From NCBI RefSeq assembly GCF_009914755.1, contig NC_060941.1: a DNA stretch of 64,000 nucleotides. One strand, written 5' to 3'. The notes beneath the pieces were generated by a model. It made no database searches. It had not been told where the DNA came from and was given only the letters and a program-made list of their open reading frames with translations. Shown here piece by piece: positions 1 to 64,000 of this stretch. Numbering within the stretch: the stretch's first letter is position 1; every line of letters begins with the position of its first letter. Made by a program: the position numbers and the translations under genes. This DNA comes from the human T2T-CHM13v2.0 reference genome, Homo sapiens.

Positions 1-509
1 GTAGAAATGTTTTCCCTTGGGTATTAGCTGTCTCTTCCAGTTAATTGTTTCTATCATCACATCAGGAGCTTGTAAGGAAGGGGTGGGGAGGGGGCTGCGG
101 TCCTGCCTCCTGCCTCAGCAGTGCCACCTCCAGGAGGATCCTCCAGAAGGAAGCTGCTCAGCATCAGAGGCTGGGCTTGTTTGAGGGTGTGGGGTCAGTC
201 CCAGGCCCACGTGGCTCAGCTGCCTCGTGAGGGCAGCTCTGAACACAGACACCCCTGCAGGTGTGGCCAGGGAGGCCTCTGCTCCTTAACCAGCCCCACA
301 GGCAGTAGCATGTGCCTGCCCTTTGGCACACACGTGCCTATGTGTGTGACCCACCCCCATGTGCACAGATGTGCTTGCACACACAGACATCACAAACCTG
401 TAGGTGGACAAACTACCACATGCAGACACTACCTCACTTGTGTGCACAAATGCATGCAGACTTGTGCACACTGTAGGCACACTGCTGCACATGGGGTGTC
501 GCAAGCTGA

Positions 510-793
510 TTTTTTTTTTTTTTTGAGACAGAGTCTTGCTCTGTTGCCCAGGCTGGAGTGTAGTGGCGTGATCTCAGCTCACCACAACCTCCACCTCCCA
601 GGCTCAAGCCATCCTCCCACCTCAGCCCCCTGAGTAGCAGGGGCACGCCACCGCACTAGCTAATTTTTGTATTTTTTGTAGAGATGGGGGTTCACCATGT
701 TGCCCAGGCTGGTCTTGAACTCCTGGGCTCAAGAAATCTTCCCTCAGCCTCCCAAGGTGCTGGGATTACAGGCGTGAGCTACCGAGCCCAGCC
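510..793 (-). mobile_element. Alu, AluJ-like
   Basis: Poly-T then reverse Alu dimer; J-type GCTCAAGCCATCCTCCCACCTCAGCC; TSD-like caagctgatttt / caaactgatttt. Confidence 0.95.
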
Positions 794-1392
794 ACAAACT
801 GATTTTATATTTGTATAAATACCACTCTTTCCCTCCAATTGAAGTCAGCCTATGGCTTCAGAGTCAAGAGCCCAGGTTCCAGCTTTCTCCCAGTGTTAAT
901 CTGTGTGAGCTGAGGCAACTCCACACCCTCTCTAGGCTGTGGGTCTCTCTCGTGGTAGAAGCTCTGATGGCCTCAAGTCTCTCTGAGTTCTACCTTCCCT
1001 TCTCGCGGTTATGGTCTTCTCACTCAGGGTTTCTTAGAAGGAGGCACGAAGGGGATCTCTCCTTCTTCCTGACCTCTAGCCCCTGCTTTGTCTCCTGGCA
1101 CTCAAGGTCCCCACGCTTCCTCTAACCACTTTCGGTCCAGAGGCCTTTCTTCACAATGCTAAGGTCCTGCAGTGTCCAGAGGCCATCGCAGTTCAGGCCA
1201 CAAATATGGGAAGCAGGCAGCGGTGAGCCGGTCATGGCTCTGCCCTCTTCTCAGCAAGCCTGGAATTTGGGTTTGCATGGAAAGCTTTAAGGAGTCTTCT
1301 GGGTAACCCCTGCAAATCCCAGACACCCTCTCCCTGCAGATCTCCATAGGCAATGGCAAAGATGGCTCATCCCAGCCAAACTGGAACCATAA

Positions 1393-1806
<414 letters not shown>

Positions 1807-2433
1807 TAACCCCAAGACCATCTGTCCCCGAGGACAAGGCTCCTGACTCAGTTTCCCCTGACAAAGCCAGAAATGGAAGTAGAAAGTTTTGAGACAGGTG
1901 TTTGTATTTGTGTCCTAGATGGATTTTCACAACATCTCATTCTTCACTCCCCCTAAATGAACACCCTCAATGGTGGGGGTTGGGAAGAAGGGGGAGAAGG
2001 GTGGTAACCAGGGGCAACCCTCCTTTCTCTCCCTCATCCCGAGTTAATGCCACTGAAGAGCTCTCCAGGGCCAGCGAATCACCCACATAATTATCCCTGG
2101 AGGTAATGGGCTTGGAGAGGTGGTGGGGGGCACTGAGGGGCAGAGGGGAGCTCAGGCCGAGGGATTTGTTGAGGAAGAGGAACAGAGGGATCTCCCCCAC
2201 TGTGGGAGGTGGGCTGGGACAGAATGTGGGCGCTGGGCAGGTGTGGGTCTCAGCTGTCAACCCCGCATCCCAGTCTGCTTTTCCCACAGTGACATTGGAA
2301 GTCTGACCTGGGGGCTGGGGGAGGGGAAGGAGGGGATTATGTGTGGCAGTTTTTCCTGGCTTGGAGTCTGATTTCTCTCAAGAATCCAACCTGAAGGCCA
2401 GTTTGTCTTCTATTGTCTGGTTTGAAACTTGGT

Positions 2434-2480
<47 letters not shown>
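2434..2480. repeat. (TG)n microsatellite
   Basis: Direct reading. Confidence 0.98.
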
Positions 2481-2481
<1 letters not shown>

Positions 2482-2869
2482 TCACGGGTTTTCTAGTTTG
2501 GGGAGAGGTAGGTCAAAACCAGGTACCCGACTTCAGGTTCTTCTCCCTCTTCTAACTTCAGTTCTTTCCTTGGAGGAGGGCATGTGGAGGGAGGGGTGTC
2601 ATGTCAGACACCCCCACTTCCTAGACACAGGAGGGAAACTGCTACCGCGGCTTACAGCTGCCAGCTCACCCCACAACACATTTCTACACAGAGTCTGGAG
2701 AGAGAGTGAGTGTGTGTGTGAGAGACAGACAGATGCACACAGACAGAGACAGGTAGCGAGGGGTTAAGCTGGAGGGGGCTTTGCAGAGAGTGGGGAGGGG
2801 GCGATCTTTGAGGATAAAGCTAACTTCCAGGAGCAGAATCCCAGATTACAAGGCAAGCCAGGGAGCGGG

Positions 2870-2965
2870 GTCCAATGGCTGGTCTACGTCATCAGTGTCT
2901 AGATGCTTCTCTGCCTCCTCCTGCCAACCCATCGCAGCTCCAGCACAAATTTGCATTTAAATAGA
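2870..2965 (+). promoter_or_regulatory. Possible promoter/enhancer motif cluster
   Basis: CCAAT 2872-2876, CRE-like TACGTCA 2885-2891, octamer ATTTGCAT 2949-2956, TATA-like TTTAAATA 2956-2963; motif reading only. Confidence 0.3.
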
Positions 2966-3344
2966 GATTTTTTTTTTTTAATGAGAAGGACCCAAGGGAG
3001 CCCCTAGACTATTAAGTTTCCTTCTGGGGGCTGTGCAGAGCCTTCTTCATTTGCCCCTCCACTCCAGCCTCCACCCTTCCTCCCCCAACTGTCATATTAT
3101 TCTGCAGCCATATATTCTGAGGGCCAGATGAGGCCCTGGCTCTGACAATCTGGGGGCACTTGTGGGGACAATGGGGCCAGTGCTCCTGGGAAGACTGAGA
3201 ATGTGCAGCTCTCGACCCTCTTTGTCTGCTGCGCCCAAGCACCCCACCTTCAACTCCTTTAGGCCTGGACTGTCGGTCTTGTTGCCGGCTCCGGGCTGCA
3301 GGCGATAGCGGCGGAATCCGTGTTATCTCATCACATTGGGCAGT

Positions 3345-3560
3345 GTGTTAAGAGGCAGGAGACCCTATTTGAGTCTTGGCTCTGCTTTCCCAAGGCTGTG
3401 TAACCTTGGGCAAGTCGCTCAACCTCCCTGAGCCACAACTGTCCCATCTGTGGAATGGGGGTAATGATAGAATCTTCCCCATAGGTGGGTGTGAGGTTGA
3501 ATGAGATAATGTGGCATGGTGCTTAGCAGAGTGCCTGGCACACTGTATGCCCTCGATAAC
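3345..3560 (+). mobile_element. MIR SINE
   Basis: Core ctgtgtaaccttgggcaagtcgctcaacctccctgagcc...aatggggg and 3' agtgcctggcaca. Confidence 0.85.
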
Positions 3561-4228
3561 CAAATTGAGAAGATTGGATAGAGCGAGATTTCAAGAAAAG
3601 CGTCTGATGCTGTAGTGGAAAGAGCAGGATCTGTAGTCAAGAGCCCGGGTTTATTTTCCTGCAGCCTTAGTTATGAGCCATGAGGCTTTCCCATCTATGG
3701 CCTGAACTTTCCTCCTCTGTCAATTGGAGATTCTGAGTTAAAACTCACCTCAAAGGGTTTTTGTGAGCATCAAATGATACAGCCAGGGCTCAGGGTCCCT
3801 AGCGCACAATTGGTGTTCAGAAAATGTTAGTTCTTCTCTCCTTCTTCTCCCACAGGGTGGGCGGGGCAGAAAAACGTCCCAGGGGCTTGGAGAATGTTTG
3901 GGAGGAATGGGGCCAGGGAAGGTGCCCAGGGATTTGCAGCTCAATGGGAGAAGGTATGGGTTGGTCCTAGGACCCTAAGCCCGGATGAGTGGGGACATGA
4001 CATTGTGTGTGTTGGGGAGGTCACAGGAAATGAGGGTGTCAGCACACCCATGGCTGATGGCTAAGGAGCCTGGGAGGGAAATTGAAGGAGAAAAGGTCAG
4101 CTCAGGTGGTCCCCCTACCTACCTCTCCCCCAGCTCCTCATCACTGGTTCTAGGAGAAGGAAATGAGACGTGACAGGTCCCTGGCCACCTGGGATAGGCT
4201 GAGAATGGAGACAGGATGGGCATAGGAG

Positions 4229-4282
<54 letters not shown>
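4229..4282. repeat. (TG)n(GA)n compound microsatellite
   Basis: Direct reading. Confidence 0.97.
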
Positions 4283-4326
4283 AGGAGGAAAGTAGGGAGG
4301 AAAGGAGAGAGACCTGTTATTCCTGA

Positions 4327-5180
<854 letters not shown>

Positions 5181-6384
5181 TCTTTTTTTATTTTTAAGGA
5201 AATAATGTCTTACAGACAGACTTCAAGAGCCTCCCCGAACCGGCCCCCAGGGCCTAGCTAGCTCTTAAGGCACCTGTGTGAGAATTAGGCACCTACTGGA
5301 AGGACCTTGCCCTGTGGGTACAGGGTGTGGCTGGTTGATGGTGCTTTCTATGAACAATTAAAGGCATCTTTCCTTCTGATGGGGAAGCCTCATACCAGGG
5401 CACGAGTTAGTTGGTGGAGCAAAGGGTGGATTTAGCCCTTGCTTTCCTCCTTGTGCAGTGAGCAACCTGCACACCCATATAGGGCAGTCCTCCACCCCTT
5501 TTCCCTCTTCTTCCTCCCACTGAGGGGCCATTCTATACTGATGCTGTTGTGTATCCCTCACATCTACATGTGTATATTTCCCCCTTTTCTCCCTTCCCTT
5601 TTCAATTCCTTTTCCTTCTTTCTCCTCCTGTTCCCAGCACTCACTGTGACAAGTCTTACACACCAGTCTCTTTGCATGCCTTTGTATGTCTTTGTGTAGC
5701 AGCCTTAGTATGTGTGTACATTATTATTGCTACATGGGATGGGTGTTCTCGTGGCATTCTTTCAGGGGTTGACACATCATAGGTGCTCAAGATGGTGTGA
5801 CTGGGTTGTGTGTCTATGTGTGTCTCTCTGTGCGTCTTGGCTCTCTGGCACTCCCCAGCCATTCCTTCCCCAGAGCTTAGAAGGGAGAGGGAATTAGAAG
5901 GGAATCCCACAGGGCTGAGGGCTTATCTCCTCCAGTCTCCTCTCAGCCTCTTCCTGGTCCATAGCTCTTTCACCATGATACTCAATCTTCCATGGAGACC
6001 CTGAAGAGGGCCCTGCCCTGCCCCATTGGCCTTGAGGTGGGGCCCCCTCTGCTTCCCTCCCCAGGCCTCCTAAGGCCTCCAAGCCAGAGCTGGTAGGAGA
6101 GCGGCAGGGGAGGGGGGAGTGGGAGGAGGAGAGGGAGCCCAAGGAAGCTGGGCAGGGGCTGGCGGCCCCTGGGACCCCTTTCTACAAGGACAGAGGCGGC
6201 ACCAGCTGCTCCACAGAAGAAATATTCCCCAAAGTCAGAGTGGTCGTCTCGTATTTTAAGTGGCCCTTATTTATCACCATCCTCCTGGGCTCCCTATCGC
6301 TGCAAATGATGATAAAAGACAGCGGTGAGGGGGGCGCGGGGGCTGCTCCCGGCTGGCCCTGCCGCACCAGGGGAGGCGCAGGCA

Positions 6385-6745
6385 CACAGCAACACACGGG
6401 CACAGCGACATGCACGATGACATACACACACAGATGCAGACACAGACACACAGTACCATCCATGACAACAGCTACACACACACACACACAGTGACATGCA
6501 CACACAGACTTAGCTGCAACAGTGACATGCCCACAAATGCTAACCACAAACATACATGCTGGGTGACACCCAAAGCTGTGAACATACACATAGCCTGATA
6601 CAGGCGCAGGGACACATTCACTTGCACACACATATACCAATATGCATGTACAGTGATAGACATACACCGGCACACACATGTGACAAACGTGTCACTCACC
6701 AAAACAAGCATGCACTCACACGCTCACCCCAGGCACTCACACCTC
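6385..6745. repeat. CA-rich low-complexity tract
   Basis: Degenerate (CA)n/CATG repeats. Confidence 0.85.
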
Positions 6746-6949
6746 AGTGTACAATACCCACTCCTCGAGCCCACCGTGCTGATGTATCCACCATCTTCAG
6801 TGTGACTCTACGTGTGTCTGCCTCAGATGACCTCTGCATAGAGGCCACTGTCTCTATGTGGCAGCCAGCTCATAAGTGTGTACTCTACTCCATCTACACC
6901 TAGCCAAACACATGGATGTGCAAATGCATTCATAGTCCAACCAAAAATA

Positions 6950-7080
6950 ATGAACACCAAACCTCACCTCTCACCATACACAGAAATTAACTCAAGATGT
7001 AAAACAATACAACTTCTGGAAGAAAACATGGGGGAAGACTTTTGGGATCTTGAGGTAGGCAGAGATTTCTTGGGTAGAAC
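6950..7080 (+). mobile_element. Old L1 (L1M) ORF2 3' fragment
   Basis: ctcaccatacacagaaattaactcaagatg...aacttctggaagaaaacatggg matches the L1 ORF2 region encoding PYTKINSRW...LLEEN. Confidence 0.8.
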
Positions 7081-7297
7081 ATAGTCATAGGCTGGAATTG
7101 CATATCATTGAGCACAAGCTCTGAAATCAGAAAACATCTCTTTGATTCCTGTCTTATTGTATAACTGGCTGCATTGAACTTAGGTAAGTTACTTACTTTC
7201 TCTGAGCTCATATGCCTTCTTGTACAATGAAGGTATAATACTACCTACCTCTCTGGATGCCTGTAAAGTTCAGAGAACTAATGCATGTGAAATAGTC

Positions 7298-7707
<410 letters not shown>

Positions 7708-8442
7708 TAGGCATACCTCTTAAATAAGCAGTCCATAACGCACACACCTGCCTGCCTGCTCACTCAGGGGAGCTGGGATTGGGGCTGTCACATTGAACTT
7801 CCCCTTATCAAGGGAAGTCTCCCTCCACCCTAATCCCACACCCATTTCCACATCCAGTTGCCAATCAGCCTCCCTCCCCAGCCTCAGCCCATTAGTACAG
7901 CTCCCTGGGGGAATCTATTTTTTAAAGGTTATTAGCAGATTATTGGTTCTTTATCAACCTCAGGCCCCAATCTCCAATCTCCCAACGAAGCTATTGTCGC
8001 CTAAAAAGATGCACTTGATAATCTTGGCATGAAGGTGGTGGAGGGCCTGGTGGGGTGGGGGCAGCTGGAAGGAGGGAAGGGTTAACAGCACCACCCCAGC
8101 CCCCACCCTCTCGGTCCTCAAATAGCTGAACTACTGTATGTTGTAGTTTTCAACTGCAAATCATCTTTAATAGCAGACATCACGGGATGGCTCATTACAT
8201 TAAGCTATTTTTCATGCTATCTCCTGTAATATCCTCTAATCCAATGCGTTTCAAATCACCTCGGGCTAAAATAAGAGACATAGCGATGTAATAGCCTAGT
8301 GTATTAGTGGGTTAATTGCCCTGTTGTACTCCTTCTAGTAGCTATCTCTGGAATGACTTCTATATTAATTGTAAATTGCTTAATACATTTAACTCCTTGC
8401 CACCGCCCTATCCCCTAGCGAAGGAGGCCACTACCCAGTTGC

Positions 8443-8443
<1 letters not shown>

Positions 8444-8478
<35 letters not shown>
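8444..8478. repeat. (TG)n microsatellite
   Basis: Direct reading. Confidence 0.97.
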
Positions 8479-8481
<3 letters not shown>

Positions 8482-8842
8482 GTGGGCACTCCTTTCCAAC
8501 TCTGGTTCCCCTCTGTCTCCTTGGTCCAAGCTGGAAGAGCAGGTTTGGAATATACTTCTCTGTCTAATGAGGGGAAGGGAATGAGACAGGCATTTATTGA
8601 ACACCTACTATATGCCAGGCCCTGGGCTAGGCCTTTTCACCAAATGCTGTCTCACTGGAGCCTCAAAGACCCTGAGTAGTGGCAGCATTCAACCCAGAGG
8701 TCATGCAACTTGTTCAAGGTCACAGAGCTATGATATGATGAAGCTGTGGTTACACCCAGACCCGAGAGCTCCTAAACCACAGTGGCTGAGCGTGGGGCAG
8801 GACCCTGGAGCTTTGGACATTAAGTCAGATGCCGTCAGCAGG

Positions 8843-9185
8843 GTCCTGGGGCAGCTCCTGGTCTGCAGGGGAGAGACACAGCCCTTGAGAGACACAGCCC
8901 TTGACCTGTGGGAGTCCCCAGTCTGTTGGGAGAGACACAAGCCTTGCACTAGGGGAGTTCCCAGTCTGTTGAGGGAGCTCCAACCTCTAACCTGGGAAGC
9001 CCTAGTCTGATGGGAAGTCAGATCCTCTGCCAAGGGAAGCTCAGCAAATGGGGGACAGAGCTCCTGCTTTGGGAGCACCCACTCTGACGGAGGGATATGT
9101 CTTTGCTCTAGAGAGTCTCTGGTCTGATGAAGAAAACGTCACTTCTGTCCTGGAGGAACCCTCAGTCAGATGAGGGAGACACCGA
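8843..9185 (+). repeat. Degenerate ~41-bp tandem array A (~8 units)
   Basis: Recurring GGGAGCTCCCAGTCTGATGGGGAGAGACACAG-like unit; cores near 8861, 8921, 8964, 9005, ~9043, 9082, 9122, 9165. Confidence 0.75.
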
Positions 9186-9684
9186 TCCACACAGGGAAAA
9201 CAGAAATAAGGTGCAAATGAATGACAGGCAGGCAGAGCAAGTGCACAGGGCAGACAGTGAGCTCAGAGCACGAGGGGAGAATCAGCCCTGGCCTGCGTGG
9301 GCCTCAGGGCCAGACTGGGGGTCCCTCCCTGTTCGTTGCCTCTCTCTCCCTTCCTAGATGTGTGGTCTCTGAACTTCCCCCGGGCTGCCCCTTTCCCAGT
9401 CTGCGGAGGGAAACACCCTGGCCAGGGCAGAGGTAGAGACCTTCTCCTCTTGGTGCTGACAGCCCCAGCCGGCTCCCCCTTTTCCACAGAAGCCTCCAGC
9501 GGCCTTGGGACTCTCTTTCCTCCTCTCTGGACAGGTGACAAGTGGGGGTCCCTGGGGGAGAGGAAGGAGAAAGACCAGGAAGGCAGAAGGAGCTGAAGGA
9601 TGAGCATAGGGCCTGATGAAAGGGTGCCAAAGTCACAAGTCACAAGGGCAGACGAGTGTTTACCTTCTACAAAGTAGCACTTTC

Positions 9685-9856
9685 CACACACACAGGTACA
9701 CACACACACACACACACTTGCGCACACACATGCATGCACACACATAGGCGCACGCACACACAGGCACACACACACTCGCGCACACACCCGCACACTGCGC
9801 ACACGCACACACACACGGACACACGCATGCACACACGCACACGCGCGCACACACAC
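9685..9856. repeat. (CA)/(CG) alternating purine-pyrimidine tract
   Basis: About 170 bp of cacacacgcacacgcgcac-type repeats. Confidence 0.93.
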
Positions 9857-9984
9857 GATGCATTCTGCGTACCAGTCATACGGGAGTCACAGGATTGAAA
9901 TACTCTTGTCCTGCTTTCTCGGGGCACATAGCTGGGCAGAGGGACCCAAGTTCAAAGTTGCCTCACGGAGCCTTCTTCCCTCAG

Positions 9985-10860
9985 GGGCGGTCCTAACGAC
10001 CTCAGTCTGCGACAGAAGCGGGCCTTAGAGGCTCTCGGTGAGTCTGGGCCCGGGACTGTGGCCTCCTTACTCCCTGAGTTAAGTCCTTGGGCCAAAAAAA
10101 GAGAAAGAAGGAAGAAGAAGGAAAGGGAGGGGAGGGAAGGGACGCGGGGCGGAGGACGCAGCGGGCGGCCTGCGGAGGCGGCCTGGCTCGGGGTGGGGGC
10201 TCGGCCGGAGTTCCCGCGGCTGCTCGGCGGCGGCCGGCTCGGGAGCAACCTTGAGCGCGGTCGCGGAGACAGTGATTTAGGTGCCGGCACCGGAGCGTGA
10301 AGGTAAATGGCCACATTTCACCGTCGGGAGGTGAGCCGGAGGCGCCCGCCCTGGCCCTTCCCCCAAGGCCCCGGGCCGGTGGGGGCGGGAGTTTTGCTTC
10401 CCCTCTCTGACCCGCTCCGAGGCCCGCCTGGGAGGGCGGCGCCCCCACGGTGCAGGACAGGAGGGCTGCGCCGGGCTGCGGGGTGAGCAAGACCCCTAGA
10501 GCTGCCTTTCCCGACCCCTTCCTATTTGGGGGGCTGTTTCCCTCACTTCCCCGTCGCCCCGGCCTCCTCCCAAAGCTGCTTCCAGAGGGAAGCTGAGAAG
10601 CAAGTGCTTAAAGCCTCTGGCACTTGGGGGCGCCACCTTCTCTCAGGAGAGGGTGGGCGGCGGCACCTCCGGGGTGCTAGTCCACGCGCAGGGAGCTTCC
10701 CCAGGTCACCTCCTCTACTCCTCACCAGGGTCCATTGAGGCGGGGCCTGCCTTATCCCCATGGTGCAGATTAGGAGCCGAGGCCCGGGAGCTCGAGGGAC
10801 CTGCAGAAGGCCACGCGGCTGGAAGGGGTGGAGGAGGCTGGGGACCCAGGCCCCTGAGCC
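9985..10860. promoter_or_regulatory. CpG island 1
   Basis: Very GC-rich, dense CpG, GC boxes (GGGGCGG); boundaries approximate. Confidence 0.88.
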
Positions 10861-10954
10861 TCCTGTGCTCTATTGCCTCTAAGAGGTTTGGAGTGGGGTG
10901 AGGTGGGGGGTGCTTGTGGGTGTGGGAAAGGTTGGCATCTGGCCGACCTCACTA

Positions 10955-11158
<204 letters not shown>

Positions 11159-12172
11159 ATGCTCTTCACATTAAAAAAAATCCAGAAATGTGGATGTGAT
11201 TTGAGAACCCTTTCTCCTTTGGGACAAAGCTTCCTTCCTGAGGCCCTGCCCCTCCTGCCAGGTGCTGAGCCCCTTGACCCCTCCCGTTCTAGGTAAAGCA
11301 GATGTGAGTGGAATGCTGAGATGAATTGTTCGATTCATTTCGCTGTGTTGCTGAAGAGAGGAAAAAAGAAAGAGAGCCATACCAGGGCACGCAAACATTG
11401 CCTGCGCAGAGGCATAACATGGCACGATAGCCCCCAGCCCATCATTTTCCAGGCTCCAGCAGGGTGGCAGAACAAGGCAGGGTGGAGGGGCTCAGGGCAC
11501 AAGGTCCTGGCCATGGAAGTCTCCAGCCAGTGCCAGTCTACACGGAGGCCTGCAGCAGATGGAAGGGAAATCGTTCCCTGGCTCCACTGGGGCATCTTTG
11601 GTCATTGTTATTCATAATGGCTGCTTTTTATTGGAAACCTACTACGTGGGTGGCGTACCTCTAATCATGCCAGCAGCCCTATGAAGTATGTATCGTTGTC
11701 CCTATTTTATGGATAGGAACACTGAGGTCAGCCCCCTGGCCTAAGACCCCATTGCTGAGAGGTGGTGTAGCTGGGATTGGACCCTGGTTCCACTGACCCT
11801 AAAGAGATTCTTCTTCCTGCAGCCACTGTCTCTCTACTCCACTGTCTGTGCCCTGGGGGAGAAAAGGGGTCTGCCGAGGCCTGGGGGAGCCTGCTTGGAG
11901 TTGGATGGTGAAGGAGACTGGCCTTTACCGCATCGATGTGGTTTTCCTGGGACCATTCTCCTGAGGAGTGGGGGCGGGACCCTGCTTAGAGAAGGGGATG
12001 GTGGGTGAGGTAAGTGGAGGTCTAAGTTCTCAGCTGGTCTTCTAATTTCAGGGGCTCTGTGGGCCCCTCACCCCATGTTACCCCCAAACATGGGCAGAGA
12101 GAGGAGTCAAAGGCAGACGGAAGAGGGTCACTTTGTGGGCAGTGACCTGAAGGTTCCTGGGGTCTGAGGGTC

Positions 12173-12276
12173 CCAGAGGAGGGTGTCTGGGGCGGGAGAG
12201 AGGTCATCCTTCATGGCCTGAAGACCAGAGGAGGCTGTCAGGGGCGGGAGAGAGGTCATCCTTCATGACCTGAAGA
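12173..12276 (+). repeat. 52-bp tandem duplication (2 copies)
   Basis: 12173-12224 vs 12225-12276, 3 mismatches. Confidence 0.95.
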
Positions 12277-13509
12277 AACCTTGGCTGGGCCAGAGAAACT
12301 AAGTAGGGGTTGCAGGCAGATGTAGAGTCTCCTTTCCCCAGAACAGGGCCCCTGCGTGGGAGCCAAACAGGCCACAGGGCCCAGGTGCCTAGCAGGCTGA
12401 GTGGTGCAGAAAGCCTGAGTTCCTCACTTCTCATAGCTGACATTTATGGAATACCTACTATATGCCCCAACTGTGCTAAGCCTTCTCTTAACGCTGACAG
12501 CTATCTTATCCAGTAGGAACTTTTATTAACCCTGTTTGACAGATGAATAAACAGAGGTGCAGGCTCCCATCAGCTGAGCCTCTCCCAGGCCCGCTTCCAC
12601 CCACCTGGGTCAGGAGGGCACAGCGTTTGGGGAGGGGGCTCCAACCCTTTTAATCTCAGCACAGGGCCAGGCACCTGGAAGTCTTCAGCAGATGGAAACT
12701 CTTGTCATTATTCTTGGCCTTTAGTGTGTAGAGCTTCAGGCTGGGGCCAACTTGCCTTTCAACCCATTGTCTCCTTGCTTGGCTCTGAGAGCCAGGGATC
12801 CCATCTCCTTACCTGGGGGCCTCAGGGCACACCTCCCTCCCAGCTTCTTCGGAATCTGCCTTTCTGCCTCCATCTTGGCCCTTGATCTTGGAAAGATGCC
12901 TGTAGCGGCACATGTGTGTATGTGAACATGATCGAGGTGGAGTGGGTGACTTCAGAGATGTCTCATTCTGTGATGAAGGCCCGGCAGAGAGCAGGGAAGG
13001 GTGTCCTAGGAAACCCCTCCCAGGACAGGCTCCGATCCTAGGTCAGGGATCTCTCCAGCCTTCACAGAGTGGGGAGCTTCAGGTTCCTCACTCCCACCCT
13101 TTCTGAGCTGGGACTGTCATATGGATAGAAGTGGGATGCGAACCTCTTTCCCTTCATCTGTCTTCACAGTGGTGACAGGACTGGGGGAATATCCTCTTTC
13201 TGGGTCCTCAGCCGTCTGCTGCCCCCTTTCTTAGAATCATTGGTTCACCCAGTGCCACACTTGGCAGGGATCTCAGATTCCAGCTGTTCTGACCCCATCT
13301 TCTGATAGATAAGGAAAGGGAGGCACAGAGAAGGGGAGTGACTTGCACAAGGTCACAGTCAGTTGGTGGCCGGCCTGTTGTCTCCTGGTGATGCTGGGGG
13401 AGGCAGCCAGATGATCATCGCATAGAGCTCCCACAAGACTGTCCCTCCTCTTTCCTGGGGTGTTGTCAGCTGAAGCACTGGCCACCCCCTCCCCATCCCC
13501 ACGCACCAG

Positions 13510-13900
13510 GCAGAATTGTCTTAATGCAGCAAATTGTTCATACACATGTAAGCAAATATCTTCTCAAATTATCTCTTATCACCAAACAGGCTGCGATGCT
13601 CACCGGCTGGAGGGCTGAGGTTGTCTTTCAATCCACTGATGATGGGGAGGGGGCAGGGAAGGGGGGGCCGGCTGACACCAAAAATAAACCGGCGGAGCGG
13701 GGATGGTTGTCGCAAGGGGCAGAGCGAAGTTGTCAGGCGGCGAGAGCTTGTGAGGCGGCAGGATGATAATGTGGCATGACACTTCTGAAATGAGCGGCCC
13801 GTTGCCATGGTGAGCAGCCAGGAGGGACCGGCTCTCCCGAGGCTGAAATAAAACACGCTTTAAATGATGTTTGATTAGAATTTAGATCATGTAACCGAAT
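13510..13900. promoter_or_regulatory. Candidate enhancer / conserved non-coding-like block
   Basis: TE-free, CpG-retaining; TGACA/TGTCA, GATA and RFX X-box-like GTTGCCATGGTGA at 13801; conservation not verifiable here. Confidence 0.5.
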
Positions 13901-13999
13901 ACCTCAGTCCTCCTCTTCCCCGTGCTTTTCTGCTTTTCTTCTTTTCTCCTCTATTCCCCTTTTCTTCCCTCTGTCCCCACCTCTCCCCACCCCAGGGCA

Positions 14000-14410
14000 G
14001 ACACAGATACACTCACACAGGCACACACCCACATGCACACACATGCAAATGTGCACCCAGACACACACATGCACCTGCATAAGCATGGGCACACACATGC
14101 AGATGTGCACCCAGACACACACATGCATGCGTAGGCACACACACGTGCACACACATGTAGATGGGCACCCACACACATGTGCGTGCGTAGGCACACACGT
14201 GCACATGCAAATGTGCACCCAGACACACATGCATACATATAGGCACACACACATGCACACATATGTAAATGTGGACCCACACACATGTGCATGCAGAGAC
14301 ACACACATGTACACACACGCGCAAATGTGCACCCAGACACACACATGCACATGCAGAGGCACACACACGTGCAAGTGCACACCTGCACAGACACATACAC
14401 ATATACACAC
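14000..14410. repeat. CA-rich degenerate minisatellite (~55-bp period)
   Basis: ATGTGCACCCAGACACAC-like anchors at 14049, 14103, 14161, 14211, 14269, 14325. Confidence 0.85.
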
Positions 14411-14586
14411 CTACCTTTCTCCTCTCCTCACCCCAGTTGTTCCATGCCTCAGTTGGACCTTGAATCAAAAATTCCAGCTCAGAGCAGATGCTGAGGATGC
14501 CTTAGAGGGCCACAGCACTGATCCAGGGTCAAGGGCTTGAGTTTCTGTTCTTTTGCTGTGATAACAATAATATTAAAACAATACAA

Positions 14587-15036
<450 letters not shown>

Positions 15037-15501
15037 CTTTTTCTCTGATCGTACCCATTTTCTAGAGGAGGAGCCTGAGGCTCAGAGAGGCCAAATGTCT
15101 TGCCCAGGATCGTGCAGCGGGCAAGACGTGAACCCGGCACTTCCAGAGTCTGCTCTTTGGGCTCTTGGGGGAAGCCCCTGTAGGAGGAAGGGAGCACAGC
15201 CAGCTCTCTGTCCCCTGGATGCTCAGACGTTTACTTGTCCAACATGTTTTGAACACTCACTTTGCCATTGGCTTTGGCCTGAGTAAACCAACCAAGGTAT
15301 GGGCAGAGAGACCCTGGCTTGCATCTAGAGGGTTTTGGGACAGACATTGTGATGTTCTGGCTATATGCCCCCACTTTCTGGTGTAGTAACAGGTTTGTGT
15401 TATGTTTGTGGTGTTTTTCCAGGGCATGCTGCCCAGGTGGGGAAGACAGCCAGTCCCAGGGACGGAGGGTGCTCCCATGATTCTTTGCTTTCTTGCGTTC
15501 G

Positions 15502-15503
15502 TT

Positions 15504-15575
<72 letters not shown>

Positions 15576-15619
15576 TTCTTTCTCTTCCTTCCTTCCTTCT
15601 TTCCTTCCTTTCTTTCTTT

Positions 15620-15683
<64 letters not shown>

Positions 15684-15697
15684 TCCTTCTTTCTTTC
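15502..15697. repeat. (TTTC)n/(CCTT)n compound microsatellite
   Basis: About 195-bp pure pyrimidine tract, expanded tail of the adjacent Alu monomer. Confidence 0.98.
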
Positions 15698-15824
<127 letters not shown>

Positions 15825-16029
15825 TGATCATTGAGAGTGGGTAACAGAGGGCAGGCTGGTGCTGTGCAGGCTGGGAAGCAGGGTTGCTCCCTGGAATCCC
15901 CATTGTTCGTGCCCCCCCAGAGCTTCTCTGGGGCCCTAGCGAGGTTGTCATCATCCTATTCTATGACGAAGAGACATAGCCTGTCCCGGTGTCCGTCTTC
16001 CCTAACAGACCAGTGTCTCCAGATTGTCT

Positions 16030-16400
16030 CTCTGTTTACCAGCCGGTCCATCCTTTCATTCATCACTTCGCCGGCACACACTTGTTCTGCACGTGCTGTG
16101 CACCTGGCTCTCACTAGTCAGACCTGGTCTCCACCTTCACAAATGTGGGGTTTGTGGGTAGGTGGCCTGGAGACATACACACACAGACACACACAGTCTC
16201 CTTCAGTGCAGAGTGAGAAGTGCTCTGATGGAGGAGGGAGCAAAGTGCTCTCGGAGTGTCAAGGATGGGCTGCTCCCTGTCTGGTGGGGATCAAGGAAGT
16301 CTTCTTGGAGAAGGTGACATTTGAAGAAAGAGTAGGAATTTCAGGTAGTCAAATAGGAAGAGGCAGCCTGGGAGGAGACACCTTGATGTGTGAGAGTCCA
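16030..16400 (-). mobile_element. L2 fragment
   Basis: ttcattcat start and atcaaggaagtcttcttggagaaggtgacatttga, typical reverse L2 3' region. Confidence 0.65.
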
Positions 16401-16694
16401 TCCTTACCCAACAGGCTGGAAGCTCCCTGGGTCAGGGAGGAGGGTGTGTCTCTCCCATCAGACTAAGATTTGAAAGGCAGAAGCTGAGCCCCTGTGCACA
16501 CCCTCCTCCCAAGACTGGGGATTCCTTGAGGGTGAGTTGATATCTCCTATTTCTCTCATCGTTTGTTCCAAATTGCAAGGCATTTGTTTCTTTGCATGTC
16601 CTGTTAGTTCTATGATAGCAGGGAACCTGCTTTATACATTGTGTCTCCCTAGTGTCTGTCACGGGACTTGTTCTATACAAAGGAGTAAATATTA

Positions 16695-16990
16695 GGCCGG
16701 GCGCGGTGGCTCACGCCTGTAATCCCAGCACTTTGGGAGGCTGAGGTGGGAGGATCACGAGGTCAGGAGATCGAGACCATTCTGGCTAACAAGGTGAAAC
16801 CCCGTCTCTACTAAAAATACAAAAAATTAGCCGGGCGTGGTGGCGGGCACCTGTAGTCCCAGCTACTCAGGAGGCTGAGGCAAGAGAATGGCGTGAACCG
16901 GGGAAGCGGAGCTTGCAGTGAGCCGAGATCATGCCACTGCACTCCAGCCTGGGCAACAGAGCGAGACTCTGTCTCAAAAAAAAAAAAAAA
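16695..16990 (+). mobile_element. AluY
   Basis: Y diagnostics GAATGGCGTGAACC and GCGGAGCTTGCAGTGAGCCGAGAT; TSD acaaaggagt(a/c)aatatt. Confidence 0.96.
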
Positions 16991-17004
16991 CCAACAAAGG
17001 AGTC

Positions 17005-17240
17005 AATATTTATTGAGTACTTGCTGCGTGCCTGGAATTGTGCTAAAGGCTTCGCATGTTATTAACTCTTTCAGTGCTTACAACAGCCCTTTGAGTCAGG
17101 AACCGCCACTGCCCCCATTGTACAGATGGAGAAACTGAGTCTGGGAGGTTAATTAGTTTGTCTGAGGTCACATAATTAGCAGTTGGCAGAGTCAGGACCC
17201 AGTCGTAGGTGGTTTGGCTTTGAAGCCCATGGTCTCACCC
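17005..17240 (-). mobile_element. MIR SINE
   Basis: atttattgagtac...cccattgtacagatggagaaactgag...gaggtcacataattag. Confidence 0.82.
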
Positions 17241-19590
17241 CTGAACTCTCATACACGGGCCTTGATTACCTGTGAGTTGGGTGGGCTCAGCTTCCCCACA
17301 TGACTTGGAGGGGCAGCACCTCATGGCCAGCTCCAACAGCCTGGGCGCCGCTAGCTTTGGAGAAACTCCTCGGAGCTTTCAAGGCAGTAAAGAGTGAGTG
17401 TGGAGTGTGGTGAGGAGTGAGGCCACTGACAAGTACCCGGGGTCCCCAAGGGAGAGATGGGGGTGGGAGAAGCACACAGGTCTAGAGGGTTTAGCTAGAG
17501 TTGGGAAAGGACTGAGGAAGTGGGGCCACAGAAGTTGACAGAGGCAGGTGGGCAGGGGCAGTCATTGCCTAGAACCAGGTCTCCCCCTTCCCTTCCCCAC
17601 CTCTGTCCCTGTCCGGTCATGGTCAACACTTGAACCCAGTCCTTCACTTCCAGCCCCACAGCCCTGCCCTCAGCTGGCCTTCAGCCCCCTCACCCGGCCT
17701 CCCACCTTCCTCCTCTGGCCACCAGTTAGCTTCCTACAGCAGATTCGATTGCTTTATTCCTGTGCTCCAAGACCTTCCATGGCTCTGCGTGACCCCCGCC
17801 AGGCAGCAGCCCAGATCTCAAGGCTGCTCTCCAGCCCCGATGTGATCTGATCCCAGCCGTCCTTTCTGGCCTTGCCTCTCAAGTCTGTTCCTGGTGTCTT
17901 TTCTCATCTGCGTGTGCCCTCTCCATGAATCCCTCACTCAACCCCCAGTCGAATGCCTACTGTGTGTGTGTGTGACTCAGCTCAAGTCTTTCCCAGCCTG
18001 GAGCACTTTCCCTGACCACTCCTTCCAGAGGCGTGTCTGTTATGTGCAGTTCAGAGTTCCAAGTTGTCAAATTATTTCAAGTTCTTTCCTCAACTCGACT
18101 GTAAGCTCCCGGAGGAGGAGATCGTGGATGGCAGCGATAAGTGTGTGTCTGTGCCTGCTAATAACAACCACCTATTCAGTACCAAAACAATTCACATCCA
18201 AGGATTCCCAGCCTTTGTGCTGCGTCTCCCTCCAAGGAAGTTTCTGTGTGTTTGGTCTGCTGTGGGCCCCAGTTGCTGGGGAGGGAGGAAAATTGAAAGA
18301 AGCCCCCAAATCTCAGATTAGTTTCCATCAGGCAAAGCAGAGTATTTCTCCCAGGTGAAAAGGATAGAAGTGGATAAAGGCAGAAGGGAGCGCGGGGAGA
18401 ACCAGGCCGCTGTTGGGGCTGAGGCTGGTGAAGGTTGTGGGGAGACTGAGACACCGTGGCCATGCTGCCAGAGGGAGCAGGAGATGGAAAAATAGGACTC
18501 TAAGAAGTTGGGATTTGTTTTAGGAATGTAAATGCCCATTTACAGATGCTTTGGTCAGAACTGGAGCTGCATTTCAGTGTCCTGTGGTGATGGACTGATG
18601 TCTTCTCTGAATGCAGCACCATATAGAGACTGGCCACAGGGTGACCCAGAACTACACAGGTTATGCTGTCACTTGAGCATAACCAATGCCTGCCAGGGGA
18701 GGCCAATGCCTGCCCTGGGCCAGGAGCTACATTTACACATAGCAACCTGAACTGGATGCCACCTGAACTGATGAGAAAACTAAGCTTCAGAGAATTTAGG
18801 AACACCGAAGGGAGAGAATGAGGAGGAGGAAGAGAGGGAAAAAGGTAGATCTGGCCCTGACTCAGAACTGTAACTCTTGACCTCTAATCTGAGAGCTACA
18901 TCTTAGCGTGGGGCCACCATGGCCATTGAGTGCCCTGCTGTGGGAGACGTAGTAGGCTCATTGGGCTAGAAAATGAGTATATCAGCTTAGCTATGTCCTT
19001 GGGGTCAGAGGTGACCCAGGCCAAGGTCTCTGTAGCTATTAGGAGCCAGATGACAGTTTGATTCGTTAGCCTGGGGAAGCCCTCTTGTGAAGCCTGAGAT
19101 GGGAGGGAATGGGAGGGTCTGGGAGACGTGCAGCAGGGTGGGCCGGGGCCATTGGATTGCTGACCATGAGGACTTGTCACCATGGATGACCTCCATTGCT
19201 GTACCAGTGAGCCTCCTCCCGTTGGCATGGGTAGCCTTATTGGGAAGTGGGCACCTTTATTAACTAAGAATCACTTCATTTAGTGAGTGAGGGGTGGGGC
19301 TTGGCTCAGCATAATACGGTGGGAAGCAGCCCAGGCTTTCAGGTCAGGAAACCTGGGTTCTAGGCCCCATTTGGCTGCAGGGGAGTCCCTGAACGTCACT
19401 GTGTGCCTCAGTTTCTCCTTCATAAGTTGTGGATGCAAATGCCCATTCTGCTCCTCTCAGAGGATGCTGCAGACATGACAGTGATTTGAAGGGTCAAGTT
19501 CACTGTTCAAATGCAAGCTGGAGGTGAGAATGGGGTCAGTAGCTCTTTAGCGAGATGAAGCCTCTGAGGACGGGCCAGTCACAGGCTCAC

Positions 19591-20023
19591 TGATATAGTT
19601 TGGATATTTGTCCCTGCTGAAATCTCATGTTGAAGTGCAATCCCCAGTATTGAAGATAGGGCCCTGGTAGAAGGTGTTTGGATTATGGGGGCGGATACCT
19701 AATGAATGGCTTGGGCCATCCCCTTGGTGATAAGCAAGCTCTGGATCAGTTAGTCCACGTGCGGTCTGGTCATTTAAAAGTGTGTGGCACCTCCCCCACC
19801 CCATTCTCTGGCTCGCTCCTGCTTTCACATGTGACGTGCCTGCTCCCCCTTCACCTTCTGCCATGATTGTAAGTGTCCTGAGGCCTCCCTAGAAGCTGAG
19901 CAGGTGCCAGCACCATGCTTCCTATACAGCCTGCAGAACTCTGAGCCAATTACACATCTTTTCTTTATAAATTACCCCATCTCAGGTATTTTTTTTATAG
20001 CAAATCGAGAATGGCTTAATATG
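19591..20023 (+). mobile_element. MST (MSTA/MSTB-like) MaLR solo LTR
   Basis: Starts TGATATAGTTTGGATATTTGTCCC; ends cttttctttataaattaccc...ctcaggtatt...ttatagcaa; 5-bp TSD ctcac / ctcat. Confidence 0.92.
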
Positions 20024-20540
20024 CTCATGCTTGGTGTGGGCAGCCCCATCAGGGTAGATGTCATTAGTGAGATCCCCATAGCCGAAGGAAGGGGCTCAGG
20101 CAGGGCTGGAATCTGTAGAAGGATGGAGCCAGGAGACAGGATCCTAGCAGACAGGGACTGTCATGCCTGCTTTCCAGGACCCCTTGGGAAAAAGAATATT
20201 TTGCATCCCTATCTCCCGTCAATTGCCTGGGGGCCCCACAAAGAATAGTAACAGAAATAATAACAAAAGCTCACATGTATTGAGGGTTTACCACATGTCA
20301 ATCTCTATTCTAAGCACTTTACCTGCATTGACTCATTTCTGCCTCACGGTAACTCCATGTAAAGGTACTATTTTTATCCCCACTTTACTGATCAGAAACC
20401 CAAGGAGTTAAGTGACCTTTCTTAAGCAGTTAAGTGACTTGTAAGTGGCAGAGTCATGACTCAGTCCCCGATGGTCCAGGGCTTGTGCTGTGTTATGCTT
20501 TCAGGAAGTAATCCTGAATCCTTTATGCTTCAGAGGGTGA

Positions 20541-21041
<501 letters not shown>

Positions 21042-21563
21042 TGAAGCTTCACCATAACCTTATGAGACAGGCATTATTTCCTCCATTTTACAGCCAGGGA
21101 AGTTGAGGCACAGAGGGGTTAAACAAATTACCTAAGGCCACGGTGAAACAGGCTGAAACGGAACCCAGCCTGTCTGATTCAGAGCTCAGGCTCTCCTCCT
21201 CCTTCCTCAGAGTGTGAGCCACAAAGCCTCAATTCCTGGGGTGATAATAAGTATGAAAAAGGAGGTTTCTGTGATCAACTCTGCTTAGGGAAGGCTGTTT
21301 GCAACAAAGTTAAACAGACTATTTGCTGCAGAACTTATCAGAGCCTTTATTATACTTTTGCACACTGGGTAGTCCCAAGAGCAGAGCAGAGTTAGTATGA
21401 ACAAAATCTTTGCTGTGAACAAGTTAGTTGAGGAGAAAGAATCTTGGGGGAGAAGTGTTCCTTGGAGCTCACTTTGGGAAATGTACTTCATCCTGCTGCT
21501 TTTCTGACAACAACAATCATGAAGACAGCAGCAATGTTACTAACATCATAAATGGGATCATCC

Positions 21564-22167
<604 letters not shown>

Positions 22168-22684
22168 GGGATCATCACCATCATTATCATTATAAGCTTT
22201 GCCTCAATTGCAATGTTACTTTCTGCCTATGTTATTTGGGAATTTTTTCAGGACATTGCCCTCCTCATTCTCCCCCGATGTTAAGTGCCCTGATTCCTTT
22301 CTTGTGCTCAGGGCAGTTTAAGCCTTTAGGTTTCACGTTCCTTGTGCCTGGATCACCTCTGTTCTCTGCTCCAACCTTTTGCCTGGGCTGTCCTTCTCAG
22401 GTTGTCCTCCCTTTCTCCCCTTCCCAGCCTTGTTCTTGGAGGAAAGTGAGAGAGGATTGGAGGGGAAGCGATTTGGCCAGGGGCATGTGGTATGCCCTGC
22501 CCCAGCCTCTCCTGCCTCCTTTCCCACAGGGCTTGGCTCTATAGACCTCCCTTCTGAGAAACCCTCTCTGATGGCCTCATCCCAGGGCAACCACTTAGCT
22601 ACTCGGGGCCTCTCTTGGTCTTTTGATACCTAGTCTATATTATATACTGTGCAAAGGGTTGGGTTTTTTTTTTGGTGTACTATA

Positions 22685-24175
<1,491 letters not shown>

Positions 24176-24684
24176 TGCAGCTCCAGGGAGAATCTGGGAC
24201 TCTGGTGCAGGGCGCCGTGGAGGCAGGAGTATGGCCCTGTGGGGTGGTCATAGCCCACAGCCCTGGAGCATCAGAGAAGAGCAGCCTGCCCCCTGCAGAT
24301 CCTCCTCATCCTGCAGGCCAGTGTCACCGGAATGGAGGGTGTGGAGCAGGCCTGGCAGGACATGGCTGGGCATGGGGGTGGTGGTGACGCCTCTTCAGCT
24401 GGGGCAGGACTGAGGCAGAGTGACCTGCCCACCACCCATGCCAAGTGCTCAGGAAATCCTGGGGCAAGGCCTGGAGATTCCCACTGGTGGGGTCTGGTGG
24501 GGAATATTGGGGGCATCCCCAGTCTGGTGCCTCAGCCAGCCCCTCACTTCTTGGTGGGGTTCTGCAGGAGCACGGACGTCACCTGCCCTTTTGCTGGCCT
24601 TGACCATCCCTGCCCTGACCTCCAGGCTCCCTGGGGCCAGTCCAGACATCTGTATCCATCTTGCCCCAAACTCTGGAGATTCTG

Positions 24685-25060
24685 ACAAATTTCCTTTCAT
24701 TGCTTCCAGCCGTGTTATTTAAAGTAATTAACCTTAATTTATAAATTTTTATATCAAACTGCCTTTTAACTTTTAGAACTGGCAGGAACAGCCTTATCCC
24801 TGGGCTCCTAATAGTTCTCCATTTAATCAAAATTCATCCATCAGGTTCCAGTGTTAAATCATCTTTTAATTGGGAGTTACATTCTGGTTAATAGTTTTAT
24901 AATTCGCCTCCTCTAATAGTTTTTACCACAGGGATCTCGACTCCATTTTTCCTGACTCTATTATTGCTGGCATGCGATTCTGCGGGGATGGCTTAACGCG
25001 GCCCTGCCTCTCTGGCCTCTGCTGGTCGCCTCTTTTGTTCTTGGTGGTCTCATTAATTCC
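24685..25060. promoter_or_regulatory. Candidate enhancer / conserved non-coding-like block
   Basis: Abrupt AT-rich, TE-free block in GC-rich surroundings with many TAAT/TAATTA cores. Confidence 0.55.
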
Positions 25061-25634
25061 TGAGAAGAGTTATCCTTCCTCCTCATTACTAGGGCAGAGC
25101 TGCTGTCCTCTTGAGGGGCAGCCTTCTGATTTCTGCAGCCTTAGGAGCTCTGGCCAGGAGATCTCCAAGAGAAAGCTGGAGCCAAAGAAAGGGACAGATG
25201 GAGACAGAGACAGAAAGACAGAGAGAAACAGAGAGAGAGGGAATATGGAGAGGAAGGAGCACGTGGGAAGCCGGCAGGCCAGGACCCTAGAGAGAGACAG
25301 AGGCGTCTGGGAGTGGACTGGCTCCTCTCCCGGCTCCTGCCACTGCCCCTCAGCTCCTGACTTCCTGGGAGTGGGGGGCCTTGGGTGAGGCAGGTGATAT
25401 AGGAGGAAGGTGGCCCTACCTGAGACCCCAGGGTGGCCTGGAGGAGTGGCTGGGGCTGGAGGACAAGCAGAGTGGGCCTGGAAAGTCCTTGGAGGTCAGC
25501 AGGCAGGGAGGTCCCAGTCCACTCCCTGGTCACTCTGAGTTGCTCCTGTGCATGTTACAGCATCAGGATCATCACAGATGAGCCGGGGAGCCTCCTGGCG
25601 GCCAAGAGGATGAGGGTGTGAGATCCCAAGATCA

Positions 25635-26087
<453 letters not shown>

Positions 26088-26541
26088 TCACCTTGTCAGG
26101 GAGTCCTGGCCTGTGAGGAGATGGGCCTGTGTGGGTACATGCATATACACGTGTGCATACATGGGCACTCACACAAACCCACACATGCGCACAGGCCTGA
26201 AACCAGTCCTAGGAACAGCTAGTGCAGGGGTGTTGCTGGGCTGGGACATGGCCTGGAGCCTGGGGGTGGGGGTCTCTGAGAAGGTCTCCAGGAGATGTGA
26301 GCTGCGAGGGGTCAGGGAAGGGCCAGGGAAGGATGGAAGCTGGGCTGAGGCCACTGAAGTGAGCTTCCCTGGGGATGGAGGGCCTGGGTGGCTGGCGTAC
26401 CTTGAAGTCATGTCTTGCTGAATCTGTAGTCTCCACCTCTGATTGGTGACTTTGCAAGACAGTAGGTCTCAGCCCTGGCTGCACGCTGGAGTCACCTGTG
26501 GGTGTTTAAAAATCCCAGTGCCCTGGCCTCACCTCACATGC

Positions 26542-26991
26542 TGTGATGGTTTTAAAGTAGATCCACAAATCCTTTGAGCCTCCTCCCTTCTGAAGATGGA
26601 GTCTAATTCTCTTCCCCTAGAGTGTGGGCTCCTTCTAAAACACAAACACAGCGGAAGTGGTGTGATTTAGGAGGTTAGGGCAGGGAAGGTACTGAGGCTT
26701 CCTCTCTGCACTGCTTTGGATCTCTTGCTCAGAAGGCAGCCAACTGACGGGTCATGAAAACACTCAAGCAGCCCTGTGCAGAGGCCCATGTGGCCAGGAA
26801 ATGAAGCCTTTTGCTGGTGGCATTGAGTCATCTTGAAGCAGGTGCTCCAGCCTGGGCTGACGTCTGAACTCCAACCTCAGGAGAGATCCTGAGTCAGGAC
26901 CACCTGGCTCAGCTGCTCCTGGATTTCTGACCTCAGAAACCACGTAAGCTCCTAAATGACCATCAACCAATAAGTGGATAAAGAAAATGTG

Positions 26992-27037
<46 letters not shown>

Positions 27038-27498
27038 CATGGAATACTACTCAGCCATAAAAAGGAAAGAAATAATGGCATTCGCAGCAACTTGGATGGA
27101 ATTGGAGACCACTCTTCTAAGTGAAGTAACTCAGGAGTGGAAAACCCAAACATCGTATGTCCTCACTTATAAGTGGGAGCTAAGCTATGAGGACACAAAG
27201 GCATAAGAATGAAACAGTGGACTCTGGGGACTCAGGGAAAGGGCGGGAGTGATGAGGGATAGAAGACTACACACTGGGTGCGGTGTACACTGCTCGGGGT
27301 ATGGATCCACCGAAATCTCCGAAATCACCACTAAAGAAATTATCCATGGAACCAAACACCACCTGTTCTGCCAAAACTATTGAAATAATTTAAAAAACAA
27401 AAGAAAAAAAAGAAACCGTGTGAGCTAATGTTTGTTGTTCTTTTAAGGTGCTAAATTTTGGGGGGTTATTTGGTATGCAGCAATAGGTAACTGACCCA
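26542..27498 (+). mobile_element. MLT1 (F/G-like) MaLR LTR, interrupted by L1
   Basis: Starts TGTGATGGTTTTAAA...CCACAAATCCTTTG; ends tatgcagcaataggtaactgaccca; TSD catgc / cattc. Confidence 0.8.
26951..27410 (+). mobile_element. L1PB-like 3' end (5'-truncated L1)
   Basis: End of ORF2 (ggaatactactcagccataaaaagg...), 3' UTR and A tail; TSD agaaaccacgtaagct / agaaaccgtgtgagct; internal (TA)n(CA)n. Confidence 0.9.
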
Positions 27499-29787
27499 CA
27501 TTCATTCCATCAGCATCCCAGGGGGTGGGGCTGGACACAGGTGTGTTTTAAAGCTCCACAGTAGTCTAGTGTGCACCCAGGTTGAGAACTGCTGCCCTAA
27601 TGCCTGTGTGTGCATGACAGTGTGTGCCTGTGTACAGGCCACATGCGTGTGTATTGATGGAGGCGCCGTGTTCCACTTTTGTGTAACATTTGCCAGGGCA
27701 CATTTGCCAGGGCACATAAGTACAAGCCCCGCCCACCTTGTGTGTTCCTCTCGGAGTGCATCAGTCCCTCTGTCCCAGGTACTTGTGTCAGGGTGTGGCT
27801 CAAGAAGGACTGGGGCATGGAAGGAGCCTTGGAGGTTTTGTGGCCAGAGTCACATGGGCTGTTCACCACTTCCTCTCTGTGTGCCCTCTCTGAGCCATAA
27901 AGCTCCCATATGGGGACCTGCAGATCAGCACTCTTCCCGAGACTTCAAGGAGGCAGTATTGGAGCTGGTGGATGCCTCCTGGGCTGGTTTTGGCAAAGTT
28001 TTGGTAGCCCTGTCACTTTTGTTATAATGGCTCTTGGCGTAATGCAATTTGACCTGCAGCTGTGCATACAGGAGAGCAATCAAATGTGTGGTTTCCTCTG
28101 CAGGACCTGACCTGAAGGAGGGTCTGCACTGGGTGGAGGGCAATTTTAGTCATGGCTGTATTAGGGTTTACGATTTAAGGCCAGTTGTCTTGGCCTCTGA
28201 AATGCCAGCTGGCTCAGATTGGCAGGATGAGGAGCTGGTCTTCCACACTGGAGAGTAAAGATGTTGATTCTGAAGCAGGAAGCACAAGAACTTTCTACTT
28301 TCGCTGAGGCAGGCTGGTGGCTCCAGCTGAGCCCAGACTCCTCCCAGCTGTGTGTCCTGGGCTGAGCCTCTTATTTTTGCTAGGCCTCAGCTTTCTCATC
28401 TATAAAGTGGAGGAGCAAATGATCTACCACCTCTTGCATGTGACATACTGTGTCTCCCCACCACAGCCCCTGTCAGGCTGCTGGGTAGCCTAGGAGAGGG
28501 ACCCTCTGACCCTCAAACACAGCCCAATCCTCAAGGCTGTGCCTTCCGTTCCATTGGAACCAACTTCACCCTCAGTTACCCCCACTGAGGCCTCCGGGGA
28601 AGGTGGGAAGAAAAGAAAGGGTCACCACACACCTGCCTTTGCCCTCCCTAGCAGGGAGAAATCAGGGAGGATGTAGGGTGGAGGAGGAGCTTGATGCCCA
28701 AAGATGCTTGGGTTTGGAGTTTCTTGGTGGGTGAAATACAATGGGAAGAGAAGGAGAAGGAGGTAGAGGAGGAGGAGGAGGAGGGAGAGGAGAAGGCAGA
28801 GAGCAGCATTGGTTGCGATCCTGCCATGTGCTCCAGGAGCACTCTGCTCAGACCTTCCAGCCCATTGTGACGTCTGAGTTTCATGACAATAAGGATGATT
28901 GGTGCCATTTTACAGAGCAGGAAACTGAGGCTCAGGAAGGTGAAGGAATCTCCTTGCTCAGTGTCACATGGGCTAAGGAATGCAGATGGAACCAGGGTGG
29001 GAGCTCCGGCCCAGTGACTACAAAGCCTGGGCATTACTGTGGGGACTCGAGGGCAGGGAGAGGTCCAGTCCTTGCACCAGGCACCTTCTCCCAGTGGGGC
29101 CACTGGCCCCATTTCTTAGAGGCTGTACTAGGTTAGGGGTGGATGACAAGAATGATGGTGGAAGTGAGAGGTGCCCAGGACTGCCCCTGAAGCGAAAGGA
29201 TTTAGGTTAGACTGTGGGAAGCATGCGGGTTCTGAAAGCCCAGGGTGGCAGGACACAGGGAGCCCGTGCTGCCTTCTTCCCTGGGACACTCAGGAGCTGG
29301 TCAGGAGCTGAGGCTCCCTTCACACCTGGTAGGCCTGAGCCTGAGAAGAGTTGAGGGTTGGCCCTTCAGCGAGGCAGGGGGATTGGCAGGTTGACCAATG
29401 CAGGGAACCACCAGCCTGTGTTTGGATGGACAGACTACCTCTGATTCTGCTGGTGCAGTTAGAGATCAAGTTCACAGGCTTCAGATATCAGAGCTTATAG
29501 TTCAGGCCCCGTCACTTGTGAACAGAGTGACTTTGGACAAGCCCCTTAACGCCCTGTGCCTCAGTTTCCTTATCTGTAAAATGAGGGTGAGGAAAAAGCT
29601 GTTTCATAGCCAGTGAGCATGCTAAATGAGATAAGCGCTTTATAGTATTTAGCCAAGCCCCGGGCATAGGGACTCACACAGTAAGTGGTGACTGCTATCA
29701 TGAACTGTCTGGGAAGGCAGGAGGGGGCAGCTTGCTCCAGAGCCTGGAGTCCCAACCGGGTGGCACTGGGTGGTCTGGCATTAGTTT

Positions 29788-30644
<857 letters not shown>

Positions 30645-30699
30645 TTTCTGACTCACCCTTTCTGGGAGACCTTGAAAAAAATTCACCAAACCTCTCTAG

Positions 30700-31303
<604 letters not shown>

Positions 31304-33754
31304 TAAAGGATGCACAACCATCTGTAACCTGCACAAACCACCCTGTGAGAGAGATGTGACAATCACTCCCATGTTACAGATGAAGAAGACGCAGCTTTGA
31401 GCCCAGAGGTAACTAGCTGAAGGTCACGTGGGAAGACAGTCAACCAGCTGCAGTGCAAACGCACCTGCTTCTGCCTCCAAACCCCTTCCTGTGCCTTCCA
31501 TGCTGTCACTTGCTGGTGATTCCACAGGGCGCTCCTGGGATCTCATGTGTATTGTCATATCTGCAAATGAGCAACCGAGATCCCCAGAGGTTAAATTCCT
31601 GGTCCAATGCCCTTCCACTGGCAGGTGGCCACATCCCCTCCAAACTCAGTTTCCTCTGACCCCAGAACCCCGGCTCCCTCCTGCCTCAGTGACACCCTCC
31701 CACCATGGGACACGATGCCTTTGGGTCCTACTCTCTGTTTTCCTGTTTCCTTTGAGACCCTCTGTGCCCCCTGAATGAGGTCTTGATCATCAGGGACTCT
31801 GCCAGCTGGGGAGCTTTGTAAGGTGTAGTCACCCTGGGAGAGTCCTTGCTTGGGCCCACAGTCTTGGGGACTGAGGTCTGTGCAGTGACAATAGAGGATT
31901 GTTAAATAAGGAGTCACAATCCTCCGGCACATTGTCCAACCGTGGCCTTTTCCTCTGACACGTAAACTCTCATTGAACCCATTTCACAGGTGAAACAGCT
32001 GATGCCTGAGTTGGGCCCTTTCCCTTTCATCAAGGGGCTGGAGCAGCTGAGACCAAGTCCCTGACATGGCCCCCTGGGCCTGGCTGGCTCTGTCTCTAGT
32101 AGAATAAGAGGTGAGATCAGGGACAGAGAAAGAGGGAGCAGGAAGCAGAGCTCAAAAGCAGAGCTGGCCTCAGGGTTGCAGAGCCTATGTGTGTTTGCAG
32201 GGTCTGGCGCAGGGAACAGAGAGATGGATTGGTGCTTCTGGTCCCCATCCCTCGGCTCCCAGAGACAGGCTGGGGTTCACCCTGAAGTGCTGGATCCTAA
32301 TGGATGTCCCGCTGTGGGCCTGAGCTGGCCGCTGATCAGCTTCCTGCCGCACTTTGCTACCTTCCCAGTAGGACTGTCACTAGGCCCAGGGGTGATGGAA
32401 CAGCTGAGGGACAAACTGGGGACCCGGCAGCAGAAAGGGGAGCAGTAAATCTCAGGGCTTTCAGCACTGCCAGTTGGTGGAGCGGTGTTAGAACCCCTCT
32501 GGCCTTATACAACCAAGTGCTTATTTTCCCCAGAGGGAAGCGGGTGGTGGGGAAGGAATAGAGGGGAAGAGACAGAAGGACAGGAAACTCACTAGAGAAG
32601 ACAGAGACAGAGCAGGGAGTGGAGGAAGGAGCCCAGGGAGACAGGCTGAGTCTGAAGTTGCAGATCCTGACCGGGCTGCTCTGGAGTGGCAGCCAGCCTC
32701 AAGGGCCTCCATTTCCATGGGGGAAGAATTTGGACTCTGCTTCATGGGGAGCAGGCCTCTGTCTCTTTTGGGGATGGAGAGGGGGCAGTTAGAGCTTCCC
32801 CAGGCCAGGGGCCCTCCCCTTCTCCCACCCCACATCCAGGGAGTCTCATGCTTCACCCCAGCCCCTCTACTCTCTGACTCCTGACCTGGGAGAAGCTGCT
32901 GGTTCCTGGAACACGATTCCCAGGTCAGTGAACTGCCAGGCTTCAGCCTTAGAAGGAATCATGCCTCTGTCTCACAGATGGGGAAACCGAGGTGCTGGCA
33001 GGGGCTTTGGCTCAGATTTGTGTAGATGAGGCTGGGCTCCTCTCCTTCTGCCACAGTGCAATGAACAGTGGCACAGCCCTAGCCCACTGATGCCAAATCC
33101 TGGCCGGTTTTTGGTTTTCTGATTAATCCTGGGAGGAGGGGAGACAGACCCAGGCCCCCTTTTCACTCCCAGCACCAGATAGATGATTCTCTGGGGAGAA
33201 GTGAGGCTTAGAGGCAACGAGGGAGCGGGGGAAGGGCAGGAAGCATCTATCAGGGGCCTCATGGGGGTGGGTATTTTATATCTGCTGTTCTTTTGACTCA
33301 TTACCATCTGTGGGGCAGAAATTATGACTCTGATTTTACACGTGAGGAAAGCCAGACTCAGGTTAATTAAATTGTCTAGGGTCACTCAGCTGGTGAGTGG
33401 AGGAAACCAGGATTCGAATCCAGGTCTGGCCCCAAAGTCTGGGCTCTTTCCAAACTGCCATGTGCATGGGGTGATGGATGGACATGGAAGGAGAGCGGCT
33501 GTCATGCTCTGTTCCCCCAACCCCTCAAAGTAGGCTGGAGAGAGGAGCACAGGCAGCCGGTGAGGAGATTGTGGGGCTCACTGGGACGGGATGGGCAGAC
33601 ACTGCTTGTTGTCAGACCTGGCGAATCTTGCCTGGAATCTTGGCTTTGCCACTCTGCATCTGCGTGGCGCCAGGCAAGTCCCTTCTCTTCTCTTTGCATA
33701 ATAAAGCAAGCGGCTTCGAGGTGTCTCCCTGATGTTTCATGAGTGAATGAATGA

Positions 33755-34088
<334 letters not shown>

Positions 34089-35324
34089 AGAAGCCCACCT
34101 ATTCTAACTAGAGTCAAAGGCTGGAGTGCCAACGGTGCCTCAGGACAGGTCCTGCGGAGATGAGCCCCTGAACCTCTGCTTCTCTCAACCCACTTAAATG
34201 AAGCCCCAGTCTTCCCCAGACACCACGTGGAGGCCGAGAAACCCACTGATAGATGGTGGGTGGGGGTGGACATACTGGTGGCCCCAGTTGGCTTCCTGTC
34301 ACACCAGGGCATCCCCTCCCATATGAAGTCACCGTGAGATCTCTCTATCCCAGCTAGGTTAGTTGCTCTTAATTAAACCAATTGTTGGACTTAATACCCA
34401 TCCCATTAACATGTCTCCCAGATCTATTAATTATGACCAGTGGAGGAAGGGCACGGGAGCTTTGGGTGGGGATGCAGGGGTTTGAAAACCAAGCCAATCT
34501 GCCTCACAGAGAAGGGGCAAGTTCATTCCTGGATATGAGGGCAATCTGGCTGCAACATTTGTCACCCCGTTGATCACCAGGATTGATTTGGGTGATCTGG
34601 CTGGCTAGGCGGGTGTCCCCGTCCTCCCTCACTGCTCCATGTGTGTCCCTGCTGAAGCTGCACACTTGGAGAGGATGACCTTCCCTGATAGAGGAGGACT
34701 GTTCTTTGGTCAAGGGTATACCAGGAGCTCGACTCGCCTGCTGGAACCTCCGAACAACCTCTCAGGTTCACTCCTTGTTTCCTCCTGGGAGTCTTGGAAA
34801 CATTCATTACAGCCTCAGAATTCCTGGAAGCCTGCTGTGTCTGCATCCCATGGGGTCTAACTGAGGCCCTCTGGCCACCATGACCCTTGGGACCCCTTTC
34901 CCATTTAGCTTTCTCAGAGCCACTGGGGCAGGGACAGGGGAGGTGGAGGTGACTGTCATTGGTGCAAGGTAGGGGCCAAGAACTCATCCGTGGGGTCAGA
35001 ACGGAGGCTGAGTGGGAATGAGGATTACAGATGGAGAGCTGGAGTTACCCCAGCTCCACCCACACACACCTGTGTTCAGAATGTTCCCTCTGCAGCTCTT
35101 TGGGACCAGGTAGGGCTCCCTAAATCCCTCTGTACTCTGATCAGGCCTTCCTGGATGGTGGGTGGACTTAGAGGCAGATGCTGGACCTACGCAGGGATGC
35201 TCAGACTATTAGTAGGCCCTCCCCTTGTGCCTTCTCCTTCCTCCTTCCCTCCCAACTGGGCCCTCCCCGCTGCCCCCAGTGTCAGGGGCCAGCCAGGGCA
35301 GGAAGGGAACTAGGGTGGGGCCCT

Positions 35325-35705
35325 CAGAGGTGCATAAATCATTATTGGCGAAGACCTCAGCCCTGAGCCGCCGGGTGGAGGCTGCTGCTCATGGTTCAGG
35401 CCAGGGCATAAATCATAATTCCCCTACAATAGATCCTTTTGCAGCCGCCATCAGGAAAACTGTGTTGGTTTTATCGATTTTTTGACACAGGGGCCTAGGC
35501 AGCGGGCGGCTCCTGAATCATTATGAAATGAAACTGATTAGGAATTCATGGAATACTAAATAAACTTTACGAGCCCGTTGTAAGTTTTTTGATGCATGGG
35601 GAGCGGAAAATGAAAACTAATGATATAAAAATTACACAGCGTGCTGAGTATTATTATACTGCTATTGATTTGCTTCAAACTGTACATCAAAATCGAAGAG
35701 GGCTG
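35325..35705. promoter_or_regulatory. Candidate PBX-HOX/HOX13 enhancer
   Basis: GCATAAATCAT twice (35332, 35406), TTTACGAG at 35566, TGACA; TE-free with retained CpGs. Confidence 0.6.
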
Positions 35706-35900
35706 GGGCAGTGCCTGCAGCGAGGCTGGGGATATTTGGGCTCACCAGGGCTGGAGGGCTTTTTTTTTTCCCTTTTCTATTTTTATTTATTTATTTTCTT
35801 TCTCTTTCCTCCAGCCTCCTGCTCTGTAATCTGACATCCTTTTCCCCACCTCTTCCAGCGAAGGCCCCGGGGATCCGCCTCTTCATCCACTCACAGGTCA

Positions 35901-36667
<767 letters not shown>

Positions 36668-36718
36668 TTATCCCATTGGGTTGTCAGAGGTGGCCTTAAA
36701 GCTGTGAGTATTGCCTTC

Positions 36719-37120
36719 TATATTAGTCAGCTTTTGCTAGTTTATGGTGTAGTAATGAACAATCCCAAAATCTCAATGGCTTATAGCAACATAAGTTTTT
36801 TTTTTTTTGTTCATCATACATATCTGCTGCAGGTTGTTTGTGACTCTGTTCCATGTGTCTTCATTCTGGGGCTCGGGCTGAAAAAGCAGCTTCAATCTGG
36901 TGGCAGAGGGGAAGAGCAAGAAAGATGGTGGAAACGTGAGGTCCAAAGGCCTTAGCTTGGGCATGGTCTATGTCCCTCCTGTTCCTATTCCATTTGCTGA
37001 AAGGAGTCTTATCGCCAAGTCCAACAGTAGGATGGGAAGTACAATTCTCCCACAAGGATGGGTACCAGGGAGAGGCCCTGTAGGGATGGGTTGGGAGAGA
37101 AGGGAGTGGATTTTTTAACA
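36719..37120 (-). mobile_element. Old MLT1 (J/K-like) LTR fragment
   Basis: tattagtcag...gtagtaatgaacaatcccaaaatctcaatggcttatagcaaca resembles a reverse MLT1 3' end. Confidence 0.6.
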
Positions 37121-40100
37121 CGTCATACCACACCCTTCTGGGCTTGGTCTTGGGTCCAAGCTGCCCTGGAATTTGGAGTTCGGGGTCTTGTACTTCCACT
37201 CGACACATCCCTGTGTCTCCATAGCAACTGTTTACTGACCCCTTCCTCTACTCCCTCTGAGACCCTGGCCATCCTCCTGGGGTCTTCAGTGGGCAAAGCT
37301 TCGGCCCTCTGGCTCGAAGCGTCTCTGTTTCTTGCATTTCTGCCTGCATGCTGGGGAGGCCTGGAAACACTCACCCTGGTTCCTCAATAGAACTGCTGTG
37401 ACAATTAGAATTCTTTTGTCAAACTGTTCTTTATCTAAATTCAGAGAGTAAATTTAGATTTTGCGTATTGGATTTTCTTAAAGTGGAATGCGTTCGGTAC
37501 CTTTCTTTTTAGCAAGTGTTTTACTTTTTCACAAGAGATGGTTCACACCAGTTATGTCTTTTGCTGGTATTCTTTTTTTATCAGATTCAATTTCAGATCA
37601 GCCTGAGTCCCAGAAAGGTTGATGTCTTCCCCTGGACACACAGCATGGCATTCCCAGAGCCATGTTGCTGCCCAGATCTGGACATGCCAGGGCAGCCTCC
37701 TCTGGAAGCCCATTTACGCTTGAAGTCCAGGGACCACTTGTGGGGGACCCACTTGCTCTTACTGGGGTCTGGGAGATGTCAGGGACGTCAGTGGCACAAG
37801 CTTGACCCAAGGGGACTTCAGTATCTCTCTGAGGACATAGAAACACACTCACACTGACACTCACATACTCTGCATACAAATCTTTTCAGAACCAGACAAA
37901 GTGGATAACACAATGATCCAGAAGGGAAGCAGAGTGCAAGTCTTAAGGTTTGAGTTCAAATTTCAGTCCTGCCCCTAACTGGCTGTGTGGTCTTGCATAA
38001 GCTACTTCTTTTATCTGGGACTCCATTTTCTTCCACCGTCAAAGATGAATTTAAACTCAATCTACCTGGGATTGGAGTGGGCAGGGGTGAACACACTGGC
38101 ACAATTCCCACCAGATGTTGAGGCCTATACAGTCCTAACTCTTTTCAGTTTGGAGAAAGATGCTGATGGAAACCCAAACTCAAACTGGCTTAAGCCAAAA
38201 GGAGAAGTTATTGAAGGGGCTCTAAGTCACATCTGGAACTTTGGAGACAGCTGAGATAAAGCCCAAAGCTGGGGGTGAGGGACCACATGTCAGGGGAGCT
38301 TGGAGACAGCCATGTAGCCTCGAGGCTGCCCTAGGCGAAGGGAAAGAGTGTCCACTCCACTGTCGGCATCCCATTTCTGCAAAAGCCTGGCTGGTGAAGT
38401 TTCAACCAGGTGACCCATGAGCAAAACTGGTTTCTGAAGGTACAGACGTGGGTTCACAGCCAGTTCCACCCTTTCGCAGCTGTGTGACCATGAGCCAGTC
38501 CCCCACTGTTTCTGAGCAGAGTTTCTGAGGGTCGAGTGTGAAAATGTAAGTGCTGGCTCCACCCCGGCTTCCAGAGAGCGCTCAGGCAAGACTCACATGC
38601 CCTGGGGCTAGAACCTACCCTGGCATGCAAAGCTTATCCCCTGAACCAACATGTTGGCTTGTGTCTTCCCCTCTAGTCTTTGATCAAGGGCAGGGCCACG
38701 TCATATTTGCGGTTGTTCCCAGTCTTGGCACTGTGCCTGCTGCGTGGCCGTATAATCCACGAATGGCTGTGGAATGGAGCTACAGGGAGCGGCAGATGGG
38801 ATCCTTCACACAGCATGTCTGCCCACGTAGGACCTGAGCATAGCTGGGCCCCTTCAGCCTCTGTCCTACCCCTGCGCCCACCCTATAGCCATGCAGCACA
38901 CACACGGCCAGTTCCCAACGTGTGGGTGAACATTGCGGGTTTCACTGAAGTTTTTGTGGGAAACCAGGGGAGCAGATGGCATCATACAGCACACTCCAGC
39001 CTAATCACAGCAGCCCTGGGTTTCTCCCTTCTCTCCTTCGTCATCTCTCTTCCAGGCAGTGCTCTTCCCCTCCTCTCCAATCCCAGTTTCTTTAACAAAA
39101 CCAAATCCTCATTTTACATCCCCAATGAAGCAAAACAAAGCCGGATAGGACACAGACCACAGGGCTCCTGCTCCACCGGTATCTCATTCAACCTCCTTTA
39201 TCCCCATCTTTTTATTATGGCCAACCATTTTATCCTCACGCAGGCCTCTGTGCCCTGCACACACAACAGCTTCCTCAAGCTGCCCTCCATGTGGGTGCTG
39301 TGAGGCTCCGAGAGGAGACAGGACTTGCCCCATGCCACCCAGCCCCTGGGCAGGGCTCCTCCCTGCCTTGCCCCCAGAGGGCCTAGGTTAGGTCCCCTCC
39401 CCAAGCCCATTTGTCCCTGTGGTTGGGCATGGGGCAGGATGACACCTGGCTGGCTGATTCTCCTCGTAGAGTTTAGGGTGCTACACACACTGAATTCAGA
39501 TGTGGCTCTGAGCAGGCCGTTCATTCATTCCTGACCATATTGACTACAGAATTGAGTGCTACAAGCAAGGAGTTTAGCTCTTATTCTCCTACTGATTTGA
39601 TTTAATGTTTGGTTTATTCCTGTCCCTTTCTCCCCCGCTCTCCTCATCAGTTTGACATTTGCATAGTGTTTCCCTGCAGTTTTGTCGAACACCCATGGGG
39701 GTTTTGCTGGCAACTCCCTGCTTTGGCTTGAATGGTTTTCTTTGGGGGAGTTTTGAACTCACTGAGGCATCTTCTTCCTCCCTCACCCTGGAGTTTGTGT
39801 TCTTCCTCCTACTGGGGAGAGGGCTACATAAATAATGAGACTTCCCTGGCTCTCGCCACCCGCTGCCTGAGCCTGTGGGATTCCTGTTGCCATGTGGCCT
39901 TCAATTATTCCCAAGTGTCCCGGGTGGGTGGGGGCCTCAGGTGCCCATGAATAAGTCTGCCCCTGCAGGTGGGTAACCTCAGCCTGCCCACCAAGCACCT
40001 CTGCCAACGGTTTGGAATCCTGAGGTGCTGGCGCTGCTCAGCCGTGAAGCTTAGAGGCACCCCTGGCAGGCTGTCCAGGCCTCAGGGCTTGCGGACACCT

Positions 40101-40597
40101 GGTTGTCTTAGTGTGATGTCCCCCAGAATCAGACCTGTTATAAGGATTCAAGGGAGGTGGTTTATTTGGGAGTTGAAAGAAAGTCCAGGAAGGAATGGGA
40201 AGTGAGACCGGGAAGGTTACCACTGTGAGTTGTTGAGCTCAATCCTGCCCCAGTTCTCCAGGTTACTCAACATGCCTGAACCCCCCGGGGTGAGAGAGGA
40301 TCAAGTTAGGACCCCTCCTCCTATTATAAGGCTGCTGAGCCAACAGAGGCAGGGCTCGGTGGGGACAGGGAGAGAAATCTGCAGATTCCTGAGTCCTGAC
40401 TCCTGCACCTGGACCTCTTTCTCCAGCTTGCTCTAGAGTGGAGCTAGAACCGGTGGGATGAAGTTTCAGGGTGCAGCTAGATGCTGGAGAGGAAGCCTGC
40501 ACACAGGCAAATGCACCAACAGAACTGGCAGGAGATGGTCCAGTGATTAAAGTGATCAGGCAGAGGTTGAATCATTGCCTGTCCAGGGACGCTGTAG

Positions 40598-41032
<435 letters not shown>

Positions 41033-41369
41033 TAGCACTGTGCTTGGCTCCTGGTTGTAAAACCTAAAATAACAGGAAAAATAGCCACCATTGACAGCCA
41101 CCTACTGTATTTTTTGTAAAGAATCCTGACAACAATTGCTCATGGCAGGTACTATAATCTCCACTTTACAGATGAGAAAACTGAGGTTCGGTGGGGTTGA
41201 ATGACTTGCCCCCGGTCATACACTTCCTAAGCAGCAAAGCCAGGGTTGGGACTCAGGTTTGTCTGCCTTCCCGGATCCCTGATTTTTCTCCTCCTTGTGG
41301 CATGTCACTGCATCGGGACGGTGGTTGCACTACGGATGTCCCTGGAAGGCCCTCTTGATTCTGAGGTTC

Positions 41370-41860
41370 TGTCTTATTAGCTGCACCTCCCTCCACCCCC
41401 GGCCAACCGCAAAGAAAAGGAAAAGTCCTTTCCTCCTCCTCAGGTGGCTCGTGGTGGATTACTTAGCGCTTGACACGGCGTGTCTCTGTGTCACTGTTCC
41501 TGGGCGGAATTAAATCAGGGCAGGAAAATATTAATTTGGAGTTGGGGATGGAGGCCGCTCCTTTCCAATTATTCTCCACCCCATCAGGCTTATCCTGGCG
41601 CAAACAAGGAAGGAGGCTGGATTAATTGCTTTGGACTCTGCCCCACTCCGGTCCCAATTACTGGGCCGGCTTGGCTCCCAGCATTATGAAGCACACTGCT
41701 GTGCAGGAAATTGTGTGAAATTTTAACGGATTTTCAGATGCAATAATGGAGCACAGGATTCAAGGCCAGTATTCATGGGGCAGCCGGGCCCTCTATGCCT
41801 CGGCTGAGGTTAAGCTGTTTGGGGTTTCTTTGTATATTAAAGGATCATCTGGTTAACCCC
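41370..41860. promoter_or_regulatory. Candidate enhancer / conserved non-coding-like block
   Basis: TE-free; repeated AATTA/TTAATT/GGATTA cores, TGACA/TGTCA, retained CpGs. Confidence 0.5.
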
Positions 41861-43447
41861 AAAACCCAGGGCCGCCAGAACTGTTCAGACTCTGACCCCA
41901 CAGAGGCAGGGTGGGCTCCTGGAGCGCAAGGAAACCCACTGCCTTCATGATAATAACAACACCATTTTTTGAGCCTCCGCAACGTCCCAGGTACTTACCC
42001 CAAACATCTTTAAGCCTGAGCCTTTGAAGTTCTTCTTATTTTTATCCCCCTATCTTATAAGGGAAGAAAAGGGGACTCAAAGAGGTTAAGTGATTTGCAT
42101 AAGGTTTTCTGGCCACACCGCGGTGAAGCCAAAATTGGAACCCAGGTCTGTCTCCAAAGCGACCCTATTTTCTATATCACTCTGCCTCCTCCCTCATCTT
42201 CTATTTCTTCTTCTTAAGGATGCATTATCACAAATGTGGCTTCCCTACCACACCGGATATCTAGAGTAGAGTCCTTTCTTGTTCTGTCTCTGCATCTTCA
42301 GCCACTATCAGGGTACCCAGCACCAACAGGGGCCCAGGAGAAGTTTGTTGAACTGCAGTCAACCTGACCCAGTTGGGCATGACCCAGCCCCTGGACTCCA
42401 GGATTTATAAATGGAATGAGGGGGTGGGCTACTGCAACCCACAGACATCTCTGGGTCCTTGAGGTGAACCCCATTTGAGCCATATGGAACCGACAGAGAG
42501 GGTGAGGAGGGGGATCACGTCCCCAGCCTAACTGTGTAACAGGGGCTGTCCGGATGCTCCCCATATATCGTCTCTGTCAATCTTCACCATGACCCTAAGA
42601 GATGGCCAGTTATTAGGAAGTAGGTGTCTAAGAGGGGAAATCTGTCCTATTGTCAAAGGCAAGAGGTAGCTGGTGGCTTGGTCAGCAGTGGGGACTTTGA
42701 TCTCTGCATGGCCAGCTCTGGAGGCTATGGCATTGTAAAAATGCATTGAGAGAATCCCATAAAATCTGCCCAGCAGAGGCAGCGGCTGGAGAGGAGGCAA
42801 TAACCATGGAATATGGAGTGGAGTGGCCAGTGATAACGGAATATGAGAACCCCTGCCTTGGGGGCTAGGCATGACTGGGACACATTAGGCTGCTAGGGAT
42901 GTATCTGGGGAGAGTGGTTGGATTTGCATTCTGGCCTCACTTTAACAACTGGAAGAAAATTCCTTGGAGGGAATTACAGTATGGCTTCTTGGCCCCCACC
43001 TTGAGGCATGACACGGGGGGTCTATGAAGGCTGCAGAGGAGCAGGAGGATAGGGATAGAGCTGGCAAGAGGGGTGACTGACTTGGGGGAGGGGGCAGTGA
43101 GAGGGAGTTTGGGGAAGTGAGTGCTATGTAGCTCACGAATTTTAGACTCTGGTGGGGCCACTACATGGAAAGAGAACCAGGTGTTCATGGTGGGCCCAAA
43201 GACAAGGACACTGGAGGCAATGAGGGCGGAGGAATGCAGGTGAGGCGCACAGTGACCATCATTAGCTGTCCAGTTCCTACCCGCCCCTTTCAGCAAAAGG
43301 AGAATTAATTATGTGCAGGGGATGCCCCCTTAATGGCCATCGTTTAGTTTAATTTAAGAAACAGATCCCTCCTCACACCCCCCTCGGTCAGCAGCACCAC
43401 CATTGGCAGCTGCATTGATTAATGGCCTCCTCTTGGATACAGGGGAG

Positions 43448-43612
43448 CAGTGGTTCTGAAACTGGAGCGCGCCTGAGAAACGCCTCAAGGATTCCTTTAC
43501 ACACGGATTGCAAGAATCCATCCCTGGGTGGTGTCTGATAATTTGGATTTCTGACAGGTTCCCAGGTGATCTTGATGCTAGTGGTTCCGGGAACACACTT
43601 TGGAAATCACTG
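43448..43612. mobile_element. MER5A-like hAT MITE
   Basis: TIR-like ends CAGTGGTTCT...AAATCACTG; internal ttcccaggtgat...gatgct. Confidence 0.75.
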
Positions 43613-45069
43613 TAGTAGAGACAGGATTTCCTGTAGTCTCCCCACCCTCAGGACTCGGGAACTCTGCCCTTCACTGCCCCCTGTCTCAAGGGTCCTCTAA
43701 TCCAATAGGGGCGGGCATAGCCATCTCTGCCACTTTACTACCCACAAGTGCACTCATCTCTCCAATGGTGTGTAAGACATGTGCATTCTCTGAGCATCAT
43801 GGTGATCCCACCCCTGGGCATTTCTATTCCAAAGAGAGATGGATAAGTGCCAAGGACCCAATTCCTGGACCCCTCTGTCTAGATGCAGTCCCTCCTGAAC
43901 TGGATCCTGGGGGACCCACCCGGTGCACCCTCAGCACCAAGCCAACCCAGAGGTGTCCCAGGAGGCTGGTCCCCTATTCTGCAGGGCCTCTGCTCCTATG
44001 CACCAGGTGAGAGAGGTCAGACAGCTAGCATCTCTGGCAGCCTGGCAGTTGCAGGAGGGGGCCCACAATTACAGACCTAATTGTGTGACCACAGGCAGGT
44101 CCCGCCCCCCATTGATTTGGAGCTGGCACTGCGGGCTTTGCCAGGGCTACCATCCAGAGAGCCTGTTTGCACCTGTGTCAAGGCGAGCTCAGGAAACCTA
44201 ATTAGCTAGTTTGGTGTTTTATAATTAGGTCCTTTAAAAGAATCCATAGGTGGTGATAATAAGCCCATTTAGAAATCTATTAAGCTTTGGGGGAAGTTGA
44301 ATAGAAACCTTGTAACTATGTGCACACTTGCTTTCTCTTTCCCCTCAGTGTCTCCTTTCTCCACTTTTTTCTCTTCTCTCGAGTCCTTCCTCCTGCTCTC
44401 TTTCCCACTCTGTATCGCTGGAGTTACTGACTCCTGCACCCATGCTAAATGCAATCCTCTTTTATTGCTTAGGAAGTCTTGCACACATACTGAAGCATTT
44501 AATCCTCCTCACAACCGTCAGAGGTGAGTACTTTCCTGATACCCACTTTATAGATGAGGAAACTGGAGTGCAAAGAGGTCAAGACACCCATCTGAAGCGA
44601 CATGTCCTTAAGTCGCTGAGCCAGAAATGGAACCTGGTCAGTCCGGCCTTACCCTCTCAGCAAAACTCACTTTGCTCAGCCTACATTGCCCTACTCACCC
44701 ACAGCCCAGTGCTCCTGGCTCCAGTGCTCCTACCAAGCTGGCTGAGTTGACATTTTACACATCAAATTCCTGTTTTCTCAGAGACCTTGTGCCAGGGCTT
44801 CAGCGCTAACTTCAGATGGGTCTGTAATGAACAATGGCTTCTAATAAGTTTTGCTTCTCTGGCAACTCTTCCCACCTGGATTTCTGACAAGGTAGTATGG
44901 TAGAAGAGCAGGCTGGATGCTCCCCTCCCTCTCTTCCTCCTTCCTCCCACCCTTCCCCCCACTCCCTCCCTCTCTGAACTGGGGCTGAGAAGCCACAGAT
45001 GAAGTCAATCAGTTTCTAACTGAAGGGCTCAGGGGATCCCCAGATGCTTCCAGATCTACATTAGGGACC

Positions 45070-45300
45070 CTAGCCCTCTCTTATCACCCCGTTTATTTCC
45101 TTCTAAGCACTTATAACATGACATTCTCTCAAAGATTTGTTCACTTATTCATTCACTTGTTTATTACCTATCTCTCCCCATGAGAATGCAAGCGCTGTGA
45201 GGGCAAGGACTTTATTTATATATATCTGATTCCCTGGAGCCTGCATTGGTTCCTAGCACAGAACAGGACTCAATAAATAGTGTTGAATAAGCAAATGTGT
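45070..45300 (+). mobile_element. L2 3' end
   Basis: agaatgcaagcgctgtgagggcaaggact...cctagcacag...ctcaataaatagtgttgaat. Confidence 0.75.
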
Positions 45301-45540
45301 TGAACCTGATACTCAGTTTCCTTATCTATAAAATGGGATAATAATATCTGCTCTGCAGGGTCATAAAGAGCTTGGCACACAGCAGGTGACCCATAAATTA
45401 TGCTACCCTCACTCCACCCCCTGCAGACCCCATTAAATTAAGCACTGAAATGCCCAGAGAAGCTCTCCTACTTAAAAAAAGCCCTTGGATGAATCCTCTT
45501 TTTTAGAGGGCAAATAGCTTTTCTTTTTATTTCTTTATTT

Positions 45541-45703
<163 letters not shown>

Positions 45704-46265
45704 TAAAGCAAATGAGCCCTCCTAGATTTATCTGCTTTGGAAATTGGGTGCTTTTGTTTATATTGGTCTTCCCTAAAGTGGACTGACTGAGTGCATATAA
45801 CTATAGAAGTGTATATATTAGTGTCTTCCTACAATAGTTACTGATTATGCAGATTCTGAGAGCGTAAGTTCAAATTGTGCCACCTTGAAGCATAACAATG
45901 ACTGCAGAAACATGAAAGTCAGACATAGGGCTGCTGCTCTTTAGCACTGTTGGTAAAGAGCTTGCATTCTGATAGCTGTGTTTGGAGCTAGGCTCCTCCA
46001 CTTGCTAGTCGCAATGACCAGTGGCATGACTAGTTGCATGACTGAATCTCTCCAAGGCTGCATTTTTTCTTCTGTAGAATGGGGGACAGTGGGGTGGTAG
46101 TCATAATATTTGTGCCTATCTTATAGCATAACAACCCTATTAAATGAGGACATGAGATCATTCATTCAAAAAAAAGCTTATTGAACACCTACTATGTGCC
46201 AAGCACTGTTCTGAACTCTAGTAATTCAGCAGTAACACATTTGATGCTGCATAAAGCTTACATTC

Positions 46266-46566
46266 TTTTTTTTTTTTTTTTTTGAGACGGGGTTTCACTC
46301 TTTGTTGCTGAGGCTGGAGTGCAGTGGCATGATCTTGGCTCACTGCAACCTCCGCTTCCTGGGTACAAATGATTCTCCTGCCTCAGCCTCCTGAATAGAT
46401 GGGATTACAGGCATGCGCCACCACGCCTGGCTAATTTTGTATTTTTAGTAGAGACAGGGTTTCTCCGTGTTGGTCAGGCTGGTCTTGAACTCCCGACCTC
46501 AGGTGATCTGCCCGTCTTGGCCTCCCAAAGTGCTGGGATTACAGGCATAAGCCACCGTGCCCGGCC
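46266..46566 (-). mobile_element. AluSp-like inside an L2 fragment
   Basis: tttctcc...ttggtcaggctgg diagnostic; TSD gcttacattct on both sides. Confidence 0.95.
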
Positions 46567-48220
46567 TGAGGCTTACATTCTAGTGGGAAATAATGCATGT
46601 AAAGCTCTCAGAACTGTGCTCTATGAATGCTGGCTAGAAGGGTGACTATGGCTGTACAGTGACATGGCTTATGGATATAGGTTCTTACCTCCATAGCCTC
46701 TTCAATGGGAGAAGATGTACACATGGCTGGACACATCTCCATGAAATTGATCTATGGTGAGACTGAACCTGCTCCACTCTTTCATGAGGCTGGAATTCTT
46801 TGCACATGTGTGTGCGTGCATGTGTGTTTTGGAAATGGGTGGGTGTGGGTGAATGTTGGGCCTTTTCAACCTGACATTCAGTGGTCAGGTGTCAACCTCA
46901 TCTTTCCTTGTACAACTTATTGCACTGTCTTATGCCTTTGCCTTCCATAGTCTGCTTTTGCTCACCCTGTTCCCTCCTCCCAGACTGCTTTCTTCCTGTC
47001 TCTGCAAACTCTACCCATCCTTCAAGGTCTTCCTTCATGAAGCTGTCCCTGAACCTCTCCACTGGGAGAAATCCCTCCCTTCACTCTCCATCTTCCTCCT
47101 CTCTTACGCTTGTGTCCCTTCCTTCCCATTCCCTTGATCTGTTTCTGTTCCCCTGCTGAACCATGGACTCCTTCAGGACTAGATCCTGTTCTGTCCATCT
47201 CTGTGCCCTTTGCACTGCATTGCTTTACTTGAAATAGATTCTTAACAAACATTTCTTAGGCAATTAAACAAATGCATGGCTCAGAGGATTTATTTTGAAT
47301 CATCAGACTTTTTCTGGGGTGAGAGATATGAGGCAGGAACCTGGTCTGGAGCAATAATGGCCTTTTTTGCATTGGCTCCTCTGGCTGTGTGCAGATGCTC
47401 CCACTTGTACACCAAAACCTGCCTCTCTGAGCACTTTCACATGCATCCATGAGGCCTGGGTGGTTGTTTTGGGTGTGTATTTGGGGGGGTGGTTACGGTG
47501 GCAGCCCAGTGCCCAGTGATGGATGAGGGGGGTGGAGGTGACTTTCCCAGGGGAAGATTAGCGCCTGGCAGCTATGATTTGTCTCATGCCCTCCTGTCCT
47601 TTTGCTGGGCCCCACTGCAGGGTCATTCATTACAGAGGCTGCTGTCACAGACTGGGGGCAGGGGCTGAGCAATGTGTGCATGTGTGGGGGTGGCAGGCAA
47701 GACCCCTTCCTTAGGAGAGACTCTCATGCCAGAGACCAGAGACCACTCTGACTATGCAGCAGCTCTCTGGAGTTCTGAGAGAAGAGGACCAAGTTGTAAT
47801 TCACCTTCTAAGACATACCACTGACTCAGGAGCAACACTGTGTGATAGGGTGGGGAGGGGCATGTAGTTATTCATTCACTTGGCAAAACATTCTTCTGAG
47901 TGCCCACCAGATCTGTTCTGTCCCTTCCAGGAACTCACGATTGCTGAAGGAAGATGGGCATGTACACAGACAGTGTCAGGAGGGAACAGGGGCTGGTGTG
48001 ACAGGTGCCCTCCAGCCTGGGGCACTTGAAGGCAAGTGAGAAGCCATAGGGGATGGTGGAAAGAGCACTGAACTTGGAGGCTGAAAACTTAGGCTTGGGT
48101 CCTGGCTGCATTACTTACTAGCGTTGTGGCTTTGGGCCAGTCACTTAAAACTTGCTGATGCCTCGGTGCCCACATCTATGAAATGGGGCTGTGTTAAAAG
48201 TGAAAAAGATGTCAACGTGC

Positions 48221-48538
48221 TTATTTATTTATTTATTTATTTATTTATTTTTGAGACAGAGTCTTGCTCTGTCACCCAGGCTGGAATGCAGTGGCGCGAT
48301 CTTGGCTCACTGCAACCTCTGACTCTCTGGTTCAGGTGATTCTCTTGCCTCAGCCTCCCAAGTAGCTGGGATTACAGGCACGTGCCACCACACCCAGATA
48401 ATTTTTGTATCTTTTTTTTTTAGTGGAGACAGGGTTTCACCATGTTGGTGCGGATGGTCTTGATCTCCTGACCTCGTGATCCTCCCGCCTCAGCCTCCCA
48501 AAGTGCTGGGATTACAGGTGTGAGCCACCGCACCCGGC
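48221..48538 (-). mobile_element. Alu, AluSc-like, (TTTA)n tail
   Basis: ggatggtcttgatctcctgacctcgtgat. Confidence 0.94.
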
Positions 48539-49199
48539 ACAATGTGATTTTTTAAACTGGAAGGTACTATATAGGTGGGTGGGATCACTGCTTTGTCAGT
48601 CCTGTTGCAGGGATGGGATGGGGGCAGGGCAGCCAGATGAGATTCTAGAAAAAAAATAGAACCCCTTCCTCCCAATCCCCACATATTTATACAGTCCTCT
48701 GCAGTTTACAATGCACTTTCACACTCTGTATTTCTTGTTCCTTACAACAACTTTGCAAGCCAGGTCAAGGCAGGCATTATTAAATCCCATGTTTTAGGGG
48801 AAGAAGAAGCTCAAAGAGGATAAATGACTTGCCGAGGGTTAGTGAGCCCAGTTAGTGGGTGAGCTAAGGCTGGAATTTGGTTCTTTCTGATACCCAGGCC
48901 TGATGCTGTTTCCCTGCTTCTACACACCAGAGCCCCTCTGTCCCTGCTCTGGTCTGGATGACATTGCTCCCACCCCCCTGGGGCTCCCATCCCATAATGG
49001 ATGCAGTACCTTCCCCAGTCCACGTACCTTCATTATGACAACTCATGACCACTTTTGGTTACAATAATGTCCGAAAGTAGCCATGAGAACAGAGAGAGCA
49101 CTGTAGGTTTAAGAGTGTTCAATGGAAAGAGGAGACCAAGCTGAGATTTCCCAAGGGCTCTCACCCAAAATTGGTAGGCCAGCTGATAAATTAGTATGA

Positions 49200-49470
49200 T
49201 AAGGAGAGAAGGAGAAAACTGAAGAGAGGGGAAGGAAAGAGAAGAAAAGGCAATAAAGAAAGAGATAAAAAGAAAGAAAGGAAGAAAGAAAGAAAAGAAG
49301 GAAAGAAAGAGGAAAGAAGGAAGGGAAAGAAAGAAAAGGAGAAAGAAATGGAAGTTGGGTGAAGAGCATGATGAGGGAGTAAGGGAAAGGTGAAAATAAA
49401 AAAGAGTGGGAGTAAGACAGAAAGGAATCCAGGAGAGATAAGGAAAGAGAGAAAAGGGGAAGGAGGGAGG
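49200..49470. repeat. GA-rich low-complexity tract
   Basis: Direct reading. Confidence 0.9.
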
Positions 49471-50599
49471 CCAAAGAGGCTGGGGAGGGTGCTGGGGGGA
49501 GGGCCAGCTCCACTCTGGCAAGGGGTGCGAGATTGAAGGCTGAATCGCAGCAGGCAGTGAAGGAGAGGAATAAGTCATAAACGCTGCAGGGGCAAAGGTC
49601 AAATATAGACTGATGGCTCCATTGTTTCCCAGCCGGTGAGGAGGACCCTGTTGGGGGCTGCTGAGATGCTTAACCCTTCCCTGCCCAGCCCTTTGATGGT
49701 GAGGCAGGTGTGGGAATGCACAGTGAGAAAAGCACCTGTGTGTCCAGGGTGAGGATTAGGGGGTTAGAGTTGGGATTGGATGGGGGACAGGGTGGGGACT
49801 GGGTCATGGAAGAAGGGACTGAAAAGTCCTCTCCACTTCAACTCACAGGAGGTAGAATAAAATGAAAACGTGCCACCTCTCTTTTTCTAATAGTGGTAGT
49901 CCTCTTTTGCATCTCTGTAGAGATTTCCTAGGGAAGAAGGAAGTTCTTGGGAAATGATTGAGTAACACCTATCAACAACAATAATAAATAGTATTAACAA
50001 TATAAATAAATGTTTACTAAAGAATAAAATGAAATTCATATTAATTTTTATTAACCATTAATATATGCTATTATTGTGCAGTGCTTATGGGTTTGAAAAT
50101 AACTTTGACAAACATGTTATTAAATCTAACAATCCTGTGTGATAGGTATTATCAGCACCATTTTATCAGTGAAGAAATTGATGCTCAGACTTGTCCAAAT
50201 TGTGCCAGTTAGCAGCTTTCTGAATCCTAATCCACAGATCTTTGCACTACCCAGAATTTTCCTTGGGCAGTATCATACTCACCATAGAGGAAAAACAGAG
50301 ACTTTCAGGAAGGGTTTGGTTATGAAATGACGCTTGCCGGTCGAGAAAGCCAGATGTAGTTGGTTAGAGAGGGGATGAGAGGATGATGTCCGTCTGTGGG
50401 ATAGGTCTTCAGAACCACGGACAGTTCTCAGACCACCGTTTCCACATCCCCTCTTCGCCAGACTATGAAGCCTTGGGTGGGTGGGGAGGTGGTGCGGGGG
50501 AAATATCACCAGACTCCTTGAGCCCTCCCGAGGGGAGAGCTGGGGGGCTGGAGGATGGGATGTCTACTCCTCGTGGGCTGTAACTCCACCCCCCACCCC

Positions 50600-50980
50600 A
50601 TGATGTATAGACTGACAAAGGACTTAATGCTGTGAATACATAAAGCGGCAGAGGCCTGGGCAGTGGAGGGTGACAGCTGCCCTTTAATGCTTGGCTTTTT
50701 AAAGATCATGGTAGAGTTCAGAAAGTATAGTCATGAGGTTTAATGATTTAATGGGGACGACTGGGGAGCAAAAATAGTTACTGCGCCCTGGGGAAAAGTG
50801 ACTCCTCATACATATTACGTTAGCCTAATGGCCTATAACGCCCTCCCCCCGTGCCCATGGGGGGAGTCACGCTACATAGCCGCTGTAATACCGAATGGCC
50901 TGATTAAATGCATATTAAACAATACTAAATTGGGAAAAAAAAGGCGGAGGCTGCTAAATGTATTTATTCTGTGAGGGGAA
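50600..50980. promoter_or_regulatory. Candidate enhancer / conserved non-coding-like block
   Basis: MEIS-type TGACAG at 50671, several TAATG(G)/ATTA cores, SOX-like AACAAT; TE-free. Confidence 0.55.
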
Positions 50981-51636
50981 GATATGACTCCTCCTCTAGC
51001 ATTGGATGGAAGAAGTCCTCCTGCCTAGCTGGTTCCCCAAAAGATGTGGTGTCCCAGTGAGATTCAGAGGGAGGTAGGAACCTCATTTCTTTGGGAAGAA
51101 CTTATGGGGGAAGGCACCTCCAAAATTGAAGGGAAATGCTATACAACCAAGGATCTGGAATGCCAGGAGTAAGAAGGGTCCACAAGATCTACTGTCCCAA
51201 GAGGCCGCAGGGATTCTCAGCTTCGAGTTCTGTCCACAGATATGTGGTTTGAGTCTAATCAGTCATTTTTGAGAGGCTGCTTTTCCGTAAAATCAGGGGC
51301 TACTTTTGGATTCTTGGGTCCAGTGTACTGTTCTCCTTAGCTGTAAACCACTCCCCTCCCTCAACATGGTCCTGGTCATCAGTTTCTAAGATCACTGATG
51401 AGGCTAGAGTGAGAATGAAGCCTTAGTTCCTCAATGCACCTGGATTCTATAGACCATGAATACATGCTAGAATCACCTTGGTAGGTTTTTAAACTACCAG
51501 TGTCTGGATTATTCTCCCCAAGAGATTCTGATTCACTTGGCTTGGTGTGCCTCCCAGGTGTTGGTATTTTTTAAAAGCTACCCAGGCGAGTCCAATGTGC
51601 ATCCAAAGTTGAGAATCGCTTTAGTAGAGTGTCAGA

Positions 51637-51744
51637 GCTGGGAGAGACTTCGGAAAGCACCCAGTTTAAGATCTTTATTTCAGAGATGAGGCTGGGAGAG
51701 ACTCTGGAAAGCATCCAGTTTAAGGTCTTTATTTCAGAGATGAG
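51637..51744 (+). repeat. 54-bp tandem duplication at the edge of a MIR-like element
   Basis: 51637-51690 vs 51691-51744. Confidence 0.93.
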
Positions 51745-52097
51745 GAGTTGAGGCTCAGAGAGGCCATTGACTTCTCCAAGATCCATAGAGATGGACTGGA
51801 CTCTTGACTCTCAGCCCTGTTTCCTTTCCATTGCACTCCTTCCTTTTTTATGGTAGAATGGACAAGGTCAGATCAGAACCAGTGACTATGAAACATCAGA
51901 ATCCTGGCTCTGCAGCTCCCTGTCTCAGACCCAGGCAGACCCAAGATAGCATTTTTTTCCCCTGAACTTAGGTAAGAGGGATTCTTTGGTCACTCAGCTC
52001 TGTCTGAGATGTCAACATGTGGTTTTCTGACCCCAAGAACCTTCCAGACCACCTCTCTGGCCCCTAATCCCCTAGGCCTTGGCTGACCTATGGTCTC

Positions 52098-52360
52098 ACA
52101 TAGTGAAACTTTTTAAGAGCATGGGCTCTGGAGCCAAGCTACGTGGATTTAAAGCTTAGACCTGCCACTTATTACCAGTATAACTTTGGGGAAGTTAGTT
52201 AACACCTATGCGCTTCAGTTTTCCTATTTGTAAAAGGGAGATAATAACAGCACTCACCTCATAAGACTGATGTGAGGATGAAATGAGTTAATACATGTAA
52301 AAGTACATAGAACAGTGTCTAACATGTAGTAATTGCCATGTAAGTGATAACTATTGTTGA
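52098..52360 (+). mobile_element. MIR SINE, near full length
   Basis: taagagcatgggctctggagcc...cagttttcctatttgtaaaagggagataataa...atgagttaatacatgtaaa...agaacagtgtct. Confidence 0.9.
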
Positions 52361-53899
52361 TTTAACGTTTTAAACGTGCCTCCCTATCGAAGATTGAAAT
52401 GCATTAAGTTTTTCATATATTTATATTTGCCTTCCACCTCCAAAACCCTTAAGGATAGATTCTAGGGCCCACACTTCAGAGATTTTGGCTCTCTCAGATC
52501 CTGAATGGCTTCAGGTTCTAGTCAGGATCCAGGTAAGTTCTTCAGACATTGCCTTCCACAAAGTGGAGGAGAAAAACCCTTCCAAAGCTTGGATAGGGAG
52601 AGAGTAAGGAGGACAGGAACACGGCTATGTAGAAGCTCAGCTCCAGGCAGAGTGCTAAGATGAAGGTTCTACCTGTCCTCTGGGCATGTTTGAAATGCTT
52701 AAAGATACCTAAGTGGGTGGTAATGGCTGCTAGACCCAAAAAAGCCCACTGGCAAGTGAAATTAAACAGAAAGGAGTCCTGCTTCTGGTTTCCTTGTGGG
52801 AATAGTGGTGGCCCATGAGTGTCCATTCACCTTTTTACATACTCCACAGCCTGATTTCATTGAGACACAATCTGATTTCCAAACTGAGCTTCCTGTTTGC
52901 TTAGCCACTGACTGGGATGCAGTGGGACAGGCCCCCAAACCATCCAAGGCATGGGCCGCAGTCCACAGTACTCTTCCCTGTTTCTGGCAAGCACCTGTCC
53001 ATATGTCATGAGGAGAATGAGACAGGAGTATGGACTTCAAGGAGGCACCATCTTCTCACACTAGTTTCTGAATTTTTAGATGCTTTTAGTATAGAACTTT
53101 TAGTATAGGACTGTGCAAGAGTAGCCTTCCTAACATCATTGCCAATGACTACCCTTCCCAAGCCTTCTATCCTGGAACACAGCCCTACCGTCCCCAATTC
53201 ATGTTGCTCCTTTTGACACTCCTGTCTTGGCTCATCCTGCTTTCTTCATCCGAATTGCCTTTCTCCATTATTCCATGTCCAACTTCTGCCCATCCTTCAA
53301 AACCCAGGTTAAAAGCCATCATCTCTAGCAAGTGTCCTCTGATTCACCCAATGGAATGGTCTCTCTCTGTCTTGAGCACTTTACAGTTTTCATATTTCCC
53401 TCCCTCATTGACCTGATCACAAACAGCCTTGCACCACCATTACCTGGACTCCCCATGGCTCAACCACTAGACTCTAAGCTTCGGAAGGGTATGGGCCCTT
53501 GTGTAACCAATCTGCATGTGCCCCACACTCTACAGTCTAACACCAGGCTTGTGCAGAGTTGGCGTGTATTGTTGAACAGATGGTAGAGGGTTGAGTGAAT
53601 GAGTGAGTATCCTCACCTACCCTGAAGATCAAACCTCATTAAGTAAGAAGGTTAAGAGTTAGTCTTCTCTAGACCTAGTCAGAAAGACTTAAAAGGGGTA
53701 GAAGACATCCCCCTAGAGGAGTCAGTGGCAGAACCTCTCAGCTCCAACCCCAGACCATCTGCTTGGAGGAGCAGGGAGAGAAGGAGAACTGTGATTGATT
53801 CCTCCTTTCTGTTCCACCAGATACCCCTCTACACACTCACACACAGCGTCACACACACAGACCTCACTGCCTACTCTCCTCCCTTCCTCCTCCTTCAAC

Positions 53900-54430
53900 T
53901 GCATTTAATATAAATGCCCATTAAAAAAAATTCTCCCCTCCCTGTGACTGCATGGGCCAGACCCTCCCACCCCCAGGTCCCTGACGCTCTTAGATTTTCC
54001 TGCTGCCACGTTCCACCCTGAGCCATGTCTTCTAGTATTTTGCTTTCAAATTGTGTCTCCTGCCATTTGTGCCACATTTAAAATGCTAACAGTACAGAAT
54101 GTCATTTACAGAACCGGGGCGTTTGCTCCGGAAAATTAATTTGACTTATTCCTTCTGCCTGTTCCTATCTCCAGGCCAATATTATGCTACTCATTCTACA
54201 AGAGTAATACTTAATGAATAGGACTATTAATAATGTCAAGGTCCGCAGGGGCCTGGCGGCTAACGGATAGGCGTAGACGGAAGGAACCCATCACCTGACT
54301 CCTGGTTTAATGTCCCATGAAAATATCAGGCACTGCAGTGTAATTATGGAGCAGGGAGAAGCGAGTGGATGACGACCCAGAGTTTCTTAAATATTTTTCA
54401 AATTAGTTGATGCTTTTCCTTTTGGGGGAG
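53900..54430. promoter_or_regulatory. Candidate enhancer / conserved non-coding-like block
   Basis: TE-free, TAAT-rich (AATTAATT, TATTAATA, GTAATTAT), retained CpGs. Confidence 0.55.
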
Positions 54431-54504
54431 GAGGATGTTTATCCCCCCACTCTCACTCCATTTTAGTTCTGGTCTGGAAGAGGAGGTGGACCTATTTTCA
54501 TTAA

Positions 54505-54570
54505 ACACACTCATGCATGCACGCGCATGCACACACACACACACACACACACAGTGAGAGAGAGAGAGAG
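54505..54570. repeat. (CA)n(GA)n microsatellite
   Basis: Direct reading. Confidence 0.93.
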
Positions 54571-55332
54571 AACAATATATAACTCAGAGATGGTAATAGC
54601 TACTCTCACCCCAACATGTTGAGATACTGTGTTGGGTATGAGAAGGGGGAAGTAGACAGCATAGGTTTACATTTAGCAAAAGAGAAAAACACAAAGAAGG
54701 AAAAGAAAAAGTGGAATTTAAAAATCTGATTTACAGAGTATCCCAGTAATCCTCCTTTCTTCCATGCACTTCTTCCTTTCCCAGTGCACATAGAATTACC
54801 AAGGTAACAGGGCTTCTGGAGAAAACAAGAGGTCCTTCATTATCTGCAGCCCCAGCCCTCATCATCCCCTTCCCACAGTCCTGAATACCCAAGGAGAGGA
54901 AGAGTGGCCCTTGCTGTACAGCTTCTTCATTGCTTGAAGCCTGATTCCTTTCAAGCCCTGAGATTATGGCCCTGGGTTGGCCCACATGGCTGCTTTTATA
55001 GGAATGGAGCAGCAGGGTTGGGCAGGAACCATGGGAGAGGGAAGAGGGGAGGGATGGGGGAGGCCAGGACTGGGGGCAAAGGAGTTGGAGTGGGAGTCCT
55101 GTATGTCAGTCTCATCTCATGTGCAGAAAGTGGATAAGGATATCTGCCTTGCAGAATGGTGGTAAAGCCATGAGATAATGGGTGTGAAGGGCTGGGGCTG
55201 GGGCTGGCACACAGAGGGGCTGATAATATTAGTCCCTTTTGTCCAGTTCACAGATGGTGCAATCAGGCTCCACCATAGCAGGAACCAGGCATCTCTTTCT
55301 GGTGCAGAGTTGAACAAAGGATACTTGCCTCT

Positions 55333-56050
55333 CGCCCTGGGTGATGTGTGGGAGCTTCCAGTGTAGTGGGGGAACCTCTGCTCTTGAGGGGCCCTCAGAC
55401 TCCCATGAAGGAGTCATGTTCCTACCTGAGGTTCCCAGTCTTATGGAAGAGACTCAGTTTCTGATCTGAGAGGGGCTTCTGGTCTGGTGCTGGAACCCCT
55501 GTCCTTGGAGGGTTCCCATTCTTATGGAGTAACCACAGTGCCTTCCACCAGGGAGGTCTGCAGTCTTATGAGAGTTCCAACCCCCTGGTCTGAGAAGCAT
55601 TTTAGTTTTATGGGAGAAATCCAGCTTCCAATCAGGGTGGGGGCCTTCTGATCTGGTTGGGGAAACTGGGCCCTTACCCTGCAGAAACTCCAGTCTGATA
55701 GAGGAGACACAGCCTCTGTGTTCTGGAAGGCCTCCCAGTTCGATGGTAGAGAAAAATTCTTGCTCTGTGGGAGCCTAAATATGGAGAGGGATGTATAACA
55801 CTTGGCATAGTAAAATCCCAGTCTAATGGGGGAGACAGAGTCTGTCTTTCAAGAGATTTCAGTCTGTTGAGAGAACAGGGTGGCCTAAAGAAGGCCCATC
55901 TGATGGAAGAAAACAGAGCCTGCCCGTCAGGGAGCTCCCAGACCACTGGGGAAGAGAGACCCCTTGGCCTCAGGGGATGCCAGTGTGATCGGGGAGGGCT
56001 TCTTTGCAGTGGCAGATACCCTGGTCTTATGGTCTTATTGGGAAGACATG
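55333..56050 (+). repeat. Degenerate ~42-bp tandem array B (~17 units)
   Basis: CCCAGTCT(G/T)ATGG-like cores at about 55361, 55398, 55438, 55482, 55519, 55563, 55605, 55651, 55693, 55738, 55779, 55821, 55862, 55898, 55941, 55983, 56024. Confidence 0.78.
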
Positions 56051-56199
56051 GTACCCAAGGTGGGGCAGCTTCCACCCTTTACAGGGATGGCAGGGCGAGT
56101 AAAGGCAAGCAGACTGCAGAAACCCCGAAAGAGGGGAGGCACAAACCGTTCAGCTCAGCTGGGTAGAAATCGGCTCAAGCCCATCAGAGTGACAGATAC

Positions 56200-56800
56200 C
56201 CGGGGAGGCTGGGCGTGCCAAGCTGGACCGGTCCGGCCAGGCTGGAAGCCCAGCTGCCTGCTTTTTCTCAGTGCCTGGAGACCACCCGCCTTTTCAGCAC
56301 CACGGTCAGCGGCCTTTTCGCAGGCGCGCGCCCCAGCCCCGCCCCGGGTTGGGCTGGCATCCAGCCTCCGGGCCCTTCTGCGTGTCCCTCGGCCCACCGG
56401 CATCCCGGGCTGGAGGTGTGGGTGGGGCAGGCGACCGGGGTATGAGAGGCGGTGGGGTGCCTCCTCCGCGCGTCTCTGCGAGTATCTGTCTCCCCCATGC
56501 GTCCGCTGCTCCTCATAGAGGCGTCGGGAGAGTGTGTTCGCGACTTTCTCGCACAGCGGCTGCGCCCGCGCCTGACCCTGCCAAGAGAGGGGACACTTCC
56601 TCCACCTCATCCCCTACTCCAGGGTCAGGAAGGGGGTCAAGGCTTCCTCTTGGGGTCAGGTCAGCGAGAGCAGGTCAGATGTCTCTGAAGGCATGGGGAG
56701 GGGGGGGTGTGTGTGCCTGTGCACGCGCCGCGGGTGCGTTTGGGGATGTCGCAGGGAAGAGATCATCTTACTACCATGTCTTCTTGGGGCACTGCAGTAC
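56200..56800. promoter_or_regulatory. CpG island 2
   Basis: GC-rich with dense CpG (GGCGCGCG, CCGCGCG); boundaries approximate. Confidence 0.85.
56293..56313 (+). promoter_or_regulatory. REST/NRSF RE1 (NRSE) site
   Basis: TTCAGCACCACGGTCAGCGGC vs consensus TTCAGCACCACGGACAGCGCC, 19/21. Confidence 0.78.
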
Positions 56801-57209
56801 AGAATGATCAGGAGAGGAAATCTTCCTTCTGGCTCTGGATACCCTGCTCACCGCCTGGGTGAGTCAGGCCTGGGTCTGTAGCTGATCTTGCGTTCCCTTC
56901 CCCAATCCTGAACTGTTTGTGTGACAGTCTGTGCAGGGACATCTGGCTTCTGCAGGGAACCCTGAGGGGCCCATCCCATGCCAGCTGAGGTGGGGAGATC
57001 AGCGGCCCTACAGACATTCTGCCCAGCCCTTCCTCCTTTCTCTCCATCACCTGGTTTGGGCCTCTTAACACCTGAACCCTAACAGATCCAGGTGGTCCAA
57101 CCAGACCCTGCTCATTCCACTCTTTGTACCCCCATCTCCCAGAAGCAAGGTAGAGGGGTGGAATGGCCTAGACACAGAGAGACATCCCATCTCTACCCCC
57201 ACCTCCATC

Positions 57210-57985
57210 CTCATAAAAGGCAAATATGGAATCAGCAAAAAGAAAAAAAGGCCAAATAAAAAGTCATAAAGTCATCCAATTAATAATTATTCTGAGGGAC
57301 TCATCAGAATTCACAGCTGGGCCAAGAAAATGGTGGAAGGAGGGGGTCAGAGAGGACAAACGTGGGGGACGCCTTCTTTTCCCTCACCCTCAGGTGAGAG
57401 TGAAGGCGCCTCCTGCCAAGTTCTCGTTTTCTCATTCGCTTCTTTTTTTTTTTTTTTATGGGGCATCCTGAGTGTAAAAAATATGACTTGCCTTTATGGT
57501 GCTCCAACAGGAATGAAGCTATAAAATTATGAACAGTTTTTATGGCGGCTATTCGGGGGATGCTTTTATATTGATGGTATACAGCCTGAATCTGTCTTTT
57601 TTGCATCCCACCCCCCTTCCCTGGGCAGGGAGGGGAAGTCTGTGTAACTATTTTTCATGCATTTAATATATTAATTATCTGGTAAATGCTCCCCAGGCTG
57701 TGCTCGGGACATTGGAGAGTGACAGGTTCTCAGCGAGCCTCCGAAGGCAGCGCATCAGCCTGCAGTGTATTATGTCGGCGAGGTCAGGGTGGGGTTAATG
57801 TAACTTTTTATTTGCTGATTTTTCATAGGCGGGAGCAAAGCCGGGATGGAGGGAGGGAGAGAGAAGGAGGGAGAGAGATAGGAGTGGGGGGAGGAGAAGG
57901 TGCCACAAGAGCAGAGATAATGGTGAGGCAGATCTCTCCACCCCCAATTCACCTCTGTCAATGCCAGGAGGTTTGATTAAGTAGG
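57210..57985. promoter_or_regulatory. Candidate CDX/posterior-HOX enhancer block
   Basis: GTCATAAA 57263; TTTATGG at 57455, 57493, 57539; TGACAG near 57720; TE-free. Confidence 0.55.
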
Positions 57986-59152
57986 AAAGGAGCAGTGGCC
58001 TCTCCTACTGGCTCTGGCACCCAAAGCCACACACTCCTGGTGACACTCTTGGGCATGAGACTTTCCCTTGCTGCATATTGCGCCCTTGAATGCAGGCACA
58101 GTGTCACCTTCCAACTCCTTCTCACTTGCTGAAACTGAAACCCCGGCTCTCGGGTCTGGAAGAAAAACTATAAGATTACCGCGGGAGTGTCTGACCAGCT
58201 TCCCTTTGTATACTCCCAGATAGGTGCTTACACACAGCCACGTGGACTTGTGCACACACAAGCTGGCTTTGTCACTCGAGTTCACATTGTCCCTCCTGCA
58301 CGACATGTCAGATTCTGGTTCCTCGCCCATTCACAAAGCGCAGCTTCTGGCGATTAAACAAGGGAAGCGATGAACAGGTCTCACTGGCCACAGTTTCTCT
58401 TCTCTGTCAATGATACCAAGAGCACTCATGCCTAGAGCCGAGACCCTGTCCACCTTGCAAGAAAGGAAATCTGTCAGCCAACCCATCTCTGTCTGGAAAG
58501 CCTGGGGAGGGGGCTGTTCAGAGGTCCTGATGCCCAGGTCACCACTGGGCCTACGTGTGTGCTCCAAGTCTTGAGAGAATAAAGGCTACTTCTTAGATCA
58601 GACTGGGACCTCTCTGTTCCTGGCCTCTTGCCCCCGCCCTGCCATCTGCCGGCCCCAAGAGGGCAGCACAGGTGGGTCTTTTCTGCTTTGACTGGTTAGT
58701 GATCGTGAATACTTGAGTCCTGGCTCCCTAACGCTTTGAAGCCTTTATTTTGGTTTTTGTATAGAGTTTTTTTTCTTTACTGTAAAAATGTTTAATCATT
58801 CAGAAAAGTAGAGATATTGTTAGCATTATTATTTTAGGATTGGGGTAGACACTTTTGTGTGTTTAGCCAGGAAAATGGCAGCTCCTGCTGAACCAGGAGC
58901 ACAGACCCCTGGGTTCAGGGCCTCAGCTCTGCCTAGACGTACTGTGTGATGCCTCTTTGTTCTTCACCAAAGAAGACAAAGTAGGGGCAGGATACTCCTG
59001 AGGTGCTGCAGACCCACCTACCTTTGCTCACTGAGGACTCAGGAGTGTGCGCCCACGTGCACATGTCCTATCCCCCTCCAACGAGAGAAGTTAGGAGCTT
59101 GAGTTCTAGAAACAGGGTCTTTGCTTTGCCACTTCCTGCTCTGTGACCTTGA

Positions 59153-59661
<509 letters not shown>

Positions 59662-60725
59662 ACCAGCCCATGCAGCCCAACCCCTGTGGAGTTACCACTC
59701 TTCTACAAATTTGCAAAGTCTGCATTCCAAGTGGCTATTTCCTCTTAGGCGTTTGGCCTGAGTTGTGGCATACCATGCGATAGGTGTGCAGTGATGTGTA
59801 ATTGTGGTCCAAACAGCAGAGCTTAGTAGGCAAATGCCATTGCCATCTCTATTAAGTCAGCAAGGGGGTATCATTAAGGATGCAACATTGTTGGGCACCT
59901 ATAGAGGGCTGGAGGTGTCAGGTACATTACCTCATTTGTCTTTCTTAATGGCCTTATGAGGTAGATAATATTATTAAACCATCTCACTGGTGAGGATCTT
60001 GAGGATCAGGGAGATTCAGTCAATGATATGCCAGCCTGAGGTCACCAGGTGGTAAGAACCAGGGCTGGGATTTAAGGCCACTGACTGCACAGCTCATGGG
60101 CTTCCTGTTTCTTCAGGCTGCCTCTGGCTCCATTTTTTAAATGATACCAACTAAAGCAGTGAGAGCAACCTTGTGAAAATCTAAGTGCCTACTATCTGTC
60201 AGACACTGGTGAGGGGCTCATGGGGGCTCACAACAATGAGGTGTTTTTGCTGGTCTGGAGGAGTCTGGAGGCCACTTGGAGGAGATAAGACATTTAGTAA
60301 TAGTAGTAGTAGTAGCGCCACTACTCATAATATAAATAACATCAGCCACAATAGTTAATGCTTACTCTGTGTCAGGCACTTTTCCAAGAACATTATTCCA
60401 CAACCCCATAAGACAGGTATTGTTATTACCCACTGGTCTGTAAATGAAATTCTGAGGTCCAGAGAAGTTAAGGTGCGCAGAACTTGCACAACTTGCTAGT
60501 GGAAGATTCTGTGTCGGGACCAAGACTGACTCCAGAGGTGACACCCTCAAACTTGTCATCTGCTGTGTGCCAGTTACCCACTTTTCACAATTCTTTTTCA
60601 AGTTTGGGATTCTCATGCTCACTTAGGTGTATATAAATGTGTTGGCCCTTTTGTAATTTTTATTTTTGCAGAAGTATTTAATGAGAGCATTTTAAGTGCT
60701 GTGTTACTAACCATAATGACAATAA

Positions 60726-61196
<471 letters not shown>

Positions 61197-61289
61197 TGAA
61201 GCCAGGAAAATGGTTTAAGTCCAGGCAATCCGTCTCCAGGTTTAGAGCTCTTAACCCAAAGCTCTTCATGAGAGAGAAGCTTATGGAAT

Positions 61290-63080
<1,791 letters not shown>

Positions 63081-63225
63081 CATGTTTTAGACAAAAAACC
63101 TGAGGTTCAGAGTAGCTGAGTAACCTACCCAGTTACATAGTTGGCAACAGCTACAGCCAGAATCCAAACCTCTCTTACTCCAAATCCTGAGCTCTTGCCC
63201 TGTGCTGCTTCTCTATGACTCTAGA

Positions 63226-64000
<775 letters not shown>

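What the first reader, a model, noticed from the sequence alone, without database searches (positions are those of the whole stretch)
8843..9185. Second array of the same unit, same orientation, upstream of CpG island 1
Seen: about 8 units (e.g. GGGAGTCCCCAGTCTGTTGGGAGAGACACA, GGGAGTTCCCAGTCTGTTGAGGGAG, GGGAAGCCCTAGTCTGATGGGAAG), spaced ~40-43 bp after allowing for a 16-bp internal duplication (GAGAGACACAGCCCTT x2). It ends ~800 bp before island 1. The only two such arrays I see in 64 kb both precede the only two CpG islands, 46 kb apart, and their flanks share no visible homology. Inference: independent expansion or retention of one repeat family at island shores, not a segmental duplication.
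Basis: partly seen in the sequence, partly recalled or inferred. Interest (0 to 1): 0.72.

Follow-up and report, generated by a model that had tools for sequence, protein, structure and literature searches.

The report
Decayed L2-derived minisatellite array
This is a real but ordinary relic: a decayed tandem repeat of about 41 bases from a family scattered over several human chromosomes, and its place beside a CpG island looks like coincidence, not a rule.

Summary
The array is real. It has 8-9 head-to-tail units of 37-46 bp at 8808-9194 (+), and it shares unit and orientation with a 17-unit array at 55350-56062 (A vs B local alignment z=13.6, 0 of 200 shuffles).

The unit belongs to a multi-locus minisatellite family. 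Exact-pattern scans of the genome found about 35 loci, about 20 of them within chr6:37.4-44.0 Mb.

The family is not tied to CpG islands. At 16 other loci, 24 of 27 arrays have no strict CpG island in the 10 kb fetched, and 1 of 27 lies within 500 bp of one.

Units of A and B are saturated: 57-61% pairwise identity, fully interleaved on a tree, no register signal. Independent expansion and ancient duplication therefore cannot be told apart. Flanks show no homology, but that test is blind at this age.

The unit matches the antisense 3' end of LINE-2 at 22 of 28 positions. The family profiles do not detect MSR1.

Verdict: an ordinary decayed member of a TE-derived minisatellite family. The island-shore idea is not supported.

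The parts
8808..9194 (+). Array B, the finding: 8-9 degenerate units of 37-46 bp. Array consensus is about 41 bp with core CCAGTCTGATGGGGGAGACACAG.
   Evidence: Read; units aligned. Profile from other chromosomes only: E=5.9e-12, 1.5e-9 and 2e-4. Units are 65% identical to the array consensus.
8871..8904 (+). Exact 16-bp internal duplication inside the second unit: a recent slippage event.
   Evidence: TRF: period 16, 2.1 copies, 100% matches.
8887..8971 (+). The best-preserved pair of units (43 bp x 2, 83% matches). This is the younger 5' part of the array.
   Evidence: TRF score 121; 23-mer repeat.
55350..56062 (+). Array A, the sister array: 17 degenerate units of 37-51 bp, ending about 140 bp before the second CpG island.
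   Evidence: Segmentation. B-only profile hits at 55684-55719 (E=1e-5), 55815-55842 (0.0043) and 55432-55465 (0.014). Independent profile: E from 4.3e-9 to 3e-6. Units are 59% identical to the array consensus.
16407..16549 (-).
   Evidence: R1 model: 16438-16548, 29.7 bits, E=2.9e-8, and 16403-16437, 11.5 bits. Independent profile: E=6.2e-7 and 2.5e-5. Read.
9621..10490 (.). CpG island 1 (context): GC 0.64, observed/expected CpG 0.77, 68 CpGs. Its first part is a CpG-bearing CA-rich microsatellite (9685-9857). The annotated lncRNA LOC105371750 starts at 9826, 632 bp after the end of array B.
   Evidence: CpG scan; TRF; the hub's gene table.
56201..56670 (.). CpG island 2 (context): GC 0.69, observed/expected CpG 0.67, 37 CpGs.
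   Evidence: CpG scan.
18089..18109 (-). A single, non-tandem copy of the interspersed-repeat motif that the unit resembles. I recall its surroundings as a LINE-2 3' end.
   Evidence: Motif search, 3 mismatches; read; weak R1 hit at 18087-18125 (5.9 bits, E=0.77).

Best explanation
Array B is an old, decayed minisatellite, as are its sisters A and C. All three belong to a multi-locus minisatellite family whose 38-43-bp unit descends from the antisense strand of the 3' end of LINE-2. That is the same short segment that gives the 5p arms of miR-28, miR-151a and miR-708.

Inferred mechanism, from general knowledge of minisatellites: such arrays grow and shrink by replication slippage and unequal exchange between units. 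While that turnover runs, the units stay alike. When it stops, the units drift apart by point mutation.

Shown: the chr17 arrays are the drifted state, with units 59-65% identical to their own consensus against 86-97% in arrays on chr1, chr6 and chr19. Only the 5' end of B shows later small duplications.

Inferred: the three chr17 arrays form a small regional cluster of the same kind as the large cluster on chr6p21. The position of A and B just upstream of the two CpG islands is coincidence in a GC-rich, promoter-bearing stretch, not a property of the family. I assign the array no sequence-specific function.
For: - The array is real and related to A: z=13.6, 0 of 200 shuffles.
- Family membership was shown with a profile that contains no chr17 sequence.
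- The family is genome-wide. The strict two-unit pattern gives 73 matches against 1 in the reversed-pattern control, at chr1:36.38M, 12 chr6 loci, chr17 (B), chr19:47.53M and chr22:37.53M. Further loci appear (38 matches against 0 control).
- Flanks of 13 arrays show nothing in common by eye. By BLAST only ~300-bp interspersed repeats and the arrays themselves are shared.
- Decay: identity to own consensus is 0.59 for A and 0.65 for B, against 0.86-0.97 elsewhere.
- No tie to CpG islands: 1 of 27 arrays within 500 bp of a strict island and 24 of 27 with none in 10 kb; under the lenient definition 4 of 27 against 3.9 expected.
- LINE-2 link: the consensus units of A, B and chr19 each match the 28-nt motif at 22 of 28 positions on the same strand, and 0 of 2000 shuffled motifs reach that. 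The motif is dispersed, with 95 genome matches at up to 2 mismatches against 0 control, on most chromosomes.
[quoted passage not shown] Two of these sequences match the units: the chr19 unit against miR-151a-5p at 16 of 21 (0 of 1000 shuffles), and the B unit against miR-28-5p at 15 of 22 (0 of 1000).
- About 23% of human minisatellites/satellites are TE-derived, and 185 clusters are multi-locus (PMC3389668, abstract and passages).
Against: - In this window 2 of 3 arrays lie 140-430 bp upstream of the two largest CpG islands, on the same strand. 7.3% of the window lies within 500 bp of a strict island, so at least 2 of 3 would happen by chance about 1.5% of the time (my binomial, post hoc).
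- One other locus, chr6:43.84M (L046), repeats the layout: array, 336 bp, then a 1.1-kb island.
- The 16 loci tested for islands are the best-preserved arrays. Old degenerate arrays like A, which the genome DNA search cannot find, may be distributed differently. About 16 further loci could not be fetched.
- No LINE-2 sequence was shown in the flanks of A or B (z=0.9 and 1.4 against an in-window copy).
- The chr6-type and chr1-type units match the miRNA sequences no better than shuffles, and miR-708-5p matches no unit consensus better than shuffles do (50 or more of 1000 reach it).
- A search for LINE-2-state proto-arrays found none.
- That the 28-nt motif is LINE-2 rests on my recall plus the miRNA tables, not on a repeat library.
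Confidence: 0.6

Rival explanations
1. Ancient duplication of a module. One ancestral [array + CpG-island promoter] unit was duplicated over about 47 kb long ago. Only the arrays are still recognisable, because their internal redundancy keeps the signal detectable.
For: - Same order (array, then island), same strand, and similar gaps of 140-430 bp.
- A and B consensus units share an identical 23-nt core.
- Units of A and B interleave completely on the tree.
- The flank test is blind at this age: two putative LINE-2 3' ends in the window also score only z=0.9.
Against: - No flank or island similarity: z from -0.7 to 1.8.
- No colinear matches at that offset.
- No unit-register diagonal between the arrays: offset means 0.55-0.61, flat.
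- B's consensus is no closer to A's (0.83) than to chr19 (0.86) or chr6 arrays (0.85-0.88).
- Elsewhere the family disperses without its flanks.
Confidence: 0.15
2. This repeat family is preferentially born, expanded or retained at CpG-island shores, whether through a mutational coupling or through a promoter-proximal regulatory role like that reported for MSR1.
For: - A and B precede the two largest islands.
- L046 has the same layout.
- In all 4 cases where an array lies within 2 kb of a strict island (A, B, L046, L050), the island is downstream in unit orientation.
- Precedent: an MSR1 cluster about 630 bp upstream of the PRPF31 start site changes promoter output (PMC4725990, abstract and passages). 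Array B ends 632 bp before the annotated lncRNA start.
Against: - 24 of 27 arrays at other loci have no strict island within the fetched 10 kb. The lenient count, 4 of 27, equals the expectation of 3.9.
- Array C has no adjoining island over 320 bp.
- The RefSeq functional elements in the hub's table (7731-8440, 9798-10334) do not overlap array B.
- Units are decayed to near saturation, so there is no sign of constraint.
Confidence: 0.12
3. Recurrent independent births. A, B and C each arose in place from three separate LINE-2 3' ends, because that segment is prone to tandem duplication.
For: - The unit matches the LINE-2 motif at 22 of 28 positions.
- Unit A1 keeps a LINE-2-like state (2 mismatches to the 21-nt motif).
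- TE segments are known to seed minisatellites (PMC3389668).
Against: - All arrays share derived states that differ from the LINE-2 motif (CCCAG and TCTGATGG/TCTGAGGG), which points to one founder.
- No LINE-2 flanks were detected.
- Immediately upstream of B lies what I read as an antisense MIR, not a LINE-2 tail (recalled identification).
- The search for tandem LINE-2-state units found none: the 9 matches all belong to another repeat, against 21 in the control (low power).
Confidence: 0.1
4. Chance resemblance: there is no real repeat.
For: TRF at default settings reports only 2 units.
Against: as given under the observation check.
Confidence: 0.01

Closest known systems
MSR1 minisatellite (36-38 bp, densest on chromosome 19q)
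   Same: Both are dispersed, regionally clustered GC-rich minisatellites with unit lengths in the high thirties to low forties. Both are often promoter-proximal: the PRPF31 cluster lies about 630 bp upstream of the start site (PMC4725990), and array B ends 632 bp before the annotated lncRNA start. Both share a short GTCTGAGGGAGGAG-like core with the chr1-type unit (read).
   Different: The unit sequence is different. The PRPF31 MSR1 cluster (L053 7431-7581, period 36-37, 4 copies) gets only E=4.2 with the chr17 unit profile, and no hit at E<=0.001 with the family model R1. The densest region of this family is chr6p21, not 19q. No regulatory effect is known for it.
TE-derived multi-locus tandem repeats (Ahmed and Liang 2012, PMC3389668; Ames et al. 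2008, not held)
   Same: A minisatellite whose unit is a piece of a transposable element, present at many loci. That paper counts 7,276 TE-derived tandem repeats and 185 multi-locus clusters (abstract and passages).
   Different: I could not check whether this particular unit is among their clusters. The supplements were not opened, and Ames et al. is not held.
LINE-2 3' end, the segment giving miR-28 / miR-151a / miR-708 5p arms
   Same: The first ~28 nt of the unit match the motif at 22 of 28 positions. The chr19 unit matches miR-151a-5p at 16 of 21 and the B unit matches miR-28-5p at 15 of 22. Orientation is antisense to LINE-2, as for those 5p arms (PMC6433296 Table 1).
   Different: Here the segment is tandemly repeated and carries derived substitutions. 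No Rfam miRNA family of that group is hit. No LINE-2 flanks were demonstrated.
Promoter-associated polymorphic tandem repeats (Quilez et al. 2016, PMC4857002)
   Same: A tandem repeat within 1 kb of a start site. 4,849 such promoter tandem repeats were studied (search listing and abstract only).
   Different: Array B is decayed. Nothing here shows copy-number polymorphism or an effect on expression.

Membership tests
Multi-locus minisatellite family with the CCAGTCTGA(T/G)GG...GAGACA unit (unnamed here) | Unit sequence recognised by a profile built from other members only | tested here: met
   An HMM of 15 three-unit segments from chr1, chr6 and chr19 hits B (E=5.9e-12), A (4.3e-9) and C (6.2e-7). 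No other window hit has E below 0.01.
Multi-locus minisatellite family with the CCAGTCTGA(T/G)GG...GAGACA unit (unnamed here) | Head-to-tail tandem arrangement with a period of 38-43 bp | tested here: met
   B units are 37-46 bp and A units 37-51 bp. Other members have periods of 38-39 (chr6), 40 (chr1) and 42 (chr19).
MSR1 | Unit of 36-38 bp with the MSR1 sequence | tested here: not met
   The authentic MSR1 cluster upstream of PRPF31 scores E=4.2 with the chr17 unit profile and is not hit by R1 at E<=0.001. B's consensus is 41 bp.
MSR1 | Highest density on chromosome 19q | tested here: not met
   The pattern scans find 4 chr19 loci against about 20 on chr6:37.4-44.0 Mb. These are exact-pattern lower bounds.
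LINE-2-derived tandem repeat | Unit homologous to a LINE-2 consensus segment | tested here: inconclusive
   22 of 28 matches to a dispersed 28-nt motif, which corresponds to L2c-derived miRNA sequences printed in PMC6433296. No repeat library was available, so the LINE-2 name rests on recall plus that paper.
LINE-2-derived tandem repeat | LINE-2 sequence continuing in the flanks (origin in place) | tested here: inconclusive
   z=0.9 (B) and 1.4 (A) against an in-window copy. The same test fails on two putative LINE-2 ends (z=0.9), so it lacks power.
Segmental / tandem duplication of array plus island | Homology of non-repeat flanks, colinear at one offset | tested here: not met
   The test is insensitive beyond roughly LINE-2 age.
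   1 of 27 arrays (strict definition) and 4 of 27 (lenient, 3.9 expected) lie within 500 bp at 16 other loci. This is a partial census of well-preserved arrays only.

The most novel reading that the evidence does not exclude
The unit defines a minisatellite family for which my searches found no printed name, built from the LINE-2 segment that also makes miR-28/151a/708. It has a 6.5-Mb hot region on 6p21.2-p21.1 (about 20 arrays) and old members at 17q12. A subset sitting just upstream of CpG-island promoters (A, B, chr6:43.84M) would act like MSR1 as copy-number-dependent promoter modulators. Minus-strand transcripts of the homogeneous arrays would also carry dozens of tandem sites complementary to LINE-2-derived miRNAs.
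Probability: 0.08. Interest if true: 0.6.

Novelty: new member of a known kind. Interest (0 to 1): 0.28.

Why it matters
For this window it matters little. The array is a decayed relic, and the apparent repeat-island pairing does not generalise.

The wider by-product may be of modest use to people who annotate human repeats. A profile built from these arrays links about 35 loci into one family, with a striking concentration on chr6p21. The family appears to derive from the LINE-2 3' end, and the family profiles do not detect MSR1. If it is absent from Dfam, it is a small annotation gain, and it offers a second example beside MSR1 of a regionally clustered minisatellite family.

Tried and rejected
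1. Flank homology between A and B by local alignment against 200 dinucleotide shuffles. Downstream z=0.1; upstream z=-0.7; island vs island z=0.0 (+/+) and 1.8 (+/-); whole 1.3 kb downstream z=0.1. My first impression by eye of downstream homology was therefore dropped.
2. Window self-BLAST for a 44-49 kb diagonal: only ~300-bp interspersed repeats.
3. Unit tree and identity statistics: uninformative because of saturation.
4. A transposon with array-bearing inverted ends. Several loci have arrays in opposite orientation 0.5-2.5 kb apart, but the segments between them share only ~300-bp interspersed repeats. Rejected at this sensitivity.
5. MSR1 membership: rejected.
6. Tandem pairs of the LINE-2-state unit in the genome: 9 matches, all from another repeat, against 21 in the control.
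7. Rfam. At gathering threshold there is nothing in the arrays. At E<=10 there are only sub-threshold chance hits, none to mir-28/151/708.
8. Paper search for four unit strings: 0 papers. Search for a 6p21 minisatellite family: nothing relevant among the 6 listed. These two searches are the only basis for saying I found no printed name.
9. Genome DNA search with array A: only itself, so degenerate arrays escape that tool.
Whether more arrays flank the window, and whether the loci lie near islands, stays open.

Full report
**What is there**

Reading 8600-10400 shows a run of related units starting GGGAG..CCCAGTCTG.TGGGAGAGACA. I cut it into nine units between 8808 and 9194: 40, 62, 43, 41, 40, 37, 40, 41 and 43 bp. 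The 62-bp unit holds an exact 16-bp duplication at 8871-8904 (TRF: 2.1 copies, 100% matches). TRF reports only the two best copies (8887-8971, period 43, 83% matches). The rest is too decayed for it.

**Is it more than chance**

- The 23-mer of unit 2 recurs 43 bp later with 3 mismatches, with 0 expected.
- The 12-nt core has 11 matches at up to 1 mismatch against 2.8 +/- 1.75 expected, and 0 of 100 shuffles reach 11.
- The decisive test is independent of the window. An HMM made only of 15 three-unit segments from arrays on chr1, chr6 and chr19 hits B at E=5.9e-12, 1.5e-9 and 2e-4. It hits array A at E=4.3e-9 to 3e-6. It also hits a third place, 16407-16549 on the minus strand, at E=6.2e-7 and 2.5e-5. 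Nothing else in the 64 kb has E below 0.01.

**The sister arrays**

Array A lies at 55350-56062 and has 17 units of 37-51 bp. A and B align locally with score 48 against 16.1 +/- 2.3 for shuffles (z=13.6, 0 of 200). The reverse complement gives z=1.9, so the shared orientation is real.

'Only two arrays' therefore needs correcting.

My CpG scan finds 9621-10490 and 56201-56670 as the only islands longer than 320 bp. B ends 430 bp before the first island by that definition. It ends about 800 bp before the GC-rich core, because the island's first part is a CpG-bearing CA-rich microsatellite. A ends 140 bp before the second island.

*Units of A against units of B.* Mean pairwise identity is 0.57 within A, 0.61 within B and 0.58 between, against 0.51 for unit versus shuffled unit. 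A label permutation gives p=0.41. No offset of B against A stands out (0.55-0.61). A likelihood tree of the 26 units needs 9 changes of the A/B label, the maximum possible, and all 500 of 500 shuffles need as few or fewer. None of its 23 inner branches is well supported. The units are saturated, so the tree shows neither separate clades nor a duplicated register.

*Flanks.* None of the comparisons exceeds shuffles (z from -0.7 to 1.8). The window has no colinear matches at a 44-49 kb offset apart from ~300-bp interspersed repeats. The same alignment test also fails on two stretches that I read as LINE-2 3' ends (z=0.9). It therefore excludes a young duplication only.

*Arrays far from islands.* See the two sections that follow.

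**A genome-wide family**

The window's genome can be searched.
- Array B as a DNA query finds arrays at chr6:43.73M, chr6:40.27M and chr19:47.53M.
- A strict two-unit pattern gives 73 matches against 1 in the reversed control. They fall at chr1:36.38M, twelve chr6 loci between 38.88 and 43.90 Mb, B itself, chr19:47.53M and chr22:37.53M.
- Two looser patterns add chr6 loci at 37.44, 40.58, 43.63, 43.78, 43.82, 43.89 and 43.99 Mb. They also add loci on chr1 (11.24M, 21.42M), three on chr16, chr17 (39.33M, 48.57M, 50.81M) and chr19 (4.26M, 6.70M, 11.46M). One search's list was cut after 100 of 152 rows. In one search, five of the 38 rows look unrelated by eye.

In total that is about 35 loci, about 20 of them in 6.5 Mb of chr6p21. 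These are lower bounds, because array A finds only itself.

Unit length is regional: 38-39 bp on chr6, 40 on chr1, 42 on chr19 and about 41 on chr17. Flanks of 13 arrays share nothing visible. By BLAST the loci share only ~300-bp interspersed repeats and the arrays themselves.

**CpG islands across the family**

I fetched 10 kb around 16 loci and merged the model's hits into 27 arrays.
- With a strict island definition (at least 300 bp, GC at least 0.55, observed/expected at least 0.65), 1 of 27 arrays lies within 500 bp, 2 within 1 kb and 3 within 2 kb. The other 24 have no island in the fetched stretch.
- With a lenient definition, 4 of 27 lie within 500 bp. 14.6% of the fetched sequence does, so 3.9 are expected.

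Three caveats apply. These are the best-preserved arrays. The loci could not be fetched. And one locus (chr6:43.84M) does repeat the array-then-island layout. Inside the window, 2 of 3 arrays next to islands has a post-hoc chance of about 1.5% (7.3% of the window lies within 500 bp of a strict island; my binomial).

**Age**

Units are 59% (A) and 65% (B) identical to their own array consensus, against 86-97% in seven arrays elsewhere. The chr17 arrays are thus the most decayed members seen. I infer that homogenisation stopped long ago, except for small later duplications at B's 5' end. B's consensus is no closer to A's (0.83) than to chr19 (0.86) or chr6 (0.85-0.88). A and B therefore show no special kinship beyond family membership.

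**Origin of the unit**

I recalled a LINE-2 3'-end motif and tested it.
- The 21-nt form hits unit A1 with 2 mismatches, and hits a single copy at 18089-18109 (-).
- The 28-nt form has 95 genome matches at up to 2 mismatches on most chromosomes, against 0 in the control, so it belongs to an old interspersed repeat.
- The consensus units of A, B and chr19 match it at 22 of 28 positions on the same strand, and 0 of 2000 shuffled motifs reach that. chr1 matches 20 of 28. Four of the five chr6 consensuses match 17 of 28 ungapped, and chr6:40.27M only 13 of 28, no better than shuffles.
[quoted passage not shown] Two of these sequences match the units: chr19 vs miR-151a-5p at 16 of 21, and B vs miR-28-5p at 15 of 22, each with 0 of 1000 shuffles reaching it. 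miR-708-5p matches no unit consensus better than shuffles do, and the chr1 and chr6 units do not match any of the three significantly.

I therefore read the unit as a derivative of the antisense LINE-2 3' end, with about 65% confidence.

All arrays share states that differ from the motif, and no LINE-2-state tandem pairs were found (low power). This favours one founder followed by dispersal over many independent births. How arrays move without their flanks is not shown here.

**Comparison with MSR1**

I located PRPF31 through its Pfam domain and fetched the upstream region. There I found the published MSR1 cluster: period 36-37, 4 copies, at L053 7431-7581, 300 bp from a CpG island. The chr17 unit profile gives it E=4.2, and model R1 gives no hit at E<=0.001.

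The family resembles MSR1 in being regionally clustered and sometimes promoter-proximal, but the family profiles do not detect MSR1, so I do not file it as MSR1. PMC4725990 (abstract, one section and passages) gives the precedent for a promoter-proximal minisatellite that changes expression. Nothing here shows that for array B, and the RefSeq functional elements in the hub's table do not overlap it.

**Verdict**

It is not supported on the island-shore association, and it is undecidable on independent expansion. The thing itself is an ordinary, decayed member of a TE-derived multi-locus minisatellite family. I searched the papers for the unit strings and for a 6p21 minisatellite family and found no name for it. 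That does not show it is unnamed in Dfam.

Noticed in passing
G000 chr6:37.44-43.99 Mb (loci L036-L048 and rows): About 20 separate arrays of the 38-39-bp form of this unit lie within 6.5 Mb of chr6p21, each with unique flanks. The exact-pattern scans found no array of this unit elsewhere on chr6. This regional concentration recalls MSR1 on 19q.
   Followed up: partly
L049 2603-3425(+) / 3968-5886(-); L047 3278-3722(+) / 4466-5406(-); L046 1847-2015(+) / 4467-5239(-); L043 2840-2931(+) / 4925-5206(-); L044 4951-5166(-) / 6245-6526(+): Five of the 16 fetched loci carry arrays in opposite orientation 0.5-2.5 kb apart. In three of them a CpG-rich stretch lies between the arms. The inner segments share only ~300-bp interspersed repeats. 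In the window, B(+) and C(-) bracket CpG island 1 in the same convergent way, 7.2 kb apart.
   Followed up: partly
window 34531-34843 (+): A full-length match to 7SK RNA (Rfam RF00100, 171.8 bits, E=3.3e-46, model positions 1-331 of 331). It is not in the hub's gene table and is probably a 7SK pseudogene copy.
   Followed up: no
window 8595-8800 (+ strand reading): Immediately upstream of array B lies what I read, from recall of the MIR consensus, as an antisense MIR element ending about 10 bp before the first unit. The chr1 array (L035) also has a MIR-like antisense head about 100 bp upstream. Two of about 16 is within chance for so common a repeat.
   Followed up: no
window 16040-16395 (-): Array C abuts what I read, from recall, as a LINE-2 3' end in sense orientation on the same strand, which is inverted relative to the units' LINE-2-antisense polarity. 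One hallmark motif matched with 1 mismatch.
   Followed up: no
window 12173-12276 and 51637-51745: Two young two-copy tandem duplications unrelated to the family: 52 bp x 2 at 94% matches and 54 bp x 2 at 92%.
   Followed up: no
window 14024-14373: A degenerate CA/TG-rich minisatellite with nested periods of 26, 54-58 and 108 bp (TRF scores up to 357). It overlaps a RefSeq 'silencer' interval (14668-14873) only at its edge region.
   Followed up: no
G000 chr16:32.36M, 33.37M, 35.51M and chr17:39.33M: Four places carry almost the same 43-bp unit pair. The three chr16 places are pericentromeric and look like copies of one segment.
   Followed up: no

What the first reader, a model, noticed from the sequence alone, without database searches (positions are those of the whole stretch)
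55333..56050. Cryptic ~42-bp-period array directly upstream of CpG island 2
Seen: about 17 diverged units, consensus roughly CCCTGCCCT-GGGGAGCTCCCAGTCTGATGGGGAGAGACACAG. Core spacings are 36-46 bp (mean ~41-42) and the array ends ~150 bp before the island. Units are too diverged for a recent VNTR, yet the period persists. Established: the unit resembles a short antisense L2 3' segment (ccctgccctc..ggagct..cagtctagtgggg.gagacagac); GTCT/AGAC is the SMAD-binding element; 42 bp is four helical turns. Inference: an ancient L2-seeded satellite kept as a phased protein-binding platform, nucleosome-positioning element or methylation boundary at a CpG-island shore. This is my best candidate for an undescribed system.
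Basis: partly seen in the sequence, partly recalled or inferred. Interest (0 to 1): 0.8.

Follow-up and report, generated by a model that had tools for sequence, protein, structure and literature searches.

The report
Decayed L2-derived 42-bp minisatellite
The periodic stretch is real, but it looks like the worn-down remnant of an ancient tandem repeat copied from a piece of the LINE-2 transposon, one of many such arrays in the human genome, with no evidence here for a special role at the neighbouring CpG island.

Summary
Window 55350-56032 (+) is a head-to-tail array of about 17 units, about 41 bp each. Tandem Repeats Finder misses it, but it scores far above shuffled sequence. A profile built only from arrays elsewhere in the genome recovers 9 of its units.

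The unit matches about 41 nt of the antisense 3' end of LINE-2, the segment that gives miR-151a/miR-28.

The array is not unique:
- Two more arrays of the same unit lie in this window (8853-9181 +, 16407-16536 -).
- Clear arrays lie at 10 or more independent loci elsewhere, including about 30 near-identical units on chr19.

Even decay of a perfect array (about 36% substitutions, 6% indel sites) reproduces the observed signal, so the surviving period needs no selection.

Evidence bearing on a role at the island:
- The array is CpG-poor (observed/expected 0.06).
- It has no palindromic SMAD site and no consistent 10-bp phasing.
- Family arrays lie on either side of CpG islands at varied distances in GC-rich DNA.

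It is not MSR1.

One point is unexplained: the arrays share derived bases but mostly lack L2 flanks (2 of 17, against 11 of 15 single L2 copies). Interest is low to moderate.

The parts
55350..56032 (+). Array B, the finding: about 17 decayed units of about 41 bp, derived from the L2 3' end
   Evidence: Wraparound alignment. Score against shuffles. Autocorrelation. 16 consecutive covariance-model hits. 9 hits from a profile built on outside loci.
55815..55878 (+). The two best-preserved adjacent units of array B
   Evidence: Outside-loci profile E-values 1.1e-05 and 1.3e-04. This is the one exact core dimer that the genome pattern screen hit, at C17:37689819.
56033..56140 (.). Non-repetitive spacer between the array and the CpG island
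   Evidence: Sequence read. For 56033-56199, CpG observed/expected is 0.33.
56141..56680 (.). CpG island 2, single-copy in the genome
   Evidence: Island scan. For 56200-56620, GC is 0.70 and CpG observed/expected is 0.71. BLAST of 56100-57100 against the own genome finds only itself.
8853..9181 (+). Array A: a second array of the same unit, about 7-8 units, 0.44 kb upstream of CpG island 1; one outlying unit lies at 9394-9415
   Evidence: 8 hits with the model trained on array B, the best at 19.8 bits. 7 hits with the outside-loci profile. TRF finds period 43, 2.0 copies, at 8887-8971. Sequence read.
16407..16536 (-). Array C: three units of the same family on the opposite strand
   Evidence: best E 1e-04. 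Sequence read.
9621..10520 (.). CpG island 1, at the annotated lncRNA LOC105371750 start (9826)
   Evidence: Island scan, composition, and the hub annotation.

Best explanation
The stretch is a relic minisatellite. A segment of about 41 nt from the antisense 3' untranslated end of LINE-2 was amplified head to tail. This is the same segment that gives the L2-derived microRNAs miR-151a and miR-28. It is bounded in L2 by a short ACA(G) direct repeat 41 nt apart. I infer that amplification went by slippage or unequal exchange. The array has since decayed without homogenisation for roughly as long as L2 copies themselves have.

It belongs to a dispersed family of such arrays. The family has three members in this 64-kb window and at least ten clear independent loci elsewhere. 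The arrays share derived bases relative to ordinary L2 copies, so they trace to one variant unit and not to random L2 copies.

The surviving period is what even-handed mutation leaves behind. Its position about 110-170 bp from a CpG island reflects the GC-rich, island-dense DNA in which the family sits. The most likely 'mechanism' is therefore origin and neutral decay, with no dedicated function.

Shown: the periodicity, the family, the L2 homology, the fit to uniform decay, and the CpG depletion.
Inferred: the slippage mechanism, the age, and the absence of function.
Unresolved: how bare arrays reached many loci.
For: Periodicity:
- Wrap score 206-367 against shuffles 112 +/- 15.5, maximum 146.
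- Autocorrelation z 3.7-4.8 at lags 19, 42, 44 and 83.

L2 homology:
- A 17-mer of miR-151a-5p occurs 69 times in the genome against 0 for the reversed control. [quoted passage not shown]
- 20 such copies share extended homology.
- Unit consensuses of 13 of 21 array consensuses (winB plus 20 fetched loci, segmental duplicates included) align end to end to positions 172-215 of that consensus. All 13 alignments begin in the ACA(G) word at 172-175 and end at 215, in the second ACA word.

Family:
- Core dimer screens give 129 hits against 32 control, and 54 against 9.
- Arrays lie at 20 of 20 fetched loci, 10 of them clear and independent after removing segmental duplicates and borderline cases.
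- A profile from those loci finds arrays A, B and C in the window.

Shared derived states:
- 10 of 13 array consensuses have CC before the CAG of the core, and all 13 have GATGG.
- Among exact-match L2-type words, TAGTGG outnumbers GATGG 148 to 43, and 13 of the 43 lie in one array. CC occurs in 2 of the 100 listed TAGTGG rows.

Neutral decay:
- Simulated arrays with 36% substitutions and 6% indel sites give score 364 and identity 0.669. Observed values are 342 and 0.674.
- Single L2 copies are about 75% identical to their consensus (12 of 15 copies with at least 40 aligned nt).
- There is no higher-order repeat: mean identity is 0.52-0.60 at lags 1-8.
- The array holds 3 CpGs in 683 nt (observed/expected 0.06), so it lies outside the island's protected zone.
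Against: - Column conservation is more uneven than uniform decay predicts. Variance is 0.026 against 0.013 +/- 0.003, and 0 of 60 simulations reach it in each of three settings. The core columns match at 76% and the rest at 62%. This could reflect constraint on the core. It could equally reflect shared variants from stepwise duplication: units 1, 4 and 8 are 72-76% alike against a mean of 57.5%.
- The upstream flank of this array shows no L2 similarity (score 18 against shuffle mean 18.8).
- Only 2 of 17 independent arrays have an L2 tail next to them, against 11 of 15 single L2 copies with the same model (Fisher p 0.0008). Simple in-place growth inside an intact L2 copy is therefore not the general story, and the means of dispersal is unknown.
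- In this window two of three arrays lie within 0.5 kb upstream of an island. No GC-matched genome-wide test was possible.
- No cross-species, methylation, nucleosome or binding data could be consulted.
- No Dfam or RepeatMasker library was available, so 'L2' rests on a consensus derived here plus the paper.
Confidence: 0.75

Rival explanations
1. The array is maintained as a functional element at the CpG-island shore. It would be a phased binding platform for SMADs, KRAB zinc fingers or another factor, a nucleosome-positioning element, or a methylation boundary.
For: - It ends about 110-170 bp before an island where CpG observed/expected jumps from 0.06 to 0.71.
- Array A also lies 0.44 kb upstream of an island.
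- Core columns are better kept than the rest, beyond the uniform-decay simulations.
- GTCT/AGAC occurs 17 times against 7.4 +/- 2.5 in shuffles.
- There are precedents. MSR1 minisatellite copy number changes promoter output (PMC4725990, passages read). Helitron minisatellites act as chromatin barriers in C. elegans (bioRxiv 10.64898/2026.08.08.743475, passages read).
Against: - Uniform decay reproduces the overall signal.
- Unit lengths drift from 35 to 45 bp, so phase is not kept.
- The palindromic SMAD element is absent, and GTCT is no more enriched than neighbouring words of the repeated core.
- There is no consistent 10-bp AT-dinucleotide phasing.
- Elsewhere the family sits on either side of islands at 0.9-3.3 kb, or with no island within 4 kb. 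Of the 10 independent arrays with an island in reach, 6 lie within 1.5 kb, against 3.75 expected (binomial p 0.13).
- The family's loci have 46-59% GC, where islands are common.
- The C. elegans preprint reports no such chromatin footprint for LINE-2.
Confidence: 0.07
2. The array grew in place from an L2 copy that had inserted at this spot. On this reading the other arrays are independent expansions of the same slippage-prone L2 segment, and not relatives of this one.
For: - The unit boundaries fall on an ACA(G) direct repeat 41 nt apart in the L2 consensus derived here.
- The first unit of array B keeps the L2-type TAGTGG word and matches L2 at 20 of 24 positions (8 of 300 shuffles reach that score).
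- Two arrays (L040, L038) have the L2 tail directly upstream and in register.
- An unrelated-looking 42-bp array with the L2-type core exists at chr6:10.07 Mb (L018, 11.7 copies).
- Ahmed and Liang describe in-place initiation between short direct repeats (PMC3389668, section 3 read).
Against: - The 120 nt upstream of array B are not L2-like.
- 15 of 17 independent arrays lack the tail, which the same model finds in 11 of 15 single copies.
- The arrays share two derived states that are rare in single L2 copies.
- In most old arrays, units within one array are no more alike than units of different arrays: within array B 56%, and B against the other arrays 56-63%.
Confidence: 0.15
3. There is no real repeat. 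The apparent period is a chance pattern in GC-rich sequence.
For: TRF finds nothing. The permissive alignment gives 61% matches even in shuffled sequence.
Against: Scores lie far above all 40 shuffles. Autocorrelation exceeds the shuffle maximum at lag 19 and nearly reaches it at lag 44. An independent profile from other loci hits 9 co-oriented units here.
Confidence: 0.01

Closest known systems
TE-derived minisatellites and multilocus tandem repeats (Ahmed and Liang 2012, PMC3389668; abstract and section 3 read)
   Same: A tandem array whose unit is a piece of a transposable element. The same unit occurs at several loci. The proposed initiation is between short flanking direct repeats, followed by gradual local expansion.
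   Different: That catalogue required at least 95% identity among units, and its authors say old diverged arrays are missed. This array has about 57% pairwise identity and would not be in it. The sections I read discuss Alu, L1, LTR12, ERV and SVA sources and do not mention L2. I did not open the supplementary tables.
MSR1 minisatellite family (Rose et al. 2016, PMC4725990; passages read)
   Same: A dispersed minisatellite family in GC-rich, gene-dense DNA, often near promoters. No mobile-element flanks are known, and the means of spread is unexplained.
   Different: The MSR1 unit is 36-38 bp. The PRPF31 promoter cluster fetched here has a 36-37-bp period and no significant similarity to this family's units: wrap scores are at or below shuffles in 8 of 10 comparisons, and unit-to-unit scores are mostly within the shuffle range. 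MSR1 arrays are young enough to vary in copy number, whereas array B is heavily decayed.
L2 3'-end segment that gives miR-151a, miR-28 and miR-708 (Petri et al. 2019, PMC6433296; abstract, tables and passages read)
   Same: The array unit covers the same stretch of the L2 3' end, in the antisense sense of miR-151a-5p.
   Different: The microRNA loci are hairpins made from two opposed L2 copies. Here the segment is repeated head to tail on one strand. An Rfam scan of 54500-57500 at E <= 10 lists no L2-type microRNA family.
Helitron minisatellite chromatin barriers (PATCs) in C. elegans (bioRxiv 10.64898/2026.08.08.743475; passages read)
   Same: A transposon-derived minisatellite proposed to act through the physical properties of repeated monomers.
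   Different: Those elements depend on 10-bp periodic A/T tracts. Array B shows no consistent 10-bp AT-dinucleotide periodicity.

Membership tests
Minisatellite (tandem repeat, unit 10-100 bp) | Head-to-tail copies with a common period, above chance | tested here: met
   17 consecutive co-oriented rows of 41.1 +/- 2.7 bp. Score 342 against shuffles 112 +/- 15.5. Autocorrelation.
TE-derived minisatellite | Unit similar to a transposable-element consensus | tested here: met
   Array B's consensus matches 32 of 44 positions at 172-215 of a consensus of 20 L2 3'-end copies. Score 36 against a shuffle maximum of 26. The label L2 comes from PMC6433296. No Dfam library was available.
TE-derived minisatellite (Ahmed and Liang catalogue) | At least 95% identity among units | tested here: not met
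   Mean pairwise unit identity is 57.5%.
LINE-2 element copy | Colinear match to L2 beyond the repeated segment (3' tail upstream in this orientation) | tested here: not met
   The upstream 120 nt score 18 against a shuffle mean of 18.8. The L2 profile gives no hit on either flank. The same profile finds the tail in 11 of 15 single copies.
MSR1 minisatellite | Unit of 36-38 bp | tested here: not met
   The period here is 41-42 bp. The bona fide PRPF31 MSR1 cluster has a 36-37-bp period.
MSR1 minisatellite | Sequence similarity to bona fide MSR1 units | tested here: not met
   Wrap score against array B's consensus is 31, with shuffles at 40 +/- 10. Unit-to-unit score is 24, reached by 16 of 300 shuffles.
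SMAD-binding platform | Palindromic GTCTAGAC elements, or GTCT/AGAC enrichment beyond the repeated core | tested here: not met
   0 palindromes. GTCT z is 3.3, lower than CAGT (5.0), TCTG (4.9) and TATG (4.6) from the same core. Binding itself is not testable here.
Helically phased or nucleosome-positioning repeat | 10-11-bp periodicity of AT dinucleotides sustained over multiples | tested here: not met
   z is 3.0 at lag 11 and 2.4 at lag 12, but -0.6 to 0.3 at lags 20-22, 31-32 and 41-44.
CpG-island shore or boundary element | Consistent proximity and orientation to islands across family members | tested here: inconclusive
   6 of 17 independent arrays have an island within 1.5 kb, on either side. 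Controls give 1 of 22 but are not GC-matched (39% against 46-59% GC). The within-locus test gives p 0.13.
VNTR (polymorphic minisatellite) | Copy-number variation among individuals | not testable with these tools
   Only one assembly is available.

The most novel reading that the evidence does not exclude
The arrays form an unnamed, single-origin family of L2-derived 41-42-bp minisatellites that spread through GC-rich human DNA as bare arrays. They carry no L2 tail and no shared flanks, and they often sit in local clusters in both orientations. This would call for a non-transposon route such as reinsertion of circular or rolling-circle copies, or a very short-ended carrier element. On this reading the better-kept core could mark a sequence that promotes amplification or binding.
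Probability: 0.2. Interest if true: 0.5.

Novelty: new member of a known kind. Interest (0 to 1): 0.25.

Why it matters
This is mostly a cautionary result. A persistent period in diverged DNA next to a CpG island looks designed. Here it is explained by an old transposon-derived tandem repeat decaying evenly, and the '42 bp = four helical turns' and 'SMAD element' readings come from the L2 sequence it was copied from.

Two points have modest wider value:
- Standard tools miss such arrays. TRF finds nothing here, and no masked stretch of 219 nt or more overlaps the array in the hub's list. Old TE-derived minisatellites are therefore probably under-annotated.
- The family-level puzzle deserves a proper genome-wide census. 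The arrays share derived bases, have few L2 flanks, and cluster locally (three arrays in 64 kb; opposed arrays at the chr19 locus).

The chr19:47.53 Mb member, with about 30 near-identical units, is a likely polymorphic VNTR.

Tried and rejected
- Tandem Repeats Finder at minimum score 30 on 54000-58000 found no period of about 42 bp.
- BLAST of the 718 nt against the own genome found only itself.
- An Rfam scan of 54500-57500 at E <= 10 gave only weak, unrelated hits.
- My by-eye impression that the flank upstream of array B is L2-like was tested and rejected.
- The array boundaries from the permissive alignment over-extend into Alu and other sequence. I recomputed them strictly and repeated the flank tests.
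- The search for shared flanks among loci found only Alu elements and segmental duplicates.
- Higher-order repeat structure: none.
- Fixed start or end phase of arrays: none.
- MSR1 membership: rejected.
- Homology between the two array-plus-island modules in the window: only the arrays align. The flanks and islands do not.
- A paper search for the core word returned only unrelated primer matches.
- Searches for L2-derived minisatellites in print found general work on TE-derived tandem repeats. Nothing in the listings and passages I read names this family.

Full report
**What is there.** Reading 55000-56700 shows a recurring word of the form CCAGTCT..ATGG..GA about every 40 bp. Tandem Repeats Finder at its most lenient setting reports no period of about 42 bp.

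I seeded a wraparound alignment with a slice of the window and iterated it to its own consensus. It gives one continuous alignment from 55350 to 56032. It has 17 rows, and 16 of them cover at least 30 of the 42 columns. Unit length is 41.1 +/- 2.7 bp.

- With 12 different seeds the score is 206-367. Forty dinucleotide shuffles reach 112 +/- 15.5, maximum 146.
- Base autocorrelation peaks at lags 19, 42, 44, 61 and 83, with z from 3.5 to 4.8. The 95th percentile of the per-shuffle maximum is 3.55.
- The lag-19 peak comes from an internal imperfect repeat of the word AGTC inside each unit. L2 itself carries this repeat (ACAGTC twice, 24 nt apart).

**A caveat on the numbers.** The permissive alignment inflates identity. 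In shuffled sequence it already finds 25.6 +/- 3.4 matches per 42 columns. The 71% identity to the array's own consensus therefore overstates preservation. Mean pairwise identity between units is 57.5%.

For an independent check I built a profile from 66 units at 10 loci outside the window. It finds 9 co-oriented units in array B at E <= 1, and 6 at E <= 0.1. The stretch 55540-55680 is the most eroded.

**It is not alone.**

- A sequence-only covariance model of 15 units, run over the whole window without filters, gave its single best hit outside the finding, at 8900-8938.
- This revealed a second array at 8853-9181 on the same strand and a three-unit array at 16407-16536 on the opposite strand.
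- Genome pattern screens for two adjacent cores gave 129 hits against 32 for the reversed control, and 54 against 9.
- All 20 loci I fetched hold arrays of 40-43-bp period.
- Segmental duplicates fall into three groups: chr6 41.03/41.08 Mb; chr16 pericentromeric copies with chr17 39.33 Mb; and three chr17 copies.
- After removing these duplicates and the borderline cases, 10 loci are clear and independent.
- The largest is at chr19:47.53 Mb. TRF finds 27.5 copies at 87% match, the profile gives 31 hits, and an opposed array lies 1 kb away.

[quoted passage not shown] Its Table 1 marks the 5p arm as antisense to an L2c copy (abstract, tables and passages read).

- A 17-mer of that microRNA occurs 69 times in the genome and 0 times for the control.
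- Twenty such copies share homology well beyond the 17-mer.
- Unit consensuses from 13 of 21 array consensuses (winB plus 20 fetched loci, segmental duplicates included) align over their full length to positions 172-215 of the consensus of those copies. Identity is 31-35 of 41-44, and scores are 32-50 against shuffle maxima of 24-30.
- All 13 alignments begin in the ACA(G) word at 172-175 and end at 215, in the second ACA word; the two words are 41 nt apart in L2.

The period is most simply the spacing of that short direct repeat. This is the kind of flanking repeat invoked for minisatellite initiation (PMC3389668, section 3.4). The naming as L2 rests on the paper and on a consensus derived here, because no Dfam library was available.

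**Age and decay.**

- I simulated a perfect array of the same size, mutated evenly with 36% substitutions and 6% indel sites, and re-analysed it the same way. It gives score 364 and identity 0.669. The observed values are 342 and 0.674.
- This corresponds to roughly 0.43-0.49 substitutions per site after correction.
- Ordinary single L2 copies are about 75% identical to their consensus in local alignments (12 of 15 copies with at least 40 aligned nt).
- The units are thus at least as worn as L2 itself, which the paper's abstract dates to 100-300 million years ago.
- There is no higher-order repeat.

The period persists because indels are few relative to substitutions. No selection need be invoked to explain it.

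**Evidence that does not fit plain uniform decay.** Conservation differs between columns more than in any simulation. Variance is 0.026 against 0.013 +/- 0.003, and 0 of 60 simulations reach it in each of three settings. The core columns match at 76% and the rest at 62%. Some units share variants: units 1, 4 and 8 are 72-76% alike. Stepwise duplication can account for part of this. Constraint on the core is not excluded.

**The CpG-island link.**

- Array B has 3 CpGs in 683 nt (observed/expected 0.06). The island at 56200-56620 has observed/expected 0.71.
- The island is single-copy in the genome. The two array-plus-island modules in the window share nothing beyond the arrays.
- Across 17 independent arrays, 6 have an island within 1.5 kb, on either side. 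22 unrelated control loci gave 1, but they average 39% GC against 46-59% for the array loci, so the comparison is not fair.
- Among the 10 arrays with an island within 4 kb, 6 lie within 1.5 kb where 3.75 would be expected (p 0.13, with distances taken by hand).

I read this as a family living in island-rich DNA, not as a family tied to island edges. A proper genome-wide test is still needed.

**The other functional cues.**

- GTCT plus AGAC occurs 17 times against 7.4 +/- 2.5 in shuffles. Three other words of the repeated core are more enriched, and the palindromic element is absent.
- AT-dinucleotide autocorrelation has z 3.0 at lag 11 but about 0 at lags 21, 32 and 42.
- Unit lengths of 35-45 bp mean the helical phase is not kept.

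**Origin: what stays open.**

- The arrays share two states that are uncommon in single L2 copies. GATGG appears in all 13 array consensuses, and CC precedes the core CAG in 10 of 13.
- Exact-match L2-type words are TAGTGG 148 times against GATGG 43 times. Of those 43, 13 are in one array and 15 are CA/TA-type words at single places, 11 of which showed an L2 tail when fetched. CC occurs in 2 of the 100 listed TAGTGG rows.
- This points to one founding variant.
- Yet only 2 of 17 independent arrays have the L2 tail beside them, while the same profile finds it in 11 of 15 single copies (p 0.0008).
- Array B's upstream flank is not L2-like.
- No flanks are shared between loci apart from Alu elements, and the arrays start and end at no fixed phase.
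- In the older arrays, units are no more alike within an array than between arrays.
- Arrays also cluster locally, sometimes in both orientations (this window, and chr19).

I cannot say how bare arrays reached so many places. This is the one interesting loose end.

**Comparison with known families.**

- The general kind is the TE-derived, multilocus minisatellite (PMC3389668). That catalogue required at least 95% unit identity and would miss arrays like this one.
- MSR1 is the nearest named dispersed minisatellite family. I located the PRPF31 promoter cluster with a published primer. It has a 36-37-bp period and no significant similarity to these units, so this is not MSR1.
- Five paper searches found no description of an L2-derived 42-bp family in the listings and passages I read. 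Subscription papers, supplements and the Dfam and Repbase libraries were not searched.

**Verdict.** This is a real, ancient, L2-derived minisatellite relic and one member of a dispersed family. The functional reading is unsupported. Interest is low to moderate, mainly for the family's unexplained spread.

Noticed in passing
window 34531-34843 (+): Full-length match to 7SK RNA (Rfam RF00100, 171.8 bits, model positions 1-331), in a gene desert. It is presumably one of the many 7SK pseudogenes.
   Followed up: no
L049 = G000:C19:47529773-47538663: The largest family member. About 30 near-identical 42-bp units (TRF 27.5 copies, 87% match), flanked by eroded units, with a 12-hit array in the opposite orientation about 1 kb away. 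It is likely a polymorphic VNTR.
   Followed up: partly
L018 = G000:C6:10069611-10072662, positions 1251-1740: A separate 42-bp tandem repeat (11.7 copies, 88% match) whose unit contains the L2-type core word with TAGTGG. It may be an independent L2-derived array.
   Followed up: no
window 9660-9860: A long CA/CG-rich run (CACACA interspersed with GCGCAC) lies directly at the annotated start of lncRNA LOC105371750 (9826), inside the RefSeq 'enhancer' 9798-10334.
   Followed up: no
window 14024-14373; 12173-12276; 51637-51745: Other tandem repeats found by TRF. The first is a 54-58-bp CA-rich repeat of about 6 copies. The other two are exact-looking two-copy duplications of 52 and 54 bp.
   Followed up: no
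window 8587-8633 (+), just upstream of array A: Match to positions 99-145 of the empirical L2 3'-end profile (E 8e-04). From recall, the surrounding about 200 bp look like an antisense MIR, which shares this tail with L2. It lies 200 bp from array A and is not in register with it.
   Followed up: partly
L002 = G000:C1:17670915-17673964, positions 1379-1506: A locus I had counted among the 'unrelated controls' for the CpG-island comparison holds four family units. The control set therefore contained one family member, and it has no island.
   Followed up: partly
window 6001-6718: This segment scored 247 in the wraparound control run, well above other control segments. TRF finds no array there. 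It is GC-rich (0.60-0.70 at 5900-6300). I did not find the cause.
   Followed up: partly
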